Virus record (IMG/VR): IMGVR_UViG_2526164599_000006
Direction: 5' to 3' (one strand)
Length of the DNA: 51,662 nucleotides
Source: a virus
Lineage: Duplodnaviria; Heunggongvirae; Uroviricota; Caudoviricetes
Shown here: positions 1 through 51,662 of the stretch, piece by piece
Position numbering within the stretch: the stretch's first letter is position 1
How the letters are laid out: every line of letters begins with the position of its first letter
Made by a program: the position numbers and the translations under genes
The notes under the pieces: generated by a model
Database searches by the model: none
Told to the model about the DNA's origin: nothing
The model's input: the letters and a program-made list of their open reading frames with translations, nothing else

Positions 1-1131
1 TCAAATGACCAGTTTTTTCCATTCCTTACCGCGTGCGTCGTTGTAAATATCGGTCATTTTTTGATTCGAATGGCCCAGCAAAATTTTGGTATCAACCCCC
101 TGCTCTCTGAACAATCGCTCTGATAAAGATCTCTGCTCATGGAAAGAGGGAGGGGTGCCATTAGCACGCCAGTTGTAATCCACAGAATCCCGGGCTTTTT
201 TAAATGCAACGGTTAATGTTGCTGGCTTAACCATCCCGCCGCGCTTAGCTGTCCCTTTCGCGTGATGGTGGTGCAATAGCCACGGACTAAGAACGCAATC
301 GCGGCAGGATGACACCACATCATCCAGGGTGAGATTTAATTTATCGCAACGCAGAGCCAGAGGGATGGCAATCCGGGTTCCTGTTTTTTGCTGTTCGACA
401 TGAAGATAACCATCCCGGATATCCGAAAATTGCATTTTGAAAATATCTGAAAGGCGCTGGCCTGTCATCAGTGCCAGCAGCATACCGCGCTGTAAAAAGT
501 AACCATCCTTTTCCGCTGCGTTATAAATCATCATCCACTCATCAAAAGTCAGTCGCTGTCTTGATATCCGCACCTGCGGTTTTTTTGCCGATTCTGCAGG
601 GTTAAAGCCTGGCGGGACATCGCCCGTTTGCTGAGCTTCCCGGAAAACATCGATCAGTACTTTCCTGAAAATTTGTCCCATTCTGTTATGTCCTCTGGCC
701 TTGTACTCTTCCAGTACTGATACCACATCTTTTACGGTTATGGCATCTAACGGTCTGGTGCCAAAACGTTCATCAAATACCCTGAGAGGGGCCGCTTTCT
801 GTTTCAGCGTGTTGAGTTTGATCTCGCCGTTTTCATATCTTTCCTGTTGAATTTTTCTGTAATTATTCAGAAAAATGGTAACGGTTGATGAACCGCCGGT
901 ATCACTAATAATTTTCTCCTGCAGACTGAGCATTTGTTCCATTTGCTGCCGGGCAAGACGGCTGTTCGCTTCTGCTGCAATAGTTTCTGCCAGTTTCTGG
1001 TCAATACTGCCGAGACCGTGATTTTTGCCTGTTATGGGATGCCTGTAACGCCAGTAAACTTTGTTATTTCTTTTGTCAAAATACGGAGATAATCCCGGAA
1101 CATCGGTTTTATATTTTCGCGGGCGCGCCAT
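1..1131 (-). CDS. int: phage integrase, tyrosine recombinase family
   Basis: 376-aa ORF; C-terminal region (HHHHAKGTAKRG...LLGHSNQKMTDIYNDARGK) has the layout of lambda-type integrase catalytic domain; sits at prophage end next to an excisionase-like gene. Confidence 0.9.
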   Translation of the reverse strand: MARPRKYKTDVPGLSPYFDKRNNKVYWRYRHPITGKNHGLGSIDQKLAETIAAEANSRLARQQMEQMLSLQEKIISDTGGSSTVTIFLNNYRKIQQERYENGEIKLNTLKQKAAPLRVFDERFGTRPLDAITVKDVVSVLEEYKARGHNRMGQIFRKVLIDVFREAQQTGDVPPGFNPAESAKKPQVRISRQRLTFDEWMMIYNAAEKDGYFLQRGMLLALMTGQRLSDIFKMQFSDIRDGYLHVEQQKTGTRIAIPLALRCDKLNLTLDDVVSSCRDCVLSPWLLHHHHAKGTAKRGGMVKPATLTVAFKKARDSVDYNWRANGTPPSFHEQRSLSERLFREQGVDTKILLGHSNQKMTDIYNDARGKEWKKLVI

Positions 1132-1357
1132 CTTCCAGTATCCTCTTCAAAGCAGGGTGATCTGTGGCGATCACCTCCGGCTTGTTTACCATTCCGACAA
1201 AGCGAGCTTGCGGATCCACTCGCCAGCGTCTTCCAACTTTTTTGGGGAGAGGAAATATCATTCCGGCTTTAGCGTATTTACTTAACGTACTCGGAGTAGG
1301 GACCGGTTCACTGAATTCCTCTTTTGCCCACTCAGTGAGCAGAATAAGTCTTGCCAT
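1109..1357 (-). CDS. xis: excisionase-like small DNA-binding protein
   Basis: 82-aa ORF overlapping int start; basic, winged-helix-like sequence (TLSKYAKAGMIFPLPKKVGRRWRV) typical of Xis/AlpA-type proteins. Confidence 0.7.
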   Translation of the reverse strand: MARLILLTEWAKEEFSEPVPTPSTLSKYAKAGMIFPLPKKVGRRWRVDPQARFVGMVNKPEVIATDHPALKRILEDGAPAKI

Positions 1358-1421
1358 GAGCGTCGTTCGCTAATCATGGTCGCCGCCACTATAGCTGGTG
1401 GGCAACGACCGGGGTTGAACA

Positions 1422-3893
1422 TTAAAAATCAGCCTGATTCGGGATCAGTTTTTGCCAGATAGCTGAAACGTATTTTGCCTGGTAACGGGCATCATCCAGC
1501 GCATTGTGGCGCTCACCTTCGAATGGGATAGCAGTTCTGGCATCGAAGTCTACGGCTTTCCCCAGCTCAACGATTGTGCGTACATCGCGATCGTTGCAGT
1601 AGCGCCACGGGCAGGGGATACCCTGTCGTTCGTATGAACGGCGCAAAATCGTGTTGTCGAAGTTGGCCCCATTACCCCAGACCTGAACAAAAAACTCACC
1701 GGAGTTTTCGTCGATAAATTCCCGCAATTGCAGTAGTGCATCATCTAACGGGATTTCATCGGTCATAATGGCAGACTGCGCTTCACGTGATTGCTTCAGC
1801 CACCATTTAATGACGTCACGATCAATGACTCCGCCAGCAGTATCCAGATCGATGGTCTTGCTAAATTCTGGTCCCATATCTCCGGTTTGCGGATCGAAAA
1901 ATATTGCGCCTATTGAGATAATCGGGGCATCGGGATTTTTTCCCATGGTTTCAAGGTCGATCATTAGATGGTCACACGTCCTGCTGGTGGATGTGATAAC
2001 GTGATGACCGTTCATCGTAATTAAGGGATCTGCCGTCTCGCCAGTTTCACTATCGCTGGCGTGATCCTGAGCGCTACCAGCATTCTCCTTGTGTGGATGT
2101 TCAGCGCCTTCCATTTCCTTCGGATCATTTTCCTGAACTTCAACCTGATTCTCTTCATCGAATGTTTCCTGGTATGTTGCGTCACCCATCACCGCGCCAC
2201 AATCAGGGCAGTTGCCGCCACCGCTTTGACCGCAGGCGGTGCAGACTTTTTCCGGTTCCTGTTGCGCTACTGGCTCAGGTTGTTTCGTTTCTGGCTCGTT
2301 TTGTTGCGTATTTGGGCTGTTTTGTTCCGCTTTCTGGTCGTTCTGTTCCGATTCTTGCTGGTTCTGGTTTACAGAATCGCGGGTTTCAATCCCCTTTACC
2401 CATTTCGGATCATTCGGGTCGCTAATCCCTGCAACAAATTCTCCGCGAGAGGCAGCAAGCAACTTATCGGCGTCAGGCTGGCTGATATTGGCTGCCTGCA
2501 TAATTTTGTTTACTTCGTCAGCGGTAACTTTTACCGGCTCTGGTTGTGCGGTCGTGTCAGATGCACCAGTATTTTGTTGTGAACCTGAGTACGTGCCGTT
2601 TTTACGTGCGAAGTATTCCTCTTTTGTGATTTCCGTAGCTCCCAAGGCTAGTGCTTTTTCCAGACCAGAAAGTTTGTTTGCGCGACCGTATTTTTCGCCA
2701 TCCTTGTCGGTGAAGAGGAAGTAGAACGGCCCCTCACGCTCTACAGATGGTTCGACTTCCACTTTGCATTCGGTTTTTTCGTTGCCCGGAATTGCCGTTT
2801 CCACTGCATCAGTTTCTGGTACTGGCGACGAGAGAGTATCAGTTGCGCTCTGATTTCTTCCTTCATCTTCAAACACGCCCTTTGTAGTCAGGTATTCAGT
2901 AATGTATTTGTTCAGTGCCACAGGGTCTTTGTGAATGTCGATCGGACGTTCACGGACAAGGCCAAAAATAGTCTGGCGGTCGTAGCGAAGGGCATCAGGC
3001 TGTTTGCGCATTGATGCCGAGATACGCTTCCAGTCTTCGCGGTCGTTGTCGATAACTTCATTTTTTGCCCAGCGATGGATGCTGCCGTCAATGTTTCCGG
3101 CATCCACATCACCAGGCCAGAGAGCGTAGGCCAGTTCGTCATCCAGTGTTTTCCATGTCTGCTTGTATTCGCGATGAATGGCAGCAATGACCGGGCTGAT
3201 TTTTCCTGTTGAATTTTCACTGTGCTGTTGATTGGTTCTGGCGCGGGCGAGATCAACAACAGACGTGTATTTTCCGGTTTCCTTGCGTTCACCTTCGCGA
3301 CGTTTTTTCCAGATGCGCATCTCTGCCTGAATTTCGGGCCATTTGGCACCAGGCTTACATTTATGCTTAACCCACCCGATGGCATGCAGCTTAAGCTCCG
3401 GATACATGGCGTTAACTTCTGGCATTTTCATCAACGCTTCAACGATATGTCCGTCGAATGTTGCCATGTCTTCCTGCAACAATTCCTGTGCGCTAATAAC
3501 CATATCAACGGTGATGTTTTCACATGTGTCGAACTTAACCATGACAGCGTTCTGTACTTCAGGGGCCAGCTTGTCAAAAGTGACGTTCATCGGATCGGAT
3601 TCAGTCTCAACCGGGACAAAGGAAGCAGACTCCTCATCCCAGCGGTTTTCCTGCATATATTCAGCATCCCAGGAATCGAGGGCAGGGCGGGGTATACCGG
3701 GTTTATCCTCGCAGACAAGAAATTTATAAGCGCAGTCCTGAGCAGCCGGATAATGCTCCAGGAATTGCCAGTGAAATTTTGCGCGGGCGCGACGTTCATC
3801 ACCGGCTTCAATGGCAGTGGCTACAGCGACGGCACCTTCTTCCTTTATTGCCTGTTCGTCCGGAATGGCGGCGCAAATAAAGACTTTACTCAT
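1422..3893 (-). CDS. putative exonuclease, C-terminal DEDD-type 3'-5' exonuclease domain (class often annotated exodeoxyribonuclease VIII in prophages)
   Basis: 823-aa ORF; C-terminus has DnaQ-like motifs (DLETMG..., FDNTILRR..., HNALDDARY); central low-complexity Q/E/N-rich linker and a CxxC...CxxC zinc-ribbon. Confidence 0.65.
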   Translation of the reverse strand: MSKVFICAAIPDEQAIKEEGAVAVATAIEAGDERRARAKFHWQFLEHYPAAQDCAYKFLVCEDKPGIPRPALDSWDAEYMQENRWDEESASFVPVETESDPMNVTFDKLAPEVQNAVMVKFDTCENITVDMVISAQELLQEDMATFDGHIVEALMKMPEVNAMYPELKLHAIGWVKHKCKPGAKWPEIQAEMRIWKKRREGERKETGKYTSVVDLARARTNQQHSENSTGKISPVIAAIHREYKQTWKTLDDELAYALWPGDVDAGNIDGSIHRWAKNEVIDNDREDWKRISASMRKQPDALRYDRQTIFGLVRERPIDIHKDPVALNKYITEYLTTKGVFEDEGRNQSATDTLSSPVPETDAVETAIPGNEKTECKVEVEPSVEREGPFYFLFTDKDGEKYGRANKLSGLEKALALGATEITKEEYFARKNGTYSGSQQNTGASDTTAQPEPVKVTADEVNKIMQAANISQPDADKLLAASRGEFVAGISDPNDPKWVKGIETRDSVNQNQQESEQNDQKAEQNSPNTQQNEPETKQPEPVAQQEPEKVCTACGQSGGGNCPDCGAVMGDATYQETFDEENQVEVQENDPKEMEGAEHPHKENAGSAQDHASDSETGETADPLITMNGHHVITSTSRTCDHLMIDLETMGKNPDAPIISIGAIFFDPQTGDMGPEFSKTIDLDTAGGVIDRDVIKWWLKQSREAQSAIMTDEIPLDDALLQLREFIDENSGEFFVQVWGNGANFDNTILRRSYERQGIPCPWRYCNDRDVRTIVELGKAVDFDARTAIPFEGERHNALDDARYQAKYVSAIWQKLIPNQADF

Positions 3894-3985
3894 TTTGTTT
3901 TACCTCATTACAGATTTAAGGGTGAACAAATCCCTGCCATTGCTGGCATATAAGAATGAAACCGGATATTTATTACGGAACTGTT

Positions 3986-4231
3986 TTAAAGACCTGCCGG
4001 GATTTCGTTATTATCCTGGTGAATAACTTTATCGACCGGGTAACAGTTACCGGGAATTTTCTGTTCGGTTGCTGCAGTCACACACTCCTGCATTGTCCTG
4101 TGAACACTGACTGCAATATCAACTGGCTCTCCGGAAACAAGAAAAACTGTCAGAACAAGTGCAAATGCTGTATTCATTGCCAGCATCCTTTTTGTATCGG
4201 ACGTAAACGGGCCAGCATTGAAAGAATGCAT
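3986..4231 (-). CDS. hypothetical small protein with N-terminal hydrophobic segment
   Basis: 81-aa ORF; possible internal start at Met16 (MLAMNTAFALVLTVFLVSG, start 4186); no recognisable family. Confidence 0.3.
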   Translation of the reverse strand: MHSFNAGPFTSDTKRMLAMNTAFALVLTVFLVSGEPVDIAVSVHRTMQECVTAATEQKIPGNCYPVDKVIHQDNNEIPAGL

Positions 4232-4467
4232 ATTTTATTTAATAGCTCCCGTTCGTGTTTTCTCTTGTTAATGGCATCTTCAGTAAATACAGGGTTACTG
4301 ATAGTGACACCAATTTCAAAACAACCTTCAGACGTATTAACGTTTGGTAATAACGTTTCCATTATCGCGTCCTCAACAATGAATTTTGTGATGCGGTGCC
4401 TGGTGCCTCCAGGTGACGTTAACCAGTTAACAATTAACGCCGGATACAGAGAATCCACCCATAACAC
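4174..4467 (-). CDS. hypothetical protein
   Basis: 97-aa ORF in early-left operon orientation; no recognisable family. Confidence 0.3.
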   Translation of the reverse strand: MLWVDSLYPALIVNWLTSPGGTRHRITKFIVEDAIMETLLPNVNTSEGCFEIGVTISNPVFTEDAINKRKHERELLNKICILSMLARLRPIQKGCWQ

Positions 4468-4892
4468 TGTTTTTGGTTTTAACTGTTCCGCGTGCGCTCA
4501 GCCGCATTCACCACATCACAAAATTCACTTTAAAAAGGGCGGCAGAGCAGTCACGGAGTAAAACTGATACCGCCAAACGTCACCAGAAAATTGATAACAG
4601 AGGGCGTTGCAGCGGGGTTGTCACTTAAGCGTATGGTCAACCTGACAACCCGGTGTCCTCAACGGGGGAAGGAATAACCCCGCCATACTTACCGCCGCGC
4701 CATTTCGCGGATTGCCACAACCGGAAGCGCACGGTCGACGAAAATTTAACGACAGGCTATCTATGAACCAGCTACCTCGCCGTGCGCTTTCGCGTTATGG
4801 TCTGACTTTTCAGGGAAATATCCTTTCAGTAAACTTGTCAACGCCAAGATTATTGGCCGTTTTTCGCCATTTTTAATGTCCGCTATTGGTCA

Positions 4893-6859
<1,967 letters not shown>

Positions 6860-7057
6860 GAGTGTTCCCTTTGTGGTGTAGGAACCTTAAGGAAACAACA
6901 TGTTGGGTGGAGCGGACAATCCAAATGGTGAATTACTGTCTTATATCATTGGCGCTGACAAACTGTCAGTGCCGGATTCTTATCCGTGTCCGGCGCACGA
7001 CCACACGCTGTCACGAGAGGTCTCCATTCTCAACCAGTAACCTCAATGGAGGATAAA

Positions 7058-7252
7058 ATGTCAGAGCAGGAGTTAAAACTTGGTGCATGTTATTGTGTTC
7101 TCAAGGAGCTGGTACACATGCTTCCATCTACTCAGTATCAACAGTTAGTTGGCAATTTAAATCAGCGAATCGAAGCTATGTTAAAATCTGATGGTTTTAA
7201 TAACGTAGAAACGCTGATGCTAAAAAGATATCTTGATGGATTAATCAGATAA
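7058..7252 (+). CDS. hypothetical small protein
   Basis: 64-aa ORF (MSEQELKLGACYCVLKEL...) with strong RBS GGAGG at 7048..7052; convergent with neighbouring minus-strand gene; adjacent to IS21 end. Confidence 0.4.
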   Translation: MSEQELKLGACYCVLKELVHMLPSTQYQQLVGNLNQRIEAMLKSDGFNNVETLMLKRYLDGLIR

Positions 7253-7591
7253 CATTTTTTTACGGCGTTCATATTCGTTAATATTTATGAAGCCTGTTGC
7301 CAGAAGCAGTTCGTTAATTTCATGGTTGTTTGGCTGTTTCTGGCTCTTTGAGCTGGGATCTTCCACTTCTTTTTCTGCAAATTGTTTTGCTGTATCCTCT
7401 GTGCCATGGATATTTAAAGCTGTATCTGAAAACAGCCCAGTAAACGCATCGCGCACATTACGAGCCATATTATCAGTGTCTTTTTTTGTTACCGATTCCA
7501 ATTCAAGTTCGTTCAGACGATGACGAAGTGTGTGTGCTGCAATCTCCTGGATTGAAGGAGGTAAATCTTTAAATTCCATCGTCAACCTCAT
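7241..7591 (-). CDS. hypothetical early-left protein
   Basis: 116-aa ORF; acidic, no recognisable family. Confidence 0.4.
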   Translation of the reverse strand: MRLTMEFKDLPPSIQEIAAHTLRHRLNELELESVTKKDTDNMARNVRDAFTGLFSDTALNIHGTEDTAKQFAEKEVEDPSSKSQKQPNNHEINELLLATGFININEYERRKKMLSD

Positions 7592-7830
7592 CAGTCAGTG
7601 TTTCTTGCTAACCAGCGATGCGCACCAGCTGCGGTTTTAAACGTTTTACTTTTGGTATACGTCATCGCGGTGAAGGTGCCGTCCTGGTTAGGGAACACAC
7701 CGCATACCAGAGATTCGTTGTTGCCAAGATTGAGCGTATCCATGTTGACCTCATTTCCCCTTAACGCCGGGGTAGCGGAACAAAAAACCTGCTGCGCTGT
7801 TATACAAAGTGTTCCCGCCGTCATGTTCAT
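7591..7830 (-). CDS. hypothetical small protein
   Basis: 79-aa ORF; likely real start at internal Met (MDTLNLGNNES..., about 7743); abuts the downstream gene. Confidence 0.35.
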   Translation of the reverse strand: MNMTAGTLCITAQQVFCSATPALRGNEVNMDTLNLGNNESLVCGVFPNQDGTFTAMTYTKSKTFKTAAGAHRWLARNTD

Positions 7831-7922
7831 ACGCCTCGGGCTGGCTACTTAACCCCTGACCACTGCCGGGTAACTCGAAGTATTTCCCTGCGTTCTGTGG
7901 GGCGGGGTGGGTTGGTATTTTT

Positions 7923-7950
7923 AGTTTAATAAACATTAAACTTAAGTCAA
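7923..7950 (-). promoter_or_regulatory. candidate leftward early promoter/operator (pL-like)
   Basis: Minus-strand TTGACT (7945..7950) and TAAACT (7923..7928) with 16-bp spacer; region is an imperfect inverted copy of the pR-like region at 8937..8966. Confidence 0.3.
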
Positions 7951-8034
7951 GTAAAAACTAAACCGCGGGGCATAACAAACACAACGCTTTTGATAAAGTC
8001 GTTGCGGTTGTTATGTTTCTATTGGTAGTGAAAG

Positions 8035-8313
8035 TTAGGGAAACTGGCGTCTTGCGTGGATCACGTTTACTACTTCAACGCTTGATGTTGTTACGCGGTA
8101 TAGAATTATATAGTTAGGGTGGGCTACAATCTCACGCAAGCCAGGTACTCTGTCGCTTGGTGGGTATAAATACGGATGTTCGGATAACGGCAGCACACAA
8201 CCCCTTAATCGCTGCCATAAGCGTTCAGCCGCATCTATGTCGAAACGAGCAATATAACTAGTTATATCATCTAGGTCGGTATCTGCGCTTTCAAGCCATA
8301 ACACGGGTAACAT
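8035..8313 (-). CDS. parE2: ParE-family toxin (ParE2-like)
   Basis: 92-aa product from internal Met of the 124-aa ORF (MLPVLWLESADTDLDD...HPNYIILYRV...); start overlaps stop of upstream antitoxin with 1-nt spacing. Confidence 0.8.
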   Translation of the reverse strand: MLPVLWLESADTDLDDITSYIARFDIDAAERLWQRLRGCVLPLSEHPYLYPPSDRVPGLREIVAHPNYIILYRVTTSSVEVVNVIHARRQFP

Positions 8314-8314
8314 T

Positions 8315-8506
8315 TTACTGCTTGCTCCGTTCCTTACGCATCTTAGCAAAGCGTTCTGCCATTCTGCGCTCAACTTCGTCATGGGGAATTGCTGGGCGCG
8401 GATCTGCAAGGCTCGTTGCTACTTTCGCACGCAGCCATTCGTTGTAACTGTTTTCTTGTTCAATGGTTTCAAATTCAGAAACCATTGGTGAAAGGGCTCT
8501 ATTCAT
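8315..8506 (-). CDS. paaA2: PaaA2-like antitoxin
   Basis: 63-aa product (MNRALSPMVSEFETIEQENSYNEWLRAK...) immediately upstream of parE-like gene; matches remembered PaaA2 of the E. coli O157:H7 paaR2-paaA2-parE2 system. Confidence 0.7.
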   Translation of the reverse strand: MNRALSPMVSEFETIEQENSYNEWLRAKVATSLADPRPAIPHDEVERRMAERFAKMRKERSKQ

Positions 8507-8526
8507 GTTTCCTCCGGTTTTATAAC

Positions 8527-8805
8527 TCAGGCGCGGCGGCATTTTTGCGCCGCAATCCATCTCGCTATGAGATCTTCCATTGATTCTTTTTTCTGCTTTA
8601 ACTCGCTGATTATCTGGCGTTGCTCATCCTCAGGGAAGGCTGAAAAAATCTGCAATAATTCCAGTTGATTAGACGTTAACCCTGCATGTGGTGGAGAAAC
8701 CCCCGGTTGTTCTGCGTATTCCGCATCCAGATACCCTTCCGGCATCCCGTATGTTTGCTCTATTCTTCTGGCAGCCTTTTCTCCAAACGAGGCTCTCCCA
8801 CTCAT
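8527..8805 (-). CDS. repressor-like regulator (PaaR2/CI-like), N-terminal HTH region apparently out of frame
   Basis: 92-aa ORF from ATG 8805; the same frame continues upstream without a start codon and encodes HTH-like residues (EIRRLRLKEWFKDKTLPPKEKSYLSQL); an ATG at 8897 is in another frame separated by an A7 tract (8887..8893). Confidence 0.5.
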   Translation of the reverse strand: MSGRASFGEKAARRIEQTYGMPEGYLDAEYAEQPGVSPPHAGLTSNQLELLQIFSAFPEDEQRQIISELKQKKESMEDLIARWIAAQKCRRA

Positions 8806-8936
8806 TAGTTGAGATAGGTAGCTCTTCTCTTTGGGTGGCAGAGTTTTATCTTTAAACCACTCCTTGAGACGTAAACGGCGAATTTCTTTTTTTGCATGTG
8901 GTAATTATCTTTAGTAATCACTAAACAAGCAAATAC

Positions 8937-8966
8937 TTGACTTAATGGTTTATTAAACACTAAACT
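8937..8966 (+). promoter_or_regulatory. candidate rightward early promoter/operator (pR-like)
   Basis: TTGACT (8937..8942) and TAAACT (8961..8966); three CACTAAAC repeats at 8919, 8958, 8977; RBS GAGGAAGG before ATG 8995. Confidence 0.35.
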
Positions 8967-8994
8967 CGCAAAAAAACACTAAACCGAGGAAGGT

Positions 8995-9297
8995 ATGACA
9001 TTAAAAGAGTTTATTAAATCATTAAGGGTTGGTGATGCTAAGAAATTCGCGGCCAGACTTGGTGTATCGCCATCTTACTTATCGCAAATGGCGTCTGGAC
9101 GAACAGCTATATCTCCAACCCGCGCCCTTATGATCGAATCTGCGACGGAAGGCCAAGTAAGTAGGGCGGAGCTACGACCCCATGATTGGGAGCTTATTTG
9201 GCCTGAGTATGCGAGCGGCATTCGTTTGGGGCAAACACATGTAGTTCATGCTGAAGGTGATTGTAGTACATGCTTATCTGATGGAGTTGATTCATGA
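8995..9297 (+). CDS. Cro/YdaS-like HTH regulator
   Basis: 100-aa ORF with XRE-type HTH (FAARLGVSPSYLSQMASGRTAIS); first gene of rightward operon, divergent from repressor-like gene. Confidence 0.7.
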   Translation: MTLKEFIKSLRVGDAKKFAARLGVSPSYLSQMASGRTAISPTRALMIESATEGQVSRAELRPHDWELIWPEYASGIRLGQTHVVHAEGDCSTCLSDGVDS

Positions 9298-9719
9298 AAA
9301 TCAAGCATGAACACATCCGCATGGCGATGAATGTCTGGGCGCATCCGGACGGCGAAAAAGTACCGGCTGCGAAAATTACCAAAGCGTATTTCGAGCTGGG
9401 AATGACGTTCCCGGAACTGTATGACGACAGCCATCCGGAAGCCCTGGCCCGTAATACCCAGAAAATTTTCCGTTGGCTGGATAAAGACACCCCTGATGCT
9501 GTTGAAAAAATGCAGGCTCTGTTACCGGCGATCGAAAAGGCGATGCCGCCTTTGCTGGTGGCCCGTATGCGCAGCCACAGTTCTGAATATTACCGTGAGA
9601 TCGTCGAACGGAGGGATCGGCTGGTGAAGGATGTCGATGATTTTGTTGCGTCAGCGGTTGTTTTGTATGACCAGATGAATCGCGGCGGCCCGGCAGGGAA
9701 TGCTGTGGTGATGCACTAA
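9294..9719 (+). CDS. YdaT-like protein (CII-position regulator)
   Basis: 141-aa ORF beginning MKIKHEHI, as remembered for Rac YdaT; overlaps stop of upstream gene. Confidence 0.6.
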   Translation: MKIKHEHIRMAMNVWAHPDGEKVPAAKITKAYFELGMTFPELYDDSHPEALARNTQKIFRWLDKDTPDAVEKMQALLPAIEKAMPPLLVARMRSHSSEYYREIVERRDRLVKDVDDFVASAVVLYDQMNRGGPAGNAVVMH

Positions 9720-9726
9720 AAGCACG

Positions 9727-10704
9727 GTGTTCGGGGGTTTTATGAGCAGCAAGCTTCATGGTCTTGTCTGGGAAGGGTGCGCCTTCACCGGCATGATCTT
9801 ATCCAGGGTGGCGGTTATGGCCCGTCTTGCAGACTACAGCAATGACGAGGGTGTGTCATGGCCTGCCATTGAAACTATCCGGCGTCAGATCGGTGCAAGA
9901 AGTGAATCCACAGTGAAATCGGCTATTGCAGAACTGGCGAAAGAGGGCTGGCTGACGAAGGAAGAGCGTAAGGTCGGTGGGCGTAATGTAAGCAATATCT
10001 ATCGGCTTAATGTGGAAAAACTCGAAGCAGCTGCGGCGGCGGCGCGTGAGTCATATAAACCGAAAAGAAAAATTAGCCCGGCAAAAAATGACCCGTTAAC
10101 AGTTGACCCGTCAAATATTGACCCCTCAACGGTTGACCCGTCAAATTTTGATGGATCAACTGTTGATAAAAAACTGCCGATTAGGGGGGCGATGATTGAC
10201 CCCGATCCGTCAGTATTAAAACCTGATCCGTCAGATAAAAGATCTTCTTGTCCGGACGCTTCGCAACCGGACCCGCAGACGGCTGAACAGGATTTTTTAA
10301 CCCGACACCCTGACGCGGTTGTGTTCAGTGCGAAAAAACGCCAGTGGGGAAGTCAGGAAGATTTGGTGTGCGCACAGTGGATCTGGGGACGAATCGTGAG
10401 TCTTTACGAGCAGGCGGCCAGCTATGATGGCGAGATCACTAGACCGAAAGAACCCAACTGGACAGCATGGGCCAATGACGTTCGCACAATGCGGATGCTG
10501 GATGGCAGAACTCACAGACAAATTTGTGAAATGTTTGGGCGTCTCCAGCGGGATTCGTTCTGGGTAAAAAACATCATGAGTCCGGCAAAACTCCGGGAAA
10601 AATGGGATGAACTGGTTATCCGCCTGGGGCGTTCGCCTGCGCAGCGTTGCGTGAATCACATTTCTGAACCGGACACTGAAATTCCGCCGGGCTTCAGGGG
10701 GTAA
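9727..10704 (+). CDS. putative replication initiation protein (O-like position), iterons embedded in coding sequence
   Basis: 325-aa ORF (track start GTG 9727; ATG at 9742 is an alternative); N-terminal winged-helix-like region, peptide repeats DPLTV/DPSNI/DPSTV/DPSNF encoded by 15-bp iterons. Confidence 0.65.
   Translation: MFGGFMSSKLHGLVWEGCAFTGMILSRVAVMARLADYSNDEGVSWPAIETIRRQIGARSESTVKSAIAELAKEGWLTKEERKVGGRNVSNIYRLNVEKLEAAAAAARESYKPKRKISPAKNDPLTVDPSNIDPSTVDPSNFDGSTVDKKLPIRGAMIDPDPSVLKPDPSDKRSSCPDASQPDPQTAEQDFLTRHPDAVVFSAKKRQWGSQEDLVCAQWIWGRIVSLYEQAASYDGEITRPKEPNWTAWANDVRTMRMLDGRTHRQICEMFGRLQRDSFWVKNIMSPAKLREKWDELVIRLGRSPAQRCVNHISEPDTEIPPGFRG
10089..10178. repeat. candidate replication origin iterons (six 15-bp-spaced TGACCCGTCAAnnnn-like repeats)
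   Basis: Direct repeats starting at 10089, 10104, 10119, 10134, 10149, 10164; followed by paired GATCCGTCAG motifs at 10204 and 10225. Confidence 0.5.
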
Positions 10705-10744
10705 GTGTTAATTTCTGGTCATGAGGTAATTTTCAGGAGGGCTT

Positions 10745-11167
10745 GTGGCAAAAGTTTTTACACAAGAAGAGCGGGAAAAAATTAAAGGGCTGATCGTGGA
10801 ATTCGTACGCCTTAACGGACGAGGCACGATTCGGCAGTTATCGGATGAAATTGGTGTCAGTCATGCGTCTGTCGGTCGTTTATGCATGGAGCTGGCCGCC
10901 AGTGGTGATGTTTACAATTCCGGTTACGGAGTATTCCCGTCTGAGCAGGCGCGCAAGGACTGGCAAAACGCCCGCAAAAAACTCTCAAGGGCAAAGCTGA
11001 AGAAACCATCTGTGGTTGATCCGGACCTTATCTGGCTATTACCAGACGGCGAAATACGCCGCTACGACAGGCGTCAGAACATAATCTGTCGCGAGTGCCG
11101 GAAGAGCGAAGTTATGCAGCGCATATTGTCGTTTTATCAGGGTAATTTTCAGGAGGTAGCGCAGTGA
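10745..11167 (+). CDS. hypothetical protein with HTH-like segment
   Basis: 140-aa ORF, GTG start preceded by GGAGGG; RQLSDEIGVSHASVGRL resembles an HTH. Confidence 0.45.
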   Translation: MAKVFTQEEREKIKGLIVEFVRLNGRGTIRQLSDEIGVSHASVGRLCMELAASGDVYNSGYGVFPSEQARKDWQNARKKLSRAKLKKPSVVDPDLIWLLPDGEIRRYDRRQNIICRECRKSEVMQRILSFYQGNFQEVAQ

Positions 11168-11658
11168 GTGCACCGGCAACCATTCTTGATATGTGCTGTG
11201 GCAGCCGCATGTTCTGGTTCGATAAGAATGACGACCGGGCGATATTTAGCGATATCAGAAAGGAAGAGCACACATTATGTGATGGACGAAGACTGATAAT
11301 TAGCCCTGACCTGATAGCAGATTTTCGTGCATTACCATTTGCAGACGCATCGTTTCCGGTGGTTGTATTCGACCCTCCGCATCTTGAGCGTGTTGGTGAT
11401 AACGCCTGGATGGGAAAGAAATATGGACGGCTGAATAAAGATACCTGGCGTGATGATTTGCGGCAGGGATTTAAAGAAGCCTTTCGTGTGTTGCGGCCAT
11501 ACAGCGTTCTGATTTTTAAATGGAATGAAACGCAAATACCTGTTCGCCAGATATTGGCACTGACCGACAGAAAGCCTGTTATCGGTCAACGAACAGGAAA
11601 GGGTGACAAGACCCACTGGATTATTTTTATGAAGGAGGCGACCAGTGAGCAAGATTGA
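11164..11658 (+). CDS. small phage Dam-like DNA N6-adenine methyltransferase (putative)
   Basis: 164-aa ORF with glycine-rich motif (DMCCGSRMFWFD) and DPPH variant of the DPPY catalytic motif (VVVFDPPHLERV). Confidence 0.5.
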   Translation: MSAPATILDMCCGSRMFWFDKNDDRAIFSDIRKEEHTLCDGRRLIISPDLIADFRALPFADASFPVVVFDPPHLERVGDNAWMGKKYGRLNKDTWRDDLRQGFKEAFRVLRPYSVLIFKWNETQIPVRQILALTDRKPVIGQRTGKGDKTHWIIFMKEATSEQD

Positions 11659-11827
11659 CTATCAAGAACTGCGCGAGGCGGCGGAACAGGCAACGCAAGA
11701 TGAATGGGTAGCATATATTTTGCCGGGTCATAACGCATTTATCCTGCGCGCACGTCTGAGGGTAGGCATTGCGGATACTTTATTGACTGGCCTGGCGTCT
11801 GTCAGGGGCGGGAGAGCATCAACATGA
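11645..11827 (+). CDS. hypothetical small protein
   Basis: 60-aa ORF; N-terminus MSKIDYQELREAAEQA is paralogous to N-termini of ORFs at 12327 and 13752. Confidence 0.35.
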   Translation: MSKIDYQELREAAEQATQDEWVAYILPGHNAFILRARLRVGIADTLLTGLASVRGGRAST

Positions 11828-12330
11828 GCATCAGAACCTACGCAGTGAATTGCAATGACGCATGGCTAAACACCGAAGGTGATGACATCTCCGGCTCATA
11901 CGTTAAGTACAAAGACCATCAGGAAGTGGTTGCCGCTCTTGAGGCCAAGTGCGCGGCGCTGACAGCGGAGAATGCGGGAATAAAGTCTGCAATTCCAGAA
12001 TCACGGGATATTGAGGATGACAATGACAATATGGATGACGTATCTCTCGCGGAAGACTTCGGGTTCAATCATGCAATAGAACGGATGAGGAGACAGATAC
12101 CTGAAACGCCAACCACTGATGCTTTCCTGGCTGAAGTCCGGGCGCAGGGGGTGGATGCTGCTATAGAAGCTGCAAAAAATCTGGTGGCCCAAGAATATGA
12201 GTATAAGGATTTCAAAGCGGCGCAGAGTGATTGCTGTATGCACCCTGGTTCAGACCTGGTAGGGAAGGTTGAAATGACTGAGTGGTTAGTTGACTTTGCT
12301 GCCCAGCTTCGCAAAGGAGGCAACCAGTGA
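11824..12330 (+). CDS. hypothetical early-region protein
   Basis: 168-aa ORF translationally coupled to neighbours; no recognisable family. Confidence 0.45.
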   Translation: MSIRTYAVNCNDAWLNTEGDDISGSYVKYKDHQEVVAALEAKCAALTAENAGIKSAIPESRDIEDDNDNMDDVSLAEDFGFNHAIERMRRQIPETPTTDAFLAEVRAQGVDAAIEAAKNLVAQEYEYKDFKAAQSDCCMHPGSDLVGKVEMTEWLVDFAAQLRKGGNQ

Positions 12331-12974
12331 GCGAAATTAATTACCAGTCACTGCGTGAGGTGGCGGAACGTGCAATTCCAGCAATGGAACGCCTGTTAAT
12401 GTTGCCAGCTGATGATGATTTGTTAAGTGAACAGGAACTTAAAGATTACGGTGTGGATATTGATGCGCTCAATGCCTTCAAATTTCTGACCGGACCAGAA
12501 ACCGTGCTGGCACTACTGGACGAACGGGAAAGAAACCAGCAATACATCAAACGCCGCGACCAGGAGAACGAGGATATTGCACTAACGGTTGGGAAACTGC
12601 GTGTTGAGCTGGAAGCCGCAGAGAAGCGCAACGCAAAATTACAAAGCGAGAATGCATACATCCGCAACCGGTTCAAAGAGCTGGACCTGTTAATCGGGAA
12701 AAACATTCTGGTCATGCAGGCTGCGATTATCGAATGGCAGGCAACTGGCGACGCTAAAAGCGGACTGGCATGGATTTATAACACACTGTTTGGCCTAGGC
12801 GAATTGCCGGACGAATCTGAGAAAGATGCTCAGGCCTACTTTAATCGCAAATATGCACCGATTGACGAAAAGCTCATGGAGCTTCACAAGTGGTTTTGGG
12901 AACAAAGTGAAGCCGAGCGCGCCGCTGGCATTCGCATCAAAGGAGAGGAGCATGGAAATAAAACCAGAGGATGA
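12327..12974 (+). CDS. hypothetical coiled-coil protein (Ea22-like class)
   Basis: 215-aa ORF; N-terminus MSEINYQSLREVAERA; central heptad-rich region. Confidence 0.45.
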   Translation: MSEINYQSLREVAERAIPAMERLLMLPADDDLLSEQELKDYGVDIDALNAFKFLTGPETVLALLDERERNQQYIKRRDQENEDIALTVGKLRVELEAAEKRNAKLQSENAYIRNRFKELDLLIGKNILVMQAAIIEWQATGDAKSGLAWIYNTLFGLGELPDESEKDAQAYFNRKYAPIDEKLMELHKWFWEQSEAERAAGIRIKGEEHGNKTRG

Positions 12975-13308
12975 GTTAAGCAATATCGTTTTATTTCCGG
13001 TAAAAGAGGATGACCCTCGTAATCAGGTTAATTTTCTTTATGAGCCATCGGAAAGACCATATTGCCATCACGCCTCTGTTCGGGTTGACGAAAAAGAGCG
13101 TCAGGTCCGCTGTAAAATCTGCGGTGCAGTTGTGGAGCCGTTTGACTGGATGCTCTCTGTGGCGAAAAGAGAAACCAGACTGGCAGATGATGTAAGGCTA
13201 TTGCGCCAGGAGGAACAGGAAAGGCGGAAAAATATAGAAAAGTTAATTCAGATTGAGCGTAACGCAAAAGCGCGGATATGCAGGGCGACAAAATCCAGAA
13301 CTGAATAA
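12952..13308 (+). CDS. hypothetical protein with CxxC...CxxC zinc-ribbon
   Basis: 118-aa product from internal Met (MEIKPEDEL...) of 160-aa ORF; cysteine pairs CHH...CKIC. Confidence 0.4.
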   Translation: MEIKPEDELSNIVLFPVKEDDPRNQVNFLYEPSERPYCHHASVRVDEKERQVRCKICGAVVEPFDWMLSVAKRETRLADDVRLLRQEEQERRKNIEKLIQIERNAKARICRATKSRTE

Positions 13309-13403
13309 TTAAATTTAGCACTGTAAATAAAATCAAATCCTTAACCGGAGGGATTTCTGCACCCTCAGAACATCAGGAGGCCGTCCGAAAGGGCGGTAGT
13401 GAA

Positions 13404-13586
13404 ATGCGAAAATTCAAAATAATTATTGAAACGGGAATAGCCGGTGGAGATTTCGAGGATGAATTCGAAGTGGATGATGATGCAACACCAGATGAAATAC
13501 AGGATGAAGCTAAAGATATTTTCTTTAACTACTGCAATTACTCATACCACGAAATAAAAGACGAAGAGGAAGAACAAAATGGCTGA
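13404..13586 (+). CDS. hypothetical acidic small protein
   Basis: 60-aa ORF rich in D/E. Confidence 0.3.
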   Translation: MRKFKIIIETGIAGGDFEDEFEVDDDATPDEIQDEAKDIFFNYCNYSYHEIKDEEEEQNG

Positions 13587-13755
13587 TTTTGGTTCAACTA
13601 AATATAACGCCAGTTTTGAAGAATGGCATGAACTGTTAATGGATTATGCAGAGTTACGCGGTGGAAGTGCCGCTGATGCTGAAGCATGGCGTGATGATTA
13701 TGAAGCAGGGAAAACACCGGTCGAAGCATATTGTGATGAGTGGGGCGATGAATGA
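13579..13755 (+). CDS. hypothetical small protein
   Basis: 58-aa ORF (MADFGSTKYNASFEEWHELL...) below the track cut-off; ATGA overlap with the next gene. Confidence 0.3.
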   Translation: MADFGSTKYNASFEEWHELLMDYAELRGGSAADAEAWRDDYEAGKTPVEAYCDEWGDE

Positions 13756-14111
13756 GCGAGATTAATTATCAGGAAGGGCATGAAAAGGCAGGGCAGGCAA
13801 AACCAGTGGCATGGCGATATCGCTACGTGAAAAAAGGCGTTACAGACTTTCAGGGGAAGCAGTGGGTTGGTGACTGGAAATATGTCCCGACAAAAGAGGA
13901 TTGCAACGACAGACCGAACTATGAAATTCAGGCGTTATTCACTGCCCCGCCTGTGCCACTGACACCAGAAGGATTGATTAAAGCAGTGCGTTTCTATGAA
14001 CAGGTAAAGCGTGAGAATCCGCCAGTCGAAACCGGAGCATGGAAAGACGCTGTTGACTGGGTGCTCAAAGAGGCTTGCCAGTCTGTAAACATTGGCATCA
14101 AAGGAGAGTGA
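13752..14111 (+). CDS. hypothetical protein
   Basis: 119-aa ORF; N-terminus MSEINYQ paralogous to ORF at 12327. Confidence 0.4.
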   Translation: MSEINYQEGHEKAGQAKPVAWRYRYVKKGVTDFQGKQWVGDWKYVPTKEDCNDRPNYEIQALFTAPPVPLTPEGLIKAVRFYEQVKRENPPVETGAWKDAVDWVLKEACQSVNIGIKGE

Positions 14112-14112
14112 T

Positions 14113-14376
14113 ATGGCAACTTTGACAAAAAAAGAACAAGCATGGTTGAGCGAATTACAGGACGTTCTTGATCGCTGTCCATCACCGAAAAAAATTGGTT
14201 TTTACACCATTGGCGATAAAAGCATTTACCTGTATGACCTGCGCCGCATGGATGAAATCATGGAGGCTCTTGATAATCGTTCGTCGATGGATTGGTGTGT
14301 TGCTGTTCATGATATGAATGCAGGGTTTGATGAAAAGATTTTGTTCCCCTCATCAGTTGAAAGCACTGCGGGTTAA
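14113..14376 (+). CDS. hypothetical protein
   Basis: 87-aa product from internal Met (MATLTKKEQ...) of the 94-aa ORF. Confidence 0.4.
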   Translation: MATLTKKEQAWLSELQDVLDRCPSPKKIGFYTIGDKSIYLYDLRRMDEIMEALDNRSSMDWCVAVHDMNAGFDEKILFPSSVESTAG

Positions 14377-14386
14377 GGAGTAACAC

Positions 14387-14554
14387 ATGACCACTATTAC
14401 CAAAGAACGTATTGAATTGTTCATTAAAAATCCGGTTGAAAACGGGCTTACCCGTGGTGAACAAATGGAACTGGCACGGATTGCGCTGGCATCGCTGGAA
14501 GCAGAGCCGGTTGTGTTCTGGTTTGAAAAATATCAAGAAGGGGCTACGGCATGA
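14387..14554 (+). CDS. hypothetical small protein
   Basis: 55-aa ORF ([12 protein letters not shown]...SLEAEP) resembling the N-terminus of the next ORF; ATGA overlap downstream. Confidence 0.3.
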
Positions 14555-14895
14555 CGACTTTTACCAGAGAGCAGTTAATAGCTCACGCAGAGGAGACTAT
14601 TGAAGCACAGAGACTGTGCATACCGGGCACAATCGACCATGACATCATCCGCACATATAAGATGGATATTGCTGTTCTGGAAATCGCACTGGTATCGCTG
14701 GCAGCAGAGCCAGCCGGTAAATTGCATGAATACAAACCAGTGGGATATCAGCGTCTGGTCGATGAGTTAACCATGCTGGTAAAGCAGTTAACCTGGCAAC
14801 TGAGGAAAGCGAAGCCAGACTGCAAATTACCGGATAAGGCGATGAGTTATCTGGAGCGGAACGGACTGATAAGCGTGGAGGATATTTTACGATGA
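14551..14895 (+). CDS. hypothetical protein
   Basis: 114-aa ORF. Confidence 0.4.
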
Positions 14896-15186
14896 CCTGG
14901 CCTGAAGCATTAACAACGGTAGGAATTGCGATGGCGGTGGCGCTGGTGGTGTATTCGATTTGCCGCTGGGGATAAAAACGGTTTGCGGTAAAGCGAGAGT
15001 TAAGTAGAATTGCTGCGGGTGCTTGAGGCTATCTGCCTCAGGCATGAACACCAAAAGGCAGATAGAGAAAAGCCCCAGTTAACATTACGCGTCCTGCAAG
15101 ACGCTTAACATTAATCTGAGGCCCAATCTATGTCTCACAAATGTAGGTTAGCCTCTTACGTGCCGAAAGGCAAGGAGAAGCAGGCT

Positions 15187-15342
15187 ATGAAGCAGCAAAA
15201 GGCGATGCTAATCGCCCTGATCGTCATCTGTTTAACCGTCATGGTGACGGCACTGGTAACGAGGAAAGACCTCTGCGAGGTACGAATCCGAACCGGCCAG
15301 ACGGAGGTCGCTGTCTTCACAGCTTACGAACCTGAGGAGTAA
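15187..15342 (+). CDS. hokD: Hok/Gef-family small membrane toxin (HokD/RelF-like)
   Basis: 51-aa product MKQQKAMLIALIVICLTVMVTALVTRKDLCEVRIRTGQTEVAVFTAYEPEE; RBS AAGGAG 8 nt upstream; in-frame upstream extension from ATG 15130. Confidence 0.8.
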   Translation: MKQQKAMLIALIVICLTVMVTALVTRKDLCEVRIRTGQTEVAVFTAYEPEE

Positions 15343-15410
15343 GAGACCCGGCGGGGGAGAAATCCCTCGCCACCGCTGATGTGTCAGGCATCCTCAACGC
15401 ACCCGCACTT

Positions 15411-15436
15411 AACCCGCTTCGGCGGGTTTTGTTTTT
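15411..15436 (+). terminator. rho-independent terminator after hok
   Basis: Hairpin ACCCGC-TTCG-GCGGGT followed by TTTTGTTTTT. Confidence 0.5.
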
Positions 15437-15508
15437 CCTGGCATTCTGGTTTACAATTCGCACACCAGCCTGAACAACTGGCACCTGCTGCGCCAGCAGA
15501 GACAACCG

Positions 15509-15787
15509 ATGGCGCACGATACCAAATTACACAATTCTGATAATTCAGCCGTCTTTGCCAGCAGGCGCGGACGGTGTTTTCACGCATTCAAATCTGACTG
15601 GTACCAGCATCCCCCATGCACTGAAGAACAGGCCGAATGGCTCATTCAGTGTTACCGCAGGCGCGGATACGAGGTTAAAAAAGCCCTTAACCTCGACTAC
15701 CGTCACTGGATAATCTCCGTCAGGCTTCCTTACTCTGAACGCCCACCGCGTCCGTCCCGCACATTCCAGCAACGCATCTGGAGGTAA
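15509..15787 (+). CDS. hypothetical protein
   Basis: 92-aa ORF. Confidence 0.35.
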   Translation: MAHDTKLHNSDNSAVFASRRGRCFHAFKSDWYQHPPCTEEQAEWLIQCYRRRGYEVKKALNLDYRHWIISVRLPYSERPPRPSRTFQQRIWR

Positions 15788-15788
15788 C

Positions 15789-16181
15789 GTGCGGGTATTA
15801 CTTCGACCTGTTCTGGTACCGGAACTCGGGCTGGTGATCGTTAAGCCGGGCCGTGAATCCATGCCGGTATTCCACAATACCCGGGTACTGGTGGAGCCGG
15901 AACCGAAAAGCATGCGTAATCTGCCGTCCGGGGTCGTTCCTGCCGTTCGCCAGCCGCTGGCGGAGGATAAATCATTACTGCCATTTTTCAGCGACGAACG
16001 AGTGATTCGTGCTGCTGGTGGCGCTGGCGCATTGTCTGACTGGTTACTGCGCCATGTTAAATCCTGCCAGTGGCCACACGGCGATTATCACCACAGTGAA
16101 ACCGTCATTCACCGTTATGGTACCGGCGCAATGGTGTTGTGCTGGCACTGCGACAACCAGTTGCGTGACCAGACCTCCTAA
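15789..16181 (+). CDS. hypothetical protein with Cys/His cluster
   Basis: 130-aa ORF; CQWPHGDYHH...CWHCDN. Confidence 0.35.
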   Translation: MRVLLRPVLVPELGLVIVKPGRESMPVFHNTRVLVEPEPKSMRNLPSGVVPAVRQPLAEDKSLLPFFSDERVIRAAGGAGALSDWLLRHVKSCQWPHGDYHHSETVIHRYGTGAMVLCWHCDNQLRDQTS

Positions 16182-16220
16182 TCACTTGAGCAACTTGCTC
16201 ACCAAAACCTGTCAGCATGG

Positions 16221-16838
16221 ATGATTGACGTCATTCGTCACGCAATGAATGGCACACAGGAGCGTGAATTATCGCTGGCTGAATTATCCTGGTGGGCGGC
16301 CTGCAATCAGGTGGTGGATGCACTACCTGAGGCAGTAGCGCGTCGTTCGCTGGGATTACCAGCGGAAAAAATCCGCTCCGTATACCGTGAGAGTGACATC
16401 GTACCGGGAGAACAGACAGCCATCAGCATACTGAAGCAGCGCACAAAAAATATTGCGCTGCCACTTCACGTCCACCAGCAACAAAATCCACCACAGGAAA
16501 AGACGGTGGTCAGCATTGCCGTTGATCCGGAGTCTCCGGAATCCTTCATGAAACGACCTAAACGTCGCCGCTGGGTTAACGAGAAATACACGCGCTGGGT
16601 GAAGACACAGCCGTGTGCGTGTTGTGGTAAGCCAGCCGACGATCCCCATCACCTGATTGGTCATGGTCAGGGCGGAATGGGGACAAAATCTCACGATATT
16701 TTCACGCTACCGCTGTGTCGGGAGCATCACAACGAGCTTCATGCGGATCCGCTGGCGTTCGAAGAAAAGCATGGCTCTCAGGTTGATTTAATTTTTCGTT
16801 TTCTTGATCACGCCTTTGCAACCGGCGTGCTCGGGTAA
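16221..16838 (+). CDS. DUF968-like protein with HNH-type motif
   Basis: 205-aa ORF; C-terminal CACCGK...DPHHLIGH...CREHHNELH; sits upstream of rusA as YdfU does in Qin. Confidence 0.5.
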   Translation: MIDVIRHAMNGTQERELSLAELSWWAACNQVVDALPEAVARRSLGLPAEKIRSVYRESDIVPGEQTAISILKQRTKNIALPLHVHQQQNPPQEKTVVSIAVDPESPESFMKRPKRRRWVNEKYTRWVKTQPCACCGKPADDPHHLIGHGQGGMGTKSHDIFTLPLCREHHNELHADPLAFEEKHGSQVDLIFRFLDHAFATGVLG

Positions 16839-16850
16839 AAGAGGTTACTG

Positions 16851-17225
16851 ATGCGTATAGAGTTTGTTTTGCCTTACCCGCCGACGGTGAACACCTACTG
16901 GCGACGTCGTGGCAGCACATATTTTGTATCAAAAGCCGGTGAGCGTTATCGCCGGGCTGTGGCGCTTATTGTTCGCCAGCAGCGGCTGAAATTAAGCCTG
17001 TCCGGAAGGCTGGCGATAAAGATTATTGCCGAGCCACCGGATAAGCGCCGCCGTGACCTGGACAATATTCTGAAAGCGCCGCTGGATGCGCTGACGCATG
17101 CGGGGTTGCTAATGGACGATGAGCAGTTTGATGAAATCAATATCGTTCGTGCTCAGCCAGTATCTGGTGGACGTCTGGGGGTGAAGATTTACCCCATAAT
17201 GCTTGCAGGGCAGGTCAAAAAATGA
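16851..17225 (+). CDS. rusA: Holliday junction resolvase RusA
   Basis: 124-aa ORF with RusA hallmarks (DxDN core RRRDLDNILKAPLDALT). Confidence 0.85.
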   Translation: MRIEFVLPYPPTVNTYWRRRGSTYFVSKAGERYRRAVALIVRQQRLKLSLSGRLAIKIIAEPPDKRRRDLDNILKAPLDALTHAGLLMDDEQFDEINIVRAQPVSGGRLGVKIYPIMLAGQVKK

Positions 17226-18043
17226 AACTGGAAGATTTACCGAAATACTACTCCCCAAAATCCCCCGGCCTGACTGATGCATCGGCCTCAACGTCGAAAG
17301 ATGCGCTGAGTATCACTGATGTGATGGCCGCGCAGGGCATGACACAGAATCGGGCTGAGATGGGGTTTTCTGCGTTCCTTGGGAAAATGGGCATTAGTAT
17401 GAATGACAGAGAGCGGGCAACAGAATTGCTGACAGAATATGCACTCAGTCGGTGTGATCGCGTGGCGGCGTTAAGAAAACTCCCGGCAGAAATAAAACCG
17501 GTAGTGATGCGCATTATGGCTTCGTACGCTTTTGAGGATTATGCCCGTAGCGCAGCGAGTAAAAAGCAGTGCCCTTGTTGCTATGGGGAAAAATTTATTG
17601 AAAGCGTAGTTTTTACAAACAAGGTCCAGTATCCGGATGGTAAGCCGCCGGTATGGGCAAAGTGTACGAAAGGTGTGTATCCGTCTTACTGGGAAGAATG
17701 GAAAAAAGTCAGGGAGGTGGTAAAAGTTGCCTGTCCGGAGTGTGGCGGAAAGGGTGAGGTTTCCACCGCCTGTAAGGATTGCCGTGGGCGTGGTGTCGCC
17801 ATTCATCGTGAAGAGTCGGTAAAACGTGGTATGCCTGTTATCAGAGACTGCCAGCGTTGTGGTGGTCGTGGCTGTGAAAGACTACCATCAACGGAGGCAT
17901 TTAATGCCATATGCGAAGTGACGAGTGCTATCACGCTTGATACGTGGAAAAAATCAGTGAAACGCTTTTACGATACGTTGGTGGTTCGGTTTGACATTGA
18001 AGAGGCATGGGCGGAGCGGCAGTTAAAGAGGGTAACGCGATAG
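17222..18043 (+). CDS. late-gene antitermination protein Q (QuuQ-like)
   Basis: 273-aa ORF with multiple CxxC zinc-finger motifs; located after rusA and immediately before a promoter/terminator pair and the lysis genes. Confidence 0.65.
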   Translation: MKLEDLPKYYSPKSPGLTDASASTSKDALSITDVMAAQGMTQNRAEMGFSAFLGKMGISMNDRERATELLTEYALSRCDRVAALRKLPAEIKPVVMRIMASYAFEDYARSAASKKQCPCCYGEKFIESVVFTNKVQYPDGKPPVWAKCTKGVYPSYWEEWKKVREVVKVACPECGGKGEVSTACKDCRGRGVAIHREESVKRGMPVIRDCQRCGGRGCERLPSTEAFNAICEVTSAITLDTWKKSVKRFYDTLVVRFDIEEAWAERQLKRVTR

Positions 18044-18048
18044 TGTTG

Positions 18049-18076
18049 TTGATTTTTCCCGAATCTGTGGTAAATT
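18049..18076 (+). promoter_or_regulatory. candidate late promoter pR'
   Basis: TTGATT (18049..18054), 16-bp spacer, extended -10 TGgTAAATT (18068..18076), directly downstream of the Q gene. Confidence 0.4.
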
Positions 18077-18125
18077 TGCTCTAACGATGGGCGTTTTATG
18101 CCTGACGTTAGAAGATTTTTTACAC

Positions 18126-18147
18126 CCCGCCGCCTGGCGGGTTTTTT
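18126..18147 (+). terminator. candidate tR'-like intrinsic terminator
   Basis: Hairpin CCCGCC-GCCT-GGCGGG followed by TTTTTT, about 50 nt downstream of candidate pR'. Confidence 0.45.
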
Positions 18148-18269
18148 ATGACTGAAATCGCGTCAGTACAGTAAACGCGCTGGTGGCGGTGAATACCTGT
18201 CTTTCAGCTTGCTGGCTTTTTCGACAAGAGTTATTGGTGTGTCACGTTAACCGGAAAAGGGAAAAAGAC

Positions 18270-18467
18270 ATGCTAAAACAGCAGGATATGACAGAAACCG
18301 CCAGAGTAGTGTTTAATGAATTAAGCGTTACCGAACCGGCGACAGTCGGGGAGATAGCGCAGAATACTTACCTTTCACGCGAACGCTGCCAGTTAATACT
18401 GGCCCAGCTGGTTATGGCGGGTCTGGCAGACTATCAGTTCGGTTGTTACAGACGCCTTCCGCAGTGA
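18270..18467 (+). CDS. hypothetical small protein
   Basis: 65-aa product from internal Met (MLKQQDMTE...) of the 94-aa ORF; stop codon lies inside a terminator hairpin. Confidence 0.35.
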   Translation: MLKQQDMTETARVVFNELSVTEPATVGEIAQNTYLSRERCQLILAQLVMAGLADYQFGCYRRLPQ

Positions 18468-18477
18468 AGGCTTTTTT
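18454..18477 (+). terminator. intrinsic terminator-like hairpin
   Basis: GCCTTC-CGCAGT-GAAGGC followed by TTTTTTATT. Confidence 0.4.
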
Positions 18478-18617
18478 ATTTGTGGTAAATGGGCGGCTGG
18501 TGGGTGTTAGGGGCACCCACCAGCCATCTGCTCATGCGTTGGGTTCACAAGCAAACCTCAGGCCCACTGCTTTGCGCAAAAGCAGAATGAGCCTATCAGA
18601 GACAGGCTTAATGATCC

Positions 18618-19667
18618 ATGCTTAATACTGTAAAAATATCCAGTTGTGAGTTAATCAACGCCGACTGCCTGGAATTTATCCGGTCGTTACCCGAAAATTC
18701 TGTTGACCTGATAGTCACGGACCCGCCGTACTTTAAAGTGAAGCCTGAGGGCTGGGATAACCAGTGGAAGGGCGACGATGATTACCTGAAGTGGCTGGAC
18801 CAGTGTCTGGCGCAGTTCTGGCGGGTGCTGAAACCTGCCGGAAGTCTTTACCTGTTCTGTGGTCATCGCCTGGCATCTGATATCGAAATCATGATGCGTG
18901 AACGCTTCAGTGTGCTGAACCATATTATCTGGGCGAAGCCGTCCGGACGCTGGAACGGATGCAACAAGGAAAGCCTGCGGGCGTATTTCCCCGCCACAGA
19001 GCGCATTCTGTTCGCGGAACATTATCAGGGGCCGTATCGTCCGAAAGATGCCGGGTATGCGGCGAAGGGCAGTGCACTGAAACAGCATGTGATGGCCCCG
19101 CTGATTTCTTACTTTCGTGATGCGCGCGTGGCCCTGGGGATAACGGCAAAACAGATTGCAGATGCCACAGGAAAGAAAAACATGGTGTCGCACTGGTTCA
19201 GTGCCAGTCAGTGGCAGCTACCGAACGAAAGCGATTATCTGAAATTACAGTCGCTGTTTGCCCGGGTGGCAGAAGAGAAACATCAGCGCGGTGAACTGGA
19301 AAAGCCCCACCACCAGCTGGTGGATACGTATACGTCACTGAACCGGCAGTATGTGGAGCTGCAGAGTGAATATAAGCATCTGCGGCGGTATTTTGGTGTG
19401 ACGGCGCAGGTGCCGTACACGGATGTGTGGACACATAAACCGGTGCAGTTCTATCCCGGGAAACATCCGTGCGAAAAACCGGCAGAAATGCTGCAGCAGA
19501 TAATCAGCGCAAGCAGTCGTCCGGGTGACCTGGTTGCAGATTTTTTTATGGGCTCAGGTTCAACGGTAAAAGCTGCACTGGCGCTCGGGCGTCGTGCGAT
19601 TGGCGTTGAACTGGAGACCGGACGTTTTGAGCAGACAGTCAGGGAAGTTCAGGATTTAATCGTTTGA
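18618..19667 (+). CDS. DNA N6-adenine methyltransferase (orphan, phage-encoded)
   Basis: 349-aa ORF with DPPY catalytic motif (LIVTDPPYF) near the N-terminus and SAM-binding motif (DFFMGSGST) near the C-terminus. Confidence 0.8.
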   Translation: MLNTVKISSCELINADCLEFIRSLPENSVDLIVTDPPYFKVKPEGWDNQWKGDDDYLKWLDQCLAQFWRVLKPAGSLYLFCGHRLASDIEIMMRERFSVLNHIIWAKPSGRWNGCNKESLRAYFPATERILFAEHYQGPYRPKDAGYAAKGSALKQHVMAPLISYFRDARVALGITAKQIADATGKKNMVSHWFSASQWQLPNESDYLKLQSLFARVAEEKHQRGELEKPHHQLVDTYTSLNRQYVELQSEYKHLRRYFGVTAQVPYTDVWTHKPVQFYPGKHPCEKPAEMLQQIISASSRPGDLVADFFMGSGSTVKAALALGRRAIGVELETGRFEQTVREVQDLIV

Positions 19668-19716
19668 AACGGATGAGATTGCAGAATTAATTACGCACCA
19701 TTATTATTCTGCTTCC

Positions 19717-19792
19717 GGCCCTTTAGCTCAGTGGTGAGAGCGAGCGACTCATAATCGCCAGGTCGCTGGTTCAAATCCAGCAAGGGCCACCA
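19717..19792 (+). tRNA. ileZ: tRNA with CAU anticodon, tRNA-Ile2 (lysidine)-like
   Basis: 76-nt cloverleaf GGCCCTT...AAGGGCCACCA; anticodon loop CTCATAA; close to remembered E. coli ileX. Confidence 0.8.
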
Positions 19793-19892
19793 TCACAAAC
19801 CGCCATTAGCTTATCAGGAAGAGCAGACGACACGATAACAGGGTTGTTGGTGCGGGGGCGGGTCCCCGATGGCGGTCCATTATCGGTATTCA

Positions 19893-19969
19893 GCGTTGTT
19901 AGCTCAGCCGGACAGAGCAATTGCCTTCTAAGCAATCGGTCACTGGTTCGAATCCAGTACAGCGCGCCA
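19893..19969 (+). tRNA. argO: tRNA-Arg (anticodon UCU)
   Basis: 77-nt cloverleaf GCGTTGT...ACAGCGCGCCA; anticodon loop CTTCTAA; TTCGAATCC T-loop. Confidence 0.8.
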
Positions 19970-20076
19970 TATTCATTCTTCCAGATTCCTTTCGGCAGAG
20001 CCTTATACTGAAATATACCTGGCTCAGGATATTGTTGAAAATATTATATGTTTGTCAAAAATAAAAGTTCTGTTAA

Positions 20077-20433
20077 GTGTTGATTGAGTGTTTGTTATAC
20101 GGTCTAATGGTTTTTTCAGCATTAAATATTTATCATTCATATGGTGTGGGTAGAGTGAATATTGATGAGGCGTCGGGGTGTTTCATCCTTAGGCAGCGTA
20201 TTGATATAGTCAATGCAGAACGAGCAAAGGCCTTCAGCCGTTTGACAGTTTTGTTCTGTACTCCTGATCGTCTTTCGGGAAGAGACGTTATTATTCTGAA
20301 TAGTGATGCTATACAGAGGGTTTGCGATGAGTTCATGGTGGCTAATTCAGAATTATTTGCTCTTGTTCAGGAGTACAACAGAATAGCCAGGACCTGTGGT
20401 ATGGATGAACTTCGGATTACTCATCTGGGGTAG
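20077..20433 (+). CDS. hypothetical protein in AT-rich cargo DNA
   Basis: 118-aa ORF (track start is GTG); no clear RBS; no recognisable family. Confidence 0.25.
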   Translation: MLIECLLYGLMVFSALNIYHSYGVGRVNIDEASGCFILRQRIDIVNAERAKAFSRLTVLFCTPDRLSGRDVIILNSDAIQRVCDEFMVANSELFALVQEYNRIARTCGMDELRITHLG

Positions 20434-20889
20434 ATACATATCTGGATTATCACCGGTTACGGTAAAAAGTGATTGCTTACTGTTTTTGTGAATGGCATTG
20501 CAGCAGCCGGATAATGTCAGTGCTGGCTGACGGTGTGCTGGTGGCGGGTGTGGTGGTTGCTGCTTTCCCGTTGCTGAAAAAGAAAACGCCAGACTGTTAG
20601 CCGGGTATCAGTTAGCGGGAGAAATTTTTAAATACTTCACAATTCAGGCGGTTGACTGTTGTCTGGTTTGCGGGGAGTTTGTTAAAAGAAACTGGCATGG
20701 TGAATCCCCCTGTGCGGAGGGGCAATCAGCGAGTAGGTATATGGGATAATCGCGGATTCAGGTGCTGGTACTGAATTCACCGGGAGGCACCCGGCACCAT
20801 GCAATGGCACATAGCGCCACTCTCCAGCCCCTCTCCGGAGGGGCTGTTTATATTGATTTTGTCAGATGTGAGTAAACTCCTTATGGACT

Positions 20890-21216
20890 TTATTGTTTTA
20901 GCCCATAAGGACATATTTGCAGAGTGCAACGGTTATTAAAGCATTCATTCAATACGTTATCTGTATTTGTAGGGCATTCCTGGCTGTTTTTGATTAAATT
21001 CCAGAATGTTTTATTGAATGGTACTACGTTGTAAATGGTTACAGGTAGCACTTTGTTATTGAGCATGATGCCTGTGTGAGTCAGTGTAAATATACTTTCA
21101 GGAGGTAAGAAAGCATCCGATTGATACCAGATTATTAATTTTATTTTACTCCATATGACTGAAAAAGATATTCCGCATGATGGCTGGATAACTGTATCAA
21201 TCACAATCCACTTCAT
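20890..21216 (-). CDS. hypothetical Cys-rich protein in AT-rich cargo DNA
   Basis: 108-aa ORF with RBS AGGA 6 nt upstream of ATG; C-terminus has five cysteines ([26 protein letters not shown]). Confidence 0.3.
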
Positions 21217-21476
21217 TTAGTTTCCTTGTTTATGCCTTGCTGGTGATGTTCTGAAAAGTATAAATGATATTTTTGATTGTAAACCATAGAGCAGAATTAT
21301 TTTTCTGATGTTGTTTATTGTTTATTTAAATGCAGGGTGGTTTATATCTCGTCTTGTAGTTTATCCATGCATATCTGCTTGATGATGAGGTTTTTAATTA
21401 AGGTATGGTTTTGTGTTTTTTCTGTATTACATGTCAGGTATTTTAAAGAATCATTTTTCAGATGGTGGAAAGAACC

Positions 21477-23330
21477 ATGGCATTTAAACACTATGATGTT
21501 GTCAGGGCGGCGTCGCCGTCAGATCTTGCGGAAAAGCTGACACATAAACTGAAAGAGGGCTGGCAGCCGTTTGGTAGTCCGGTGGCCATAACCCCTTATA
21601 CCCTGATGCAGGCGATTGCAGCAGAAGGTGATGTGGTCGTCAGTGGTGCAACTGAGCCGGAGTGGTACTACGTCATCGTACTGGCCGGGCAGTCCAATGC
21701 CATGGCTTACGGTGAAGGGCTTCCGCTTCCGGATTCATACGATGCGCCCCATCCGCGCATTAAGCAACTGGCCCGTCGTAACACAGTGACTCCCGGTGGT
21801 GAAGTATGCGTATTTAACGACATCATTCCTGCTGACCATTGTCTGCATGATGTTCAGGATATGAGTACGATTAACCATCCCCGGGCTGACCTGAGCAAAG
21901 GGCAGTACGGCTGTGTCGGACAGGGCTTACATATTGCCAAAAAACTGCTTCCGTATATCCCTAATAACGCGGGGATCCTGCTGGTACCATGCTGTCGTGG
22001 TGGTTCGGCATTCACCCAGGGCACGGAGGGGACATTCAGCGAGTCCACGGGGGCCAGTCAGGATTCGGCTCGCTGGGGAGTGGGTAAGCCGTTATATCAG
22101 GATCTGCTTTTCCGCACGAAGGCAGCATTGCAGAAAAACCCGAAAAACGTTTTGCTGGCGATATGCTGGATGCAGGGGGAATTCGATATGACGAATGCCA
22201 GTTACGCCCAGCAGCCAGCAGCATTTCTTGCAATGGTACAGCAGTTCCGTGCTGACCTTGCCGGGCTGGCGGCGCAGTGTCACGGTGGAAGTCCGGCATC
22301 AGTCCCCTGGATTTGTGGCGACACGACATACGCGTGGAAACAAGAACACGGTACGCAATATGAAGTGGTATATGGTGCATATAAAGGTAAAGAATCCCAG
22401 CAGATTTATTTTGTTCCCTTTATGACCGATGGTAGCGGAGTTAATACACCGACAAACAACCCGTCAGAAGATCCTGATATTGTCGGGTCTGGTTATTACG
22501 GTTCGGCATCCCGAACGAACAAAAACTGGGTATCATCAAATCGCCCGACGCATTTCAGCTCATGGGCGCGTCGTGGCATTATTCCCGATCGTATGGCAAC
22601 CGCTATTCTGAACGCAGCCGGGCGCACCTCAGCTTTCATCAGTGGTAAGGCACCGGAAATCAAACCCTCGCCCGGCGGCAACACGCCATCGGGGCCGTCT
22701 GAAGATGCATCCGTACGCACAATCTCCCTGTTGCCGACAGCCGGAGAGGCTGCTGCGCAGGGCTGGACCATTAAGGACGGCGGAATTCAGTTGTCGGGTG
22801 GTGTATTTAAGATCGCCAAGCAGAGCAATAAAACCTGGTCCCTGATGCATCCGGTGGATGACGCAGTCTCCCTGCTGACACGGGGTGGCAGACTGAGCTG
22901 TAAGTTTCGACTGTCAGGCGCACTGACCAACAACCAGTTCGGCCTGGGAATTTATCTGTATACCGATGTAGCGTTACCTGACGTCGTGGCGATGACCGGG
23001 ACTGGTAACCCGTTCCTGATGTCGTTCTTCACCCAGACCACAGACGGCAAACTGAATCTGATGCATCACAAGAAAGCAGGAAACACAAAGTTGGGCGAGT
23101 TCGGGAATTACAGTAATGACTGGCAGACGCTGGAACTGGTGTTCACCGCCGGCAGTGCCACGGTTACTCCGAAACTGAATGGAGTGGCTGGCCCGGCATT
23201 CCAGGTCATAAAAGACAGTCTGACACTGGGGCTGAATGCGCTGACGCTGACGGATATTACCAAAAATGCAGCGTATGGCGTTGAGATAGAAAGTCTGGTG
23301 CTGGAGATAAATGCACCGGCATCATCATAA
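21477..23330 (+). CDS. nanS-p: NanS-p-like sialate O-acetylesterase (DUF1737 N-terminus plus SASA domain)
   Basis: ORF with GQSN motif (VLAGQSNAMAYG) and DUF1737-like N-terminus (MAFKHYDVVRAASP); track start 21462, ATG 21477 preferred. Confidence 0.75.
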   Translation: MAFKHYDVVRAASPSDLAEKLTHKLKEGWQPFGSPVAITPYTLMQAIAAEGDVVVSGATEPEWYYVIVLAGQSNAMAYGEGLPLPDSYDAPHPRIKQLARRNTVTPGGEVCVFNDIIPADHCLHDVQDMSTINHPRADLSKGQYGCVGQGLHIAKKLLPYIPNNAGILLVPCCRGGSAFTQGTEGTFSESTGASQDSARWGVGKPLYQDLLFRTKAALQKNPKNVLLAICWMQGEFDMTNASYAQQPAAFLAMVQQFRADLAGLAAQCHGGSPASVPWICGDTTYAWKQEHGTQYEVVYGAYKGKESQQIYFVPFMTDGSGVNTPTNNPSEDPDIVGSGYYGSASRTNKNWVSSNRPTHFSSWARRGIIPDRMATAILNAAGRTSAFISGKAPEIKPSPGGNTPSGPSEDASVRTISLLPTAGEAAAQGWTIKDGGIQLSGGVFKIAKQSNKTWSLMHPVDDAVSLLTRGGRLSCKFRLSGALTNNQFGLGIYLYTDVALPDVVAMTGTGNPFLMSFFTQTTDGKLNLMHHKKAGNTKLGEFGNYSNDWQTLELVFTAGSATVTPKLNGVAGPAFQVIKDSLTLGLNALTLTDITKNAAYGVEIESLVLEINAPASS

Positions 23331-23480
23331 AAAGTGAGCCAGTCAAATGGAAGGTATCGTTAAACTCACCGGTAGTGTCAGTGGGTCGTCTGAGATGCCT
23401 GCATGAGTTATCAGAGCCATCAGTACTTAACTGGTGGCTTTTTTTATTGTTGTCAGCTTCCGGATAACGGGAGACGGGGT

Positions 23481-23696
23481 ATGTACCAGATGGAAAAAAT
23501 CACAACAGGTGTGTCATACACCACGTCAGCGGTGGGAACGGGCTACTGGTTCCTGCAGTTGCTGGACAGGGTTTCCCCGTCTCAGTGGGCGGCAATAGGC
23601 GTGCTGGGGAGTCTGCTGTTTGGGCTGCTGACATATCTGACTAACCTGTATTTCAAAATCAGAGAGGACCGTCGTAAGGCTGCACGGGGAGAGTAA
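23481..23696 (+). CDS. S: pinholin, phage 21 S-type class II holin
   Basis: 71-aa product with dual start MYQMEK and two TM segments; close to remembered S21 (…[14 protein letters not shown]…[15 protein letters not shown]). Confidence 0.8.
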
Positions 23697-23700
23697 TTCA

Positions 23701-24051
23701 ATGACTCAAAACTATGAACTGATTGTGAAAGGGATCCGCAATTTTGAGAATAAAGTTACGGTAACTTTAGCGTTACGGGACAAAAAACGCTTTGACGGTG
23801 AAATTTTTGACCTGGACATCTCGCTGGACCGTGTTGAAGGTGCCGCGCTGGAGTTTTATGAGGCAGCAGCCAGAAGGAGCATCAGACAGGTCTTCCTGGA
23901 TGTTGCTGCCGGGTTATGTGAAGGGGATGAGCAGTCGCCGGAAAAGCGCCCCGTAATTTTAGAGGCGCAGAATGTGTGGATAACCTACAAAGGAAAGCTA
24001 CCAGGAAGAATTACTGGTTCTCTGAAGACTCCTCCGGAATCACAACCTTAA
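23701..24051 (+). CDS. hypothetical protein between holin and endolysin (YdfR-like position)
   Basis: 116-aa ORF; same position as ydfR between essQ and rrrQ in Qin. Confidence 0.45.
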   Translation: MTQNYELIVKGIRNFENKVTVTLALRDKKRFDGEIFDLDISLDRVEGAALEFYEAAARRSIRQVFLDVAAGLCEGDEQSPEKRPVILEAQNVWITYKGKLPGRITGSLKTPPESQP

Positions 24052-24114
24052 GTCACTGACCGGAACAGATAAACCTGTCCGTGGGCAGAAACCGATAAAT
24101 CCTGATAAATATCC

Positions 24115-24648
24115 ATGAACGCAAAAATCAGATACGGCCTGTCGGCTGCCGTTCTGGCACTGATTGCCGCTGGTGCGCCTGCGCCTGACATTCTCGACCA
24201 GTTTCTGGATGAAAAGGAAGGTAACCACACCACGGCATACCGTGATGGCGCGGGTATCTGGACCATCTGCCGCGGTGCCATCCTGGTGGATGGCAAACCT
24301 GTCGTTCCGGGCATGAAGTTGTCGAAGGAAAAATGCGACCGGGTTAACGCCATTGAGCGTGATAAGGCGCTGGCATGGGTGGAGAAAAACATCAAAGTGC
24401 CATTGAGCGAACCCCAGAAAGCGGGGATCGCGTCATTCTGTCCGTACAACATTGGTCCCGGTAAGTGTTTCCCGTCGACGTTTTACAGACGAATTAATGC
24501 TGGCGATCGCAGGGGAGCATGTGAGGCGATTCGCTGGTGGATTAAGGACGGTGGCAGAGACTGCCGTATTCGTTCAAATAACTGCTATGGACAGGTCTCA
24601 CGGCGTGACCAGGAGAGCGCGCTGGCGTGCTGGGGTATCGACAGATAA
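24115..24648 (+). CDS. R: SAR endolysin (lysozyme)
   Basis: 177-aa ORF with N-terminal signal-anchor-release segment (LSAAVLALIAAGA) and lysozyme catalytic region. Confidence 0.85.
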   Translation: MNAKIRYGLSAAVLALIAAGAPAPDILDQFLDEKEGNHTTAYRDGAGIWTICRGAILVDGKPVVPGMKLSKEKCDRVNAIERDKALAWVEKNIKVPLSEPQKAGIASFCPYNIGPGKCFPSTFYRRINAGDRRGACEAIRWWIKDGGRDCRIRSNNCYGQVSRRDQESALACWGIDR

Positions 24649-24806
24649 GCAGAATATTTTGCTGAAAATAAGGCATGGCCACGCGGGCGGATAACATGAA
24701 ATCCTGCGAAGTGGCGAAACGTAAGTGAATAAAAGTAAAAACCCCGTTTGTTGGCACCAAGCGGGGTTTTGTGTTTCCTGACTCCGGAAAAGTCAAAGGA
24801 GAAAGT

Positions 24807-24944
24807 GTGTTTGATTTTAGCAAACTGATTCGGGAGATTCGAGTGGTGGCTGAAAAATTATCCACCTGGAAGTTCATTCTTATCTGGCTGGTGTTTGTGA
24901 TTATGGCCTCCGGTTATTTCATCGGTCAGATACGCTGGTGGTGA
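24807..24944 (+). CDS. candidate small membrane protein
   Basis: 45-codon ORF from GTG with RBS AAGGAG 5 nt upstream; one TM segment (FILIWLVFVIMASGYFIG); ends 1 nt before Rz ATG. Confidence 0.25.
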   Translation: MFDFSKLIREIRVVAEKLSTWKFILIWLVFVIMASGYFIGQIRWW

Positions 24945-24945
24945 A

Positions 24946-25413
24946 ATGAACCGCGTACTGTGCGTGGTCATCATTGCCCTGCTGGTGGCCTGTGGTGCGC
25001 TTAGTCTGGGGCTGAATCATTACCGTGATAACGCCATAACCTACAAAGAGCAGCGCGATAAAAAAGTCAGTGAGCTGGAGCAGGCAAATGCAACCATTAC
25101 TGATATGCAGCAGCGCCAGCGTGATGTTGCTGCACTTGATGCCAGATACTCGAGGGAATTAGCCGATGCGAGAGCTGAAAATGAAACTCTGCGCGCTGAC
25201 GTTGCCGCTGGTCGTAAGCGCCTGCGGATCAACGCCACCTGCCCCGGTACCGTGCGTGAAGCCCCCACCACCTCCGGCGTGGATAATGCAACCGGCCCCC
25301 GACTGGCAGACACCGCTGAACGGGATTATTTCACTCTCAGAGAGCGGTTGATGCTGATGCAGAAGCAGCTGGAAGTGGCGCAGGAATATATCCGCACTCA
25401 GTGCCTGAAATAA
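24946..25413 (+). CDS. Rz: i-spanin Rz
   Basis: 155-aa ORF with N-terminal TM anchor and coiled-coil periplasmic domain. Confidence 0.8.
   Translation: MNRVLCVVIIALLVACGALSLGLNHYRDNAITYKEQRDKKVSELEQANATITDMQQRQRDVAALDARYSRELADARAENETLRADVAAGRKRLRINATCPGTVREAPTTSGVDNATGPRLADTAERDYFTLRERLMLMQKQLEVAQEYIRTQCLK
25181..25351 (+). CDS. Rz1: o-spanin Rz1 (lipoprotein), embedded in Rz in the +1 frame
   Basis: Product MKLCALTLPLVVSACGS... with lipobox VSAC and proline-rich mature region. Confidence 0.7.
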   Translation: MKLCALTLPLVVSACGSTPPAPVPCVKPPPPPAWIMQPAPDWQTPLNGIISLSESG

Positions 25414-25629
25414 GTTTTGCTGATGCGCGGTATTGTCGCCGTATCCCCGCATTAACAGAGACCGCAGCCCGACCGGGAGACTCCTCTGCGCGAGTGTGCG
25501 GGGATAATCAAAAACGATACACACCGGGGTTTACCGCGTTAACGGAGCGCGGCGTTGTCCCCTCATAGTCGCCTGTCCGGTGCGATGGTGGAAGAAACCG
25601 GACTACATTGAAAATGATAACCATTATCA

Positions 25630-25850
25630 TTTTTGCGGGTCCTTTCCGGCGATCCGGGCCGTTACGGGGCGGCGACCTCGCGGTTTTTCACTATTTATGA
25701 AAATTTTTCAGGGAAAATCGTGTCGGTACTTCTCGAATATAACTTTTTGTTTTTTTAATATTGCATTCATAAATGTCCGACATGAAAGTGTCCGAAAATG
25801 CCTTTTTCTGGCGTTTTCATGTCGGGCCTTGTATTTGATAATGGGTTGTT
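25630..25850 (+). other. cos site (cosN at 25667..25678 with cosB-like repeats downstream)
   Basis: GGGCGGCGACCTCGCGG...CTATTTATGAAAATTTT matches remembered lambda cos; repeated GTCCGA(C/A)A(T/A)G-like elements at about 25770..25830 before Nu1. Confidence 0.7.
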
Positions 25851-25852
25851 CT

Positions 25853-26401
25853 ATGAAGGTTAATAAAAAGAGGCTTGCCGAAATTTTTAACGTGGACCCG
25901 CGGACGATTGAACGCTGGCAGTCTCAGGGGCTCCCTTGCGTCTCCAAAGGCAGTAAGGGCATTGAATCTGTATTTGATACTGCCATGGCAATTCAGTGGT
26001 ATGCGCAGAGGGAAACTGATATCGAAAACGAAAAGCTCCGCAAAGAACTGGCCGATTTGCGTGCGGCAGCGGAGTCAGATTTACAACCCGGCACCATTGA
26101 CTATGAACGCTACCGGCTCACAAAAGCGCAGGCAGATGCGCAGGAACTGAAAAATGCCCGTGAAGACGGAGTGGTGCTGGAAACTGAACTGTTTACCTTC
26201 ATTCTGCAACGTGTGGCACAGGAGATTTCGGGGATACTTGTGCGTGTGCCGTTGACATTACAGCGTAAATATCCGGACATTTCACCATCACACCTTGATG
26301 TGGTGAAAACTGAAATCGCGAAAGCCTCCAATGTTGCAGCTAAGGCCGGTGAAAACGTGGGCGGGTGGATCGATGATTTCAGACGCACAGAAGGCAGCTA
26401 A
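25853..26401 (+). CDS. nu1: terminase small subunit (Nu1)
   Basis: Product [28 protein letters not shown]... colinear with lambda Nu1. Confidence 0.85.
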
Positions 26402-28301
26402 TGCAGCCGGTGCGATAGCTACAGGGCTTTTATCTCTCATTATTCCTGTTCCACTGACGACAGTTCAGTGGGCCAATAAACATTATTACCTTCCTAAAGA
26501 GTCGTCTTATACCCCGGGGCGGTGGGAAACACTGCCGTTTCAGGTTGGCATCATGAACTGTATGGGCAACGATTTGATTCGCACTGTTAACCTGATTAAA
26601 TCTGCCCGTGTTGGTTATACAAAGATGTTGCTGGGAGTGGAGGCTTATTTTATTGAGCATAAATCACGCAACAGCCTTCTTTTTCAGCCCACGGACTCAG
26701 CTGCTGAAGATTTTATGAAATCTCATGTTGAGCCAACGATAAGGGATGTTCCTGCATTGCTGGAGCTGGCTCCATGGTTCGGAAGAAAACACCGCGATAA
26801 TACGCTCACCCTGAAGCGTTTTTCCTCCGGTGTGGGTTTCTGGTGTCTGGGGGGAGCGGCAGCAAAAAACTACCGTGAAAAATCCGTGGATGTGGTTTGT
26901 TATGACGAGCTTTCCTCGTTCGAACCGGATGTTGAAAAAGAGGGTTCGCCAACCCTGCTGGGGGATAAACGTATTGAGGGCTCTGTATGGCCAAAATCCA
27001 TTCGCGGCTCGACGCCTAAAATCAAAGGCTCCTGCCAGATCGAAAAAGCCGCTAACGAGTCGGCACATTTCATGCGTTTTTATGTGCCCTGTCCGCACTG
27101 TGGGGAGGAGCAGTATCTGAAATTTGGCGATGATGCCTCGCCTTTCGGTCTTAAGTGGGAGAAGAATAAGCCAGAAAGTGTTTTCTACCTTTGTGAGCAT
27201 CATGGCTGTGTGATCCATCAGTCTGAGCTTGACCAGAGTAACGGGCGGTGGATCTGTGAAAACACGGGCATGTGGACTCGTGACGGTCTGACATTTTTCA
27301 GCGCCGCGGATAATGAAATTCCGCCGCCGCGCTCCATCACATTCCATATCTGGACGGCGTACAGTCCGTTCACCACCTGGGTACAGATTGTCTATGACTG
27401 GCTGGATGCACTGAAAGATCCCAACGGCCTGAAAACCTTTGTGAACACCACGCTGGGCGAGACCTGGGAAGAGGCCGTGGGCGAAAAACTCGATCACCAG
27501 GTGCTGATGGATAAGGTTGTGCGTTACACGGCTGCGGTGCCTTCCCGGGTGGTTTATCTGACGGCGGGCATTGACTCGCAGCGAAACCGTTTTGAGATGT
27601 ATGTCTGGGGATGGGCTCCGGGAGAGGAAGCCTTTCTGGTGGATAAAATCATCATTATGGGGCGTCCCGATGAGGAAGAGACGCTGTTACGTGTGGATGT
27701 GGCGATCAACAAAAAATACCGCCATGCAGACGGAACCGAAATGACCATTTCCCGTGTCTGCTGGGACACCGGGGGGATCGATGGCGAAATTGTCTATCAG
27801 AGGTCAAAAAAACACGGTGTTTTCCGGGTGCTGCCGGTAAAAGGTGCATCTGTTTATGGCAAGCCGGTGATCACCATGCCAAAAACCCGCAATCAGCGGG
27901 GCGTGTATCTGTGCGAAGTGGGGACGGACACCGCAAAAGAAATTCTCTATGCCCGTATGAAAGCCGATCCCACGCCTGCGGATGAAGCCACGTCGTATGC
28001 CATCCGTTTTCCTGATGATCCGGAGATTTTTTCGCAGACAGAGGCGCAGCAACTGGTGGCGGAAGAGCTTGTGGAGAAGTGGGAAAAAGGAAAGATGCGT
28101 CTGCTGTGGGATAACAAAAAGCGGCGTAACGAAGCGCTGGACTGCCTGGTGTATGCCTACGCGGCATTACGTGTGTCCGTGCAACGCTGGCAGCTTGATC
28201 TGGCTGTACTGGCAAAATCCCGGGAAGAAGAGACGACCCGGCCAACCCTTAAAGAACTGGCAGCGAAGCTGTCCGGAGGAGTGAATGGTTACAGTCGCTG
28301 A
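26373..28301 (+). CDS. A: terminase large subunit (A)
   Basis: 643-aa product highly similar to remembered lambda gpA along its length. Confidence 0.9.
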
Positions 28302-28491
28302 ACTGCAGGCGCTGCGTCAGGCGCGCCTTGATTTATTAACCGGTAAACGGGTGGTGTCTGTCCAGAAAGATGGTCGCAGAATTGAATATACGGCAGCTTC
28401 TCTGGATGAGCTTAACCGGGCGATCAATGATGCGGAGTCGGTACTGGGGACAACCCGCCGTCGCCGTCGTCCGCTGGGAGTGAGGTTATGA
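28285..28491 (+). CDS. W: head-tail joining protein W
   Basis: 68-aa ORF similar to lambda gpW (LTGKRVVSVQKDGRR). Confidence 0.8.
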   Translation: MVTVAELQALRQARLDLLTGKRVVSVQKDGRRIEYTAASLDELNRAINDAESVLGTTRRRRRPLGVRL

Positions 28492-30080
28492 AACGAACGC
28501 CTGTCCTGATTGATGTGAACGGCGTTCCGCTTCGGGAGAGCCTCAGCTACACCGGTGGCGGTGCAGGATTTGGCGGGCAAATGGCAGAGTGGTTGCCACC
28601 CTCGCAGAGTGCCGATGCGGCCCTGCTGCCCGCGTTGCGTCTGGGGAATGCCCGTGCAGATGATCTGGTGCGCAATAACGGAATAGCGGCCAATGCGGTG
28701 GCCCTGCATAAGGATCACATTGTCGGGCATATGTTTCTGATTAGCTACCGTCCGAACTGGCGCTGGCTGGGGATGCGGGAGACCGCGGCAAAAAGTTTTG
28801 TCGATGAGGTGGAGGCGGCCTGGTCAGAATACGCAGAAGGGATGTTTGGTGAGATCGACGTGGAAGGGAAACGCACGTTTACGGAATTTATCCGTGAAGG
28901 TGTGGGCGTTCATGCGTTTAACGGCGAAATCTTTGTGCAGCCGGTCTGGGATACGGAGAGTACGCAACTGTTTCGTACGCGTTTTAAAGCCGTGAGTCCG
29001 AAACGGGTGGACACGCCAGGACACGGTATCGGGAACCGTTTTCTGCGGGCCGGTGTGGAGGTTGATCGATATGGCCGTGCCGTTGCGTACCATATCTGTG
29101 AGGATGATTTTCCTCGCTCCGGGAGTGGACGATGGGAACGGATCCCGCGTGAACTACCCACCGGGCGTCCGGCCATGCTGCATATTTTCGAGCCGGTGGA
29201 GGACGGGCAGACCCGTGGAGCCAATCAGTTTTACAGCGTTATGGAACGGCTGAAGATGCTGGATTCCCTGCAGGCAACACAGCTTCAGTCGGCCATAGTG
29301 AAGGCGATGTATGCAGCGACGATTGAAAGTGACCTTGATACCGAAAAGGCCTTTGAATATATCGCCGGTGCGCCGCAGGGGCAGAAGGATAATCCGCTTA
29401 TTAATATTCTGGATAAGTTCTCCACCTGGTATGACACGAATAGCGTGACGCTGGGCGGTGTCAAAATTCCGCACCTTTTCCCCGGTGATGATCTGAAACT
29501 TCAGACCGCGCAGGATTCAGACAATGGATTTTCGGCGCTTGAACAGGCGCTGCTGCGGTATATCGCCGCCGGTCTTGGCGTTTCCTACGAACAGTTGTCC
29601 CGTGATTACTCGAAGGTCAGTTACTCAAGTGCCCGCGCATCCGCCAATGAGTCGTGGCGCTATTTTATGGGGCGGCGAAAATTTATTGCGTCCCGGCTGG
29701 CCACGCAGATGTTTTCCTGCTGGCTGGAAGAGGCACTTCTTCGGGGGATTATTCGTCCGCCACGGGCACGGTTTGATTTTTATCAGGCGCGATCAGCCTG
29801 GTCACGGGCTGAGTGGATTGGAGCCGGAAGAATGGCCATTGACGGGCTCAAGGAGGTTCAGGAATCAGTGATGCGCATTGAGGCCGGACTGAGCACGTAT
29901 GAGAAAGAGCTGGCGCTGATGGGCGAGGATTATCAGGACATTTTCCGCCAGCAGGTCAGGGAATCTGCAGAGCGGGAAAAAGCCGGACTCTCACGTCCGG
30001 TGTGGATAGCGCAGGCGTATCAGCAGCAGATAGCGGAGAGTCGCAGGCCGGAAGAGGAGACAACACCACGTGAGACGTAA
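28488..30080 (+). CDS. B: portal protein (B)
   Basis: 530-aa ORF in lambda gpB position and size. Confidence 0.9.
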   Translation: MKRTPVLIDVNGVPLRESLSYTGGGAGFGGQMAEWLPPSQSADAALLPALRLGNARADDLVRNNGIAANAVALHKDHIVGHMFLISYRPNWRWLGMRETAAKSFVDEVEAAWSEYAEGMFGEIDVEGKRTFTEFIREGVGVHAFNGEIFVQPVWDTESTQLFRTRFKAVSPKRVDTPGHGIGNRFLRAGVEVDRYGRAVAYHICEDDFPRSGSGRWERIPRELPTGRPAMLHIFEPVEDGQTRGANQFYSVMERLKMLDSLQATQLQSAIVKAMYAATIESDLDTEKAFEYIAGAPQGQKDNPLINILDKFSTWYDTNSVTLGGVKIPHLFPGDDLKLQTAQDSDNGFSALEQALLRYIAAGLGVSYEQLSRDYSKVSYSSARASANESWRYFMGRRKFIASRLATQMFSCWLEEALLRGIIRPPRARFDFYQARSAWSRAEWIGAGRMAIDGLKEVQESVMRIEAGLSTYEKELALMGEDYQDIFRQQVRESAEREKAGLSRPVWIAQAYQQQIAESRRPEEETTPRET

Positions 30081-31575
30081 TCTTTCACACATTATTGCAG
30101 CAGCATTCAATGAACCGCTGCTTCTGGAGCCCGCCTATGCGCGGGTTTTCTTTTGCGCGCTGGGGCGCGAGATGGGGGCAGCAAGTCTTTCGGTACCGCA
30201 ACAGCAGGTACAGCTTGATGCGCCCGGGATGCTGGCTGAAACGGACGAGTACATGGCCGGAGGTAAACGACCGGCCCGTGTTTACCGGGTGGTGAACGGT
30301 ATTGCGGTACTGCCGGTGACCGGCACGCTGGTGCACCGGCTGGGGGGGATGCGGCCATTTTCCGGAATGACTGGCTATGACGGCATTGTCGCCTGTCTTC
30401 AGCAGGCAATGGCAGATAGCCAGGTGCGGGGCATACTGCTGGACATTGACAGTCCGGGCGGGCAGGCCGCCGGCGCGTTTGACTGCGCTGACATGATTTA
30501 CCGCCTCCGGCAGCAGAAGCCGGTCTGGGCACTGTGTAATGACACGGCCTGTTCTGCGGCCATGCTGCTGGCGTCGGCCTGCTCCCGACGGCTGGTTACC
30601 CAGACATCCCGTATCGGTTCCATTGGCGTGATGATGAGCCATGTCAGCTATGCCGGTCATCTGGCGCAGGCCGGTGTGGATATCACGCTGATTTACTCAG
30701 GGGCGCACAAGGTGGATGGCAATCAGTTTGAAGCGTTGCCGGCAGAGGTTCGCCAGGACATGCAGCAGCGGATTGATGCGGCGCGCCGGATGTTTGCCGA
30801 AAAAGTGGCGATGTTTACCGGTCTGTCTGTTGATGCAGTCACGGGAACAGAGGCCGCTGTTTTTGAAGGTCAGTCCGGCATTGAGGCCGGGCTGGCGGAT
30901 GAATTAATCAATGCGTCGGATGCCATCAGTGTGATGGCCACGGCGCTGAACAGTAATGTCAGAGGAGGCACTATGCCGCAATTAACTGCAACGGAAGCCG
31001 CCGTGCAGGAGAACCAGCGAGTGATGGGGATCCTGACATGCCAGGAAGCGAAAGGACGTGAACAGCTTGCCACGATGCTGGCAGGGCAACAGGGCATGAG
31101 CGTTGAACAGGCCCGGGCGATTCTGACCGCGGCGGCACCGCAGCAGCCGGTGGCATCCGCGCAGAGTGAAGCCGATCGCATTATGGCGTGTGAAGAAGCG
31201 AACGGTCGTGAACAACTGGCGGCAACGCTGGCGGCGATGCCGGAGATGACGGTGGAAAAAGCCCGCCCGATCCTGGCGGCTGCACCACTGGCGGATGCCG
31301 GGCCCTCGCTTCGTGATCAGATCATGGCCCTGGATGAGGCAAAAGGGGCAGAAGCGCAGGCTGAAAAACTGGCGGCCTGCCCGGGAATGACCGTGGAGAA
31401 CGCCCGGGCTGTGCTGGCTGCGGGATCAGGTAAGGCCGAACCGGTCTCTGCATCCACAACCGCCCTGTTTGAACATTTCATGGCGAATCATTCACCGGCA
31501 GCGGTGCGGGGTGGCGTGTCACAGACGTCAGCAGACGGTGATGCGGACGTGAAAATGCTCATGGCCATGCCATGA
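30070..31575 (+). CDS. C: head maturation protease / capsid assembly protein C
   Basis: 501-aa ORF; ClpP/S49-like protease region in N-terminal half, repeat-containing scaffold-like C-terminal half. Confidence 0.8.
   Translation: MRRNLSHIIAAAFNEPLLLEPAYARVFFCALGREMGAASLSVPQQQVQLDAPGMLAETDEYMAGGKRPARVYRVVNGIAVLPVTGTLVHRLGGMRPFSGMTGYDGIVACLQQAMADSQVRGILLDIDSPGGQAAGAFDCADMIYRLRQQKPVWALCNDTACSAAMLLASACSRRLVTQTSRIGSIGVMMSHVSYAGHLAQAGVDITLIYSGAHKVDGNQFEALPAEVRQDMQQRIDAARRMFAEKVAMFTGLSVDAVTGTEAAVFEGQSGIEAGLADELINASDAISVMATALNSNVRGGTMPQLTATEAAVQENQRVMGILTCQEAKGREQLATMLAGQQGMSVEQARAILTAAAPQQPVASAQSEADRIMACEEANGREQLAATLAAMPEMTVEKARPILAAAPLADAGPSLRDQIMALDEAKGAEAQAEKLAACPGMTVENARAVLAAGSGKAEPVSASTTALFEHFMANHSPAAVRGGVSQTSADGDADVKMLMAMP
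30973..31575 (+). CDS. nu3: candidate Nu3-like scaffolding protein from in-frame internal start within C
   Basis: Internal in-frame ATG at 30973 preceded by AGGAGG at 30963..30968; analogous to nested C/Nu3 in lambda. Confidence 0.45.
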   Translation: MPQLTATEAAVQENQRVMGILTCQEAKGREQLATMLAGQQGMSVEQARAILTAAAPQQPVASAQSEADRIMACEEANGREQLAATLAAMPEMTVEKARPILAAAPLADAGPSLRDQIMALDEAKGAEAQAEKLAACPGMTVENARAVLAAGSGKAEPVSASTTALFEHFMANHSPAAVRGGVSQTSADGDADVKMLMAMP

Positions 31576-31611
31576 AGTCAGTGCTGACCATCAATATGAG
31601 GTTTTAACAAA

Positions 31612-31959
31612 ATGGTGACGAAAACCATCACTGAACAGCGTGCGGAAGTACGTATTTTTGCCGGTAATGATCCGGCTCATACCGCCACAGGCAGCAGCGG
31701 GATTTCTTCTGCAACACCGGCTCTGACGCCCCTGATGCTGGATGAAGCCACCGGGAAACTGGTGGTCTGGGATGGACAGAAAGCCGGTAGTGCGGTTGGC
31801 ATACTGGTACTGCCGCTTGAAGGCACAGAGACGGTGCTGACCTATTACAAGTCGGGGACCTTTGCGACGGAGGCAATCCGCTGGCCTGACAGTGTGGATG
31901 AACACAAAAAGGCAAATGCCTTTGCCGGCACAGCCCTGAGTCACGCGGCTCTGCCGTAA
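31612..31959 (+). CDS. D: head decoration protein D
   Basis: 115-aa ORF similar to lambda gpD (DPAHTAT...YKSGTF). Confidence 0.85.
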   Translation: MVTKTITEQRAEVRIFAGNDPAHTATGSSGISSATPALTPLMLDEATGKLVVWDGQKAGSAVGILVLPLEGTETVLTYYKSGTFATEAIRWPDSVDEHKKANAFAGTALSHAALP

Positions 31960-32016
31960 CACGTTATCAGGCCACCATGGTGACCTGACTGATTTCTGAA
32001 TGAAAGGAACTGATTT

Positions 32017-33045
32017 ATGGGATTGTTTACGACCCGCCAGTTACTCGGTTATACCGAACAAAAAGTGAAATTCCGTGCGCTGTTTCTGGAGCTGTTTTTC
32101 CGCCGTACGGTGAATTTCCACACCGAAGAGGTGATGCTGGACAAAATTACCGGAAAAACGCCGGTGGCGGCCTATGTCTCCCCGATCGTTGAAGGAAAAG
32201 TGCTTCGCCATCGCGGTGGTGAAACCCGCGTGTTACGTCCGGGCTACGTCAAGCCGAAACACGAATTTAATTACCAGCAGGCGGTTGAGCGCCTTCCTGG
32301 TGAAGATCCGGCTCAGCTGAACGACCCGGCCTACCGTCGTCTGCGTATCATTACCGATAACCTCAAACAGGAAGAGCACGCCATTGTCCAGGTGGAAGAA
32401 ATGCAGGCGGTGAATGCCGTGCTGTATGGCAAATACACCATGGAAGGGGATCAGTTTGATACTGTCGAGGTGGATTTCGGGCGCTCTGAAGGAAATAACA
32501 TTGAGCAGGCTGACGGTAAAAAATGGTCTGAGCAGGACCGTGATACGTTTGATCCGACGCATGATATTGACCTCTACTGCGATCAGGCCAGCGGCCTTGT
32601 GAATATCGCCATTATGGACGGTACGGTCTGGCGTCTGCTGAATGGCTTTAAGCTGTTCCGCGAAAAACTGGATACCCGTCGCGGCTCAAATTCACAACTC
32701 GAAACGGCAGTGAAAGATCTGGGCGCAGTGGTGTCCTTCAAGGGGTATTACGGCGATCTGGCCATTGTGGTGGCGAAAACGTCTTATGTGGCAGAGGACG
32801 GTACCGAAAAACGTTATCTGCCGGAGGGCATGCTGGTCCTGGGGAATACGGCGGCAGAGGGGATTCGTTGCTATGGTGCCATTAAGGATGCACAGGCGTT
32901 GTCTGAAGGAGTGGTGGCTTCTTCCCGTTACCCGAAACACTGGCTGACCGTGGGCGATCCGTCCTGTGAATTCACCATGACGCAGTCCGCTCCGCTGATG
33001 GTGCTGCCGGATCCGGATGAGTTTGTGGTGGTACAGGTGAAATAA
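32017..33045 (+). CDS. E: major capsid protein E
   Basis: 342-aa ORF similar to lambda gpE throughout. Confidence 0.9.
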   Translation: MGLFTTRQLLGYTEQKVKFRALFLELFFRRTVNFHTEEVMLDKITGKTPVAAYVSPIVEGKVLRHRGGETRVLRPGYVKPKHEFNYQQAVERLPGEDPAQLNDPAYRRLRIITDNLKQEEHAIVQVEEMQAVNAVLYGKYTMEGDQFDTVEVDFGRSEGNNIEQADGKKWSEQDRDTFDPTHDIDLYCDQASGLVNIAIMDGTVWRLLNGFKLFREKLDTRRGSNSQLETAVKDLGAVVSFKGYYGDLAIVVAKTSYVAEDGTEKRYLPEGMLVLGNTAAEGIRCYGAIKDAQALSEGVVASSRYPKHWLTVGDPSCEFTMTQSAPLMVLPDPDEFVVVQVK

Positions 33046-33096
33046 TCCGTGAGCGGGGGCGAAATGCCCCCGTGTCTTTTTTCACAGGAGGCTGAG

Positions 33097-33480
33097 ATGG
33101 CAACAAAAGAAGAAAATCTGAATCGTCTTCGTCAACTGGCTGACCTGCTGGGGCGCGAGGCGGATATGTCGGGGAGTGCTGCGGATATTGCTCAACGTGT
33201 GTCTGAGTGGGAAGAGGAGCTTGCTGTTTCCCCGGAGGGCATTATGCACTCTGATGAGAGCGGGGCTGATCAAAATCACACAGACGATGGTGAGCAGTTG
33301 AACAACACGGATGCTCCGGATGATGTTAAAGCCGTCCGGGTACGGAAGTGCCTGCAAGTAATGGGGTATTGCCCGGAGACAGGTCGTCCCGTTGAGCTGG
33401 CGTTACGGGGTATGCGTGTTCTGGTGCCATCATCACTGGCAACGGCCATGATACAGCACGGAACGGCTGAATATGCGTGA
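33097..33480 (+). CDS. FI: DNA packaging protein FI
   Basis: Product from ATG 33097 with RBS AGGAGG; position and acidic composition as lambda FI. Confidence 0.6.
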   Translation: MATKEENLNRLRQLADLLGREADMSGSAADIAQRVSEWEEELAVSPEGIMHSDESGADQNHTDDGEQLNNTDAPDDVKAVRVRKCLQVMGYCPETGRPVELALRGMRVLVPSSLATAMIQHGTAEYA

Positions 33481-33826
33481 TTTTCAGAATGCCTTTGATG
33501 CTGCCCTCGCCGGGGTAGACAGTACGATCGTTGAAGTGATGGGGCTCTGTGCGCAGTTCACCTCGGGGGCACAGTGTGGCAGCGAAGTTCAGGGGGTTTT
33601 TGATGATCCGGAGTCGCTGGGGTTTGCCGGTGGCGGGGTCCGTATTGAAGGAAGCAGCCCGTCATTATTTGTGCGGACGGATACGGTTCGTGCCGTGCGG
33701 CGTGGTGACACGCTGACCATTAATGGTGAGATATTCTGGGTGGATCGTGTTTCTCCGGATGACGGGGGCAGCTGTTATCTCTGGCTCAACCGTGGTCAAC
33801 CACCCGCAGTTAACCGGCGACGATAA
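33473..33826 (+). CDS. FII: head completion protein FII
   Basis: 117-aa ORF similar to lambda FII (…FWVDRVSPDDGGSC…PPAVNRRR). Confidence 0.8.
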   Translation: MRDFQNAFDAALAGVDSTIVEVMGLCAQFTSGAQCGSEVQGVFDDPESLGFAGGGVRIEGSSPSLFVRTDTVRAVRRGDTLTINGEIFWVDRVSPDDGGSCYLWLNRGQPPAVNRRR

Positions 33827-33841
33827 ACGCAGGGTGAAATT

Positions 33842-34375
33842 ATGGCGATAAAAGGGCTTGATCAGGCGATTGACAATCTGAGCCGGGTTCGTAAAAACGC
33901 CATTCCGGCGGCTTCAGCAATGGCCATTAACCGCGTGGCCACAACGGCGATTAATCAGTCTTCATCACAGGTTGCCCGGGAGACAAAGGTTCGCCGGAAA
34001 CTGGTTAAGGAACGGTCCAGACTGAAACGGGCGACGGTCAGAAATCCGAATGCCAGAATTATCGTTAACCGCGGTGATCTCCCTGTGATTAAGCTGGGGA
34101 TCAGGATGCTGGGGCGTCGCCCGAACAGCATACTTAAAGCCGGTCAGCATCGGTATCAGCGGGCATTTATTCAGCGATTAAAAAATGGTCGCTGGCATGT
34201 CATGCAGCGTGTGGCCGGGAAAAACCGTTACCCCATTGATGTGGTGAAAATCCCGATGGCGGCCCCACTGAAACAGGCATTTGATGAGAATGTTGACCGT
34301 ATCCGGCGTGAACGCCTGCCTAAAGAACTGGCATACGCGCTGAAACAACAACTGAGGATTGCAATAAAACGATGA
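33842..34375 (+). CDS. Z: minor tail protein Z
   Basis: 177-aa ORF in lambda Z position. Confidence 0.8.
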   Translation: MAIKGLDQAIDNLSRVRKNAIPAASAMAINRVATTAINQSSSQVARETKVRRKLVKERSRLKRATVRNPNARIIVNRGDLPVIKLGIRMLGRRPNSILKAGQHRYQRAFIQRLKNGRWHVMQRVAGKNRYPIDVVKIPMAAPLKQAFDENVDRIRRERLPKELAYALKQQLRIAIKR

Positions 34376-34767
34376 AACACACTGACATTCGTGCCGCAGT
34401 GCTGGATGCACTCGAGCAGCATGAACACGGGGCGACGCTGTTTGATGGTCGCCCCGTTGTTTTTGACGAAGAGGATTTTCCTGCGATCGCGGTTTATCTG
34501 ACGGATGCAGAGTATACCGGTGAAGAGCTGGATGCAGATACCTGGCGGGCCACGCTGCATATTGAGGTGTTTTTACCGGCACAGGTACCGGATTCAGAGC
34601 TTGATCAGTGGATGGAAAGCCGGATTTACCCGGCGATGACCGCGATCCCGGCACTGGCAGGACTGATTACCACGATGGTTACGCAGGGCTATGAGTATCG
34701 TCGTGATGACGATATGGCGTTATGGAGTTCTGCAGATCTGACTTATTCCATTACATACGAGATGTGA
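34372..34767 (+). CDS. U: tail terminator protein U
   Basis: 131-aa ORF highly similar to lambda gpU. Confidence 0.85.
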
Positions 34768-34774
34768 GGACGAT

Positions 34775-35527
34775 ATGGCAACACCAAATCCCCTTGAGCC
34801 GGTAAAAGGTGCCGGTACCACTCTGTGGGTTTACAACGGCAAGGGTGATGCTTATGCAAACCCGTTGTCAGACGATGACTGGCAGCGACTGGCTAAGGTG
34901 AAGGATCTGACGCCGGGCGAGATGACGGCAGAATCCTACGATGATAACTACCTGGATGATGAAGACGCGGACTGGACCGCGACCGGGCAGGGGCAGAAAT
35001 CTGCAGGTGATACCAGTTTTACGCTGGCCTGGAAACCGGGAGAGGAAGGCCAGAAAGGGCTTATAGGCTGGTTTGAAAGCGGCGATGTCCGGGCCTATAA
35101 AATCCGTTTTCCGAATGGCACGGTGGATGTGTTTCGTGGCTGGGTCAGCAGTATCGGTAAGGCCGTGACGGCGAAAGAAGTGATCACCCGCACGGTGAAA
35201 GTCACTAACGTGGGTAAACCTTCTGTAGCGGAAGAACGCAGCAAAATTACGCCGGTCAGTGCGATTAAGGTGACGCCGACATCCGGTACGGTGGCAAAAG
35301 GGAAAACAACCACCCTGACGGTTTCTTTTGAGCCGGAAAGTGCAACCGACAAGACGTTCAGAGCGGTTTCCGCCGATCCGTCGAAAGCCACCATTAGTGT
35401 GAAAGATATGACAATTACGGTAAACGGCGTGGCGACAGGTAAGGTGCAGATCCCTGTGGTGAGCGGAAATGGTCAGTTCGCCGCAGTGGCTGAAGTCACC
35501 GTTACTGAAGCGGGCGCTGCAGGGTAA
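34775..35527 (+). CDS. V: major tail protein V
   Basis: 250-aa ORF similar to lambda gpV, with C-terminal Ig-like extension. Confidence 0.85.
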
Positions 35528-35540
35528 ACGGAGGTAATAC

Positions 35541-35969
35541 ATGTTTCTGAAAACAGAACAATTTGAATATAACGGTGTGTCTGTCACGCTTTCCGAATTG
35601 TCTGCGCTGCAGCGTATCGAGCATCTTGCCCTCCTGAAACGGCGTGCAGAACAGGCAGAATCCTGCGGCAACCTGCAGGTAAGCGTGGAAGATCTCGTCA
35701 GAACCGGCGCGTTTCTGGTGGCGATGTCCCTGTGGCATAACCATCCACAGAAAACGCAGTCACCGTCAATGAATGAGGCCGTGATGAAGATAGAGCAGGA
35801 AGTGCTCACCACCTGGCCTGCCGATGCCATTGCCCGGGCGGAAGACGTGGTGTTGTGCCTGTCCGGGATGATCGAAGCTGTTCGTCCGGATACTGATATT
35901 ACTGAAGTGGCGAAAAATAACACGCTGACTGATGATTTTTCTGCGGGAAAGTCTTCGACGGCGAGCTGA
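35541..35969 (+). CDS. G: tail assembly chaperone G
   Basis: 142-aa ORF similar to lambda gpG. Confidence 0.85.
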   Translation: MFLKTEQFEYNGVSVTLSELSALQRIEHLALLKRRAEQAESCGNLQVSVEDLVRTGAFLVAMSLWHNHPQKTQSPSMNEAVMKIEQEVLTTWPADAIARAEDVVLCLSGMIEAVRPDTDITEVAKNNTLTDDFSAGKSSTAS

Positions 35970-36400
35970 ACTTTGCCCTCAGACTGGCGCGTGAGATGGG
36001 GAGACCCGACTGGCGCGCCATGCTTGCCGGGATGACATCCACCGAATATGCCGACTGGCACCGTTTTTACCGCACGCATTATTTTCAGGATACCCAGCTG
36101 GATATGCATTTTTCCGGGCTGACGTACGCTGTACTCAGCCTGTTTTTTTGCGATCCGGATATGCATCCCTCTGATTTCAGTCTGCTTGTCCCCCGGCATG
36201 AGGAAGAGCAGGTGGAGAGGCCGGATGAGGACAAAATGCTGATGCAGAAAGCGGCAGGACTTGCCGGAGGCGTCCGGTTCGGTGGGGACGGAGGGCGCGA
36301 TATTTTATCGTCTGCGGATGTCATGGTGGATGATGCCGCATTAATGATGGCTTCAGCGGGGATTCCGGGAGGTGTGAGATATGTCCCAGCCGGTTGGTGA
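35541..36400 (+). CDS. GT: tail assembly protein G-T fusion via programmed -1 ribosomal frameshift
   Basis: Slippery heptamer G GGA AAG at 35945..35951 near the 3' end of G; -1 frame is open through 36400 (T segment). Confidence 0.75.
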
Positions 36401-38954
36401 TCTTGTTATTGACCTGAGTCTGGATGCTGTCCGTTTCGATGAGCAGATGAGCCGGGTAAGGCGTCATTTTTCAGGTCTGGATACCGACGCCAGAAAAACC
36501 GCCAGTGCTGTTGAACAGGGCCTGAGCCGCCAGGCGCTGGCTGCACAAAAAGCCGGGATTTCCGTCGGGCAGTATAAAGCGGCCATGCGAACCCTGCCCG
36601 CACAGTTTACGGATATCGCCACGCAGCTTGCAGGTGGTCAGAATCCCTGGCTGATCCTGCTGCAACAGGGCGGTCAGGTGAAGGACTCCTTCGGCGGGAT
36701 GATCCCCATGTTCAGGGGGCTTGCCGGTGCGATCACCCTGCCGATGGTCGGGGTCACCTCGCTGGCGGTGGCGACAGGTGCGCTGGTGTACGCCTGGTAC
36801 CAGGGAGATTCCACGCTTTCAGCGTTTAATAAAACCCTGGTTCTTTCCGGTAATCAGTCCGGACTGACTGCCGATCGTATGCTGACTCTCTCAAGAGCCG
36901 GGCAGGCAGCAGGGCTGACGTTTAACCAGGCGAGAGAGTCACTGGCAGCCCTGGTGAATGCCGGTGTGCGTGGTGGTGAACAGTTTGATGCCATCAACCA
37001 GAGTGTCGCGCGTTTTGCGTCTGCATCCGGTGTGGAGGTGGATAAAGTCGCTGAAGCCTTCGGGAAGCTGACCACTGACCCGACGTCGGGACTGATGGCG
37101 ATGGCGCGCCAGTTCCGTAACGTGACGGCAGAGCAGATTGCGTATGTTGCACAGCTGCAGCGTTCCGGAGACGAGGCCGGGGCATTGCAGGCGGCGAACG
37201 ATATCGCCACGAAAGGCTTTGATGAGCAGACCCGTCGCCTGAAAGAAAACATGGGAACACTGGAGACCTGGGCGGATAAAACAGGGAAGGCATTCAAATC
37301 GATGTGGGATGCCATTCTGGATATCGGTCGTCCTGAATCCTCAGCGGATATGCTCGCCAGTGCGCAGAAGGCATTTGATGAGGCGGATAAAAAATGGCAG
37401 TGGTACCAGAGTCGGAGCCAGCGCCGGGGAAAGACCTCCTCTTTTCGTGCGAACCTTCAGGGGGCATGGGATGACCGGGAAAATGCCCGTCTGGGTCTGG
37501 CAGCGGCCACGCTGCAGTCGGATATGGAAAAAGCCGGTGAACTGGCGGCAAGGGACCGGGCTGAGCGTGAGGCGTCACAGCTGAAGTATACCGGAGAGGC
37601 GCAGAAGGCGTATGAGCGCCTGCAGACGCCGCTGGATAAATATACCGCCCGTCAGAAAGAGCTGAATAAGGCCCTGAAAGACGGAAAAATCCTGCAGGCG
37701 GATTACAACACGCTGATGGCGTCGGCAAAAAAGGATTATGAATCGACGCTGAAAAAGCCGTCAGGTGTGAAGGTGTCTGCCGGTGAGCGCCAGGAAGACC
37801 GGGCGCATGCAGCCATGCTGGCGCTTGAAACCGAGCTCAGGACGCTGGAAAAACACAGCGGTGTGAATGAGAAAATCAGCCAGCAGCGCCGGGATTTATG
37901 GGAAGCGGAAAATCAGTATGTGGTCCTGAAAGAGGCCGCCACGAAACGGCAGTTATCTGAGCAGGAAAAATCCCTGCTGGCTCATGAGAAAGAGACGCTG
38001 GAGTACAAACGCCAGCTGGCTGAGCTGGGAGACAAGATTGAACACCAGAAGCGGCTGAATGAGCTGGCACAGCAGGCGGCGCGGTTTGAACAGCAGCAGA
38101 GCGCGAAGCAGGCGGCAATCAGCGCAAAAGCCCGCGGCCTCACTGACCGTCAGGCGCAGCGGGAGTCGGAAGAGCAGCGCCTTCGTGAGGTGTACGGTGA
38201 TAATCCGGCTGCGCTGGCGAAGGCCACATCTGCACTGAAGAACACCTGGTCTGCGGAGGAGCAGCTTCGTGGAAGCTGGATGGCCGGGATGAAGTCCGGC
38301 TGGGGCGAGTGGGCGGAAAGTGCGACGGACAGTTTTTCGCAGGTTAAAAACGCGGCCACGCAGACCTTTGACGGTATTGCACAGAATATGGCGGCGATGC
38401 TGACCGGCAGCGAACAGAACTGGCGTGGTTTCACCCGTTCTGTGCTGTCCATGCTGACAGAGATTTTTCTGAAGCAGGCGATGGTGGGGATAGTCGGGAG
38501 TATCGGCAGCGCCATTGGCGGTGCTTTCGGTGGTGGTGCGTCTGCCTCCACGGGGACGGCCATTCAGGCTGCGGCGGCGAACTTCCATTTCGCGACCGGG
38601 GGATTTACGGGGACGGGGGGGAAATATGAACCTGCGGGGATTGTTCATCGCGGGGAGTTTGTCTTCACGAAGGAGGCGACCAGCCGGATTGGCGTGGGAA
38701 ATCTTTACCGGCTGATGCGCGGCTATGCCACCGGCGGTTATGTCGGTGGCACCGGAAGTCCGGCGCAAATGCGGCGTTCAGAGGGTATCAGATTTGAGCA
38801 GAACAACAACGTGGTGATTCAGAACGACGGTACGAATGGTCTGCCAGGTCCACAGATGCTGAAGGCAGTGTATGACATGGCCCGCAAGGGTGCCCGTGAT
38901 GAAATTCAGGCACAGATGCGCGATGGTGGTCTGTTCTCCGGAGGTGGACGATGA
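36381..38954 (+). CDS. H: tail tape measure protein H
   Basis: 857-aa ORF in lambda gpH position and size. Confidence 0.9.
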   Translation: MSQPVGDLVIDLSLDAVRFDEQMSRVRRHFSGLDTDARKTASAVEQGLSRQALAAQKAGISVGQYKAAMRTLPAQFTDIATQLAGGQNPWLILLQQGGQVKDSFGGMIPMFRGLAGAITLPMVGVTSLAVATGALVYAWYQGDSTLSAFNKTLVLSGNQSGLTADRMLTLSRAGQAAGLTFNQARESLAALVNAGVRGGEQFDAINQSVARFASASGVEVDKVAEAFGKLTTDPTSGLMAMARQFRNVTAEQIAYVAQLQRSGDEAGALQAANDIATKGFDEQTRRLKENMGTLETWADKTGKAFKSMWDAILDIGRPESSADMLASAQKAFDEADKKWQWYQSRSQRRGKTSSFRANLQGAWDDRENARLGLAAATLQSDMEKAGELAARDRAEREASQLKYTGEAQKAYERLQTPLDKYTARQKELNKALKDGKILQADYNTLMASAKKDYESTLKKPSGVKVSAGERQEDRAHAAMLALETELRTLEKHSGVNEKISQQRRDLWEAENQYVVLKEAATKRQLSEQEKSLLAHEKETLEYKRQLAELGDKIEHQKRLNELAQQAARFEQQQSAKQAAISAKARGLTDRQAQRESEEQRLREVYGDNPAALAKATSALKNTWSAEEQLRGSWMAGMKSGWGEWAESATDSFSQVKNAATQTFDGIAQNMAAMLTGSEQNWRGFTRSVLSMLTEIFLKQAMVGIVGSIGSAIGGAFGGGASASTGTAIQAAAANFHFATGGFTGTGGKYEPAGIVHRGEFVFTKEATSRIGVGNLYRLMRGYATGGYVGGTGSPAQMRRSEGIRFEQNNNVVIQNDGTNGLPGPQMLKAVYDMARKGARDEIQAQMRDGGLFSGGGR

Positions 38955-39280
38955 AGACCTTCCACTGGAAAGTGAAACCCGGTATGGATGTGGCTTCAGC
39001 CCCTTCCGTCAGGAAAGTGCGCTTTGGTGATGGCTATTCCCAGCGAGCGCCTGCCGGGCTGAATGCCGACCTGAAAACGTACAGCGTGACGCTTTCTGTT
39101 CCCCGTTGGGAGGCCACGGCGCTTGAGTCGTTTCTGGCTGAGCACGGGGGCTGGAAATCCTTTCTGTGGACGCCGCCTTATGAGTGGCGGCAGATAAAGG
39201 TGACCTGCGCAAAATGGTCGTCGCGGGTCAGTATGCTGCGTGTTGAGTTCAGCGCAGAGTTTGAACAGGTGGTGAACTGA
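38951..39280 (+). CDS. M: minor tail protein M
   Basis: 109-aa ORF similar to lambda gpM. Confidence 0.85.
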   Translation: MKTFHWKVKPGMDVASAPSVRKVRFGDGYSQRAPAGLNADLKTYSVTLSVPRWEATALESFLAEHGGWKSFLWTPPYEWRQIKVTCAKWSSRVSMLRVEFSAEFEQVVN

Positions 39281-39978
39281 TGCAGGATATCCGGCAGGAA
39301 ACACTGAATGAATGCACCCGTGCGGAGCAGTCGGCCAGCGTGGTGCTCTGGGAAATCGATCTGACAGAGGTCGGTGGAGAACGTTATTTTTTCTGTAATG
39401 AGCAGAACGAAAAAGGTGAGCCGGTCACCTGGCAGGGGCGACAGTATCAGCCGTATCCCATTCAGGGGAGTGGTTTTGAACTGAATGGCAAAGGCACCAG
39501 TACGCGCCCCACGCTGACGGTTTCTAACCTGTACGGTATGGTCACCGGTATGGTGGAAGATATGCAGAGTCTGGTCGGCGGAACGGTGGTCCGGCGTAAG
39601 GTTTACGCCCGTTTTCTGGATGCGGTGAACTTCGTCAACGGAAACAGTGACGCCGATCCGGAGCAGGAGGTGATCAGCCGCTGGCGCATCGAGCAGTGCA
39701 GCGAACTGAGCGCGGTGAGTGCCTCCTTTGTACTGTCCACGCCGACGGAAACGGATGGCGCTGTTTTTCCGGGACGTATCATGCTGGCCAACACCTGCAC
39801 CTGGACCTATCGCGGTGATGAGTGCGGTTATCACGGTCCGGCAGTCGCGGATGAATATGACCAGCCGACGTCCGATATCACGAAGGATAAATGCAGCAAA
39901 TGCCTGAGCGGCTGTAAGTTTCGCAATAACGTCGGCAACTTTGGCGGCTTCCTTTCCATTAACAAACTTTCGCAGTAA
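39280..39978 (+). CDS. L: minor tail protein L
   Basis: 232-aa ORF similar to lambda gpL. Confidence 0.85.
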   Translation: MQDIRQETLNECTRAEQSASVVLWEIDLTEVGGERYFFCNEQNEKGEPVTWQGRQYQPYPIQGSGFELNGKGTSTRPTLTVSNLYGMVTGMVEDMQSLVGGTVVRRKVYARFLDAVNFVNGNSDADPEQEVISRWRIEQCSELSAVSASFVLSTPTETDGAVFPGRIMLANTCTWTYRGDECGYHGPAVADEYDQPTSDITKDKCSKCLSGCKFRNNVGNFGGFLSINKLSQ

Positions 39979-39982
39979 TCCC

Positions 39983-40726
39983 ATGACAGAGACAGAATCA
40001 GCGATTCTGGCGCACGCCCGGCGATGTGCGCCAGCGGAGTCGTGCGGCTTCGTGGTGAGAGCGCCGGAGGGGGAAAGATATTTTCCCTGCGTGAATATTT
40101 CCGGTGAGCCGGAGGATTATTTCCGGATGGCTCCGGAGGACTGGCTGCAGGCAGAGATGCAGGGTGAGATTGTGGCACTGGTCCACAGTCATCCCGGTGG
40201 TCTGCCCTGGCTGAGTGAGGCTGACCGGCGGCTGCAGGTGCAGAGTGATTTGCCGTGGTGGCTGGTCTGCCGGGGTGAGATTCATAAATTCCGCTGTGTG
40301 CCGCATCTCACCGGGCGGCGCTTTGAGCACGGGGTGACGGACTGTTACACGCTGTTCCGGGATGCTTATCATCTGGCGGGGATTGAGATGCCGGATTTTC
40401 ATCGCGGGGATGACTGGTGGCGTCACGGTCAGAATCTCTATCTGGATAATCTGGAGGCCACAGGGCTGTATCAGGTGCCGTTGTCAGCGGCGCAGCCGGG
40501 CGATGTGCTGCTGTGCTGTTTTGGTTCATCGGTGCCGAATCATGCCGCCATTTACTGTGGTGACGGCGAGCTGCTGCACCATATTCCTGAACAACTGAGC
40601 AAACGAGAGAGGTACACCGACAAATGGCAGCGACGCACACACTCCCTCTGGCGTCACCAGGCATGGCACGCATCTGCCTTTACGGGGATTTGCAACGATT
40701 TGGCCGCCGCATCGACCTTCGTGTGA
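39983..40726 (+). CDS. K: tail assembly protein K (NlpC/P60 and JAB-like)
   Basis: Product MTETESAILAHARRCAPAESCGFVV... as lambda gpK. Confidence 0.85.
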   Translation: MTETESAILAHARRCAPAESCGFVVRAPEGERYFPCVNISGEPEDYFRMAPEDWLQAEMQGEIVALVHSHPGGLPWLSEADRRLQVQSDLPWWLVCRGEIHKFRCVPHLTGRRFEHGVTDCYTLFRDAYHLAGIEMPDFHRGDDWWRHGQNLYLDNLEATGLYQVPLSAAQPGDVLLCCFGSSVPNHAAIYCGDGELLHHIPEQLSKRERYTDKWQRRTHSLWRHQAWHASAFTGICNDLAAASTFV

Positions 40727-41264
40727 AACGGGGGCTGAAGCCATCCGGGCACTGGCCACACAGCTCCCGGCGTTTCGTCAGAAACTGAGCGATGGCTGGT
40801 ATCAGGTACGGATTGCCGGGCGGGATGCAGGAGAAACCGAATTATCATCCCGTCTTAATGAGCCGCTGGCAAATGGTGCCGTGATCCACATCGTGCCGCG
40901 TCTTGCGGGAGCAAAAAGTGGCGGTGTGTTTCAGGCGGTGCTGGGTGCGGCGTTGATTGCTACGGCAATCTGGATGCCGGGGATCAGTATCGCTTTCAGT
41001 GACATTCTCTTTTCAATGGGTGCGGCGATGACGCTTGGTGGTGTGGCGCAGATGCTGGCACCGAAAGCCAGAACTCCACGTACACAGACAACGGATAACG
41101 GCAAACAGAACACCTATTTCTCCTCACTGGATAACATGGTTGCCCAGGGCAATGTCCTGCCTGTTCTGTACGGTGAAATGCGCGTGGGGTCACGTGTGGC
41201 ATCTCAGGAGATCAGCACGGCAGATGAAGGGGATGGTGGTCAGGTTGTGGTAATTGGGCGGTAA
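40624..41264 (+). pseudogene. I: tail assembly protein I, interrupted by a 1-nt frame disruption
   Basis: N-terminal 54 codons in frame 1 (ATG 40624, stop 40786..40788); remaining I-like sequence in frame 0 is open from 40599 to 41264 with no ATG; shift lies at AAA/GGGGG tracts 40726..40734. Confidence 0.5.
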
Positions 41265-41336
41265 TATTATTTACTCATGTTCTAACTGATTTAATATTTA
41301 TATCGAACACTGATAATTATTCTATTGGTTAGCTAT

Positions 41337-41675
41337 ATGAACAAAACGATTTTATTCTGCACGATTATTGCCTTAACAGGATGTAAATCTTTGGATTACG
41401 TAAAATCCGGAAAACCTGTAATGGAAGGTAATTCATTAAAAAATATTGATGAATTGTCAGGCTGCATATCCAGACAATGGGCTGGTAATGGAACACCTAT
41501 AACATCCCTTCCTATTGAGAATGGGGTAAGCCTTTTAGTTCCACAGGCTATGGGGGGATATGATGTTGTGCTTGATATCAAAAAAGCAGGAAATGGCAGT
41601 AGTTTTACTCTTTATGAACGTGTACCAGCATTAACGCCAAAAATTTTTGCTGATAGTGTTAATGCATGTAAATAA
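41337..41675 (+). CDS. lipoprotein of unknown function (moron between I and J)
   Basis: Product MNKTILFCTIIALTGCKS... with lipobox LTGC; AT-rich DNA; own terminator downstream. Confidence 0.5.
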   Translation: MNKTILFCTIIALTGCKSLDYVKSGKPVMEGNSLKNIDELSGCISRQWAGNGTPITSLPIENGVSLLVPQAMGGYDVVLDIKKAGNGSSFTLYERVPALTPKIFADSVNACK

Positions 41676-41699
41676 TAGTTAATCCTGCCGTAACTCATG

Positions 41700-41727
41700 A
41701 GCCGCCTTTTGGGCGGCTTTGTTGTTT
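41700..41727 (+). terminator. rho-independent terminator
   Basis: AGCCGCC-TTTTG-GGCGGCT followed by TTGTTGTTT. Confidence 0.5.
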
Positions 41728-41741
41728 ATGGAGTGTGAGGA

Positions 41742-44700
41742 ATGGGTAAAGGAAGCAGTAAGGGGCATACCCCGCGCGAAGCGAAGGACAACCTGAAGTC
41801 CACGCAGCTGCTGAGTGTGATCGATGCCATCAGCGAAGGGCCGGTTGAAGGTCCGGTGGACGGATTAAAAAGCGTGCTGCTGAACAGTACGCCGGTGCTG
41901 GACAGTGAGGGGAATACCAATATATCCGGTGTCACGGTGGTGTTCCGGGCAGGTGAGCAGGAGCAGACACCGCCGGAGGGATTTGAATCCTCCGGCTCCG
42001 AGACGGTGCTGGGTACGGAAGTGAAATATGACACGCCGATCACCCGGACCATCACGTCGGCAAACATCGACCGTCTGCGCTTTACCTTCGGTGTGCAGGC
42101 ACTGGTGGAAACCACCTCAAAGGGGGACAGGAATCCGTCGGAAGTCCGCCTGCTGGTTCAGATCCAGCGTAACGGTGGCTGGGTGACGGAAAAAGACATC
42201 ACCATTAAGGGCAAAACCACCTCGCAGTATCTGGCCTCGGTGGTGGTGGATAACCTGCCGCCGCGCCCGTTCAATATCCGGATGCGCAGGATGACGCCGG
42301 ACAGCACCACAGACCAGCTGCAGAACAAAACGCTCTGGTCGTCATACACCGAAATCATCGATGTGAAACAGGGCTACCCGAACACGGCACTGGTCGGCGT
42401 GCAGGTGGATTCGGAGCAGTTCGGCAGCCAGCAGGTGAGCCGTAATTATCATCTTCGCGGGCGCATTCTGCAGGTGCCGTCGAACTATAACCCGCAGACG
42501 CGGCAATACAGCGGTATCTGGGACGGAACGTTTAAGCCAGCATACAGCAACAACATGGCCTGGTGTCTGTGGGATATGCTGACCCATCCGCGCTACGGCA
42601 TGGGGAAGCGTCTCGGTGCGGCGGATGTGGACAAATGGGCGCTGTATGTCATCGGCCAGAATTGCGACCAGTCGGTGCCGGATGGCTTTGGTGGCACGGA
42701 GCCGCGCATCACCTGTAATGCCTACCTGACCACACAGCGCAAGGCGTGGGATGTTCTCAGTGATTTCTGCTCGGCGATGCGCTGTATGCCGGTATGGAAC
42801 GGGCAGACGCTGACGTTCGTGCAGGACCGACCGTCGGATAAGGTGTGGACCTATAACCGCAGTAATGTGGTGATGCCGGATGATGGCGCGCCGTTCCGCT
42901 ACAGCTTCAGCGCCCTGAAGGACCGCCATAATGCCGTTGAGGTGAACTGGATTGACCCGGATAACGGCTGGGAGACGGCGACAGAGCTTGTGGAGGATAC
43001 GCAGGCCATTGCCCGTTACGGTCGTAACGTCACGAAGATGGATGCCTTTGGCTGTACCAGCCGGGGGCAGGCACATCGCGCCGGGCTGTGGCTGATTAAA
43101 ACAGAACTGCTGGAAACGCAGACCGTGGACTTCAGCGTGGGCGCAGAAGGGCTTCGCCATGTGCCGGGCGATGTCATTGAAATCTGTGATGATGACTATG
43201 CCGGTATCAGCATCGGCGGGCGCGTGCTGGCGGTAAACAGCCAGACCCGGACGCTGACGCTCGACCGTGAAATCACGCTGCCATTCTCCGGTACCACGCT
43301 GATAAGCCTGGTTGACGGAAGTGGCAATCCGGTCAGCGTGGAGGTTCAGTCCGTCACCGACGGCGTGAAGGTGAAAGTGAGCCGTGTTCCTGACGGCGTT
43401 GCTGAATACAGCGTGTGGGGGCTGAAGCTGCCGACGCTGCGCCAGCGCCTGTTCCGCTGCGTGAGTATCCGTGAGAACGACGACGGCACATATGCCATCA
43501 CCGCCGTGCAGCATGTACCGGAAAAAGAAGCCATCGTGGATAACGGGGCGCACTTTGACGGCGACCAGAGCGGCACGGTGAATGGTGTCACGCCGCCAGC
43601 GGTGCAGCACCTGACTGCCGAAGTCACCGCAGACAGCGGGGAGTATCAGGTACTGGCCCGCTGGGACACGCCGAAGGTGGTGAAGGGCGTGAGCTTCCTG
43701 CTTCGCCTGACCGTGACAGCGGACGATGGCAGTGAGCGGCTGGTCAGCACGGCCCGGACGACGGAAACCACATACCGCTTCAGGCAGCTGGCGCTGGGGC
43801 GTTACATGTTGACGGTCCGGGCGGTAAATGCGTGGGGACAGCAGGGCGATCCGGCGTCGGTATCGTTCCGGATTGCCGCACCGGCAGCGCCGTCGCGGAT
43901 TGAGCTGACGCCGGGCTATTTTCAGATAACCGCCACGCCGCATCTTGCCGTTTATGACCCGACGGTACAGTTTGAGTTCTGGTTTTCGGAAAAGCGGATT
44001 ACCGATATCAGGAAGGTTGAAACCACAGCGCGCTATCTTGGCACGGGGCTGTACTGGATAGCCGCCAGTATCAATATCAAACCGGGCCATGATTATTATT
44101 TTTACGTTCGCAGTGTGAACACCGTTGGCAAATCGGCATTCGTGGAGGCTGTTGGTCAGCCGAGTGATGATGCATCCGGTTATCTGGATTTTTTCAAAGG
44201 CGAGATAGGGAAAACCCATCTGGCTCAGGAGCTGTGGACGCAGATTGATAACGGTCAGCTTGCGCCTGACCTGGCTGAAATCAGGACGTCCATTAAGGAT
44301 GTCAGCAATGAAATCACGCAGACCGTCAATAAGAAACTGGAAGACCAGAGTGCGGCAATTCAGCAGATACAGAAAGTTCAGGTTGATACAAATAATAACC
44401 TGAACAGCATGTGGGCTGTGAAGCTGCAACAGATGAAGGACGGACGCCTTTATATTGCGGGTATCGGTGCCGGTATTGAGAATACGCCAGCAGGAATGCA
44501 GAGTCAGGTGCTGCTGGCGGCAGACAGGATTGCGATGATTAATCCTGCGAATGGCAACACAAAGCCGATGTTTGTTGGTCAGGGCGATCAGATATTCATG
44601 AACGACGTGTTCCTGAAACGCCTGACGGCTCCGACCATTACCAGCGGCGGTAATCCTCCGGCATTTTCCCTGACACCGGACGGGCGGCTGACGGCGAAAA

Positions 44701-45221
44701 ATGCCGATATCAGCGGTAACGTGAATGCGAACTCCGGGACGCTCAACAACGTCACGATTAACGAGAACTGTCGGGTTCTGGGAAAACTGTCCGCCAACCA
44801 GATTGAAGGCGATCTCGTTAAAACAGTGGGCAAAGCTTTCCCCCGGGACTCCCGTGCACCGGAGCGGTGGCCATCAGGGACCATTACCGTCAGGGTTTAT
44901 GACGATCAGCCGTTTGACCGGCAAATTGTTATTCCGGCGGTGGCATTCAGTGGCGCTAAGCATGAGAGAGAGCATACTGATATTTACTCCTCATGCCGTC
45001 TGATAGTGCGGAAAAACGGTGCTGAAATTTATAACCGTACCGCGCTGGATAATACGCTGATTTACAGTGGCGTTATTGATATGCCTGCCGGTCACGGTCA
45101 CATGACACTGGAGTTTTCGGTGTCAGCATGGCTGGTAAATAACTGGTATCCCACAGCAAGTATCAGCGATTTGCTGGTTGTGGTGATGAAGAAAGCCACT
45201 ACAGGCATCACGATTAGCTGA
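41742..45221 (+). CDS. J: host specificity protein J (central tail fibre)
   Basis: 1159-aa ORF in lambda gpJ position and size. Confidence 0.9.
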
Positions 45222-45288
45222 ATTTTATAACCCAGATACGGGCACCAGAAATGGTGCCTTTTTTATTGCAGAAAAGCGAGAGGTAATT

Positions 45289-45888
45289 ATGCGTAAATTA
45301 TGTGCTGTTATTCTGTCCGCAGTAGTCTGGCTGGTTGCCGCTGGTATGCCAGCGAGCGCAGCAGAGCATCAGTCCACACTAAGCGCCGGGTATCTTCAGA
45401 CCCATACTGATATGCCAGGCAGCGATGATCTGAACGGGATTAACGTGAAATACCGTTATGAGTTTACGGACACGCTGGGGCTGGTGACGTCATTCAGTTA
45501 TGCCAATGCCAAAGATGAGCAAAAAACGCATTACAGCGATACCCGCTGGCATGAAGATTCCGTTCGTAACCGCTGGTTCAGCGTAATGGCGGGGCCGTCT
45601 GTGCGCGTGAATGAATGGTTCAGCGCGTATGCGATGGCGGGTGTAGCTTACAGCCGTGTGTCGACTTTCTCCGGGGATTATCTTCGCGTAACTGACAACA
45701 AGGGGAAAAAGCACGATGTGCTGACCGGAAGTGATGACGGTCGCCACAGCAACACGTCTCTGGCGTGGGGGGCTGGCGTGCAGTTTAACCCGACCGAATC
45801 CGTGGCCATTGATATTGCTTATGAAGGCTCCGGCAGTGGTGACTGGCGCACTGACGGTTTCATCGTGGGTGTCGGTTATAAATTCTGA
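45289..45888 (+). CDS. lom: outer membrane protein Lom (Ail/Lom family)
   Basis: 199-aa ORF with signal peptide and beta-barrel signature ending in GYKF. Confidence 0.85.
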   Translation: MRKLCAVILSAVVWLVAAGMPASAAEHQSTLSAGYLQTHTDMPGSDDLNGINVKYRYEFTDTLGLVTSFSYANAKDEQKTHYSDTRWHEDSVRNRWFSVMAGPSVRVNEWFSAYAMAGVAYSRVSTFSGDYLRVTDNKGKKHDVLTGSDDGRHSNTSLAWGAGVQFNPTESVAIDIAYEGSGSGDWRTDGFIVGVGYKF

Positions 45889-45914
45889 TTAGCCAGGTAA
45901 CACAGTGTTATGAC

Positions 45915-45941
45915 AGCCCGCCGGTTCAGGCGGGCTTTTTT
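45915..45941 (+). terminator. rho-independent terminator
   Basis: AGCCCGCC-GGTTCA-GGCGGGCT followed by TTTTTTGT. Confidence 0.5.
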
Positions 45942-45952
45942 GTGGGGTGAAT

Positions 45953-48900
45953 ATGGCAGTAAAGATTTCAGGTGTACTGAAAGACGGCACAGGAAAACCG
46001 GTACAGAACTGCACAATCCAGCTGAAAGCAAAACGTAACAGCACCACGGTGGTGGTGAACACGCTGGCCTCAGAAAATCCGGATGAAGCCGGGCGTTACA
46101 GCATGGACGTTGAGTACGGTCAGTACAGCGTTATTCTGTTGGTGGAAGGGTTCCCGCCGTCACATGTCGGGACCATCACCGTGTATGAAGATTCCCGACC
46201 CGGTACGCTGAATGATTTTCTCGGTGCCATGACGGAGGATGATGCCCGTCCGGAGGCTCTGCGCCGTTTTGAACTGATGGTGGAAGAGGTGGCGCGTAAC
46301 GCGTCCGCGGTGGCACAGAACACGGCAGCCGCGAAGAAGTCAGCCGGCGATGCCGGCACATCTGCCCGTGAGGCGGCAACCCATGCGACTGATGCTGCAG
46401 GCTCAGCACGCGCAGCCAGCACGTCAGCCGGACAGGCCGCTTCGTCGGCTCAGTCAGCGTCTTCCAGCGCAGGAGCGGCATCAACAAAGGCCAGTGAAGC
46501 ATCGAAAAGTGCTGCTGCTGCAGAGTCCTCAAAAAGCGCGGCAGCTACCAGTGCCAGTGCCGCGAAAACGTCAGAAACGAATGCGGCAGCGTCACAACAA
46601 TCAGCAGCCACTTCTGCATCCACCGCGACCACGAAAGCGTCAGAAGCAGCCACTTCAGCACGGGATGCGTCGGCTTCAAAAGAGGCGGCAAAATCATCAG
46701 AAACGAACGCAGCCTCGAGCGCCAGCAGCGCAGCTTCCTCGGCAACGGCGGCAGCAAATTCTGCGAAGGCGGCAAAAACGTCCGAGACGAACGCCAGGTC
46801 TTCTGAAACGGCAGCGGGACAGAGCGCCTCAGCTGCGGCAGACTCAAAAACAGCGGCTGCATTATCTGCCAGTGCCGCGTCAACAAGTGCCGGGCAGGCC
46901 TCAGCCAGTGCCACCGCCGCCGGAAAATCGGCAGAAAGTGCTGCATCGTCTGCTTCAACAGCCACAACGAAGGCTGGCGAAGCCGCTGTACAGGCCAGCG
47001 CAGCAGCGAGGTCTGCTTCCGCAGCGAAGACATCCGAGACGAACGCGAAAGCGTCGGAAACCAGCGCAGAATCCTCAAAAACGGCTGCCGCATCGTCCGC
47101 CAGTTCGGCGGCGTCATCGGCATCATCTGCGTCTGCTTCAAAAGATGAGGCGACCAGACAGGCGTCAGCAGCAAAGGGCAGCGCCACGACGGCATCCACG
47201 AAGGCGACAGAGGCAGCTGGCAGTGCGACGGCGGCAGCTCAGAGCAAAAGTACGGCGGAATCCGCGGCAACGCGCGCTGAGACAGCGGCAAAACGGGCAG
47301 AGGATATTGCATCCGCCGTGGCGCTTGAGGATGCGAGCACGACGAAAAAGGGGATAGTACAGCTCAGCAGTGCGACTAACAGCACTTCCGAGTCACTGGC
47401 GGCAACGCCAAAAGCCGTTAAGGCCGCGTATGAGCTGGCTAACGGGAAATACACCGCACAGGATGCAACGACAGCACAGAAAGGGATAGTTCAGCTTAGC
47501 AACGCGACCAACAGCACATCTGAAATGCTGGCGGCAACGCCAAAGTCGGTAAAGGCAGCCTATGACCTTGCTAACGGGAAATATACTGCTCAGGACGCTA
47601 CGACAGCACAAAAAGGAATTGTCCAGCTCAGTAGTGCAACCAACAGCACATCTGAAATGCTGGCGGCAACGCCAAAGTCGGTAAAGGCAGCCTATGACCT
47701 TGCTAACGGGAAATATACTGCTCAGGACGCTACGACAGCACAAAAAGGAATTGTCCAGCTCAGTAGTGCAACCAACAGCGCATCTGAAACGCTTGCCGCG
47801 ACACCGAAAGCAGTGAAAGCAGCTAATGATAATGCGAATGGTCGGGTACCTTCTGCCCGTAAGGTGAATGGTAAGGCGCTTTCAGCGGATATAACACTGA
47901 CGCCGAAAGATATTGGTACGCTTAACTCAACAACAATGTCATTCAGCGGTGGTGCTGGTTGGTTCAAATTAGCAACGGTAACCATGCCACAGGCGAGTTC
48001 TGTTGTTTCAATTACGTTGATTGGTGGTGCGGGATTTAACGTGGGGTCACCTCAACAGGCAGGTATATCTGAACTTGTTTTGCGTGCAGGTAATGGTAAT
48101 CCGAAGGGGATTACTGGTGCTTTATGGCAGCGCACATCGACAGGGTTTACAAATTTTGCCTGGGTCAATACATCTGGTGATACTTACGATATTTACGTTG
48201 CAATCGGAAATTATGCGACTGGTGTAAATATTCAATGGGATTATACCAGTAATGCCAGCGTGACGATTCATACGTCACCAGCATATTCTGCTAATAAGCC
48301 GGAAGGGTTAACGGACGGTACAGTTTATTCACTCTATACGCCATCAGAGCAGTTTTATCCGCCTGGCGCACCAATCCCGTGGCCATCAGATACCGTTCCG
48401 TCTGGCTATGCCCTGATGCAGGGGCAGACTTTTGACAAATCTGCATACCCGAAACTTGCAGCCGCTTATCCGTCAGGCGTGATCCCTGATATGCGTGGCT
48501 GGACGATTAAGGGCAAACCCGCCAGTGGTCGTGCCGTATTGTCTCAGGAACAGGACGGCATTAAATCGCACACCCACAGCGCCAGCGCATCCAGTACGGA
48601 TTTGGGGACGAAAAACACATCGTCGTTTGATTACGGAACCAAATCCACGAATAACACCGGGGCGCATACGCACAGTCTGAGTGGCTCTACGGGGTCTGCC
48701 GGTGATCATACTCATGGTAATGGTATTCGTTGGCCAGGAGGCGGCGGTTCTGCGTTAGCATTTTATGATGGCGGTGGGTTCACTTATGTCCAGGATTCAC
48801 AGTATCAAGTAAGCCCGGGGACTTCTTCCCGTAGATCGTATTATCAACGTATTCAGACACAGTCAGCAGGTGCTCATACCCACTCGCTGTCTGGTACTGC

Positions 48901-49060
48901 AGCAAGTTCTGGCGCACATGCACATACTGTAGGTATTGGTGCGCATACGCACTCCGTTGCGATTGGTTCACATGGACACACCATCACCGTTAACGCTGCT
49001 GGTAACGCGGAAAACACCGTCAAAAACATCGCATTTAACTATATTGTGAGGCTTGCATAA
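45953..49060 (+). CDS. stf: side tail fibre protein Stf
   Basis: About 1035-aa product (track start GTG 45947); Ala/Ser-rich low-complexity region, four 44-aa tandem repeats, His-rich C-terminal region (HTHS repeats). Confidence 0.85.
47338..47850 (+). repeat. tandem 132-bp repeats (about 4 units) inside stf
   Basis: Near-identical units beginning at about 47338, 47470, 47602 and 47734, each encoding [18 protein letters not shown]...AYDLANG. Confidence 0.7.
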
Positions 49061-49644
49061 TGGCATTCAGAATGAGTGAACAAGCACGGACCATAAAAAT
49101 TTATAATCTGCTGGCCGGAACTAATGAATTTATTGGTGAAGGTGACGCATATATTCCGCCTCATACAGGTCTGCCAGCAAACAGTACCGATATTGCACCA
49201 CCAGATATTCCTGCTGGCTTTGTGGCTGTTTTCAACAGTGATGAGGCATCGTGGCATCTCGTTGAAGACCATCGGGGAAAAACGGTTTATGACGTAGCGT
49301 CAGGGGACGAGTTATTTATTTCTGAACTCGGTCCGTTACCGGAAAATGTTACCTGGTTATCGCCGGAAGGGGAGTTTCAGAAGTGGAACGGCACAGCCTG
49401 GGTGAAGGATACGGAAGCAGAAAAAATGTTCCGGATCCGGGAGGCGGAAGAAACAAAAAACAACCTGATGCAGGTAGCCAGTGAGCATATTGCGCCGCTT
49501 CAGGATGCTGCAGATCTGGAAATTGCAACGGAGGAAGAAACCTCATTGCTGGAAGCCTGGAAAAAGTATCGGGTGTTGCTGAACCGTGTTGATACATCAA
49601 CTGCACCTGATATTGAGTGGCCTACGAACCCTGTCAGGGAGTAA
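49060..49644 (+). CDS. tfa: tail fibre assembly protein Tfa
   Basis: 194-aa ORF overlapping stf stop; Tfa-like N- and C-termini. Confidence 0.85.
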
Positions 49645-49693
49645 TCATTGGGATTATGCCGCAGCACGTCTTAAGCAAGAACGTGCTGCGGTT
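49483..49693 (+). repeat. direct repeat copy 1 (tfa 3' end plus downstream hairpin)
   Basis: About 90 percent identical to 50532..50743; includes an 11-bp perfect-stem hairpin CCGCAGCACGT...ACGTGCTGCGG. Confidence 0.7.
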
Positions 49694-49698
49694 GGATG

Positions 49699-50367
49699 CT
49701 ATTTTTTCCCTGAAGCGGAAAACATTACTACAGTACCTTGAACCTTGGTTTTAACATTCTCGAAATGCTCTGAGAGTATATGTGTTAAGCCTTCTTCGGA
49801 ATCTTTTGTGTTTGAAAAGATGCCTTTCTGATTGTAAATGCGCATCAGTTTTTGACCGAAGCTATTGTGCACAACTCCATCGCCAAGAATTGTGGCTCCG
49901 TATAGAGTTCCATCGTCAGTTAAGGCCTGCGCCGCATTGCGTATTACACAGCTTTTTGTAGATATATTTCCAGGCAGGCAGTGAAGAAGGTAAAACATGG
50001 AAATGGAATCAAATTGACCATGTAACGCCGCGGGATAAGGTTCAAAAACATCATGGCTAATTTTATGTTTAATTTTTGATTCCCCAGCCCTTGTAGATGC
50101 CGCGTTCAGGCTAGCTTCGTTCAAATCCATTAAAGATATCAGACTACTCTCAGGTACGTGAGTAAGGTAAAACCCAGTTCCAACACCAATATCCAGATGG
50201 TTGTTACCTACATGTTCCAGAAAGTGTGGAAGAAGGTGTTCCTTTGTAGGACATCCCCATGCAAGCCGATTTGATACTCCCAAAACCCACCAGTCATAAA
50301 GCTTTAGGGTAAGTGGTGTGTAAATTTTAGCCCCATCATCTGTGTTTTTTTTCATTGATTTCACCAT
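49699..50367 (-). CDS. class I SAM-dependent methyltransferase (substrate unknown)
   Basis: 222-aa ORF with motif I LDIGVGTG; AT-rich DNA; opposite strand to late operon. Confidence 0.55.
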   Translation of the reverse strand: MVKSMKKNTDDGAKIYTPLTLKLYDWWVLGVSNRLAWGCPTKEHLLPHFLEHVGNNHLDIGVGTGFYLTHVPESSLISLMDLNEASLNAASTRAGESKIKHKISHDVFEPYPAALHGQFDSISMFYLLHCLPGNISTKSCVIRNAAQALTDDGTLYGATILGDGVVHNSFGQKLMRIYNQKGIFSNTKDSEEGLTHILSEHFENVKTKVQGTVVMFSASGKK

Positions 50368-50423
50368 GTTATAGTTTTATTTGTGAATTAAATCAATTAT
50401 GGCGATGAATTACAAGGGGTTAA

Positions 50424-50693
50424 ATGCTGCCGCAGCATAGCGATATTGAAATAGCCTGGTATGCTTCGATACAGCAGGAGCCGAATGGCTGGAAGACCGT
50501 CACCACACAGTTCTACATCCAGGAATTCAGTGAGTATATTGCGCCACTGCAGGATGCTGTAGATCTGGAAATCGCAACGGAGGAAGAAAGATCGTTGCTG
50601 GAGGCATGGAATAAATATCGGGTATTGTTGAATCGTGTTGATACATCAACTGCACCTGATATTGAGTGGCCTGCAAATCCTGTCAGGGAGTAA
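50424..50693 (+). pseudogene. tail fibre assembly gene fragment (duplicated tfa C-terminal region)
   Basis: 89-aa ORF whose C-terminal about 55 aa nearly match the Tfa C-terminus; N-terminal part unrelated. Confidence 0.5.
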
Positions 50694-50743
50694 TCATTGG
50701 GATTATGCCGCAGACACGTCGTATGCAGGAACGTGCTGCGGTT
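50532..50743 (+). repeat. direct repeat copy 2 (tfa 3' end plus downstream hairpin)
   Basis: Matches 49483..49693. Confidence 0.7.
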
Positions 50744-50807
50744 AGTTTGTGAGCTTTCGATAGTGGTTGTTATTTTTGCCCTTATTTGTTCCGGAGGCCA
50801 TGGTTCA

Positions 50808-50978
50808 ATGGTCCGTCTGCCCCCTGTGGTGATGTCAGCAAAATCAGCCACTGCGCGAACCACAATAGCCCGGGAAGATGCTGAAGATCACCAGGTAAAG
50901 CTGTCAGCGCAGAAACTGGAAGAACTGCTCGCATCAATGGTTAAGGATGAGGTTGATCGCAATGATGGGATTTATTGA
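50808..50978 (+). CDS. hypothetical small protein
   Basis: 56-aa product from internal Met (MVRLPPVVMSAKSATAR...) of the 93-aa ORF. Confidence 0.3.
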   Translation: MVRLPPVVMSAKSATARTTIAREDAEDHQVKLSAQKLEELLASMVKDEVDRNDGIY

Positions 50979-51072
50979 CGTCAGCGAGAGCAGAAGGAAG
51001 AACTGAATAACCTGAATGATTTACGCTCAATCAGAGCGATGGCGATTAGCGGCAATCACGCTCGATAAAATT

Positions 51073-51097
51073 AACCCCGGTGATCATCCGGGGTTTT
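51073..51097. terminator. bidirectional terminator-like hairpin
   Basis: AACCCCGG-TGATCAT-CCGGGGTT with T-run on plus strand and A/T-rich flank on minus strand; lies between convergent genes. Confidence 0.45.
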
Positions 51098-51104
51098 GCA
51101 TTCA

Positions 51105-51662
51105 TTAAAACCGCATCAACCTTTCCACCAATTGTTCTTTACGGGCAACGATCCACCCATGTTGCTCCAGATAAAATTTAAACCGTTCCAGCGTGCATAC
51201 CATCGCATCGGCGGGGACTTTTTCTGTGAACTCGACCTGACCGTGTTTATCGAAGTGGATCAGTAATGCGCATCCATTATTTGGGGCGGGGGAGTTTTGT
51301 GCTGCAGGAGGACGTTTGTGGAGTTCTTCTTCCATTGCGTTAAATTTTTCAATGTAAGCTTCTTTTAGTCTGGCTGCTTTTTTGCCAGTAAATCCCATTA
51401 CGAGGAACATGAAGCCGTCTTTTGTGATCAGGTAGCATCGTGATTCACGTTCTGCGCCGTTGCCAATTTCGACAGTCTGAACATCGGCCGAAAAGTTGGC
51501 TGATGTAAATTCGGGAGAGCAGTCGAGTGTGTCAATCTTAGCTAAAACGTGTTTATGTTGTTTATCGAAGTAGTCGGCAACAGCTTGAGAGGTGGTAACC
51601 AGGCGACCATCTTTGAAAAAGACTTTTGGTGACTCGTTAGAAAAAGTTATAGCTGTATTCAT
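51105..51662 (-). CDS. Rha-family phage regulatory protein (antirepressor-like)
   Basis: 185-aa ORF; N-terminus (VTTSQAVADYFDKQHKHVLAKI) typical of Rha/ORF6N; start codon at the window edge, so the true N-terminus could lie outside. Confidence 0.55.
   Translation of the reverse strand: MNTAITFSNESPKVFFKDGRLVTTSQAVADYFDKQHKHVLAKIDTLDCSPEFTSANFSADVQTVEIGNGAERESRCYLITKDGFMFLVMGFTGKKAARLKEAYIEKFNAMEEELHKRPPAAQNSPAPNNGCALLIHFDKHGQVEFTEKVPADAMVCTLERFKFYLEQHGWIVARKEQLVERLMRF

What the first reader, a model, noticed from the sequence alone, without database searches (positions are those of the whole stretch)
15130..15436. Standalone hok-family toxin locus in the nin-like region
A 51-aa Hok/Gef-family toxin gene with strong RBS and downstream terminator is present without adjacent relBE. 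An in-frame upstream ORF (from 15130) covers the leader, and the leader should encode an antisense sok-like RNA if the locus is regulated in the classical way. Whether this copy is active or lacks regulatory elements cannot be decided from sequence alone.
Basis: partly seen in the sequence, partly recalled or inferred. Interest (0 to 1): 0.45.

Follow-up and report, generated by a model that had tools for sequence, protein, structure and literature searches.

The report
Complete hok/mok/sok toxin-antitoxin locus
This is an ordinary, fully equipped copy of the well-known hok/sok RNA-regulated toxin-antitoxin module (HokD/HokW type) in the early-gene region of an E. coli-type lambdoid prophage; relatives occur in most E. 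coli genomes.

Summary
Window 15187-15342 encodes a 51-aa Hok/Gef toxin, 50/51 identical to E. coli K-12 HokD. It has an in-frame upstream ORF from 15130, a terminator at 15411-15428, and no relBE anywhere in the window.

The locus starts at about 15017 (promoter -10 at 15005-15010), and all the classical regulatory elements lie in or around that leader:
- The Rfam hok-leader model ("sok", RF01794) scores 121.7 bits against a threshold of 59.
- A 12-bp pairing of the 5' and 3' ends (fbi) competes with an alternative 5' hairpin (tac). Both are supported by compensatory changes across 44 related loci.
- The upstream ORF is the mok reading frame.
- The hok ribosome-binding site is masked by a conserved anti-SD hairpin.
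- An antisense Sok gene lies at 15138->15068 on the minus strand. Its promoter is identical to the experimentally mutated sokW promoter of phage 933W/Sp5.

The locus is 91.7% identical to the hokW/mokW/sokW locus, annotated in the 933W record and shown experimentally to be a type I TA system in 2021. It is the intact form of the truncated hokD of prophage Qin. Matching DNA occurs in 4756 of 5426 complete E. coli genomes.

Verdict: already known, low interest. Transcription and toxicity were not testable here.

The parts
15005..15010 (+). hok promoter -10 hexamer TAGAAT. A candidate -35 TTGCGG lies at 14983-14988 with a 16-nt spacer; it is weak and was read by eye.
   Evidence: The hexamer sits 6 nt upstream of the first base of the Rfam leader match. 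Positions 2 (A) and 6 (T) are invariant in 44 aligned loci. The consensus scan did not flag it, and the -35 is not conserved.
15017..15434 (+). Full-length hok mRNA, about 418 nt.
   Evidence: The 5' end is taken from the start of the Rfam RF01794 match (model position 1). The 3' end is taken from the terminator. The MFE is -170 kcal/mol with the two ends paired.
15017..15028 (+). 5' element that pairs either with the 3' end (fbi) or within the tac hairpin.
   Evidence: MFE fold of the full-length RNA. Across 44 loci 92.2% of cells are paired, against 33-55% when the partner is slid, and a U:A->C:G compensatory change occurs in 11 loci.
15019..15045 (+). tac (translational activator) hairpin, formed once the 3' end is removed.
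   Evidence: Folds of RNAs truncated at or before 15390. 96.9% of cells are paired, against 32-48% slid. Column 63 (window 15020) covaries with this partner as well as with the fbi partner.
15068..15138 (-). Sok antisense RNA gene, about 71 nt: a 5' single-stranded tail, a long hairpin and a U-rich tail.
   Evidence: Mapped from the sokW misc_RNA annotated in phage 933W. The fold is -32.7 kcal/mol with z=-4.81, hairpin followed by UUUUCUCU. It is complementary to SDmok and the mok AUG.
15145..15173 (-). Sok promoter: -35 TTGCCT (15173->15168), 17-nt spacer, -10 TAACCT (15150->15145).
   Evidence: The sequence 15141-15189 is identical to 933W. Primers YO-421/422 of Takada 2021 (PMC8621323) change the + strand TAGGTTAG to CCGGCTCG for the 'pro-less' mutant, which lost antitoxin activity. 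TTGCC and the two key -10 positions are invariant in 44 loci. The hexamers score only 7 of 12 against consensus, so the scan did not flag them.
15118..15121 (+). Shine-Dalgarno of mok (GAGG), 8 nt before the mok ATG.
   Evidence: Sequence. GAGG is nearly invariant in the alignment. It lies in the base of the long hairpin 15072-15122 in the folds.
15125..15149 (+). Sok-target hairpin enclosing the mok AUG: 9-bp stem and loop CUCACAA, which contains a YUNR motif (CUCA).
   Evidence: and the Rfam consensus structure. The sequence varies between loci, so it is a likely specificity determinant.
15130..15342 (+). mok reading frame, 70 codons. Here it is in frame with hok, so its product is an N-terminally extended Hok.
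   Evidence: The equivalent ORF is annotated mokW in 933W. The ATG is conserved in 39 of 44 loci. It is in frame in 29 and opens a long ORF in the +1 frame in 8.
15151..15181 (+). Hairpin that masks the hok Shine-Dalgarno: anti-SD GCCUCUU pairs with AAGGAGAAGC.
   Evidence: MFE. Helix 6 is 85.9% paired across 44 loci and GCCTCTT is invariant.
15187..15342 (+). hok toxin gene, 51 aa, HokD/HokW type.
   Evidence: Pfam PF01848 at 82.6 bits. 50/51 identical to K-12 HokD. The exact sequence is on 194 public contigs, named 'type I toxin-antitoxin system toxin HokD'.
15325..15328 (+). TACG motif (Tyr47 codon TAC + G), the known TadA A-to-I editing motif that recodes Tyr to Cys in hokC/D/E mRNAs.
   Evidence: TACGAA is invariant in all 44 loci. 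The coding sequence here is identical to K-12 hokD, which is reported 6% edited (PMC12214031; PMC5630033).
15350..15371 (+). Conserved GC-rich 3' UTR hairpin (GGCGGGGGA GAAA UCCCUCGCC).
   Evidence: MFE. Helix 15 is 88.8% paired, with 4 pairs showing changes on both sides.
15392..15404 (+). fbi (fold-back inhibition) 3' element CCUCAACGCACCC.
   Evidence: GCACCC or GCGCCC is conserved in all 44 loci.
15411..15436 (+). Intrinsic terminator of hok mRNA.
   Evidence: 7-bp stem with 5 GC pairs, 4-nt loop, T-rich tail.

Best explanation
Window ~14983-15436 holds a complete hok/mok/sok type I toxin-antitoxin module of the HokD/HokW type. It sits in the nin-equivalent region of a Rac/Qin-like lambdoid prophage, co-oriented with the early-right genes.

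Shown here from sequence:
- An intact 51-aa Hok membrane toxin.
- A hok mRNA of about 418 nt whose first 12 nt pair with a box about 30 nt from the 3' end (fbi).
- An alternative 5' hairpin (tac) that uses the same 5' nucleotides.
- An upstream reading frame (mok) whose ribosome-binding site and AUG lie inside the region complementary to the antisense RNA.
- A hok Shine-Dalgarno masked by a conserved anti-SD hairpin.
- A ~71-nt antisense Sok gene with its own promoter and terminator on the minus strand.

Inferred from the established R1 hok/sok mechanism (Gerdes laboratory) and from hokW-sokW experiments: the stable full-length mRNA is closed, untranslatable and refractory to Sok. Slow 3' trimming removes fbi, the 5' end refolds into tac, and the mok initiation region opens. 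Then either abundant but unstable Sok binds and the duplex is cut by RNase III, or, when Sok is depleted, mok is translated and coupled translation of hok yields the toxin. Hok inserts in the inner membrane and collapses membrane potential. A small fraction of the message may also be edited by TadA at TACG (Tyr47->Cys).

The most likely biological role is the one shown for Sp5: Sok disappears on prophage induction and Hok then accelerates host killing and lysis and raises phage release. Post-segregational stabilisation of the prophage is the alternative.

The confidence of 0.9 refers to the identity and architecture of the locus. The specific biological role is far less certain, at about 0.45 for the induction/lysis-helper role.
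For: Toxin: Pfam HOK_GEF at 82.6 bits. The protein is 50/51 identical to K-12 HokD and is named HokD in public records.

Leader: Rfam RF01794 at 121.7 bits against a gathering score of 59, E=7e-29, full model length.

fbi and tac: the MFE folds switch exactly as in the classical model when the 3' end is removed. Across 44 loci from Escherichia, Kluyvera, Photorhabdus, Pantoea and Citrobacter, fbi is 92.2% paired (33-55% in slid controls) and tac is 96.9% paired (32-48% slid). The same 5' column changes U->C together with A->G in both partners. The whole fold is 82.8% paired against about 42% slid, with 49 pairs changed on both sides against 20-30.

mok: the ATG is conserved in 39 of 44 loci, and the frame is either in phase or +1, as expected for a coupling ORF rather than a conserved protein.

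Sok: it maps onto the annotated sokW of 933W. The fold has z=-4.81 with a U-tail. The promoter is identical to the one whose mutation abolished antitoxin activity (PMC8621323).

hokW-sokW, 91.7% identical over 515 nt, was shown to be toxic, neutralised by sokW, and to double Sp5 release.

Intactness: K-12 hokD shares only window ~15172 onward, with relE upstream instead of the leader.
Against: No expression data exist for this copy, so promoter activity, Sok transcription, 3' processing and toxicity are all inferred. Both promoters are poor consensus matches, and the scan found none at its threshold. NCBIfam Hok models score below their curated cut-offs (48.8 against 73). Intact chromosomal hokA/B/C loci were reported not to mediate post-segregational killing or respond to rifampicin (Pedersen & Gerdes 1999, as summarised in the preprint 10.1101/2025.08.07.668861). 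In 933W the experimentally studied hokW lies near the right end of the genome record, not in the nin region, so its induction behaviour may not transfer. This Hok carries Met19 where K-12 HokD and HokW have Ile; the change is conservative but untested.
Confidence: 0.9

Rival explanations
1. The locus is structurally intact but physiologically silent. The elements are conserved and transcribed, but the module neither kills after loss of the prophage nor affects induction, as was reported for intact chromosomal hokA, hokB and hokC loci.
For: [quoted passage not shown] The promoters match consensus poorly.
Against: The closely related prophage-borne hokW-sokW has measurable phenotypes. There is strong purifying and compensatory conservation of all RNA elements across genera. 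The ORF is intact, and the exact protein recurs on 194 contigs.
Confidence: 0.2
2. The main role is defence of the lysogen against other phages by abortive infection. Shut-off of host transcription by an infecting phage depletes Sok, and Hok kills the cell before the invader matures.
For: [quoted passage not shown]
Against: [quoted passage not shown] The only direct test of a prophage hok showed a pro-phage role.
Confidence: 0.12
3. The locus is a decaying remnant like K-12 hokD (relF), meaning a toxin ORF without working regulation.
For: The protein is 98% identical to K-12 HokD, whose locus lacks the leader.
Against: The full leader, mok, Sok gene, fbi and terminator are all present, and the leader scores far above the Rfam threshold.
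Confidence: 0.03

Closest known systems
hokW / mokW / sokW of Shiga-toxin phage 933W and Sakai prophage Sp5 (GenBank AF125520; Takada et al. 2021, PMC8621323)
   Same: 91.7% nucleotide identity over 515 nt. The architecture is the same: mok in frame with hok, and a 71-nt antisense RNA. The Sok promoter and the SD-hok hairpin are identical. Hok is 46/51 identical by my count from the translations.
   Different: In 933W the locus lies near the right end of the genome record, on the opposite strand to the structural genes. Here it lies between the Ead/Ea22/DUF551-type genes and DUF968-RusA-Q. The first ~10 nt of Sok and the mok N-terminus differ (GUGAGACAUAG against GUUCAGCAUGG), so the two Sok RNAs probably do not cross-react fully. 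The Hok C-terminus differs (TAYEPEE against VDYESEK).
hokD (relF) of the relB-relE-hokD operon, cryptic prophage Qin, E. coli K-12
   Same: Hok is 50/51 identical. The 3' UTR, fbi box and terminator are the same. The position in the prophage is the same, upstream of ydfU (DUF968) and the Q-like antiterminator.
   Different: K-12 homology begins only at the hok Shine-Dalgarno (window ~15172). In K-12, relE replaces the leader, mok and Sok, so K-12 hokD has no antisense control. Here they are all present and relBE is absent.
hok/sok (parB) of plasmid R1, the archetype
   Same: The logic is the same: fbi/tac alternative pairing, mok-coupled translation, antisense RNA against the mok initiation region, and a target hairpin with a YUNR loop.
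   Different: The toxin sequence is distant: HokW is 44% identical to R1 Hok according to PMC8621323, and I did not align R1 directly. The carrier is a prophage, not a plasmid. mok is in frame with hok here. The target/terminator hairpin is 16-18 nt longer than the Rfam consensus.
hokC (gef)/mokC/sokC-type chromosomal loci of Escherichia
   Same: The leader layout is the same and mok is in frame (loci L024-L028). The TACG editing motif is the same.
   Different: Hok is about 80% identical. These loci lack the 16-18-nt hairpin insertion. They sit at a chromosomal site rather than in a prophage.

Membership tests
[quoted passage not shown] | A toxin ORF of about 50 aa matching Pfam PF01848, with an N-terminal transmembrane helix and the conserved RKDLCEV...TEVAVF core. 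| tested here: met
   82.6 bits against a cut-off of 22. The core is conserved in the alignment of 44 loci. Caveat: the NCBIfam Hok models score below their curated cut-offs (48.8 against 73).
[quoted passage not shown] | A conserved hok mRNA 5' leader (Rfam RF01794). | tested here: met
   121.7 bits against a gathering score of 59, model positions 1-157 of 157, on the + strand.
[quoted passage not shown] | Fold-back inhibition: the 5' end pairs with a box near the 3' end of the full-length mRNA. | tested here: met
   15017-15028 pairs with 15392-15404 in the MFE fold. 92.2% of cells are paired across 44 loci, against 33-55% in slid controls, and 11 loci carry the compensatory C:G.
[quoted passage not shown] | An alternative tac hairpin at the 5' end after 3' processing. 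| tested here: met
   It forms in all folds truncated at or before 15390. 96.9% of cells are paired, against 32-48% slid, with covariation at the shared column. The 3' processing itself is not testable here.
[quoted passage not shown] | A mok reading frame that starts upstream and reads across the hok start. | tested here: met
   ORF 15130-15342. The ATG is conserved in 39 of 44 loci. The equivalent ORF is annotated mokW in 933W.
[quoted passage not shown] | A cis-encoded antisense Sok RNA with its own promoter and terminator, complementary to the mok initiation region. | tested here: inconclusive
   The sequence features are present: a promoter identical to the experimentally mutated sokW promoter, a terminator hairpin with U-tail at z=-4.81, and complementarity that covers SDmok and the AUG. 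Transcription in this strain cannot be shown with these tools, and the consensus promoter scan found nothing.
[quoted passage not shown] | Toxicity of Hok and neutralisation by Sok; killing on loss of Sok. | not testable with these tools
   These were shown only for the 91.7%-identical hokW-sokW (PMC8621323).
relBE-hokD (relF) operon arrangement of prophage Qin | hok lies immediately downstream of relE and lacks its own leader, mok and Sok. | tested here: not met
   There is no RelE or RelB match in the window. The full leader is present where K-12 has relE. The protein is HokD by name, but the locus is not the relBEF arrangement.
TadA-edited hok mRNAs (hokC/D/E class) | A Tyr codon TAC inside a TACG motif at the position aligned with Cys46 of HokB. 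| tested here: met
   TACG lies at 15325-15328 (Tyr47). TACGAA is invariant in 44 loci. The coding sequence is identical to K-12 hokD, which is reported 6% edited. Editing itself is not testable here.

The most novel reading that the evidence does not exclude
The module lies inside the early-right operon and points the same way as it (YdaS/cro-like gene through Q). Prophage induction could therefore switch it on directly. Antiterminated read-through from the early promoter would run head-on into the Sok promoter and silence it by transcriptional interference. It would also supply hok message with an extended 5' end that cannot form the native fbi closure. Hok would then be an induction-timed auxiliary lysis factor, and the hok terminator would double as a nin-type terminator in the uninduced or non-antiterminated state. 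This would explain mechanistically the RecA-dependent disappearance of sokW that Takada et al. left open.
Probability: 0.2. Interest if true: 0.35.

Novelty: already known. Interest (0 to 1): 0.1.

Why it matters
It matters little for discovery. The locus is an annotated, widespread and experimentally characterised kind of module, and this copy adds no new feature. It is useful in three smaller ways. First, it is a clean example of the intact ancestor of the truncated K-12 hokD/relF gene. Second, it corrects the annotation: the locus is about 113 nt longer on the 5' side than the interval given, and the Rfam 'sok' hit lies on the hok-sense strand. Third, it is a candidate for testing whether nin-region hok modules are switched on by early-operon read-through during induction.

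Tried and rejected
1. The sigma-70 consensus scan of 14800-15600 found no promoter on either strand. I therefore relied on homology to the mutated sokW promoter and on column conservation rather than on a consensus match.

2. NCBIfam gave only sub-threshold Hok hits, so naming rests on Pfam, PHROG and the names given to the identical protein in public records.

3. I considered that the locus might be a relF-like remnant. The alignment with K-12 rejects this.

4. I considered that the 70-aa ORF might be the real toxin gene and the 51-aa call an artefact. I rejected this because 8 related loci start the upstream ORF at the same ATG in a different frame. What is conserved is translation across the hok start, not the N-terminal extension.

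5. A crude test for a YUNR loop in the Sok-target hairpin across the family gave only 19 of 44. Local MFE folding of a 30-nt piece is unreliable, so I use it only for the window sequence.

6. A weak isrK match (27.2 bits, below the gathering score of 50) on the hok 3' UTR was not pursued.

7. I did not retrieve the R1 hok/sok sequence for a direct alignment. The comparison with R1 rests on the Rfam model and on the literature.

Full report
**Observation.** ATG 15187 to TAA 15340-15342 encodes a 51-aa peptide. It matches Pfam HOK_GEF at 82.6 bits (cut-off 22, E=1.4e-23) and PHROG 251 'MokW-like host killing' (E=1.8e-32). An ATG at 15130 opens a 70-codon frame that is in phase with hok. AAGGAG lies 9 nt before the hok ATG. 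A terminator-like hairpin at 15411-15428 is followed by a T-run. tblastn with K-12 RelE and RelB finds nothing in the 51.6-kb window, and hok is single-copy there. The protein is 50/51 identical to K-12 HokD (Ile19->Met). This exact sequence is on 194 public contigs under the name 'type I toxin-antitoxin system toxin HokD'.

**Context.** The window is a lambdoid prophage. YdaS/YdaT-like (Rac-type cro/cII) genes lie at 8995-9716. After them come replication-type genes, Ead/Ea22 and DUF551-like ORFs, then hok, then a DUF968/HNH gene, RusA, antiterminator Q, a DNA methylase and two tRNAs. All of these are on the + strand. This is the order found in cryptic prophage Qin of K-12: hokD, rem, ydfU, ydfT/Q. 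'nin-like region' is therefore an apt description.

**Extent of the locus.** Rfam RF01794 ('sok') matches 15017-15192 at 121.7 bits (gathering score 59, E=7e-29) over the whole 157-position model. The match is on the plus strand. The model describes the hok mRNA leader from its 5' end to the hok AUG, not the antisense transcript itself. The locus thus starts about 113 nt upstream of the coordinate given. A TAGAAT hexamer at 15005-15010, 6 nt before the first base of the match, is conserved as TAnAAT, with A2 and T6 invariant in 44 loci. It is the likely hok -10.

**Relation to known loci.** Megablast finds matching DNA in 4756 of 5426 complete E. coli genomes, annotated hokD, and in 84 phage records. 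Phage 933W is 91.7% identical over 515 nt and carries annotated mokW, hokW and a 71-nt 'SokW antisense RNA'. By alignment, sokW corresponds to window 15138->15068 on the minus strand. K-12 hokD aligns only from window ~15172 (the hok Shine-Dalgarno) to the terminator. Upstream of that point K-12 has relE. The window therefore carries the intact form of the locus that is truncated in the relBE-hokD operon.

**RNA anatomy: fbi and tac.** The MFE fold of 15017-15434 (-170 kcal/mol) pairs 15017-15028 with 15392-15404, which is the fold-back-inhibition arrangement. When the 3' end is cut back to 15390 or further, the same 5' nucleotides form a hairpin spanning 15019-15045, the tac element.

**RNA anatomy: other elements in the full-length fold.**
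- The mok Shine-Dalgarno (GAGG, 15118-15121) sits in the base of a long hairpin (15072-15122).
- The mok AUG sits in a 9-bp hairpin whose loop, CUCACAA, contains a YUNR motif.
- The hok Shine-Dalgarno is paired with an invariant anti-SD, GCCUCUU, in a hairpin at 15151-15181.
- The hok AUG region (15182-15196) pairs with 15311-15326 inside the coding region.

**Comparative test.** I fetched 66 hok loci from one genome per species and aligned 42 of them that have a leader, together with 933W and the window (44 rows in all). Five loci of the relE-linked type lack the leader (seen) and were left out, as were fragments and copies with other damage.

| Structure | Cells paired | Slid controls | Compensatory evidence |
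|---|---|---|---|
| fbi helix | 92.2% | 33-55% | U:A replaced by C:G in 11 loci |
| tac hairpin | 96.9% | 32-48% | the same 5' column covaries with its tac partner in 12 loci |
| whole full-length fold | 82.8% | about 42% | 49 pairs changed on both sides, against 20-30 |

One nucleotide covarying with two alternative partners is the signature of the mutually exclusive structures proposed for hok mRNAs. The structure was derived from one member of the alignment, which by itself inflates 'cells paired'. The compensatory changes are independent of that bias.

**mok.** The ATG aligned with 15130 is present in 39 of 44 loci. In 29 it is in frame with hok. In 8 it opens a 55-69-codon ORF in the +1 frame, and in 2 only a short one. 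What is conserved is translation into the hok start, not the peptide. This fits the coupling role assigned to mok.

**Sok.** The predicted RNA (15138->15068) has a ~14-nt unpaired 5' end, a long hairpin and a UUUUCUCU tail. Its fold is -32.7 kcal/mol with z=-4.81. Its promoter, read on the minus strand, is TTGCCT (15173-15168), 17 nt, TAACCT (15150-15145). That is only 7 of 12 consensus matches, so the scan missed it. Three lines support it all the same:
- The 49 nt from 15141 to 15189 are identical to 933W.
- The 'pro-less' primers of Takada et al. change exactly this hexamer region, and that mutant lost antitoxin activity (PMC8621323).
- TTGCC and the two critical -10 positions are invariant in 44 loci.

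The first ~10 nt of Sok differ from sokW. This may limit cross-talk between copies; that is an inference.

**Mechanism.** The steps shown here are the presence and conservation of every element. The steps inferred come from the R1 hok/sok paradigm and from hokW-sokW. These are a closed, stable full-length mRNA; slow 3' trimming; tac refolding; Sok binding and RNase III cleavage, or mok-coupled hok translation when Sok is depleted; and membrane damage by Hok. For hokW-sokW, Takada et al. showed toxicity, neutralisation by sokW, and partial dependence on RNase III and Hfq. They also showed RecA-dependent loss of sokW and appearance of HokW in the inner membrane after mitomycin C, and a two-fold lower phage yield without the locus. 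I take that as the most likely role here, with prophage stabilisation as the alternative. A further known layer is TadA editing. TACG at 15325-15328 (Tyr47) is invariant in all 44 loci. It is the motif by which hokC/D/E mRNAs are recoded Tyr->Cys, with K-12 hokD edited at 6%.

**Rivals.**
- Silent locus: intact chromosomal hokA/B/C loci failed in post-segregational killing tests (summarised).
- Abortive-infection role: R1 hok/sok reduces T4 plating, but hok is not enriched near defence systems.
- Decaying remnant: excluded by the intact leader.

**Novelty.** None. The locus type is annotated in the 933W phage record, was tested experimentally in 2021, was surveyed in 2025-26, when hok was reported enriched in prophages, and is named by RefSeq. 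The only reading with some novelty is that the nin-region position couples Sok silencing to early-operon read-through. This is untested, and the studied hokW sits elsewhere in its phage.

**Verdict.** It is an already known system, and interest is about 0.1.

Noticed in passing
window 15789-16838 (+), stop at 16179-16181: The ydfU-like DUF968/HNH gene has exactly the length of K-12 ydfU (1050 nt). It is interrupted by an in-frame TAA where K-12 has Glu131 (GAA). This leaves a 130-aa ORF and a 205-aa ORF that restarts at 16221. It is probably a nonsense pseudogene.
   Followed up: partly
window 14892-14975 (+): A 27-aa hydrophobic ORF ([27 protein letters not shown]) has an ATG that overlaps the stop of the upstream 114-aa ORF (ATGA). 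It has no family hit. A cloning primer in Takada 2021 (YO-432...ATGACCTGGCCTGAAGC) matches the start of this ORF, so the same start may precede hokW in Sp5. It may be a small membrane peptide.
   Followed up: no
window 15017-15192 (+): The Rfam family named 'sok antitoxin' (RF01794) matches the hok-sense strand and spans the whole hok leader (157 nt). The real Sok is about 71 nt on the opposite strand. A hit says 'hok leader present', not 'antisense RNA on this strand'.
   Followed up: yes
window 15087-15104 (+): The Sok-terminator/target hairpin carries a 16-18-nt palindromic insertion (CGCGTCCTGCAAGACGC) relative to the Rfam consensus. The insertion is shared by HokD/HokW-type and some Kluyvera loci but is absent from HokC-type and Photorhabdus loci.
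   Followed up: partly
alignment A2 (loci L014-L016, L033, L034, L036, L038, L039 against the rest): Across the family, mok starts at the same ATG but is in frame with hok in 29 loci and in the +1 frame, with a long ORF, in 8. A 1-nt indel in the SD-hok hairpin loop flips the frame without destroying the ORF.
   Followed up: partly
window 15351-15432 (+): The hok 3' UTR gives a sub-threshold match to isrK, a Salmonella Hfq-binding RNA (27.2 bits against a gathering score of 50, E=0.0018). It is probably only the shared architecture of two hairpins and a terminator.
   Followed up: no
window 8038-8409 (-): A ParE-family type II toxin ORF (Pfam 59.5 bits) lies on the minus strand just upstream of the YdaS/YdaT genes. 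It is a second toxin-antitoxin candidate in this prophage. Its antitoxin was not looked for.
   Followed up: no
window 4537-4588 (-), 20666-20855 (+), 49403-49601 (+), 19717-19969 (+): Other Rfam matches at or above gathering score are DicF (76.7 bits), STnc100 (132.4 bits) and IS009 (223.8 bits). tRNA-Met(cat) and tRNA-Arg(tct) lie downstream of Q and the methylase.
   Followed up: no
loci L013 (Veillonella parvula MAG), L023 (Acinetobacter idrijaensis), L030 (Xanthomonas pisi), L069 (Candidatus Scatousia MAG): hok copies 93-98% identical to the E. coli type sit on contigs assigned to unrelated taxa; three of the four contigs are under 3 kb. This is most simply explained by Escherichia contamination or mis-binning in those assemblies.
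   Followed up: no

Follow-up and report, generated by a model that had tools for sequence, protein, structure and literature searches.

The accessory genes linked to the antiterminator Q in Shiga-toxin (Stx) phages are well described. In the Stx2a phage Stx2_EH1910 (LC567834) they follow the 933W-type order ileZ–argN–argO–stx2AB–nanS-p, with the small RNA STnc100 downstream of stx2B, a position also given in the literature (PMC12370729). The Stx2e phage phiP27 carries stx2e, a small ORF and a methylase. NanS-p esterases of Stx prophages (933W NanS-p; phi24B vb_24B_21, PDB code 6yp6) are three-domain proteins of 636–657 residues with the SGNH motif GQSN, encoded just upstream of the holin, and in STEC induction raises nanS-p expression (PMC10462455). 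The adenine methylase M.EcoGII (E. coli O104:H4 C227-11) is a prophage-borne orphan enzyme of 349 residues, in which DPPY is followed by the target-recognition domain and FxGxG; it is characterized as non-specific and as unexpressed in lysogens (PMC5778455).

The window, the whole stretch of 51 662 nucleotides analysed here, carries this block, from Q (17222..18043) to the esterase (21477..23330), as part of a common E. coli prophage that lacks the toxin. Very probably this is the accessory block that lambdoid phages of the Stx-phage lineage normally have in their late region; the prophage that carries it here has no toxin, and its head and tail genes are like those of lambda. The gene order is that of Stx2_EH1910, and the DNA is 93.5% identical to that phage from rusA/Q through argO (17001..19977); after the cargo slot both phages have STnc100, an antisense iraM and nanS-p. 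The window differs from Stx2_EH1910 in lacking stx2AB, in having argN as a pseudogene and in its lambda-like virion genes. Queried with Stx2A and Stx2B, tblastn gave no match in the 51.6-kb window, and the stxA and stxB genes downstream of the tRNAs that mark a Stx-converting phage are missing from it. The first-pass annotation described a late region of Stx type in an stx-negative prophage; the identity to Stx2_EH1910 and the resumption of synteny at STnc100, iraM and nanS-p make that label correct. Among 5426 complete E. coli genomes, 558, ST131 strains included, have at least 80% coverage of the 6.1-kb block. The cluster is an ordinary one, already known, and holds nothing unexpected for a phage specialist. 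Its features are as follows.

17222..18043, + strand: antiterminator Q of the lambda-Q type (QuuQ-like), 273 residues
18049..18088, + strand: late promoter pR', by alignment with lambda pR'
18126..18147, + strand: terminator tR' (terminator scan), a 6-bp all-GC stem (18126..18141) followed by T6
18270..18467, + strand: small ORF, 65 residues, possible winged-helix protein (phrog_331, E 7e-37)
18618..19667, + strand: orphan beta-class N6-adenine DNA methyltransferase of the M.EcoGII type, 349 residues
19679..19707, + strand: candidate sigma-70 promoter of the tRNA operon (TTGCAG, 17 nt, TATTAT), ending 9 nt before the tRNA 5' end
19717..19792, + strand: tRNA-Ile2-type gene (anticodon CAU), called ileZ in Stx phages (ARAGORN, Rfam)
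19800..19879, + strand: pseudogene of argN, tRNA-Arg(UCG), by alignment with argN of Stx2_EH1910 and with phiP27
19893..19969, + strand: tRNA-Arg(UCU) gene, argO (ARAGORN, Rfam)
19978..20636, + strand: AT-rich cargo cassette at the stx position, 659 bp (blastn breakpoints against Stx2_EH1910)
20107..20433, + strand: ORF108 (phrog_2873)
20469..20600, + strand: TciB-like/DUF3927 ORF, 43 residues (PHROG match)
20666..20855, + strand: prophage sRNA STnc100 (Rfam RF02076, full model length, 132.4 bits; gathering score 47)
20890..21216, − strand: iraM paralogue (NCBIfam NF007393, 159.6 bits; cutoff 121)
21477..23330, + strand: NanS-p-type sialate O-acetylesterase, 617 residues

All of the features listed by the first-pass annotation are present where it had placed them. 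Four further features between argO and the esterase (the two small ORFs, STnc100 and the iraM paralogue) did not figure in it, nor did the conserved tRNA promoter. A search of one literature collection for ileZ, argN and argO together gave no match.

Antiterminator and late promoter

Q matches the Pfam Antiterm family (PF03589, E 6e-51) and phrog_127 (E 1e-110), and aligns with lambda Q (PDB code 7ubm, E 5e-39) over residues 1–113 and 182–273, and so in both halves of the protein. Between these segments, Q of the window differs from lambda Q by an insert of about 68 residues (114–181) with extra CxxC zinc-finger motifs. CKDCRGRG and CQRCGGRG in Q align with the Cys4 zinc finger of lambda (CRDC...CGRC); a match to the DnaJ CXXCXGXG repeat was below the Pfam threshold.

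A pR' promoter and a terminator had been proposed downstream of Q, and a lambda-like pR' and tR' do lie directly 3' of the gene. The promoter consists of a −35 element TTGATT (18049..18054) and a TG-extended −10 element TAAATT (18071..18076); from lambda, the start is predicted at 18083, and AACGAT (18083..18088) would be the sigma-dependent pause element. Aligned with lambda pR' (NC_001416), GGTAAATTTG...AACGATGGG is conserved, so that TAAATT and AACGAT are common to both phages, whereas the interval between −35 and −10, where Q is presumed to bind, differs. A generic promoter scan reported neither pR' nor the tRNA promoter, since each matches at only 8 of the 12 hexamer positions; both assignments are based on homology and conservation instead. 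The terminator tR' is conserved in Stx2_EH1910.

Where transcription starts and pauses at this locus, and that it reads through, we infer from lambda and the Stx phages. In the lysogen, RNA polymerase would start at pR' and stop at tR', giving a predicted RNA of only about 65 nt, compared with roughly 190 nt in lambda as judged from spacing in the alignment. On induction, Q would bind pR' and modify the polymerase paused at AACGAT, which, as in lambda, would then pass tR', the terminator-like hairpin at 18454..18477 and the terminator of STnc100. The result would be one late transcript comprising, in order, the small ORF, methylase, tRNAs, cargo cassette, STnc100, nanS-p, lysis genes and structural genes.

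Cargo slot and downstream genes

The cassette stands exactly in the place of the 1368-bp stx2AB segment of Stx2_EH1910 (5757..7124 in that phage), between argO and STnc100, as located by blastn. The argO–STnc100 slot is an exchangeable cargo position, which here holds two small ORFs instead of stx2AB; it can accommodate stx or other small genes, and prophages of this kind are common in non-STEC lineages such as ST131. The GC content of the cassette is 0.38–0.46. Homologues of ORF108 were found only in E. coli and Shigella, all of them unnamed. The ORF108 sequence gave no match in Pfam, NCBIfam, PADLOC or the PDB. Its AlphaFold model (pLDDT 75) displays a helical hairpin with small strands, and a Foldseek search with this model found no PDB structure with E below 0.08.

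STnc100 has a terminator of its own (20825..20846) and occupies the same place in Stx2_EH1910, downstream of stx2B. The iraM paralogue that follows is antisense to late transcription and is annotated as iraM both in Stx2_EH1910 and in a related locus. The iraM product is an anti-adaptor that stabilizes RpoS.

The prediction of a NanS-p-like esterase at 21477..23330 holds. Pfam detects DUF1737, SASA and DUF6645, and searches of the PDB matched NanS (PDB code 3pt5, E 3e-122) and the C-terminal domain of NanS-p (PDB code 6yp6, E 1e-29). The architecture is DUF1737, an SASA/SGNH domain with the GQSN block present in the translation, and a C-terminal lectin-like (carbohydrate-binding) domain, and the gene lies just upstream of the holin, as in the Stx prophages. 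At 617 residues the protein is shorter than its Stx-prophage counterparts, and it is only about 59% identical to NanS-p of Stx2_EH1910; its block IV reads RPTH, a variant reported in only one Stx2a prophage (PMC10462455). By analogy with characterized homologues, the enzyme would strip 9-O-acetyl groups from mucin sialic acids and so feed sibling cells.

The tRNA genes and their promoter

ARAGORN calls both of the tRNA genes proposed earlier, and in a covariance scan the CAU and UCU genes score 72.5 and 68.0 bits, respectively, against the Rfam tRNA gathering score of 29. The CAU tRNA is identical to ileX of K-12 at 68 of 76 positions (89%), with a compensated 6:67 pair, and resembles ileX rather than tRNA-Met; in its acceptor stem (GGCCC.../...GGGCC) the C4:G69 and C5:G68 pairs are present. 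These two pairs are TilS determinants. PGAP names an identical gene tRNA-Ile. Judged by its sequence, then, this is a tRNA-Ile2 of the lysidine-dependent type and not a tRNA-Met. Two further Rfam matches, Plastid-ycf2 on the reverse strand of the tRNA and P26 at 18494..18558 on the minus strand (E 0.1), were below the gathering score and were dismissed.

Upstream of the tRNAs 30 distinct sequence variants were compared, some of them from unrelated contexts; nearly all keep the TTGnnn-17-TATTAT arrangement, and TATTAT is invariant. A transcription start driving these tRNAs has been mapped in the Sakai Stx phages (PMC7547250). In the lysogen, the tRNA operon would probably also be transcribed from this promoter, and the two tRNAs, like their characterized homologues, would supply decoding of AUA and of AGA/AGG. 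These codons are rare in E. coli, and a crude set of window ORFs contains AUA, AGA and AGG at 8.0, 6.9 and 4.8 per 1000 codons, respectively.

A different view of these genes is that the tRNAs and the AT-rich cassette are morons of benefit to the lysogen, with promoters of their own and their main role in the host cell rather than in late translation of the phage. The conservation, in every context, of the promoter directly upstream of ileZ and the start site mapped in Sakai lysogens (PMC7547250) are consistent with this, as are the promoter-like site at 20035..20062 upstream of ORF108, the low GC content of the cassette and the orientation of iraM against the late operon. However, promoter-like sites are no commoner in the region than in shuffled sequence, and AUA, AGA and AGG abound in the genes of the window itself. 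A moron role would, moreover, be compatible with Q-dependent read-through, and the tRNAs lie inside the predicted late transcript. We consider a primarily lysogenic role possible but doubtful.

In the same crude ORF set CGG is frequent (13.4 per 1000), and argN, which is able to read CGG, is the tRNA that has been lost; the two observations together count against the main explanation of the cluster given at the outset.

Small ORF and methyltransferase

The 65-residue ORF gave, in addition to its PHROG match, a weak and sub-threshold match to TrmB (E 0.002). The terminator scan places a terminator-like hairpin at 18454..18477, after the ORF. In related loci the ORF is seen both with and without the methylase, and phiP27 has the pair at 87% DNA identity to the window.

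The methylase matches PF01555 (N6/N4 methyltransferase, E 2e-44) over residues 29–340, with its motifs in beta-class order: DPPY at residues 35–38 (VTDPPYF, 33–39) and FMGSG at 310–314 (FFMGSGST, 309–316). The catalytic motifs are thus kept, both DPPY and FxGxG being present. The gene is also an orphan, as had been suggested: it adjoins the 65-residue ORF and the tRNA genes, with no nuclease neighbour, and PADLOC matched this region with methyltransferase models only. In length, motif order, prophage location and orphan state it resembles M.EcoGII.

The two proteins are identical at 330 of 350 aligned positions (about 94%), a value that is probably slightly too low because the M.EcoGII sequence used is that printed in the supplement of PMC11551740, the text of which contains machine-reading errors. 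The window methylase is also 95% identical to that of phage 1720a-02, named as a close homologue (PMC5778455). By sequence it is presumed to be non-specific; the qualification is made because about 20 substitutions (about 5% of residues) separate it from M.EcoGII, several of them in the 148–262 region.

These substitutions leave room for a sequence-specific enzyme unlike M.EcoGII, for which the methylome of the lysogen or virion would show one new adenine motif; most of them lie between residues 148 and 262, a stretch that takes in the predicted target-recognition and linker region. Yet M.EcoGI and M.EcoGII differ at 16 of 349 residues and both are non-specific (PMC5778455), homologues with about 93% similarity are classed as non-specific (PMC6602927) and part of the difference from M.EcoGII consists of machine-reading errors, so we regard a motif-specific methylase as very unlikely. 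A non-specific enzyme, to judge from the characterized homologues, would methylate adenines (m6A) in phage DNA as it replicates, whatever the sequence context, and the m6A on progeny DNA should offer protection against restriction in the next host. The first-pass annotation had proposed looking for an extra adenine motif in lysogens; as enzymes of the M.EcoGII type are non-specific and silent there, the lysogen methylome would probably show none, and lysogen methylomes without activity of homologues have been reported (PMC6602927). For annotation, M.EcoGII-like (non-specific, expressed late) is a better label than motif-specific orphan.

The argN relic

The 100-bp gap between the two tRNA genes (19793..19892) is real, and the suggestion that it may be the remnant of a third tRNA is upheld by its alignment with argN of Stx2_EH1910, in which the acceptor stem, D arm, 3' end (CCA) and both spacers align. 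In the predicted fold a 7-bp hairpin with a loop of 3 nt stands in for the anticodon arm, and the T loop is a degenerate 6-nt GCGGGU. ARAGORN made no call here, even at a relaxed threshold, and no Rfam tRNA match was found at E ≤ 10. The element was filed as a pseudogene because it has no tRNA score, no 7-nt UCG anticodon loop and no canonical T loop; on this sequence evidence the middle tRNA gene has decayed to a non-functional relic. PhiP27, which is annotated with ileZ and argO only and differs from the window in its Q and in lacking nanS-p, carries the same anticodon-arm replacement. Unlike the window relic it keeps a canonical T loop, and its middle element therefore scores just under the tRNA gathering score. 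Scores of argN against the tRNA model thus fall from 54.8 bits in the Stx2 phage to 26.4 in phiP27 and to no match in the window.

The relic, counted by its core, is present, unannotated, in 1563 of the 5426 complete E. coli genomes (about 29%), 916 of them at ≥99% identity; for annotation, the 100-bp spacer is an argN pseudogene that has gone unlabelled in more than 1500 complete genomes. Within the relic class there are six variable sites, too little variation for a covariation test, and nucleotide diversity is 0.011 in the relic and 0.023 in argO.

This prevalence and identity, a diversity not above that of argO, a fold that is still cloverleaf-like (8-bp acceptor stem, D arm, encoded CCA) and a length of a tRNA plus spacers, which preserves the operon spacing, might hint at a retained tRNA-like RNA, either a spacer guiding RNase P/RNase E processing of the ileZ–argO precursor or a decoy or small RNA. 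We give this little credence: the predicted fold does not surpass that of shuffled sequence (z = −1.25), the variation consists of stem changes without compensation and of slippage in the poly-G run of the T arm (from 5 to 15 G), the tRNA-model scores fall stepwise as decay predicts, the tRNA operon is truncated in some related phages and recent horizontal spread of the prophage can explain the high identity. Selection on the relic as a tRNA-like RNA that has lost decoding ability, and that serves as a scaffold in processing of the neighbouring tRNAs or diverts factors that bind or cleave tRNAs, seems scarcely credible.

In a sample of IMG/VR loci, stx2 was found in none of 33 loci with the relic, and all 14 loci with stx2 (two GenBank phages included) had an intact argN. 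A rule that the relic never co-occurs with stx is nevertheless refuted by phiP27, which combines the anticodon-arm replacement with stx2e.

Organization of the late region

The first-pass annotation read this region as a Stx-type late accessory cluster without stx. That reading is correct but ordinary. The architecture has already been described for Stx phages (e.g. PMC10462455), and many toxin-free prophages share it. The elements that it listed were all recovered in place by Pfam, a terminator scan, ARAGORN, Rfam and matches to PDB structures; it had passed over four features in 19970..21476 (ORF108, a TciB-like ORF, the STnc100 sRNA and an iraM paralogue).

Features of the late region (window coordinates)
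17222..18043, + strand: Q antiterminator, 273 aa (Pfam Antiterm PF03589, E 6e-51)
18071..18076, + strand: pR' -10 hexamer TAAATT, directly preceded by TG
18083..18088, + strand: AACGAT element of pR'
18126..18141, + strand: tR' hairpin (terminator scan), 6 bp, all GC, followed by T6
18270..18467 (best placement), + strand: small ORF, 65 aa (phrog_331, E 7e-37)
18618..19667, + strand: N6_N4_Mtase methyltransferase, 349 aa (PF01555, E 2e-44)
19679..19707, + strand: candidate tRNA-operon promoter TTGCAG-17 nt-TATTAT, ending 9 nt before the mature ileZ 5' end
19717..19792, + strand: ileZ, tRNA with anticodon CAU (ARAGORN; Rfam tRNA model 72.5 bits)
19893..19969, + strand: argO, tRNA with anticodon UCU (ARAGORN; Rfam tRNA model 68.0 bits)
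20107..20433, + strand: ORF108 (phrog_2873, E 2e-70)
20469..20600, + strand: TciB-like/DUF3927 ORF, 43 aa
20666..20855, + strand: STnc100 sRNA (Rfam RF02076, full length, 132 bits) with its own terminator
20890..21216, - strand: iraM paralogue (NF007393, 159.6 bits; cutoff 121)
21477..23330, + strand: NanS-p-type esterase (DUF1737, SASA and DUF6645 domains)

A megablast search against 50,697 phage records matched 312, mostly Stx2-converting phages. The Stx2a phage Stx2_EH1910 (LC567834) bears out the attribution to a Stx-type late region: window 17001..19977 is 93.5% identical to it over 2983 bp, from rusA through Q, the small ORF and the methylase to the tRNAs, and similarity is back at 20637, with 72% identity, across STnc100, iraM and nanS-p. 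The prophage is stx-negative, as had been claimed, in that tblastn with Stx2A and Stx2B gave no match in the 51.6-kb window. The entire 6.1-kb block is widespread: of 5426 complete E. coli genomes, 558 cover at least 80% of it, O25b:H4/ST131 strains among them; in strain B19374 it is 99% identical and lies in a lambda-like prophage adjoining ompW.

The tRNA operon and its argN relic

ARAGORN found exactly two tRNAs in the 51.6-kb window, both of which pass the Rfam covariance model (gathering score 29). The 100-bp gap between them (19793..19892), suspected at first pass to be the remnant of a third tRNA, is indeed that: alignment confirms 19800..19879 as an argN pseudogene. In Stx2_EH1910, ileZ is followed after 9 nt by argN, a tRNA-Arg(UCG) of 77 nt (54.8 bits with the Rfam tRNA model), and after a further 13 nt by argO, giving an ileZ-argO spacing of 99 nt versus 100 nt in the window. 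Alignment to this argN covers the acceptor stem and D arm of the relic, its CCA-bearing 3' end and both spacers. In the anticodon arm, about 23 nt of argN have been swapped for an unrelated 28 nt, and the T loop reads GCGGGU rather than UUCGAGU. Neither ARAGORN nor Rfam calls a tRNA here, even at E<=10 in a 106-nt search. The predicted fold is cloverleaf-like, with a 3-nt loop in the anticodon-loop position, and is no more stable than shuffled sequence (z = -1.25).

In the Stx2e phage phiP27, for which only ileZ and argO are annotated, the middle element shares the anticodon-arm replacement, but its T loop is canonical, and it scores 26.4 bits, just below the tRNA threshold. Intact argN, the phiP27 form and the unscored relic therefore constitute a stepwise decay series. 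The relic class occurs in 33 of 120 IMG/VR loci containing ileZ and argO, and the exact allele of the window is the commonest single allele (18 copies). Its variants carry uncompensated stem substitutions and T-arm poly-G expansions of 5 to 15 G, and one allele (locus L059) combines an intact anticodon arm with the degenerate T loop. Of the 5426 complete E. coli genomes, 1563 contain a diagnostic 61-nt relic core, in 916 cases with at least 99% identity, and no annotated feature lies beneath it among the matches listed. The explicit identification of this unannotated relic, with its prevalence, is one of two mildly new items of the present analysis. Where argN is still callable among the 120 loci, its nucleotide diversity (0.087; 39 of 97 sites variable) is far above that of the flanking ileZ (0.001) and argO (0.032). 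One argN allele in this set has the anticodon UCU, not UCG.

The CAU tRNA is identical to K-12 ileX at 68 of 76 positions, one difference being a compensated pair (6:67), and contains C4:G69 and C5:G68, the pairs by which the lysidine synthetase TilS tells tRNA-Ile2 from tRNA-Met; an identical gene is named tRNA-Ile by PGAP. Codon usage was counted in a crude ORF set taken from the window.

Codon frequencies in the window (crude ORF set, per 1000 codons)
ATA: 8.0
AGA: 6.9
AGG: 4.8
CGA: 3.8
CGG: 13.4

E. coli averages are roughly 4 (ATA), 2 (AGA) and 1 (AGG) per 1000; enrichment of ATA, AGA and AGG in the window is therefore plausible.

The tRNA operon probably has its own promoter besides late read-through. 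The 30 distinct upstream variants of the 120 loci, unrelated contexts included, all have TATTAT at one fixed spacing from the tRNA, and nearly all keep the TTG 17 nt before it; TTGnnn-17-TATTAT has the look of a promoter dedicated to the tRNA operon. In Sakai Stx phages, a primary start site from which these tRNAs are transcribed has been mapped (PMC7547250).

An M.EcoGII-type methyltransferase

The identification of an orphan N6-adenine methyltransferase also holds: the catalytic DPPY and FxGxG motifs are present, near the N- and C-terminus, respectively, which is the order of the beta class, and the enzyme is an orphan because its neighbours are the 65-aa ORF and the tRNAs. The other mildly new item is its assignment to the M.EcoGII type. 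The phage 1720a-02 methylase, a very similar homologue of M.EcoGII (PMC5778455), shares 95% identity with it. M.EcoGII itself matches at 330 of 350 positions, using the sequence printed in the supplement of PMC11551740, where machine reading has introduced some errors. M.EcoGII modifies adenine whatever the surrounding sequence; its constitutive expression is harmful, and in the lysogen it is unexpressed (PMC5778455). Lysogen methylomes showed no signal from homologues of ~93% similarity (PMC6602927). Given this silence, the proposed check of lysogen methylomes for an extra adenine motif would most likely have a negative outcome. The small ORF has only a sub-threshold Pfam match, to the TrmB winged helix.

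An exchangeable cassette in the stx slot

The GC content drops to 0.31-0.46 over 19970..21476. Since similarity to Stx2_EH1910 ends 8 nt past argO and resumes at 20637, the 659 bp of 19978..20636 replace the 1368-bp stx2AB segment of that phage, in a slot bordered by argO on the left and STnc100 on the right. Homologues of ORF108 are found in E. coli and Shigella only; its structure is modelled as a helical hairpin, for which the fold search gave no significant match. The other homologue clade starts at MNIDE, which corresponds to a GTG at ~20155 here, so that the true start of ORF108 may be there. ORF108 and the TciB-like ORF usually accompany the relic allele but are also found with intact argN in related loci. 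The small-ORF-plus-methylase module (~18150..19677) is missing from many relatives, in which tR' directly adjoins the tRNA promoter. With this module and the slot cassette both exchangeable, the region is thus a mosaic.

STnc100 scores 154 bits in Stx2_EH1910; according to a published study, it lies downstream of the stx2 operon, at a distance of 75 nt (PMC12370729). The related phage vB_EcoS-640R1 has two tandem STnc100 copies (4392..4585 and 4861..5049); there, Rfam recognizes ileZ alone as a tRNA, and the similarity to the window stops within argO, which suggests that argO is truncated. The iraM paralogue, encoded where GC is 31-34%, is transcribed against the late operon; IraM is an RpoS-stabilising anti-adaptor. 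The esterase matches NanS (PDB code 3pt5; E 3e-122) and the NanS-p C-terminal domain (PDB code 6yp6; E 1e-29). Its SGNH block IV is RPTH (22539..22550), a motif reported in only one Stx2a prophage, the others having RSSH or RASH (PMC10462455).

The late switch and a possible mode of action

Q is a lambda-type Q: lambda Q (PDB code 7ubm) aligns to residues 1-113 and 182-273 (E 5e-39). The intervening ~68-aa insert (residues 114-181; 17561..17764) has further CxxC motifs and a sub-threshold Pfam match to DnaJ CXXCXGXG; its CPCC and CPECGGKG motifs suggest a second zinc site of DnaJ type. Alignment with lambda pR' (NC_001416) shows a conserved stretch, GGTAAATTTG....AACGATGGG, that includes both the -10 hexamer and AACGAT; in lambda, AACGAT covers +1 to +6 and is the signal for sigma-dependent pausing. 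Between -35 and -10 the sequence is unlike that of lambda, as would be the case if this Q differed in DNA specificity. The terminated pR' transcript is predicted to be ~65 nt (18083 to ~18147); in Stx phages, such short pR' RNAs have a regulatory role (StxS; PMC7547250). The 9-mer GTGGTAAAT, overlapping the -10 region (18067..18075), recurs at 18483..18491, just past the terminator of the small ORF and upstream of the methylase, where it could mark a site of past recombination or form another weak promoter.

Sequence comparison establishes the identities of the parts, cassette exchange in the stx slot, argN decay and conservation of the promoter and pause element; the mode of action is drawn from lambda, Stx phages and characterized homologues. 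In the lysogen, transcription would terminate at tR', and induction would bring Q-dependent read-through. The methyltransferase would act late, methylating adenines of progeny DNA non-specifically; the tRNAs would serve rare codons and NanS-p would de-O-acetylate sialate.

Other Rfam RNAs in the prophage are DicF (4537..4588, - strand, 76.7 bits), the sok antitoxin RNA of a hok/sok locus (15017..15192, + strand, 121.7 bits) and IS009 (49403..49601, + strand, 223.8 bits).

Follow-up and report, generated by a model that had tools for sequence, protein, structure and literature searches.

The interval at positions 19970-21476 of the window, by which we mean the whole 51,662-nucleotide stretch of DNA analyzed here, is very probably a composite block of cargo (moron) genes in a lambdoid prophage, built from four undecayed parts of which three already have names. 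The parts are iraL, the small RNA STnc100, a DUF3927 gene and a gene for a 92-residue protein, and together they form a common and previously described cargo block of E. coli prophages. A preliminary description of the window had presented the interval as unrecognized cargo. We no longer regard that label as appropriate, given that the minus-strand ORF is iraL, a member of NF007393 whose 108 residues are all identical to those of the CFT073 protein, and that the hairpins noted in the interval belong to STnc100/EcOnc27.

The gene order of the late region in the window is Q, methyltransferase, tRNAs, cargo and esterase, and then holin, lysozyme and Rz. Upstream of the cargo, the Q antiterminator gene lies at 17222-18043 and the DNA methyltransferase gene at 18618-19667, between Q and the tRNAs. 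The upstream edge of the slot is a plus-strand tRNA gene with a CAT anticodon (19717-19792; ARAGORN; Rfam tRNA, 72.5 bits), and the identical gene at the homologous locus is named tRNA-Ile by RefSeq. The final gene ahead of the cargo is a plus-strand tRNA-Arg (TCT) at 19893-19969 (ARAGORN; Rfam tRNA, 68 bits). The downstream edge is formed by a plus-strand gene at 21462-23330 for a NanS-p-like esterase of 622 aa, in which Pfam recognizes DUF1737, SASA and DUF6645; RefSeq labels the homologous esterase ‘SASA family carbohydrate esterase’. The AT-richness attributed to the block was borne out by a GC content down to 0.31-0.42 (0.37-0.42 at 19850-20300 and 0.31-0.35 at 20900-21500), compared to about 0.52 in the flanks, and the low-GC DNA lies to either side of a GC-normal center. 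The two ORFs were present as described, at 20077-20433 (plus strand, 118 aa, GTG) and 20890-21216 (minus strand, 108 aa, ATG), and so were the two GC-rich hairpins, a stem at 20707-20725 and a terminator-like stem at 20825-20846 with a T-run after it. That list of features nevertheless overlooked a 43-aa DUF3927 ORF at 20469-20600, and the hairpins, although real, had not been recognized as parts of one 190-nt sRNA.

The minus-strand ORF at 20890-21216 was identified as iraL, encoding a 108-aa RssB anti-adaptor of the IraM/IraL/RssC family. Residues 1-107 matched the NCBIfam model NF007393 with 159.6 bits, well above its cutoff at 121, and residues 1-78 matched chain A of PDB entry 8TWD (IraM) with an E-value of 8.5e-32, in agreement with the published description of the IraM fold (PMC10844676). 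By sequence, the ORF belongs to the family with the PmrD-like beta-barrel core of IraM, which is predicted to span residues 1-78. Our own Pfam scan gave no match for IraL at E <= 0.1; a precomputed database annotation assigns PF11183 (PmrD) to the family. All 108 residues are identical to those of the CFT073 protein WP_000871291.1, and 334 of the 336 nucleotides (99.4%) agree, where the published study required at least 95% identity to CFT073 iraL across the coding region for a gene to be counted as iraL (PMC4045071). The cysteine-rich C-terminus that had been noted in this ORF was also confirmed, with four cysteines in the last 28 residues, all of them invariant in the family.

The region 5’ of iraL is conserved as well. 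The 5’-RACE sequence published for CFT073, ACATCACCAGCAAGGCATAAACAAGGAAAC (PMC4045071), was found in the minus strand of the window and places the transcription start site at 21249, giving a 33-nt 5’ UTR and a sigma-70 promoter within 21217-21290 on the minus strand. The promoter has the -10 element TATACT, with TTTACA about 15 nt upstream. Between -100 and +33, three SNPs distinguish the window from CFT073, none of them in the -10 or -35 hexamers. The promoter and start-site region was reported to be at least 96% conserved in all iraL strains (PMC4045071), and conservation at that level was found in the window too.

The only coding difference between the window gene and CFT073 iraL is a C-to-T nonsense change, seen as A for G at 20892 on the plus strand, and as a result of it the product is three residues short, the final QSP being lost. 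It might be proposed that the premature stop at codon 109 has made this copy an inactive allele, since the change strips QSP relative to both CFT073 and O104:H4. We consider this improbable. K-12 IraM stops at the aligned K107, as do several other members of the family, and residues 1-78 of IraM alone suffice for a stable complex with RssB (PMC10844676); the lost residues fall beyond the core that binds RssB, and their loss is expected to be harmless. Further, the window gene retains the four invariant cysteines, the entire PmrD-like core and an intact promoter, and exactly the same 108-aa allele has been deposited, as IraM, on 31 contigs. The four cysteines fall in a tail that corresponds to the C-terminal tail of IraM, which was deleted by the crystallographers on account of its proteolytic instability (PMC10844676).

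We compared the window iraL with its two characterized relatives. In CFT073, iraL (ycgW) lies in the potB prophage island, and its promoter, transcription start site and 5’ UTR are the same as in the window apart from the three SNPs. Its neighbors are also shared, namely the tRNAs, the DUF3927 gene, STnc100 and the DUF1737 gene, in the order Q, IS200, three tRNAs, DUF3927, a partial pseudogene, ‘IraM’ (WP_000871291.1), a truncated DUF1737 gene and holin. The two loci differ in that CFT073 IraL keeps the QSP that the nonsense SNP removes from the window allele, in that the esterase is full length (622 aa) in the window but a truncated DUF1737 pseudogene in CFT073, and in that CFT073, which has no methyltransferase gene, carries IS200 in the interval from Q to the tRNAs. 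K-12 IraM (b1160, located beside e14; solved with RssB in PDB 8TWD) shares NF007393 and the PmrD-like beta-barrel core, and the IraM/IraL alignment has 38 invariant columns that include the four C-terminal cysteines, but the K-12 protein is just 61-62% identical to the window IraL, and in cluster III the H63 and I64 of IraM are replaced by N63 and V64. In published work, Mg2+ starvation induces IraM, which binds both domains of RssB, whereas IraL is active in log phase and binds only RssB's N-terminal domain. The latter activity, together with the stabilization of RpoS in log phase, was established for CFT073 IraL by Hryckowian et al. (2014; PMC4045071).

The center of the block is occupied by the sRNA STnc100 (RF02076; plus strand, 20666-20855), and both GC-rich hairpins lie inside it. 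When all Rfam families were scanned with cmscan, this copy scored 132.4 bits against a gathering threshold of 47, untruncated over model positions 1-206 of 206, and it has a minimum free energy of -74.6 kcal/mol with a z-score of -2.2. The hairpin at 20707-20725 is a stem internal to the RF02076 model, and the one at 20825-20846 is the intrinsic terminator stem on the plus strand, with 9 pairs of which 7 are GC, followed by TTTATATTGA, as indicated by the Rfam alignment. We also asked if this terminator could act in both directions and so end iraL, an idea that found no support because the minus strand has no T-run past the stem. A consensus scan detected no promoter-like site directly 5’ of STnc100 or of the GTG at 20155; the closest plus-strand match was at 20035-20062 (9/12), and matches in the region were no commoner than in shuffled sequences.

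STnc100 has several described relatives. In Stx2 phages it lies 75 nt 3’ of the stx2 operon, and it has been detected by RT-qPCR in STEC vesicles (PMC12370729). The Hfq-binding EcOnc27/sRNA103 of O157:H7 overlaps STnc100, and its over-expression raised the fimZ and espA transcripts (PMC12711010). The PasD sRNAs, which are kin of STnc100, adjoin prophage esterase genes (bioRxiv 10.64898/2026.05.13.724894). The window copy resembles these RNAs in its strong full-length match, its stems, its terminator and its place between a cargo gene and the esterase; it differs from the copies of Stx2 phages in being preceded by the DUF3927 gene, where those follow stx2B, and its score of 132 bits is below the 158 bits of the copy in phage 2851. 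By analogy to EcOnc27/sRNA103 in O157:H7, we predict that STnc100 of the window is a discrete Hfq-associated transcript. A mosaic joint also falls inside STnc100, since homology to mEp460 spans 19970-20803 and homology to 640R1 spans 20637-21476, so that the first stops at 20803 and the second begins at 20637, each point being within STnc100 or beside it. In two of the loci examined (L002 and L006), two STnc100 copies each close successive cargo units. These observations suggest that STnc100 may double as a shared sequence for recombination and the exchange of cargo units.

The Stx-phage-like order of genes that had been proposed for this region agrees with that of the Stx2c phage 2851 (NC_049943.1), in which stx2AB follows the tRNAs. 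The phage carries Q, tRNA-Ile/Arg/Arg, stx2A, stx2cB, STnc100, an IraM-like gene on the opposite strand, the DUF1737 esterase gene and lysis genes; the window shares Q, the tRNAs, a cargo, STnc100, the opposite-strand IraM-like gene, the esterase and the lysis genes. The differences are that the cargo is stx2AB in the phage and the 92-aa ORF with the DUF3927 gene in the window, that the Q gene of the phage is of another type, that the phage is without the methyltransferase gene, and that its IraM-like protein, which is unannotated, is only 74-75% identical to the window IraL. By tblastn, an IraM-like gene at this level of identity to IraL was found in 41 Stx2c/Stx2a phage records, mostly unannotated. 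The stretch from the tRNA to STnc100 in the window (19970-20665) lacks stxA and stxB and contains nothing besides the 92-aa ORF and the gene for DUF3927. Because STnc100 and the IraM-like gene lie 3’ of stx2B in phage 2851, only these two genes stand at the stxAB place. The earlier view that the whole block replaces stx thus held for the 92-aa ORF and the DUF3927 gene, but not for STnc100 and the IraM-like gene, which accompany stx2 in phage 2851. The arrangement in phage 2851 implies that the slot consists of two sub-slots with STnc100 between them. In the window, the 92-aa ORF shares the first sub-slot with the DUF3927 gene, and iraL fills the second, as in Stx2c phages.

The DUF3927 gene (plus strand, 20469-20600) encodes a small hydrophobic, TciB-like protein of 43 aa. 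It matched PF13064 with 92.7 bits against a gathering cutoff of 25 and also matched phrog_1470 (‘TciB-like’), and RefSeq annotates WP_001438304.1 at the same place; NCBIfam gave no match for the protein. The ‘TciB-like’ label, which refers to cell-division inhibition or colicin resistance, was transferred from phage P1-type genes and is annotation only.

The remaining part of the block is the plus-strand ORF, which is a real gene conserved under purifying selection. It matched phrog_2873 with 235 bits across the full profile (positions 1-108 of 108), and phrog_4827 is a distant relative (E 2.4e-5); both are families without functional annotation, so that membership supplies a name but says nothing of mechanism. 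A second E. coli clade, with 56-61% identity, was recovered when 5.8 billion proteins were searched. Over the 91 codons shared by the two clades there is 67% nucleotide identity without indels, the differences by codon position are distributed 25/22/42, the dN/dS is 0.27, and the frame of the plus ORF is the only one open in both clade sequences. The credible members of the family are all 91-95 aa long, and the aligned ones begin at the position of the GTG at 20155. The 118-aa start at 20077 was rejected; the 26-codon upstream extension is broken in the clade-2 loci (L012 and L013) by frameshifting indels and a stop codon. The coding sequence is therefore most likely 20155-20433 on the plus strand, 92 aa with a GTG start that forms the core of the 118-aa ORF, and in this respect the preliminary description, which had correctly noticed the gene, probably placed its start too far upstream. 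The Shine-Dalgarno sequence ahead of the GTG is weak.

An alternative for the interval as a whole is that it is decaying non-coding filler left after the loss of stx or other cargo, with the ORFs being chance frames. The low GC content would fit such a history, as would the degenerate state of the middle tRNA immediately upstream in the window, the omission of the plus ORF by PGAP in RefSeq genomes, and the partial pseudogene that PGAP calls at 20685-20810. Decay of this kind is, in our judgment, extremely unlikely. The dN/dS values of both ORFs (0.27 in the between-clade comparison of the plus ORF, 0.17 in that of iraL with K-12 iraM) are far under 1, with no indels relative to relatives at about 61-67% nucleotide identity; iraL has been characterized experimentally; STnc100 scores 85 bits over its gathering threshold; and the block is retained at 95% identity or more in over a thousand genomes. 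The results on selection and family membership rule out decay for iraL, STnc100 and the DUF3927 gene. The idea, already put forward, that the interval holds cargo in a late-region moron slot is thus upheld for two ORFs that are both conserved and under purifying selection.

As functional cargo, the plus-strand gene belongs to a very small family. Exhaustive HMMER searching of 1.84 billion representatives returned only 23 matches at E <= 0.001. Pfam gave no match at E <= 0.1, NCBIfam gave none, and single-sequence and profile searches of PDB sequences likewise gave none. A tblastn search of phage records with the plus ORF matched mEp460 alone, and viral contigs scanned with distant members of the family gave no match. 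In E. coli, 1185 of the 5426 complete genomes carry the ORF at 95% identity or more, its position is unannotated by RefSeq in the genomes sampled, and the exact 92-aa sequence has been deposited as the hypothetical protein O3M_14235 of O104:H4. The homolog in Citrobacter braakii has a Q-like gene with tRNAs on one side and, on the other, a TerB-like gene that precedes lysis genes; the clade-2 copies come after an AraC-type regulator, with Q and a methyltransferase farther upstream. The similar context of the Citrobacter and clade-2 copies points to a long association of the gene with this slot.

Structure prediction for the 92-aa protein with AlphaFold2 (8-sequence alignment) gave a confident model with a pLDDT of 88, a helical hairpin in which two long antiparallel helices are linked by a short beta-hairpin. 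The fold matches of this model were generic helical hairpins only, and any role assigned to the protein is consequently a guess. One such role is that of a new host-directed factor (a toxin, an immunity or anti-defence protein, or a regulatory connector) that takes the place of Shiga toxin as payload. The position of the ORF between the tRNAs and STnc100, which is the stxAB place in phage 2851, speaks for this, as do its purifying selection and conserved length in the E. coli clades and Citrobacter within the same Q-to-lysis slot, the very small size of the family (23 in 1.84 billion) and its lack of a Pfam or NCBIfam model, and the AraC-type regulator gene that precedes the clade-2 copy, as is typical of moron cargo. 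Against it, the protein matched no PADLOC model or solved structure, neither a signal peptide nor a transmembrane segment is seen in its sequence, and the loci examined share no conserved partner gene, the DUF3927 gene being missing from four of them (L006, L010, L012 and L013). The protein could equally be an accessory protein of phage late functions, and we regard a host-directed payload as a rather doubtful proposition. The earlier thought that defence-related genes might be found here was not supported, in that none of the three small proteins matched a PADLOC defence model at E <= 0.1. Our more specific suggestion, that the 92-aa protein is a lysogenic-conversion or anti-defence factor at the stxAB position, from a prophage family in about one-fifth of sequenced E. 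coli, is offered tentatively and is unlikely to hold.

The complete block is widespread. Positions 19701-21696 of the window are 97.3% identical, in an end-to-end alignment, to the potB prophage of the uropathogenic E. coli strain CFT073. When 5426 complete E. coli genomes were searched by megablast, 863 carried 80% or more of the 1.5-kb block, with top matches at 99.9% identity, and the iraL region was found in 1446 genomes of the same set. The RefSeq labels at matching loci read ‘anti-adapter protein IraM’, ‘DUF3927 family protein’ and ‘hypothetical protein’.

Taken together, the parts suggest how the block might work. From its own sigma-70 promoter, iraL would be expressed in the repressed prophage during growth. 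The IraL protein would bind RssB at its N-terminal receiver domain and keep it from delivering RpoS to ClpXP, and the resulting stability of RpoS in log phase, with the greater stress resistance shown for the CFT073 protein, may extend to the window. The 92-aa gene, the DUF3927 gene (a putative membrane peptide) and STnc100 all point in the direction of the late operon, and the 92-aa gene would be transcribed in the Q/pR’ direction. STnc100, as a structured and probably Hfq-associated sRNA of roughly 190 nt, would close the upstream cargo unit, as it does after stx2B in Stx2 phages. Upon induction, Q-modified polymerase would presumably pass through the STnc100 terminator and, antisense over iraL, reach the esterase and lysis genes.

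As a discovery, the block carries little weight and the finding matters little in this sense, because the main gene and the sRNA (iraL and STnc100/EcOnc27) are already published and the block is common. What it adds to the biology of these prophages is a conserved 92-aa gene under purifying selection that RefSeq omits in the E. coli genomes sampled, and a view of the stx slot as two sub-slots, the second of which holds an unannotated IraM-like gene in Stx2c phages. For the strain that carries the window, the sequence of iraL and its promoter predicts prophage-driven stabilization of RpoS in log phase.

The conserved 92-aa ORF of the cargo slot (window 20155-20433) was found in 1185 of the 5426 complete E. 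coli genomes searched, yet the RefSeq genomes that were sampled (hits H83-H89) carry no feature annotation at this position. It is likely a small gene that has been systematically missed by annotation. In a second clade of E. coli homologues, 56-61% identical to the window's copy, the gene for a 241-aa AraC-family (HTH_18) regulator lies directly upstream of the ORF in the same late-region slot (3969-4694 in related locus L013; 164-889 in L012 and L014), and related loci L006-L009 carry an IS3-family element inserted between the two genes.

We recovered an IraM-like gene, convergent with stx2B, between STnc100 and the esterase gene in Stx2c and some Stx2a phages (phage 2851 plus 40 further Stx2 phage records); among the records listed, the majority leave it without annotation. 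In the Stx2c phage 2851 the gene occupies 24242-24562 of NC_049943.1 (L011 4501-4821). The Stx2-phage protein has 74-75% identity to IraL and 66% to K-12 IraM.

Upstream of the slot, a 349-aa DNA methyltransferase gene (window 18618-19667) lies between Q and the tRNAs, as it does in O104:H4, whereas IS200 occupies this position in uropathogenic CFT073 and phage 2851 has neither. ARAGORN and Rfam called only two tRNAs in the window's late region. The middle of three late-region tRNAs is tRNA-Arg in CFT073, O104:H4 and phage 2851, but it is scrambled in the window (19803-19879), where the acceptor ends are retained and the central ~45 nt are divergent; it is also scrambled in phage vB_EcoS-640R1. 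Further Rfam matches in the window, all above the gathering score, were DicF (76.7 bits; 4537-4588, minus strand), sok, which is the antitoxin RNA of a hok/sok module (121.7 bits; 15017-15192, plus), and IS009 RNA (49403-49601, plus, 223.8 bits).

A partial 'hypothetical protein' pseudogene annotated by RefSeq in homologous loci (window 20685-20810, minus strand) probably arose as an artefact of annotation; its whole length runs antisense to STnc100. Some prophages carry two copies of STnc100, each at the end of a separate cargo unit (2561-2754 and 3030-3218 in L002; 2344-2556 and 5650-5839 in L006), and the points in the window (20637-20803) where homology to phage mEp460 stops and homology to phage 640R1 begins lie inside or beside STnc100. 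Together, the paired copies and these breakpoints suggest that the STnc100 sequence serves as an exchange site for cargo units.

Follow-up and report, generated by a model that had tools for sequence, protein, structure and literature searches.

A hairpin-led gene for a predicted membrane peptide, and ydfR, at gene junctions of an Escherichia coli lambdoid lysis cassette

The lysis cassette and ydfR

The DNA considered here (the window: 51,662 nucleotides, one strand, from the Caudoviricetes record IMGVR_UViG_2526164599_000006) carries at positions 23481-25413 a phage-21-type lysis cassette, with an S21 pinholin, a GH24 endolysin and Rz/Rz1, belonging to an E. coli lambdoid prophage. Its gene junctions have received two accessory modules, independent of each other: ydfR, and a hairpin together with a 45-codon gene. 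An earlier note, made from the letters of the sequence, had drawn attention to a 116-aa ORF, a hairpin and a 45-codon ORF in this interval; all three features were found, and its coordinates for them are correct. The features are as follows.

23481..23696, plus strand: S21-type class II holin (pinholin), 71 aa (PF04971, E 9e-33; phrog_9876/phrog_20 'holin')
23701..24051, plus strand: ydfR, DUF1327, 116 aa (PF07041, 145.1 bits against a cutoff of 25, residues 1-112; phrog_406)
24115..24648, plus strand: GH24 endolysin with a SAR-like N-terminus (PF00959, E 6e-24; PDB relatives)
24649..24726, plus strand: conserved non-coding segment following the endolysin gene (remains linked to that gene in mosaics)
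24727..24737, plus strand: A-rich element GAATAAAAGTA, the 5' edge of the small-gene cassette (near-invariant A columns, alignment A2)
24738..24770, plus strand: hairpin 1, intrinsic-terminator-like (13 pairs, then TTTTGTGTTTCCT; U-rich tail to 24779)
24774..24802, plus strand: hairpin 2, predicted (the Shine-Dalgarno sequence AGGAGA at 24797-24802 is paired with UUUCCU at 24774-24779, within the U-tail)
24807..24944, plus strand: 45-codon gene with a GTG start, predicted single-TM peptide of phrog_6632 (HMM match, conservation, hydropathy)
24946..25413, plus strand: Rz i-spanin (PF03245, E 8e-49)
25166..25351, plus strand: Rz1 o-spanin lipoprotein, embedded in Rz (PF06085, E 8e-21)

The core genes are those of a familiar cassette type. 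The holin scores 112 bits against PF04971 (cutoff 26); its N-terminus, MYQMEK, provides a Met1/Met4 dual start, and folding places its Shine-Dalgarno sequence (SD) within a predicted stem. The endolysin has 3HDE/3HDF (phage 21 lysozyme) and 4ZPU (RrrD) as PDB relatives, and a Gly/Ala-rich, weakly hydrophobic N-terminus (YGLSAAVLALIAAGAPA) followed by E35/D44/T50 in the E-8-D-5-T spacing of the catalytic triad; by sequence it belongs among the SAR/GH24 endolysins, with release from the membrane a predicted property. No recognisable SD motif was found upstream of it. Rz and Rz1 form a two-component spanin, with the o-spanin gene inside the i-spanin gene. The PF04971 holin with its dual start, the GH24 endolysin family and the embedded Rz1 are shared with the phage 21 and K-12 Qin cassettes. 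However, rrrQ and rzpQ overlap by 4 nt in Qin, whereas here a gap of 297 nt holds the flank and the hairpin-ORF cassette. On the minus strand, a 111-aa ORF (24542-24877) covers the hairpin and the 3' end of the endolysin gene; it is 'hypothetical' in CP-1639 and is left unannotated by PGAP.

The ORF that the earlier note had placed between the pinholin and the SAR endolysin proves to be YdfR/DUF1327. The gene begins with ATG 4 nt past the holin stop and encodes a soluble protein, as an accessory gene at the S-R junction. Its place between holin and endolysin is identical in K-12 Qin (essQ-ydfR-rrrQ-rzpQ) and recurs in many E. coli prophages, but the C-terminus is unlike that of the Qin protein (116 aa here, 103 aa in Qin). 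The gene is absent from SPN3UB and from 933W, where S and R lie 4 nt apart. Named homologues all come from Escherichia/Shigella, except for one partial record labelled Enterococcus faecalis, and on these sequences the family appears to be confined to Escherichia/Shigella prophages. The AF2 model of YdfR is of only moderate quality (pLDDT 64), Foldseek returned no match in the PDB below E 0.1, and matches to PUR-repeat and dsRBD-partner folds were set aside at probabilities of 0.2 or less. Nor did YdfR or the small ORFs match PADLOC anti-phage defence or NCBIfam HMMs at E <= 0.1. The sole experimental lead on YdfR is a 2026 report that the Qin protein binds the N-terminal half of RNase E, by two-hybrid assay and co-purification, and may carry RNA (PMC13232886). 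The position of ydfR in a late lysis operon provides a phage context for that report.

The 45-codon gene and its leader

The 45-codon gene belongs to a family sampled by a genome scan and a degenerate DNA pattern scan; a related-locus search alone had returned near-identical E. coli copies. The pattern search required the N-terminal motif of the peptide, so that the family sample is biased towards it. The family found in this way comprises 62 distinct loci with 48 distinct leaders; both hairpins are present throughout, and the gene always begins with GTG or TTG.

The description of this gene in the earlier note, as a single-TM ORF with a GTG start that ends 1 nt before Rz, is borne out: its TGA ends at 24944 and the Rz ATG begins at 24946, giving the junction TGAaATG. 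Positions 1-45 of the 45 in the phrog_6632 profile match residues 13-57 of a 57-aa frame, corresponding to the 45-aa form (E 2e-28). The 57-aa form itself, from GTG 24771, was rejected; it has no SD, its start lies inside the U-tail, and the PHROG match begins at its residue 13. A Kyte-Doolittle maximum of 2.13 over residues 24-42 indicates one TM segment. Distant members keep the N-terminal motif SK(L/I)IRE(L/I)RxMxEKLPxW(K/R)F, while the TM segment varies. The peptide is predicted to be anchored in the inner membrane by its C-terminal part, with the conserved N-terminal helix in the cytoplasm. Searches of Pfam, NCBIfam and PADLOC gave no match for the small ORFs, and a full-text literature search with the peptide sequence found no paper.

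A single 45-codon ORF, or a single terminator-like hairpin, would be ordinary by chance; both are taken as real because they are conserved. It could be argued that the ORF is a chance reading frame and that only the RNA elements matter, given that RefSeq PGAP leaves it unannotated in a locus of 99.4% identity and that the region holds many chance ORFs of similar size. The substitution pattern, however, already contradicts this: the in-frame pN/pS is 0.33, whereas the other two frames give 0.77 and 1.84, and the same contrast is seen in codons 12-45, a part of the gene not covered by the search pattern. Of the 62 distinct loci, 51 encode a product of 45 aa, a Pseudomonas phage homologue retains 48% protein identity with synonymous changes, and a dedicated PHROG family (phrog_6632) exists. 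The chance-frame explanation is thus almost certainly wrong, and the 45-codon ORF is under purifying selection. Conservation of the small ORF in related phages was a check that the earlier note had itself proposed, with a lack of conservation to count against the idea; the ORF is conserved, and that objection falls away.

Hairpin 1 has the form of an intrinsic terminator, with a 13-pair stem (6 G-C pairs) and a 7-nt loop, followed by UUUUGUGUUUCCU. It is the dominant 13-bp helix in the minimum free energy (MFE) fold of 24649-24810 (whole region -47.3 kcal/mol, z -2.5). Terminator-like sites as such are unexceptional, with 5 observed in the scan against 2.9 +/- 1.9 in shuffles. Across 28 diverse leaders, 96.7% of the hairpin 1 cells are paired and compensatory double changes occur in 8 of 12 pairs; the covariation score is 0.321, against 0.121 +/- 0.016 in shuffles (0/500 reach it) and at most 0.094 in slid controls, with the reservation that family members are related and shuffle statistics overstate their independence. 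The A columns just 5' of the stem are nearly invariant in every genomic context (alignment A2). Wobble cells number 21 G.U against 1 A.C, which argues that hairpin 1 is an RNA structure selected on the plus (sense) strand. A gathering-level Rfam scan of the whole window returned nothing in the 23481-24944 interval. With a permissive threshold over 23000-26000, the one Rfam match was to the rimP-leader, on the minus strand; at 24.7 bits (gathering value 47, E 0.51) it was below threshold and was taken as chance.

The second hairpin would bear on translation. The SD AGGAGA lies 4 nt before GTG 24807, and the MFE of hairpin 2, with its inner stem GACU/AGUC, is -7.6 kcal/mol. The architecture recurs across the family with at least five different inner-stem sequences; it was judged by per-sequence folding and not by column covariation, because the register of the inner stem differs between lineages. 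The median probability that the SD is paired is 0.93 for the family and 0.67 for the 26 genes of the window used as controls (Mann-Whitney p 0.0012, a value that again overstates the independence of related members). The ribosome-binding site that the earlier note had called good is good as sequence, but is predicted to be base-paired in hairpin 2. Start codons in the 62 distinct loci are GTG (54) and TTG (8), never ATG.

Because the peptide is small and hydrophobic, its start codon is not ATG and its SD is predicted to be occluded, the locus could be of a type I toxin-antitoxin-like kind, in which a membrane toxin would be silenced by mRNA structure and by an antisense RNA ending at the bidirectional-looking hairpin. 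An A-tract on one side of hairpin 1 and a U-tract on the other would permit termination both ways, and within the ORF the minus strand has a single weak promoter-like site (24929-24900). But a score of 9/12 puts that site at chance level (2 sites, with 2.5 expected), and SPN3UB does not share its -10; the wobble pattern places the selected stem on the sense strand; and, in contrast to type I loci, which stand alone, the cassette is part of late operons and in many cases is predicted to be coupled in translation to the gene that follows. With neither the promoter scan nor the stem wobble pattern indicating a cis or adjacent antisense sRNA, we regard this explanation as very improbable.

Genomic contexts of the hairpin and gene

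The hairpin, the leader and the 45-codon ORF form one unit of about 220-240 bp (about 24727-24944 here), inherited and moved together. In lysis contexts it lies 5' of Rz or of an i-spanin-like gene, with S21-type or HP1-type holins, and behind Phage_lysozyme, GH19, Peptidase_M15_4 or CHAP enzymes, as well as behind an unclassified 138-aa protein in the endolysin position. Outside lysis cassettes, in SEN34 and in Pantoea and Yersinia prophages, it separates a gpV-Apex spike gene from the baseplate gene that follows; in a Pseudomonas phage and a Sodalis prophage it lies 3' of tail genes. Among the best 80 relatives of the SEN34 baseplate gene, the flanking genes overlap (TAATG) in 55 and are separated by a 2-nt gap in 11, leaving 66 without the cassette; a 239-240-nt cassette is present in 9, and a 5'-deleted remnant in 1. 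The unit is an insertion, lying between genes that abut or overlap in relatives lacking it. Of 5,426 complete E. coli genomes, 871 contain at least 80% of 24640-24950, a segment that takes in the 3' flank of the endolysin, the two hairpins and the ORF; many Stx1a, Stx2a and Stx2c phages also have the ORF. The cassette is common, but it is poorly annotated.

These contexts also alter how the hairpin is to be read. The earlier note had described a terminator-like hairpin that follows the endolysin; a hairpin with a U-tail is indeed present there, but it belongs to the small ORF's own leader and moves with that ORF. The contrary explanation would make the hairpin independent of the ORF, as a terminator or insulator of the endolysin or as the 3' end of a 3'UTR-derived sRNA. 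In E. coli mosaics, hairpin and leader can indeed be retained 3' of the endolysin with a different ORF after them (the matches run out at +137 to +164), about 90 nt from the endolysin stop to the hairpin are conserved, and the layout of A-rich tract, hairpin and U-tail resembles the 3' end of an Hfq-binding sRNA. The flank at 24649..24726 contains no conserved ORF and has no Rfam match; relatives match from 24640 over 94-103 nt even where the downstream DNA is different, as in 933W with ant. Yet the hairpin accompanies the ORF into non-lysis contexts without the 90-nt flank, and in SEN34 it begins about 20 nt past the stop of an unrelated gene. Hairpin sequences are homologous across contexts (common block AACAGTCGGGGTTTTCTGTTTCT), the U-tail is the anti-SD strand of hairpin 2, and no Rfam family matches. 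In the parts of Tree et al. (2014) drawn on here, which place AgvB and AsxR 3' of stx, no known Hfq-bound sRNA corresponds to the hairpin: the Sakai Sp15 Hfq-CRAC peaks of Table S2, EcOnc22 and EcOnc47, fall outside the R-Rz gap, but the Sp15 gap is of the 933W type and lacks the hairpin anyway. Taken together, an independent hairpin is distinctly unlikely. A terminator inside an essential, translationally coupled baseplate operon of the SEN34 type would be polar, so that in SEN34, a deposited complete genome, the predicted termination at hairpin 1 would be leaky, or the hairpin would serve another RNA function such as stability or processing.

The earlier note had further proposed that the extra ORFs could modulate lysis timing. 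In this reading, YdfR and/or the 45-aa peptide would tune the timing or efficiency of the pinholin, the SAR endolysin or the spanin, whether as an antiholin-like or releasin-like membrane partner or as a translational leader that sets Rz dosage. It is true that both genes lie inside the lysis cassette, and that at least four unrelated endolysin families are followed by the small ORF at the junction with the spanin gene. There the ORF usually ends in a stop, 1 nt and the Rz ATG; the stop + 1 nt + ATGA junction is present in 35 of the 62 distinct loci, as TGAAATGA (26), TGACATGA (6), TGATATGA (2) and TAACATGA (1). Here Rz has no SD of its own except GGUGGUGA, which is made by the last codons of the small ORF. 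Other small single-TM ORFs (phrog_4493/1115/3246, phrog_4906) fill the R-Rz gap in other E. coli phages, including Sakai Sp15 and 933W; in the latter the gap holds ant and a different small ORF. Nothing, however, ties either gene to timing, and the identical cassette with its hairpin, found between spike and baseplate genes and behind tail genes, argues against a lysis-specific role. Its association with both S21-type and HP1-type holins, and with non-SAR-type enzymes, means that it is not tied to the pinholin/SAR mechanism. The only PHROG match of the peptide at E <= 0.1 is phrog_6632, with no family of the 'lysis' category, and many functional cassettes lack both genes. A role for these genes as lysis regulators is, on balance, rather unlikely.

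Interpretation and comparison with known systems

The reading that we consider probable is that the unit is a moron-like accessory membrane-peptide cassette with throttled expression, a role in lysis timing being unsupported. The cassette would lack its own promoter and depend entirely on read-through transcription from the late operon. Here, in a Q-dependent late operon, that read-through would come from a Q-modified, terminator-resistant polymerase. Output would be kept low in three predicted layers: attenuation at hairpin 1, occlusion of the SD by hairpin 2, and a non-ATG start. Ribosomes that finish the ORF may then reinitiate at Rz, 1 nt downstream. At the inner membrane, the peptide's N-terminal helix would act on a target not specific to lysis, and the role of the peptide might best be guessed to be that of a moron, for example in superinfection exclusion or membrane modulation. 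As a counterpoint to this moron-like reading, the unit is found at the endolysin-spanin junction in five or more cassette types, and small single-TM ORFs of three further families occupy that gap; this is compatible with a lysis-related role.

It is also conceivable, though doubtful, that this stretch of about 240 bp constitutes a hitherto undescribed type of expression module, self-contained and horizontally mobile, and that its peptide represents a new class of phage membrane effector. The terminator U-tail would then double as the anti-Shine-Dalgarno strand, so that translation would proceed only from terminator-resistant or read-through transcripts, and then weakly. It would bring in a conserved cytoplasmic helix, tethered to the membrane, beside genes that attack the envelope (endolysins, tail spikes), where the effector might, for example, shield the producing or lysogenic cell from these enzymes, exclude a superinfecting phage, or dose the spanin.

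Several points follow for the annotation and study of such loci. An apparent terminator within a lysis cassette can in fact be leader sequence of a very small mobile gene, and the endolysin-spanin and spike-baseplate junctions appear to be recurrent landing sites for small membrane-peptide genes. The leader represents a defined and testable RNA design, combining an attenuator, an anti-SD and a non-ATG start. The lysis operon controls lysis of the host cell, and in Stx phages the release of Shiga toxin as well. Because the cassette lies immediately 5' of Rz in that operon, it would be medically relevant if the gene were coupled to spanin dosage or if the peptide affected the membrane.

The unit shares traits with several known systems. 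Like the type I toxins Hok, TisB and Ibs, it encodes a hydrophobic peptide of fewer than 50 aa from an mRNA structured to limit translation; unlike them, it has no evident antisense or adjacent sRNA gene, its structure is that of the sense strand, and the gene is embedded in a late operon, to which it is predicted to be coupled. In common with small membrane regulators of lysis (antiholins, and the phage Mu gp25 'releasin'; PMC9239132), a small single-TM protein is encoded beside a SAR-type endolysin, but the cassette peptide matches only phrog_6632 and is also found with non-SAR enzymes and outside lysis cassettes. By its predicted folds, hairpin 2 resembles SD-occluding leader hairpins and fourU-type RNA thermometers, in which a short U-rich stretch pairs with AGGAG at about -7 to -9 kcal/mol just 5' of the start; unlike in those, the U-stretch here doubles as the tail of a terminator-like hairpin, and Rfam gives no match.

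The comparison with morons, which the earlier note had anticipated in writing of 'small morons', holds in a loose sense and fails in the strict one. A classic moron, in the Juhala/Hendrix definition for lambdoid phages, has its own promoter upstream and a terminator downstream. Here a consensus scan, which can miss weak or non-sigma-70 promoters, found no sigma-70-like promoter on the plus strand of 24649-24806; the only terminator-like hairpin lies upstream of the gene, and its stop abuts the next gene. In the looser sense, the two accessory genes are conserved and are present or absent among homologous cassettes, and the cassette is extra DNA between genes that are adjacent in relatives, both in the SEN34-type baseplate context and at Qin rrrQ/rzpQ. 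HK97 gp15 is a small inner-membrane superinfection-exclusion protein encoded among tail genes. With this and other lambdoid morons the cassette shares a general likeness, as distinct from sequence similarity and with exclusion activity here hypothetical: an insert between adjacent genes of a late operon, encoding a small membrane protein and occurring in unrelated phage backgrounds.

A conserved unit upstream of Rz

Between the endolysin and Rz genes lies a conserved unit in which a sense-strand RNA structure is joined to a coding ORF, and which is inserted between genes that otherwise abut. This cassette (window ~24727-24944) comprises an A-rich element, two hairpins and a 45-codon ORF. A reading of window 23200-25700, with its ORFs listed, bore out every coordinate of the earlier note, and the holin, endolysin, Rz and Rz1 were identified from Pfam and PHROGs.

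Features of the lysis region (window coordinates)
23481-23696, S21-type holin (PF04971), 71 aa, starts MYQMEK, with Met1 and Met4 as a dual start
23701-24051, 116-aa ORF (ydfR), start 4 nt past the holin stop
24115-24648, endolysin (PF00959)
24738-24770, hairpin 1, 13 pairs, then TTTTGTGTTTCCT
24774-24802, hairpin 2, UUUCCU (part of the U-tail) predicted to pair with the Shine-Dalgarno (SD) sequence AGGAGA; inner stem GACU/AGUC
24807-24944, 45-codon ORF, GTG start, AGGAGA 4 nt upstream
24946-25413, Rz (PF03245)
25166-25351, Rz1 (PF06085), embedded in Rz

The small ORF matches phrog_6632, a catalogued but uncharacterised family of unknown function, across the entire 45-position profile; because this match begins at GTG 24807, the in-frame upstream GTG at 24771 was rejected as the start. 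By tblastn the ORF is present in 49 phage records, including Stx1a, Stx2a and Stx2c phages and H-19B, with 58-64% identity in Salmonella phages and 48% in one Pseudomonas phage. Few records annotate it (CP-1639 CAH23245.1 and some 'phage protein' entries). In E. coli 300709 (L006, 2669-2806), where the locus is 99.4% identical, RefSeq PGAP leaves the gene unannotated and the locus-tag numbers skip one value at its position (RS07600 to RS07610). Conservation in related phages, proposed earlier as a check, is borne out by 62 distinct loci, collected by scanning a genome collection and by searching with a degenerate DNA pattern. Their start codons are GTG (54) or TTG (8) and never ATG, and 51 of the 62 encode 45 aa. 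The ORF frame has a pairwise pN/pS of 0.33 and the remaining frames 0.77 and 1.84, a pattern that also holds for codons 12-45, the part unconstrained by the search pattern. On this comparative evidence, the ORF is judged a real gene.

An exhaustive profile search across 1.84 billion representatives yielded only 37 clusters. A single hydrophobic stretch of the protein spans residues 24-42 (Kyte-Doolittle 2.13). Distant members keep the N-terminal motif SK(L/I)IRE(L/I)RxMxEKLPxW(K/R)F but differ in the membrane segment, which points to a small inner-membrane peptide with a C-terminal anchor and with the cytoplasmic helix as the part under selection. A literature search found no paper mentioning the peptide or its leader, and a survey of Stx-phage lysis cassettes (PMC8136144) discusses neither ydfR nor the small ORF.

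In every family member and every gene context, an A-rich element is followed by a G+C-rich hairpin, a U-rich tail, a second small hairpin, the SD and a non-ATG start, and the hairpin and leader sequence is partly homologous across contexts (e.g., AACAGTCGGGGTTTTCTGTTTCT). Hairpin 1, which the earlier note describes as following the endolysin, belongs with the small ORF and not with the endolysin; it precedes that ORF in every context. Across 28 diverse leaders (alignment A2), 96.7% of hairpin 1 cells are paired and compensatory double changes occur at 8 of 12 pairs. The covariation score is 0.321, against 0.121 +/- 0.016 in shuffles (0/500 reach it) and at most 0.094 in slid controls; since the sequences are related, the shuffles overstate significance, and more weight falls on the slid control and on how many pair types occur. 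Wobble cells in the stem comprise 21 G.U and 1 A.C, an asymmetry that indicates selection as sense-strand RNA rather than as an antisense terminator or a DNA cruciform.

The fold of hairpin 2 recurs in other lineages with different inner stems (CCUUG/CAAGG, CCUG/CAGG, CAUG/CAUG, GUUA/UAAC, AUGGC/GCUAU). In the family, the SD is predicted to be paired with a median probability of 0.93 (above 0.5 in 28 of 31 leaders), versus a median of 0.67 for 26 other window genes (Mann-Whitney p 0.0012, the samples not being independent).

Distribution and insertion

Within lysis cassettes the position of the unit is constant, after the muralytic enzyme and before the spanin gene. GH24 is the enzyme in the window, in SPN3UB and in a P22-like Salmonella prophage; other cassettes have GH19, Peptidase_M15_4, CHAP or an unclassified 138-aa protein, and the holin may be S21-type or HP1-type. 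Elsewhere, the unit separates a central-spike gene (Gp138-N/gpV-Apex) from the baseplate gene that follows it (SEN34, Pantoea stewartii and Yersinia prophages), or lies 3' of a tail-fibre gene in a Sodalis prophage and 3' of minor-tail genes in Pseudomonas phage YMC11/02/R656. In the last (L011), a second small single-TM ORF (2671-2787, 38 aa, phrog_12997) follows the family member, mirroring the tandem small membrane ORFs of E. coli R-Rz gaps.

The SEN34 baseplate gene was compared with its 80 closest IMG/VR relatives. In 55 of these the baseplate gene overlaps the spike gene (TAATG), and in 11 the two are 2 nt apart; nine carry a 239-240-nt cassette, and one (L233) has a decayed copy upstream of the baseplate gene at 1501, a 135-nt remnant from which the hairpin and some 8 codons at the start of the ORF have been deleted. 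K-12 Qin has no cassette between its endolysin gene and rzpQ, which share 4 nt. Because flanking genes overlap or abut where the unit is missing, it was inserted between them, and is therefore a moron by operational definition.

The E. coli R-Rz gap is itself mosaic. The first 94-103 nt past the endolysin stop are common even to 933W, where homology ends at the hairpin foot and ant follows. This flank (24649-24726), of which some 80-100 nt are conserved in E. coli and Salmonella phages including the hairpin-less 933W, contains no conserved ORF and no Rfam match. Other prophages keep the hairpin and leader and continue into different small single-TM ORFs, of phrog_4493/1115/3246 types ending ...AIRWW or ...VIALKS, or of phrog_4906 type (MSDKLIT...); the gap is thus a hot spot for small membrane-peptide genes. 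A 43-48-aa single-TM ORF of phrog_4906 type (ECs_5741) lies between ant and Rz in 933W (L005, 3350-3502) and Sakai Sp15 (L222, 29749-29895, minus strand); genes of this kind immediately before Rz are therefore a general trait of these phages. SPN3UB (L003, ~1900-2010) has an unannotated 36-aa hydrophobic ORF, MSKRDVSALCFLMAAAVAISGNDGWGWLIFAGIIIL, with a weak phrog_14810 match, directly 3' of the lysozyme gene and upstream of the conserved flank and cassette.

ydfR and the surrounding prophage

The 116-aa ORF is a clear DUF1327/YdfR member (145 bits vs a cutoff of 25), and so belongs to an already known family without assigned function. Its holin-ydfR-endolysin order is that of essQ-ydfR-rrrQ in K-12 Qin and of many E. 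coli prophages and phages. In 933W and SPN3UB, the holin directly adjoins the endolysin without ydfR, which is therefore an optional insert at this junction. All 320 homologues with a source name are from Escherichia/Shigella, except one partial record labelled Enterococcus faecalis. An AlphaFold model (21 sequences) is of moderate quality (pLDDT 64), with an N-domain of three strands and a helix scoring 70-88 and an unreliable C-terminal 40 residues; Foldseek returned no PDB match below E 0.1. According to a 2026 study (PMC13232886), Qin YdfR interacts with the catalytic N-terminal half of RNase E in two-hybrid and co-purification assays, co-purifies DNase-resistant nucleic acid, and altered few transcripts when overexpressed. 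Our literature search found no functional data beyond that study and no link to lysis timing; its role may reasonably be guessed to be that of an RNase E partner expressed late.

Rfam matches at gathering level place further RNA elements in the window.

Rfam elements of the window
4537-4588, minus strand, DicF
15017-15192, sok antitoxin
19717-19792, tRNA-Met
19893-19969, tRNA-Arg
20666-20855, STnc100
49403-49601, IS009

STnc100 is described as related to PasD in a preprint (10.64898/2026.05.13.724894), which also places the Hfq-dependent sRNAs PasA/PasC between esterase and holin. In the window, this gap (23331-23480, after the sialate-esterase-like gene at 21462-23330) holds a terminator-like hairpin with a T-run (23413-23441) and no Rfam match; it recalls PasA/PasC by position only, as the preprint's main text gives no sequence. 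From the tRNAs to the esterase gene there is no room for stx, and the window therefore looks like an stx-negative lambdoid prophage of EPEC/EHEC type.

Expression, role and known systems

The cassette would be transcribed from the late operon; in the window phage, Q-modified polymerase would pass hairpin 1, at which unmodified polymerase would largely stop. Where essential baseplate genes lie downstream, the hairpin would have to be leaky. The predicted SD occlusion, together with a start codon that is GTG or TTG and never ATG, suggests selection for low translation. The junction of stop, 1 nt and ATG may allow reinitiation at Rz, which has no SD except GGUGGUGA, formed by the small ORF's last codons.

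Repeated placement at the endolysin-spanin junction could reflect a role for the peptide in lysis timing, as first suggested, but the unit is also found away from lysis cassettes and is not tied to any one type of holin or endolysin, and such a role is unlikely. For the same reasons, a general moron-type membrane role ranks above it, as judged from genomic context. The original observation is thus confirmed and its interpretation partly supported. What was noted is mostly ordinary mosaic accessory material; the one testable result of some interest is a small mobile attenuator/anti-SD/GTG cassette for a conserved membrane peptide.

The backbone is that of a standard phage-21/Qin-type lysis cassette. 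The endolysin is akin to the solved phage 21 lysozyme (3HDE/3HDF) and RrrD, with a Gly/Ala-rich N-terminal segment and the E35/D44/T50 spacing. No recognisable SD precedes its start (window 24052-24114), and ydfR ends 63 nt away. In K-12 Qin, ydfR shares 4 nt (ATGA) with rrrQ; in 933W, the endolysin starts 4 nt past the holin stop, with the holin gene's purine-rich end just upstream. As for the suggestion of small morons, insertion between abutting genes agrees with it. However, a promoter scan detected no sigma-70-like promoter upstream of the small ORF, and in SEN34 the hairpin begins only ~20 nt past the preceding stop codon. The cassette works like a moron yet fails two of three defining features, differing from the classic type in having no detectable promoter upstream and in a terminator-like element that lies on the 5' rather than the 3' side of its gene.

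What the first reader, a model, noticed from the sequence alone, without database searches (positions are those of the whole stretch)
40624..40788. Tail assembly gene I is split across two reading frames at a homopolymer
An ATG-initiated frame (40624..40788, 54 codons) encodes an I-like N-terminus and overlaps the end of K. The rest of I is in the adjacent frame, open from 40599 to 41264 with no ATG. One extra nucleotide in the AAA/GGGGG tracts at 40726..40734 would give a single ORF of about 214 aa. Together with the A7 frame disruption in the repressor-like gene, this suggests either homopolymer sequencing errors or a genuinely defective prophage.
Basis: seen in the sequence. Interest (0 to 1): 0.45.

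Follow-up and report, generated by a model that had tools for sequence, protein, structure and literature searches.

The report
One-base deletion splits prophage gene I
A lambda-type prophage's tail-tip gene I is broken by the loss of a single A, seen in this one draft genome and nowhere else, so it is most likely a base-calling error or at best a very recent knockout, and either way ordinary.

Summary
An ATG at 40624 opens a 54-codon frame whose first 35 residues are identical to phage lambda gpI. The rest of gpI continues in the adjacent frame, from 40728 to 41264. The cause is the loss of one A from an AAAA tract (now AAA, 40726-40728), immediately after the stop codon of gene K; the GGGGG tract is unchanged. 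Restoring the A gives a 213-aa protein that is 81% identical to lambda gpI.

The deleted form is private. It is absent from 7,211 homologous places in 3,904 complete E. coli genomes, and from three contig collections. Its frame-specific product occurs on one contig only, from the E. coli DEC13D draft assembly, which is the window's source.

Three comparisons with near-identical sequence point the same way:
- A contig with the next accession number (AIHJ) is identical over 2.46 kb except that it keeps the A.
- Another sister contig (AIHH) has its own private T6-to-T5 frameshift in gene L, against one SNP in 10.6 kb.
- A run assembly identical to the window elsewhere differs only by an A4/A3 length.

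This pattern favours a homopolymer miscall (about 0.62) over a real, very recent null mutation (about 0.30). The A7 lesion in the repressor-like gene is a separate, shared polymorphism. Nothing here is novel.

The parts
39983..40726 (+). [quoted passage not shown] Its TGA stop codon (40724-40726) runs into the A tract.
   Evidence: Searches give the ORF and translation. The equivalent gene is annotated 'C40 family peptidase' in relatives. The deletion leaves the K stop codon intact.
40624..40788 (+). 5' fragment of gene I in frame A. It has 54 codons: residues 1-35 are authentic gpI, followed by 19 out-of-frame residues and a TGA stop.
   Evidence: Residues 1-35 are identical to lambda gpI. 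The fragment alone scores 19 bits against PF06805, below the cutoff of 23.8.
40726..40728 (+). The lesion: an AAA tract that reads AAAA in lambda and in every relative examined.
   Evidence: Alignments. None of 7,211 homologous places in complete E. coli genomes matches the window exactly across this site.
40730..40734 (+). GGGGG tract next to the lesion. It is unchanged in the window.
   Evidence: In the error-laden assemblies L008, L010 and L012 it is this tract that is shortened.
40728..41264 (+). 3' part of gene I in frame B, equivalent to residues 36-213. It covers the rest of the ubiquitin-like domain, the Gly-rich linker and the C-terminal domain that sits in the lambda tail tip.
   Evidence: PDB hit 8iyk_I 'Tail tip assembly protein I', E = 6e-109. 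The virion-resident part of lambda gpI is residues 135-223 (PMC10721106).
40698..41264 (+). 188-aa 'tail assembly protein' as called in the source record (WP_071784102.1). The call starts at an ATT codon in frame B and works around the frameshift.
   Evidence: The codon at 40698 is ATT.
40881..41264 (+). The only conventional-start ORF in frame B (GTG, 127 aa). It has no convincing ribosome-binding site.
   Evidence: The same 127-aa call appears in five other contigs whose I gene is broken, or the sequence interrupted, in other ways.
41337..41675 (+). orf112, a lipoprotein-like insert between I and J that lambda lacks. It is context only, not part of the lesion.
   Evidence: The I-J spacer containing it is 36% GC, against 57% in I and J.
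41742..45221 (+). Gene J (central tail fibre), intact at 1159 aa. It is the downstream neighbour and shows that the rest of the tail-tip module is open.
   Evidence: EHX66562.1, E. coli DEC13D.

Best explanation
Gene I of this lambda-like prophage is the ordinary tail-tip assembly gene, 81% identical to lambda gpI. In this sequence record it lacks one A from the AAAA tract that directly follows the stop codon of K. The ATG-initiated frame therefore runs out after 54 codons, and the remaining 178 codons sit in the -1 frame.

The most likely cause is a homopolymer-length miscall in the 2012 draft assembly of E. coli DEC13D, the window's source. On that reading the gene is intact in the real genome and the prophage makes normal gpI.

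Shown: the position and nature of the lesion, its uniqueness, and the existence of an otherwise identical intact allele in a sister assembly.
Inferred: that the missing base is an artefact rather than a mutation.
For: 1. The allele is private. A 76-nt query across the site found 7,211 places in 3,904 complete E. coli genomes. None was identical; the best matches were 76/77 with one gap.
2. The deleted 30-mer has no exact match in GTDB species genomes, IMG/VR viral contigs or JGI metagenome contigs.
3. The frame-specific products are unique. The 54-aa product is nowhere on record. The 188-aa product is on one contig only, AIHI01000010.1, which contains two sampled stretches of the window exactly (9,480 nt; 12,405 nt).
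4. A contig with the next accession number (AIHJ01000012.1) is identical to the window from 39632 to 42091 (2.46 kb), except that it keeps the fourth A and so has an intact I.
5. The sister contig AIHH01000030.1 differs from the window over 10.6 kb by one SNP, two contig-end mismatches and its own private T6-to-T5 deletion. That deletion frameshifts gene L.
6. Contigs from run SRR096911 are identical to the window over 1,414 nt. Over a further 3,538 nt the only difference is an A4 versus A3 length.
7. Together, these near-identical comparisons give three private one-base homopolymer deletions against one SNP. Each deletion is in a different assembly. That is the signature of homopolymer miscalling, not of the usual mutation spectrum.
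8. Every other late gene in the window is open and of the expected length: Nu1, A, W, B, C, D, E, FI, FII, Z, U, V, G, T, H, M, L, K, J, lom, the tail fibre and tfa.
9. The same AAAACGGGGG cluster is miscalled in other, visibly error-laden assemblies.
Against: 1. No reads could be inspected, so the artefact is inferred, not shown.
2. An A4 tract is short for a consensus homopolymer error.
3. The 7 kb of core genes just beyond the window on the same contig (yciE to trpE) show no broken ORF, so the assembly is not generally error-ridden.
4. The prophage carries real lesions of other kinds. There is an IS21-family insertion and a shared A7 allele in a repressor-like gene. Genuine decay is therefore plausible.
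5. This lineage also shows real indels, including a compensated pair in J.
6. I could not establish the sequencing platform of the assembly. The genome announcement is not held in the paper library.
Confidence: 0.62

Rival explanations
1. The deletion is real. It would be a very recent, strain-private replication-slippage mutation that knocks out gpI. Translation from the ATG would give 35 authentic residues plus 19 missense residues, and no C-terminal domain would be made. gpI is required for lambda tail-tip assembly, and its C-terminal part forms the trimeric plug in the tip. The prophage would therefore yield DNA-filled heads without functional tails, unless gpI is supplied by another lambdoid prophage in the cell.
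For: 1. The sequence as deposited carries the deletion, and it was kept in version 2 of the assembly.
2. The prophage shows other signs of decay: an IS21-family insertion at 4836-6960 and a frameshifting A7 allele in the repressor-like gene.
3. Prophage late genes are not under selection in a lysogen.
4. gpI is a structural part of the lambda tail tip (PMC10721106; PMC12617516). That lambda gene I is required for tail assembly is classical genetics recalled from my own knowledge.
5. E. coli genomes carry a median of two I-like places each, so complementation in trans is conceivable.
Against: 1. No other assembly or contig shares the allele.
2. The flanking 2.46 kb is identical to an intact allele, so the event would have to be extremely recent.
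3. Counting sister-assembly differences gives three homopolymer deletions to one SNP. That ratio is hard to reconcile with real mutation.
4. All of the roughly 20 other structural genes are intact.
Confidence: 0.3
2. The deletion is real but leaky. The tRNA-Lys reading AAA (40726-28) would slip back one base onto GAA while the rare CGG codon waits in the A site, and the next codon read would be ACG. This produces exactly the wild-type sequence ...RVKTGAEA.... Only three gpI copies are needed per virion, so a percent-level slip could leave the prophage partly viable.
For: By inspection of the sequence, a -1 shift at GTG-AAA|CGG restores the wild-type amino-acid sequence with no substitution. 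Three gpI copies per tail tip are reported in PMC10721106 and PMC12617516. That tRNA-Lys is prone to slippage, and that CGG is rare in E. coli, are from my own knowledge.
Against: 1. There is no X XXY YYZ heptamer, because the base before AAA is G.
2. I neither looked for nor found a stimulatory structure.
3. The two-frame arrangement is not conserved anywhere; none of 7,211 places has it. It cannot be a selected recoding signal.
4. The efficiency is unknown and probably well below 1%.
Confidence: 0.04
3. The annotated frame-B ORF is a genuine N-terminally truncated gpI that still works. This would be either the 188-aa call from ATT 40698 or the 127-aa call from GTG 40881. The argument is that the ubiquitin-like domain has been proposed to be cleaved off, and only the C-terminal part is resolved in the virion.
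For: 1. The C-terminal domain and the Gly-Gly linker are fully contained in both ORFs.
2. Only residues 135-223 of lambda gpI are resolved in virions.
3. Cleavage of the Ub-like domain by the JAB domain of gpK has been proposed (PMC1779556).
Against: 1. ATT is an exceptional start codon. The GTG at 40881 has no properly spaced Shine-Dalgarno sequence (inspection).
2. The first 11 residues of the 188-aa product (MWPPHRPSCE...) are out-of-frame K/I overlap sequence.
3. No homologue uses such a start. In relatives, every call is in frame with the lambda ATG.
4. The Ub-like domain is conserved across lambdoid and T1-like phages, which implies it is needed.
Confidence: 0.02

Closest known systems
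Phage lambda gene I (tail-tip assembly protein gpI; Pfam PF06805 Lambda_tail_I; PDB 8iyk chain I)
   Same: The position is the same, between K and J, with the same 103-nt overlap on K. The repaired product is 81% identical overall, and residues 1-68 are identical. The domain layout is also the same: a ubiquitin-like N-terminal domain, a Gly-rich linker and a C-terminal plug domain.
   Different: In this record the ORF is interrupted at codon 36 by a one-base deletion. The hydrophobic middle segment is 10 residues shorter than in lambda. A 112-codon lipoprotein-like ORF lies between I and J, which lambda does not have.
Intact I alleles of near-identical E. coli prophages (for example WP_119682227.1, and the I gene on AIHJ01000012.1)
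   Same: The nucleotide sequence is identical to the AIHJ contig over 39632-42091. It is 99.2-99.6% identical to the I-orf112 region in dozens of complete genomes.
   Different: Those alleles read AAAA and encode a single ORF. The window reads AAA.
The frameshift in the side tail fibre gene (stf) of laboratory lambda
   Same: It is a frameshift that disrupts a tail gene of a lambdoid phage (PMC10721106).
   Different: The stf lesion is an established mutation with a known phenotype. The I lesion here is seen in a single draft assembly and is unverified. gpI, unlike Stf, is needed for tail assembly (my own knowledge of lambda genetics).
The programmed -1 frameshift between lambda tail genes G and T
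   Same: It is a two-frame arrangement within the tail gene cluster. Its slippery motif GGGAAAG is present and intact in this window at 35945.
   Different: G/GT frameshifting depends on a conserved slippery heptamer and is kept in all relatives. The I split has no such heptamer and is found in no relative.

Membership tests
Lambda gpI / PF06805 Lambda_tail_I | N-terminal ubiquitin-like domain that matches the Pfam model above its gathering score | tested here: met
   The repaired 213-aa protein scores 85.1 bits against a cutoff of 23.8, over residues 14-97. The 54-aa fragment as encoded scores only 19 bits.
Lambda gpI / PF06805 Lambda_tail_I | C-terminal domain homologous to the part of gpI that sits in the lambda tail tip | tested here: met
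   PDB 8iyk_I matches over the full length, E = 6.4e-109. PDB 9e7m (90-residue chains) aligns to residues 126-212, E = 4e-47.
Lambda gpI / PF06805 Lambda_tail_I | Gene order K-I-J, with the start of I inside the 3' end of K | tested here: met
   K is 39983-40726, the I start is 40624 and J is 41742-45221. The 103-nt overlap equals that in lambda.
Lambda gpI / PF06805 Lambda_tail_I | A single uninterrupted reading frame | tested here: not met
   A stop falls at 40786-88 after the frame change at 40726-28. As written, the record encodes a disrupted I gene.
Programmed ribosomal frameshift site | The two-frame arrangement is conserved among homologues | tested here: not met
   None of 7,211 homologous places in complete E. 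coli genomes has it. Lambda and all aligned relatives are in frame.
Programmed ribosomal frameshift site | A slippery X XXY YYZ heptamer at the frame junction | tested here: not met
   The frame A codons are CGT GTG AAA CGG GGG CTG. No heptamer of that form is present.
Programmed ribosomal frameshift site | A downstream stimulatory RNA structure | not tested
   I did not pursue this, because the two features above already failed.
Homopolymer-length sequencing or assembly error | A one-base length change inside a homopolymer run | tested here: met
   A4 becomes A3, next to a G5 run.
Homopolymer-length sequencing or assembly error | The change is confined to one assembly and absent from clonal or near-identical sequences | tested here: met
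   The AIHJ contig is identical over 2.46 kb apart from the extra A.
Homopolymer-length sequencing or assembly error | Related assemblies show further private homopolymer indels in excess of substitutions | tested here: met
   The AIHH contig has T6 to T5 in gene L against 1 SNP in 10.6 kb. The SRR096911 contig has A4 to A3 against 0 SNPs in 3.5 kb.
Homopolymer-length sequencing or assembly error | Reads disagree with the consensus, or are ambiguous, at the site | not testable with these tools
   I had no access to reads, and the sequencing platform is not established.
Decaying (cryptic) prophage pseudogene | The lesion is inherited by related strains, or accompanied by other inactivating lesions in the same module | tested here: not met
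   The lesion is private. All other head and tail genes are intact. The IS21-family insertion and the A7 allele lie in the early region.

The most novel reading that the evidence does not exclude
The deletion is real, and the gene is rescued at a low level by -1 slippage of tRNA-Lys on G-AAA in front of the rare CGG codon. This would recreate the exact wild-type gpI sequence. A prophage that needs only three gpI copies per virion would then stay weakly infective despite a frameshifted essential gene.
Probability: 0.04. Interest if true: 0.3.

Novelty: already known. Interest (0 to 1): 0.08.

Why it matters
It matters very little for biology. The gene, its neighbours and its role are textbook lambda, and the lesion is either an artefact or a private knockout.

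The practical value is for curation. The RefSeq protein WP_071784102.1 (188 aa, called from an ATT start) exists only because a frameshifted I gene was annotated around. It should be treated as a pseudogene or as a sequencing error.

The case also shows that the two homopolymer frame breaks in this window have different histories and should not be pooled as evidence. One is private. The other is a shared, length-variable A tract at the start of a repressor-like gene.

Tried and rejected
1. I looked for the deleted allele elsewhere. This covered a 76-nt BLAST against all complete E. coli genomes, exact 30-mer scans of GTDB genomes, IMG/VR and JGI metagenomes, and an exact look-up of the 54-aa product. 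All were negative.

2. The 127-aa frame-B product did return five contigs, but none has the window's lesion. L008 and L010 have G5 shortened to G4. L012 has a garbled AAACAGGG. L009 has a run of Ns. L011 is rearranged.

3. I tried to find the I gene of the closest sister assembly (AIHH). Its contig ends at window-equivalent 40621, just before I. Exact look-ups of J, the tail fibre and K did not return another AIHH contig.

5. I tried to establish the sequencing platform. The DEC genome announcement (PMC3370608) is not held, and accession and strain searches found nothing useful.

6. I tested for pervasive homopolymer error in the window by listing all indels against the nearest relatives. Only three one-base homopolymer differences stand out: 8887, 25750 and 40726. 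Two of them are shared with other genomes. The window is therefore not error-riddled, and this test alone does not decide the question.

7. I rejected programmed frameshifting and internal initiation, for the reasons given under the rival explanations.

Full report
**What is in the sequence**

The region is the tail-tip part of a lambda-like late operon, in the order H, M, L, K, I, an extra small ORF, J, lom, tail fibre.
- Gene K runs from 39983 to 40726.
- An ATG at 40624, 103 nt inside K, opens a frame that stops at 40786-40788 after 54 codons.
- The adjacent frame is open from 40599 to 41264. It has no ATG, GTG or TTG until the GTG at 40881.

**What the two pieces are**

Residues 1-35 of the ATG frame are identical to lambda gpI. 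From codon ACG at 40728 onward, the second frame continues the gpI sequence. Inserting one A gives a 642-nt ORF of 213 aa. That protein is 81% identical to lambda gpI over its whole length (E = 1e-131), and its first 68 residues are identical.

The repaired protein matches Pfam PF06805 (Lambda_tail_I) at 85 bits against a cutoff of 23.8. It also matches the solved lambda 'Tail tip assembly protein I' chains (8iyk_I, E = 6e-109). The K/I overlap of 103 nt is the same as in lambda.

**Where exactly the lesion is**

Lambda, three 99%-identical prophages from complete genomes, and every other relative aligned read GTGTGAAAACGGGGG. The window reads GTGTGAAACGGGGG. One A of an A4 tract is missing at 40726-40728, and the G5 tract is intact. 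The first A of the tract is the last base of K's TGA stop codon, so K is unaffected.

**How common the allele is**

It is private.
- A 76-nt query centred on the site found 7,211 places in 3,904 of 5,426 complete E. coli genomes. None was identical; the best were 76/77 with one gap.
- The deleted 30-mer has no exact match in one-genome-per-species GTDB contigs, IMG/VR viral contigs or JGI metagenome contigs.
- The 54-aa product is not on record anywhere.
- The 188-aa frame-B product is on record on one contig only, AIHI01000010.1 of GCA_000250375.2.

Two sampled stretches of that contig are exact substrings of the window (9,480 nt; 12,405 nt). The J protein on it is deposited as ECDEC13D_1536 of Escherichia coli DEC13D. 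The window therefore comes from that draft assembly. There the gene was annotated around the frameshift, from an ATT codon at 40698 (WP_071784102.1).

**Real mutation or miscalled base?**

Reads are not available, so this is inference. Four comparisons with near-identical sequences bear on it.

1. A contig with the next accession number (AIHJ01000012.1) is identical to the window from 39632 to 42091 (2.46 kb), except that it has the fourth A and hence an intact I.
2. The contig with the preceding accession number (AIHH01000030.1) matches the window over 10.6 kb. It has one SNP, two mismatches at its very end, and its own private T6-to-T5 deletion at window-equivalent 39387. That deletion breaks gene L. 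The window and all other relatives have T6 there. This contig ends at 40621, just before I, so its I allele could not be read.
3. Contigs assembled from run SRR096911 are identical to the window over 1,414 nt. Over a further 3,538 nt the only difference is A4 in the window against A3 in the run assembly, at 20583.
4. In visibly error-laden assemblies, the same AAAACGGGGG cluster is miscalled in other ways.

Across these near-identical comparisons there are three private one-base homopolymer deletions, each in a different assembly, against one substitution. Real mutation spectra are dominated by substitutions, whereas homopolymer-length miscalling produces exactly this pattern.

Two observations pull the other way. 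The window is not generally error-ridden: all other late genes are open and of the expected length, and so are the 7 kb of core genes beyond the window on the same contig. A4 is also a short tract for a consensus error.

I put the artefact at about 0.62 and a real, very recent, strain-private mutation at about 0.30.

**What it would mean if real**

In lambda, gpI has an N-terminal ubiquitin-like domain and a C-terminal domain joined by a Gly-rich linker. The JAB peptidase domain of gpK has been proposed to release the ubiquitin-like domain (PMC1779556). Residues 135-223 form a trimeric plug in the tail-tip lumen that holds the C-terminus of the tape-measure protein and contacts gpJ (PMC10721106; PMC12617516).

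A frameshift at codon 36 removes everything but a third of the ubiquitin-like domain. The prophage would then be unable to build tail tips, unless another lambdoid prophage supplies gpI. E. coli genomes have a median of two I-like places each.

Two escape routes are conceivable but unsupported:
- A -1 slip of tRNA-Lys on G-AAA before the rare CGG codon would recreate the exact wild-type sequence. However, there is no canonical slippery heptamer, and the arrangement is not conserved anywhere.
- Internal initiation at ATT 40698 or GTG 40881 would give a truncated protein. However, there is no ribosome-binding site, and no homologue starts there.

**The link to the repressor-like gene**

That lesion is real in the sequence. 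The tract at about 8887-8893 (minus strand) is A7, where A8 gives a 123-aa helix-turn-helix protein.

It has a different history, though. A7 is shared by 3 of 593 complete genomes and by at least five independent run assemblies, and one assembly has A9. It is a length-variable tract in the population, not evidence about this assembly's error rate. It is also not linked to the I lesion.

**Comparison with what is known, and novelty**

This is lambda gene I in its normal place. The only departure is a one-base deletion unique to one draft record. It fails both tests applied for a programmed frameshift: conservation of the arrangement and a slippery heptamer. By contrast, the genuine G/GT slippery motif GGGAAAG is present at 35945. 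It also fails the test for an inherited pseudogene.

Nothing here is new in kind. The useful outcome is a curation note on WP_071784102.1 and a pointer to the reads or PCR that would settle the question.

Noticed in passing
window 8805-8960 (minus strand), A tract at about 8887-8893: The repressor-like helix-turn-helix gene starts ATG-C-A7. A8 gives a 123-aa protein (annotated 'hypothetical protein' WP_001169687.1 in relatives), whereas A7 breaks the frame. A7 is shared by 3 of 593 complete genomes and by at least 5 run assemblies, and A9 also occurs. This is a naturally length-variable tract at the very start of an immunity-region gene.
   Followed up: partly
window 4836-6960: An IS21-family element is cleanly inserted between dicB and the ydfA-like genes. 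It has istA (390 aa), istB (265 aa) and TGTCA... terminal inverted repeats, and is flanked by a 4-5 bp duplication (AACT). Relatives are continuous across the site.
   Followed up: partly
window 41337-41675: A 112-aa ORF with a lipoprotein-type signal (MNKTILFCTIIALTGC...) lies between I and J. The I-J spacer containing it is 36% GC, against 57% in I and J. It has no Pfam match. Lambda lacks it, but it is present in thousands of E. coli assemblies (listed in 6,742 blocks of the collection). It looks like a moron of unknown function.
   Followed up: partly
window 43319-43322 (gene J): The window reads GGA-AGT-GGC-AAT where most relatives read GGA-CAG-GGG-AAT. That is a -1/+1 pair three bases apart which keeps J in frame. 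The AIHJ contig reads GGACAGTGGCAAT, with one extra base, and its J is split into 550-aa and 614-aa pieces. This looks like a compensated frameshift, or a recombinant junction.
   Followed up: partly
locus L034 (AIHH01000030.1), window-equivalent 39387: The sister draft assembly has T5 where the window and all other relatives have T6. This frameshifts gene L. Its contig also ends at 40621, with two terminal mismatches.
   Followed up: yes
window 25750: An intergenic T tract upstream of the small terminase gene is T7 here. It is T8 in all but one of the 578 complete-genome records that share the region; strain ST648 shares T7.
   Followed up: partly
window 35929 and 36313 (genes G and T): There are in-frame losses of one copy of a tandem TGA triplet in G and of a 9-nt tandem repeat in T. 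They give G = 142 aa and T = 134 aa. Both alleles occur in other assemblies (229 and 49 blocks of the collection), so they are natural variants.
   Followed up: yes
window 8035-8560 (minus strand): A PaaA2/RelB-type antitoxin and a ParE/RelE-type toxin pair sits directly downstream of the repressor-like gene in the immunity region.
   Followed up: no
window 20583; locus L063 (SRR096911): A run assembly otherwise identical to the window over 3.5 kb has A3 where the window and other relatives have A4. This suggests that read set is prone to homopolymer undercalls.
   Followed up: partly
loci L001-L004, L013-L018, L051-L057: The annotated start of intact I homologues varies between records: 180, 190, 191, 193, 200, 210, 213 and 223 aa. 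Where I checked by alignment (the 191-aa TTG start in L001-L003), the call is in frame with the lambda-type ATG, which is conserved in those aligned relatives. The annotated protein lengths for this family are therefore not reliable.
   Followed up: no

Follow-up and report, generated by a model that had tools for sequence, protein, structure and literature searches.

The late tail operon of a lambda-like E. coli prophage contains a horizontally exchanged accessory cassette (41265..41698), a moron in the broad sense, whose one gene encodes a small predicted lipoprotein. The DNA analysed, hereafter referred to as the window, is a 51,662-nucleotide stretch from a member of the Caudoviricetes (IMG/VR record IMGVR_UViG_2526164599_000006), and positions are numbered from its first nucleotide. 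On our analysis, the product may act as an envelope-level exclusion or phage-conflict factor which does not mask the receptor of its own phage; we favour this reading while giving it somewhat less than an even chance of being correct.

The window retains the lambda-colinear gene order L, K, I, J, lom, stf. L occupies 39280..39978 and K, with its JAB and NlpC/P60 domains, 39941..40726; these are followed by the tail tip assembly gene I (40624..41264, + strand, from translation and alignment), the host-specificity gene J (41742..45221, + strand, from comparison with lambda) and lom, which carries an Ail_Lom domain (45289..45888). J is 83% identical to lambda J overall, and roughly half identical over the last ~140 residues at its receptor-binding C-terminus. 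Alignment with the prophage of E. coli 214-4 revealed a 1-nt deletion in an A run of gene I (~40726-40728), and gene I is therefore frameshifted in the window; the deletion occurs in none of the 47 related loci which hold the site. The lipoprotein gene (41337..41675, + strand; ATG at 41337, stop codon at 41673-41675) follows the stop codon of I (41262-41264) and precedes the beginning of J (41742), and its 112-aa product is identical to WP_001332187.1, labelled 'hypothetical protein' in RefSeq. A TTG at 41325 is an alternative start that would give the lipoprotein four more residues.

Type II signal peptides consist of a positively charged n-region, a hydrophobic h-region and a lipobox of the form [LVI][ASTVI][GAS]C, and a residue other than Asp at position +2 directs the mature protein to the outer membrane. 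Translation of 41337..41675 gives the N-terminus MNKTILFCTIIALTGC, followed directly by KSLDY. The opening residues MNKTILFCTIIALTGCKSLDYVKSGKPV provide a short, positively charged n-region and then a hydrophobic core, and the signal peptide MNKTILFCTIIA, as read from the sequence (41337..41384, + strand), has the layout MNK-TILFCTIIA-LTGC-K that is expected of type II, lipidation thus being predicted. The lipobox LTGC corresponds to codons 13-16 (41373..41384), with Lys after the putatively lipidated Cys16.

The DNA around this gene differs in composition from the rest of the tail operon, its GC content being 0.34-0.40 over 41200-41700 as against 0.56-0.60 on either side, and the low-GC DNA between I and J extends for ~430 nt. 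The same tendency is seen in relatives, whose genes have a GC content of 0.41-0.46 compared with 0.44-0.54 around them. At the corresponding junction, lambda has a 60-nt spacer without a gene; lambda, mEp332 and cdtI all have ~60-70 nt between I and J, again without a gene, and match both flanks of the window while lacking 41266-41698. By this comparison, ~41266-41698 is genuinely extra DNA, and it is limited to this interval because the hairpin that follows belongs to the junction held in common with lambda. These results bear out what the preliminary description had claimed, namely a 112-aa lipoprotein with an LTGC lipobox at 41337..41675, AT-rich DNA between lambda-colinear genes I and J, and a lambda junction devoid of such a gene. 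A comparable empty site is found in N15, the annotation of which places gp19 and gp20 next to each other where mEpX2 holds a lipoprotein gene. An exact 8-nt direct repeat, TTGGGCGG, detected by a repeat search and assigned to neither strand, brackets the insert, with one copy at 41254..41261 and the other, at 41709-41716, falling within the hairpin's 3' arm; the lambda counterparts are TTGGTCGC and GCGGGCGG. Morons are recognised as extra DNA at a junction, with deviant base composition, a promoter and a terminator of their own, and expression from the repressed prophage (PMC3594210). Among these features, the cassette displays extra DNA at the junction relative to close relatives, as well as a deviant GC content.

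The terminator-like hairpin downstream of the gene (41699..41729, + strand) reads GAGCCGCC-TTTT-GGGCGGCTT and is followed by TGTTGTTTAT and then by the J ribosome-binding site. Its stem (41699-41719) comprises 9 pairs, 6 of them G-C, ahead of the run TGTTGTTTAT, and it ranks among the three strongest + strand terminator-like sites of the 20-kb late operon, the other two being located downstream of J and of the major capsid gene. A homologous hairpin, AACCGCC-TGCG-GGCGGTTTTGTCATTTATGGAGCGTGAGGAATG, is present in the empty I-J spacer of lambda, mEp332 and cdtI; it aligns with AGCCGCC-TTTT-GGGCGGCTTTGTTGTTTATGGAGTGTGAGGAATG of the window, and the single stem difference is compensated on both arms. 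On the other hand, all relatives examined have a GC hairpin and a T run downstream of the gene, whether the latter lies between K and I, between T and the tape measure gene, or beside the repressor, and several relatives have '...TTTTTTTATGG(A/G/T)G' directly before the next start codon, as in lambda. Ownership of the hairpin is ambiguous, since the lambda spacer holds a homologue and yet all relatives are also followed by a hairpin: the gene may travel with its terminator, lambda retaining a relic, or it may tend to insert upstream of pre-existing hairpins. The 'own intrinsic terminator' that had been proposed thus stands as a hairpin and T run, but its attribution to the cassette is only partly supported, given the homologue in lambda, mEp332 and cdtI.

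An autonomous promoter in 41265..41336, for which a check had been suggested, did not emerge from the search. This AT-rich leader of 72 nt (+ strand), which makes up the left part of the insert, contains weak hexamers and a weak Shine-Dalgarno sequence. The best matches reach 8/12 (TTTACT-N16/17-TAATAT/AATATT at 41270-41298 and TTTAAT-N16-GATAAT at 41290-41317), a strict scan gave no + strand site of at least 9/12 in the leader, and the promoter match in 41255-41336 is not above chance, 59% of shuffled versions of these 82 nt reaching at least 8/12. The leader has 5 variable sites among 22 alleles, none of which falls inside the hexamers. Since the gene points the same way as the tail genes, late antiterminated transcription presumably must read through and express it.

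Evidence from relatives is relevant to the timing of expression. Where the lipoprotein gene (LP) lies between K and I (K-LP-I), only ~30 nt separate the K stop codon from the lipoprotein start codon. In three Burkholderia-type prophages, the start codon is preceded at a distance of 91-92 nt by a perfect LexA box (TACTGT-N8-ACAGTA), which is unique in each locus compared with ~0.01 expected by chance; in these relatives, the box suggests expression upon induction and not in the lysogen. It is conceivable that the protein is produced during the lytic cycle alone, under the control of the late operon or an SOS promoter, and works on the envelope of the dying cell, aiding release, for example, or stopping re-adsorption in a receptor-independent manner; the gene would then not be one of lysogenic conversion. 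We regard such a lytic-cycle helper as quite unlikely. Its consistent orientation with the tail genes, the lack of promoter room in K-LP-I, the absence of a convincing promoter in the window and the conserved distance of the LexA box in the Burkholderia prophages are all in keeping with it; against this, the terminator-like hairpin found after the gene in every context is of the kind that insulates an independently transcribed unit, the gene is neither in nor near the lysis cassette, and ~96% of the J genes of lambda type found in E. coli are without it, so that the lytic cycle can dispense with it.

The distribution and variation of the gene indicate that the lipoprotein ORF is a real gene under purifying selection. 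The 477-nt segment is found at no less than 95% identity in 337 of 5426 complete E. coli genomes (~6%), at 349 places; as lambda-type J 5' ends occur at 8731 places in E. coli, ~4% of such modules hold it. Among the carriers are UTI89, NU14 and O104:H4 strains (C227-11, for instance), the outbreak lineage included, in which the protein is the identical WP_001332187.1. In the fetched loci, 58 of the 62 full-length copies have an intact ORF and four contain frameshifts, contrary to the possibility, raised beforehand as grounds for rejection, that the ORF might be absent or disrupted in all related prophages. The 62 copies represent 22 distinct sequences, and a MAFFT alignment of these alleles gives 11 synonymous and 6 non-synonymous variable sites in the ORF.

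Klebsiella, Enterobacter, Kluyvera and Jejubacter, too, have close homologues (48-62% identical), and a profile search of 1.8 billion representative proteins yields a family of ~126 clusters at 50% identity, nearly all listed members being 105-125 aa long and beginning with a lipobox. Besides E. coli, the hosts of phages carrying the family comprise Serratia, Klebsiella, Enterobacter, Pseudomonas and Burkholderia. In a scan of species-representative genomes, the sole carrier was a Kluyvera, and in the record of P. aeruginosa phage D14P the gene is present without annotation.

The whole protein matches the profile phrog_914 (E = 7.3e-33, residues 1-112 against profile positions 1-118 of 118), as do relatives from every genomic context tested, and this family is catalogued without an assigned function. 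In 51 diverse members, the lipidated Cys16, Cys43 (41463-41465) and Cys111 (41667-41669) are invariant, while P27, K35, W48 and G63 are nearly so. Cys43 and Cys111 probably form a structural disulfide; the presence of an invariant Cys in each of two predicted helices fits such a bond, and hence would fit an oxidising, periplasmic location. An AlphaFold2 model built from a 13-sequence alignment has a pLDDT of 85.8, exceeding 89 throughout the mature domain, and the predicted mature protein of 97 aa adopts a beta-alpha-beta4-alpha topology. Fold searches returned generic helix-grip or TBP-like matches (Flpp3, DUF302, BamC-N, KA1), the nearest being the Francisella lipoprotein Flpp3; in the BFVD library of viral structures, the only good match is a family member, phiAH14a gp33. 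The homology and structure search that had been proposed therefore gave a full-length family match and a confident model, and in the other direction a generic fold and no characterised relative.

Searches against collections of known proteins were likewise negative within their scope. Pfam gave no match at E <= 0.1 for the window protein, nor at E <= 0.01 for the 51 relatives; the NCBIfam scan returned nothing beyond signal-peptide-level matches, the PADLOC-DB v2 defence models no family at E <= 1, and the PDB profile search by sequence chance matches only. Sequence, profile and fold searches revealed no homology or fold match to any characterised exclusion protein, and no mention of WP_001332187 or of the phrog_914 lipoprotein family was found in the literature searched. 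An Rfam match to GcvB was treated as chance, scoring 19 bits against a gathering score of 42. An o-spanin gene is a small lipoprotein gene inside or adjoining the i-spanin gene in the lysis cassette; an o-spanin of the Rz1 type was rejected here on the position of the gene between I and J, ~16 kb from the lysis genes (~24-25.5 kb). Lambda Bor was rejected, since neither the protein nor the 51 relatives match Pfam Lambda_Bor, as were Cor (phrog_1119), on a BLASTP E of 0.24 and a different PHROG assignment, and T5 Llp, on the lack of sequence or fold similarity in PDB profile and fold searches. The family is thus catalogued but uncharacterised, and it is not Cor, Llp or Bor.

Members of the family recur at several genomic positions that are hot spots for accessory genes. 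In E. coli, every copy of at least 98% protein identity (60 or more loci) is arranged I-LP-J. The commonest placement of relatives is K-LP-I, found in phages Fraca, LMessi, mEpX2 (gp19), HK140, Serratia phage OS31 and P. aeruginosa phage D14P, in a Kluyvera prophage, and in the IMG/VR contigs L064, L072 and L073; in contig L063, the interval from K to I holds, in addition to the lipoprotein gene, extra cargo in the form of another lipoprotein gene and an HTH gene of repressor-like type. A third arrangement, between T and the tape measure gene, occurs in contigs L065 and L067-L070, whose lipoprotein matches an Enterobacter protein (P0014), the flanks having been confirmed by Pfam on L065. Outside the tail module, the gene lies beside a cI-like repressor in the three Burkholderia-type prophages; phiAH14a gp33 has the repressor on one side, followed by a second I-like gene, and one metagenomic member is located in an integrative island. 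In tail-module contexts, the gene is always oriented as the tail genes are. Other, unrelated lipoprotein families occupy the same slot beside gene I.

Pairwise identities between the mature lipoprotein and the flanking L, K and I proteins at 11 loci argue that the cassette moves independently of its surroundings. Lipoprotein divergence is uncorrelated with that of I, K and L (Spearman 0.00, 0.06 and 0.05, respectively; Mantel p 0.34-0.44), whereas K correlates with I at 0.88 and with L at 0.94 over the same loci. Fraca, L064, L088 and mEpX2 have K proteins of 92-96% identity; yet the lipoproteins of Fraca, mEpX2 and the L064/L088 pair are only 22-27% identical to one another. Fraca and mEpX2 share 75% identity at the J end but 24% in the lipoprotein, while L064 and L088 have lipoproteins of 86-87% identity and unrelated J ends. 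Conversely, the lambda-type K reaches only 35-41% identity with the others, yet the lipoprotein that accompanies it shows 52-58% identity to those of six of these loci. With correlations of about zero, the idea that the gene co-evolves with the tail tip of its phage (K, I, L) was rejected. Linkage to the J receptor-binding domain was also rejected, as lipoprotein similarity tracks neither the N-terminus of J (Spearman -0.16) nor its C-terminal receptor-binding region (-0.25), and as, in E. coli, lipoproteins at least 99% identical stand beside J C-termini that are 54-100% identical and fall into at least four classes. Because it follows none of L, K, I and J, the gene is an exchangeable cassette in a fixed slot, swapped independently of the tail genes, and the very divergent alleles found in near-identical backbones suggest allele-specific targets.

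This independent exchange argues against a structural or assembly role. That the ORF encodes a tail-tip component, or is spurious, is scarcely credible, even though it adjoins gene I (as K-LP-I or, in E. coli, as I-LP-J) in most of its tail-module settings: a lipoprotein exported by Sec has no access to an assembly line in the cytoplasm, lambda and most lambda-type modules lack the gene, there is no co-evolution with L, K, I or J, and purifying selection together with wide conservation speaks against a spurious reading frame. The same independence also argues against mechanisms that recognise the carrier's own tail tip or receptor, as in the Llp/Cor model. According to such a model, the lipoprotein would inactivate the outer-membrane receptor of J, shielding the lysogen or infected cell from phages that use the same receptor and keeping the progeny from adhering to cell debris. 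Its appeal lies in a predicted outer-membrane lipoprotein encoded right beside J, in a late-operon transcription that suits progeny protection, and in the fact that Llp and Cor are themselves small lipoproteins encoded near receptor-binding genes (PMC9586334, PMC11990801). We nevertheless judge it decidedly improbable in view of the near-identical lipoproteins beside J C-termini of 54-100% identity, the value of -0.25 against the J C-terminus at distant loci, and a likeness to Cor and Llp that, in sequence and fold, ends with the signal peptide. Furthermore, mEpX2 encodes both a phrog_914 lipoprotein and Cor; having Cor already, it agrees with the case against own-receptor blocking.

A role in host fitness or virulence resembling that of lambda Bor or Lom, such as serum resistance, adhesion or envelope stress tolerance without any phage conflict, would agree with the presence of the gene in ExPEC, APEC and O104:H4 strains (UTI89, NU14, C227-11) and with its position 3.6 kb from lom. 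We consider this unlikely, however, since members are also found in phages of Antarctic Pseudomonas, mine-biofilm Serratia and Burkholderia gladioli and in environmental metagenomes, a range which argues that the function is not specific to animal hosts. The divergent alleles in near-identical phage backbones point instead to conflict-type diversification, and the fold match is weak and generic.

A part in superinfection exclusion or host interaction, as the preliminary description had suggested, is plausible. The exclusion or phage-conflict reading that we favour would operate as follows. As established for lipoproteins in general, the pre-lipoprotein would be exported by Sec and lipidated at Cys16 through Lgt, LspA and Lnt; because the +2 residue is Lys and not Asp, Lol would then be expected to sort it to the inner leaflet of the outer membrane, leaving a compact 97-residue domain on a short tether just beneath that membrane. 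Its job would lie outside its own virion: by binding a host envelope component from the periplasmic side, it may alter what enters the cell, with the exclusion of other phages or other envelope-targeting agents as the outcome. The reasons for preferring exclusion are the precedent of T5 Llp, a small phage lipoprotein that jams a receptor from the periplasm (PMC9586334), the occurrence of HK97 gp15 in a slot shared with part of the family, and the observation that genes for exclusion factors are common neighbours of J-like genes (PMC11990801). Weighing against it are the lack of a match to any characterised exclusion protein in sequence or fold, a leader in which no promoter is conspicuous, the LexA box of the Burkholderia prophages with the inducible expression that it suggests, and the missing linkage to the receptor-binding domain of J, which takes away the best-understood mechanism; the family might just as well serve host fitness. 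A broader version, possible but doubtful, is that phrog_914 constitutes a widespread, hypervariable exclusion or defence cassette with a dedicated hot spot next to gene I in the lambda-like siphophages that infect gamma- and beta-proteobacteria, and that the outer-membrane protein or step of entry jammed from the periplasm differs from one allele lineage to the next. If true, it would generalise the 'reverse allostery' of Llp to competitor phages, colicins and tailocins and away from the phage's own receptor. In a more speculative variant, the lipoprotein might act on incoming phages by inhibiting their tail-tip peptidase K (NlpC/P60-type), much as a periplasmic immunity protein would, the one observation behind it being the frequent adjacency of K and the lipoprotein gene.

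Lipoprotein morons in lambdoid tail regions are already known, and the present family has been catalogued as hypothetical only. As far as the searched literature shows, the slot beside I, the exchange of alleles decoupled from the tail, the occupation of that slot by other lipoprotein families and the SOS boxes in one lineage are new. Bor, Cor and Llp have repeatedly been shown to govern who infects a cell or in what way it encounters its host. If the present lipoprotein is an exclusion factor, it is relevant to the prediction of host range in phage therapy and to the reading of prophage content; if it is not, it is one further conserved hypothetical protein.

Among known systems, lambda Bor is an outer-membrane lipoprotein conferring serum resistance, the gene for which lies in the lysis region on the opposite strand. 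The two are alike in being prophage-borne accessory genes of similar size for outer-membrane lipoproteins (here predicted), and differ in location, in strand and in the lack of a Pfam Lambda_Bor match here. Cor (phrog_1119) is a lipoprotein-type exclusion gene of phi80, N15, HK022 and the mEp phages, located downstream of J. Both genes belong to the lambdoid tail region, and the similarity of their products is N-terminal only (signal peptide, lipobox and the following 'KP'), an hhalign comparison covering just 31 columns, that is, the signal peptide and ~17 further residues; in contrast to Cor, the phrog_914 gene lies upstream of I or J. Flpp3/DUF3568 (PDB 6pny, 9nlt) is only 6-12% identical to the protein, which has no Pfam DUF3568 match, and the resemblance in fold explains nothing about function.

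The closest functional precedents are T5 Llp and HK97 gp15. Llp is an outer-membrane lipoprotein that jams FhuA, and a crystal structure of the FhuA-Llp complex exists (PMC9586334). Like Llp, the present protein is a small phage lipoprotein, predicted to face the periplasm from the outer membrane and encoded beside a host-recognition gene; unlike Llp, which matches the receptor of its own phage, phrog_914 exhibits no linkage to the J receptor-binding domain. HK97 gp15 is described as a YebO-like inner-membrane superinfection-exclusion moron between T and the tape measure gene, for which expression from the prophage and exclusion were demonstrated experimentally (Cumby et al. 2012, as reported in PMC3594210). 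Both are genes for small envelope proteins inside a tail operon with a deviant base composition, and the relatives grouped with contig L065 occupy the very slot of gp15, from T to the tape measure gene. Gp15 differs in that it is neither a lipoprotein nor homologous, and its exclusion role is experimental, whereas that of phrog_914 is here a proposal from sequence.

Two short repeats are associated with the insert that carries the lipoprotein gene (41337-41675). An exact direct repeat of 8 nt, TTGGGCGG, flanks the insert, with one copy at the end of tail gene I (41254-41261) and the other within the hairpin that follows the lipoprotein gene, on its 3' arm (41709-41716), and a perfect inverted repeat of 10 nt, TATTATTTAC/GTAAATAATA, has one arm just 3' of the gene I stop codon (41265-41274) and the other spanning the stop codon of the lipoprotein gene (41668-41677). 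Either repeat may be a chance occurrence in AT-rich DNA, or may be the footprint of a cassette insertion. Within the AT-rich leader (41265-41336), similar motifs of the form ACTGAT..AAT.ATT occur twice, at 41284-41298 and 41309-41322, and TGATAATTATTCTAT (41311-41325) may bear a loose likeness to a Fur-box half-site. Gene I itself (40624-41264) lacks one nucleotide of an A run at about 40726-40728, where it reads GTGTGAAA-CGGGGG as against GTGTGAAAACGGGGG, and is out of frame as a result. Of the 47 related loci in which the site is present, not one has this deletion, which reflects either a sequencing error in the homopolymer or a recent loss of tail assembly by the prophage.

Among relatives, the gene commonly occupies the K-I junction, and one IMG/VR contig (L063) shows that large accessory loads can be accommodated there. 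Its K and I genes are separated by about 4.8 kb of cargo (L063:4063-8911). Among the genes in this cargo are a regulator of the cI/HTH_3 type, two ORFs of roughly 240 aa each, a second lipoprotein gene (148 aa, phrog_3152) and the phrog_914 lipoprotein gene, the product of which closely resembles a protein from Jejubacter calystegiae (P0006). Pseudomonas phage phiAH14a (NC_074659) possesses two copies of tail gene I, which are 79% identical overall and identical in their C-terminal thirds, and each copy lies directly 3' of a lipoprotein gene; near the repressor this belongs to phrog_914 (gp32/gp33, L087:5028-5948), whereas in the tail module it belongs to phrog_890 (gp83/gp84, L089:26239-27310), and here the HNH endonuclease-like gp82 lies between K and this second lipoprotein gene.

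In the Burkholderia-type prophages, the family member resides beside a cI-like repressor, and a perfect LexA box, TACTGT-N8-ACAGTA, is located 91-92 nt upstream of it (L077:7891-7910, the same position in L081, and L083:5589-5608), in the divergent intergenic region adjoining the repressor. Since the start of a minus-strand gene, with a GGAGG site, lies immediately to the left of the box, the LexA box may regulate either the lipoprotein homologue or this divergent gene. The Burkholderia gladioli prophage among these (L077) also encodes a bAvd-like protein beside a reverse transcriptase (RVT_1) at 11584-13288, a pair that looks like a diversity-generating retroelement.

The lipoprotein gene tends to be overlooked in annotation. 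The K-I family member of P. aeruginosa phage vB_PaeS-D14P (BK061589; L091:3456-3797) is unannotated in the public record, and the RefSeq locus tags CXX41_RS26640 (strain 214-4) and O3M_RS32080 (O104:H4) fall outside the series of their neighbours, which suggests that the gene was a late addition to these records.

The remaining two top-ranked terminator-like sites of the late operon are strong plus-strand hairpins, directly 3' of the major capsid gene (33053-33073) and between J and lom (45240-45259). At the boundary before J, a GC hairpin is followed by a T run, then by ATGG(A/G/T)G and the start codon, and the same kind of joint is present 5' of J both in the window (41699-41741) and in lambda (J02459 15470-15504; L076:1271-1305), as well as between the lipoprotein gene and I in Fraca (L002:5337-5391), in an IMG/VR contig (L073:8319-8385) and in mEpX2 (L086:6343-6388). 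The joint may represent a common terminator-plus-RBS boundary where cassettes are exchanged or, in lambda, a relic terminator.
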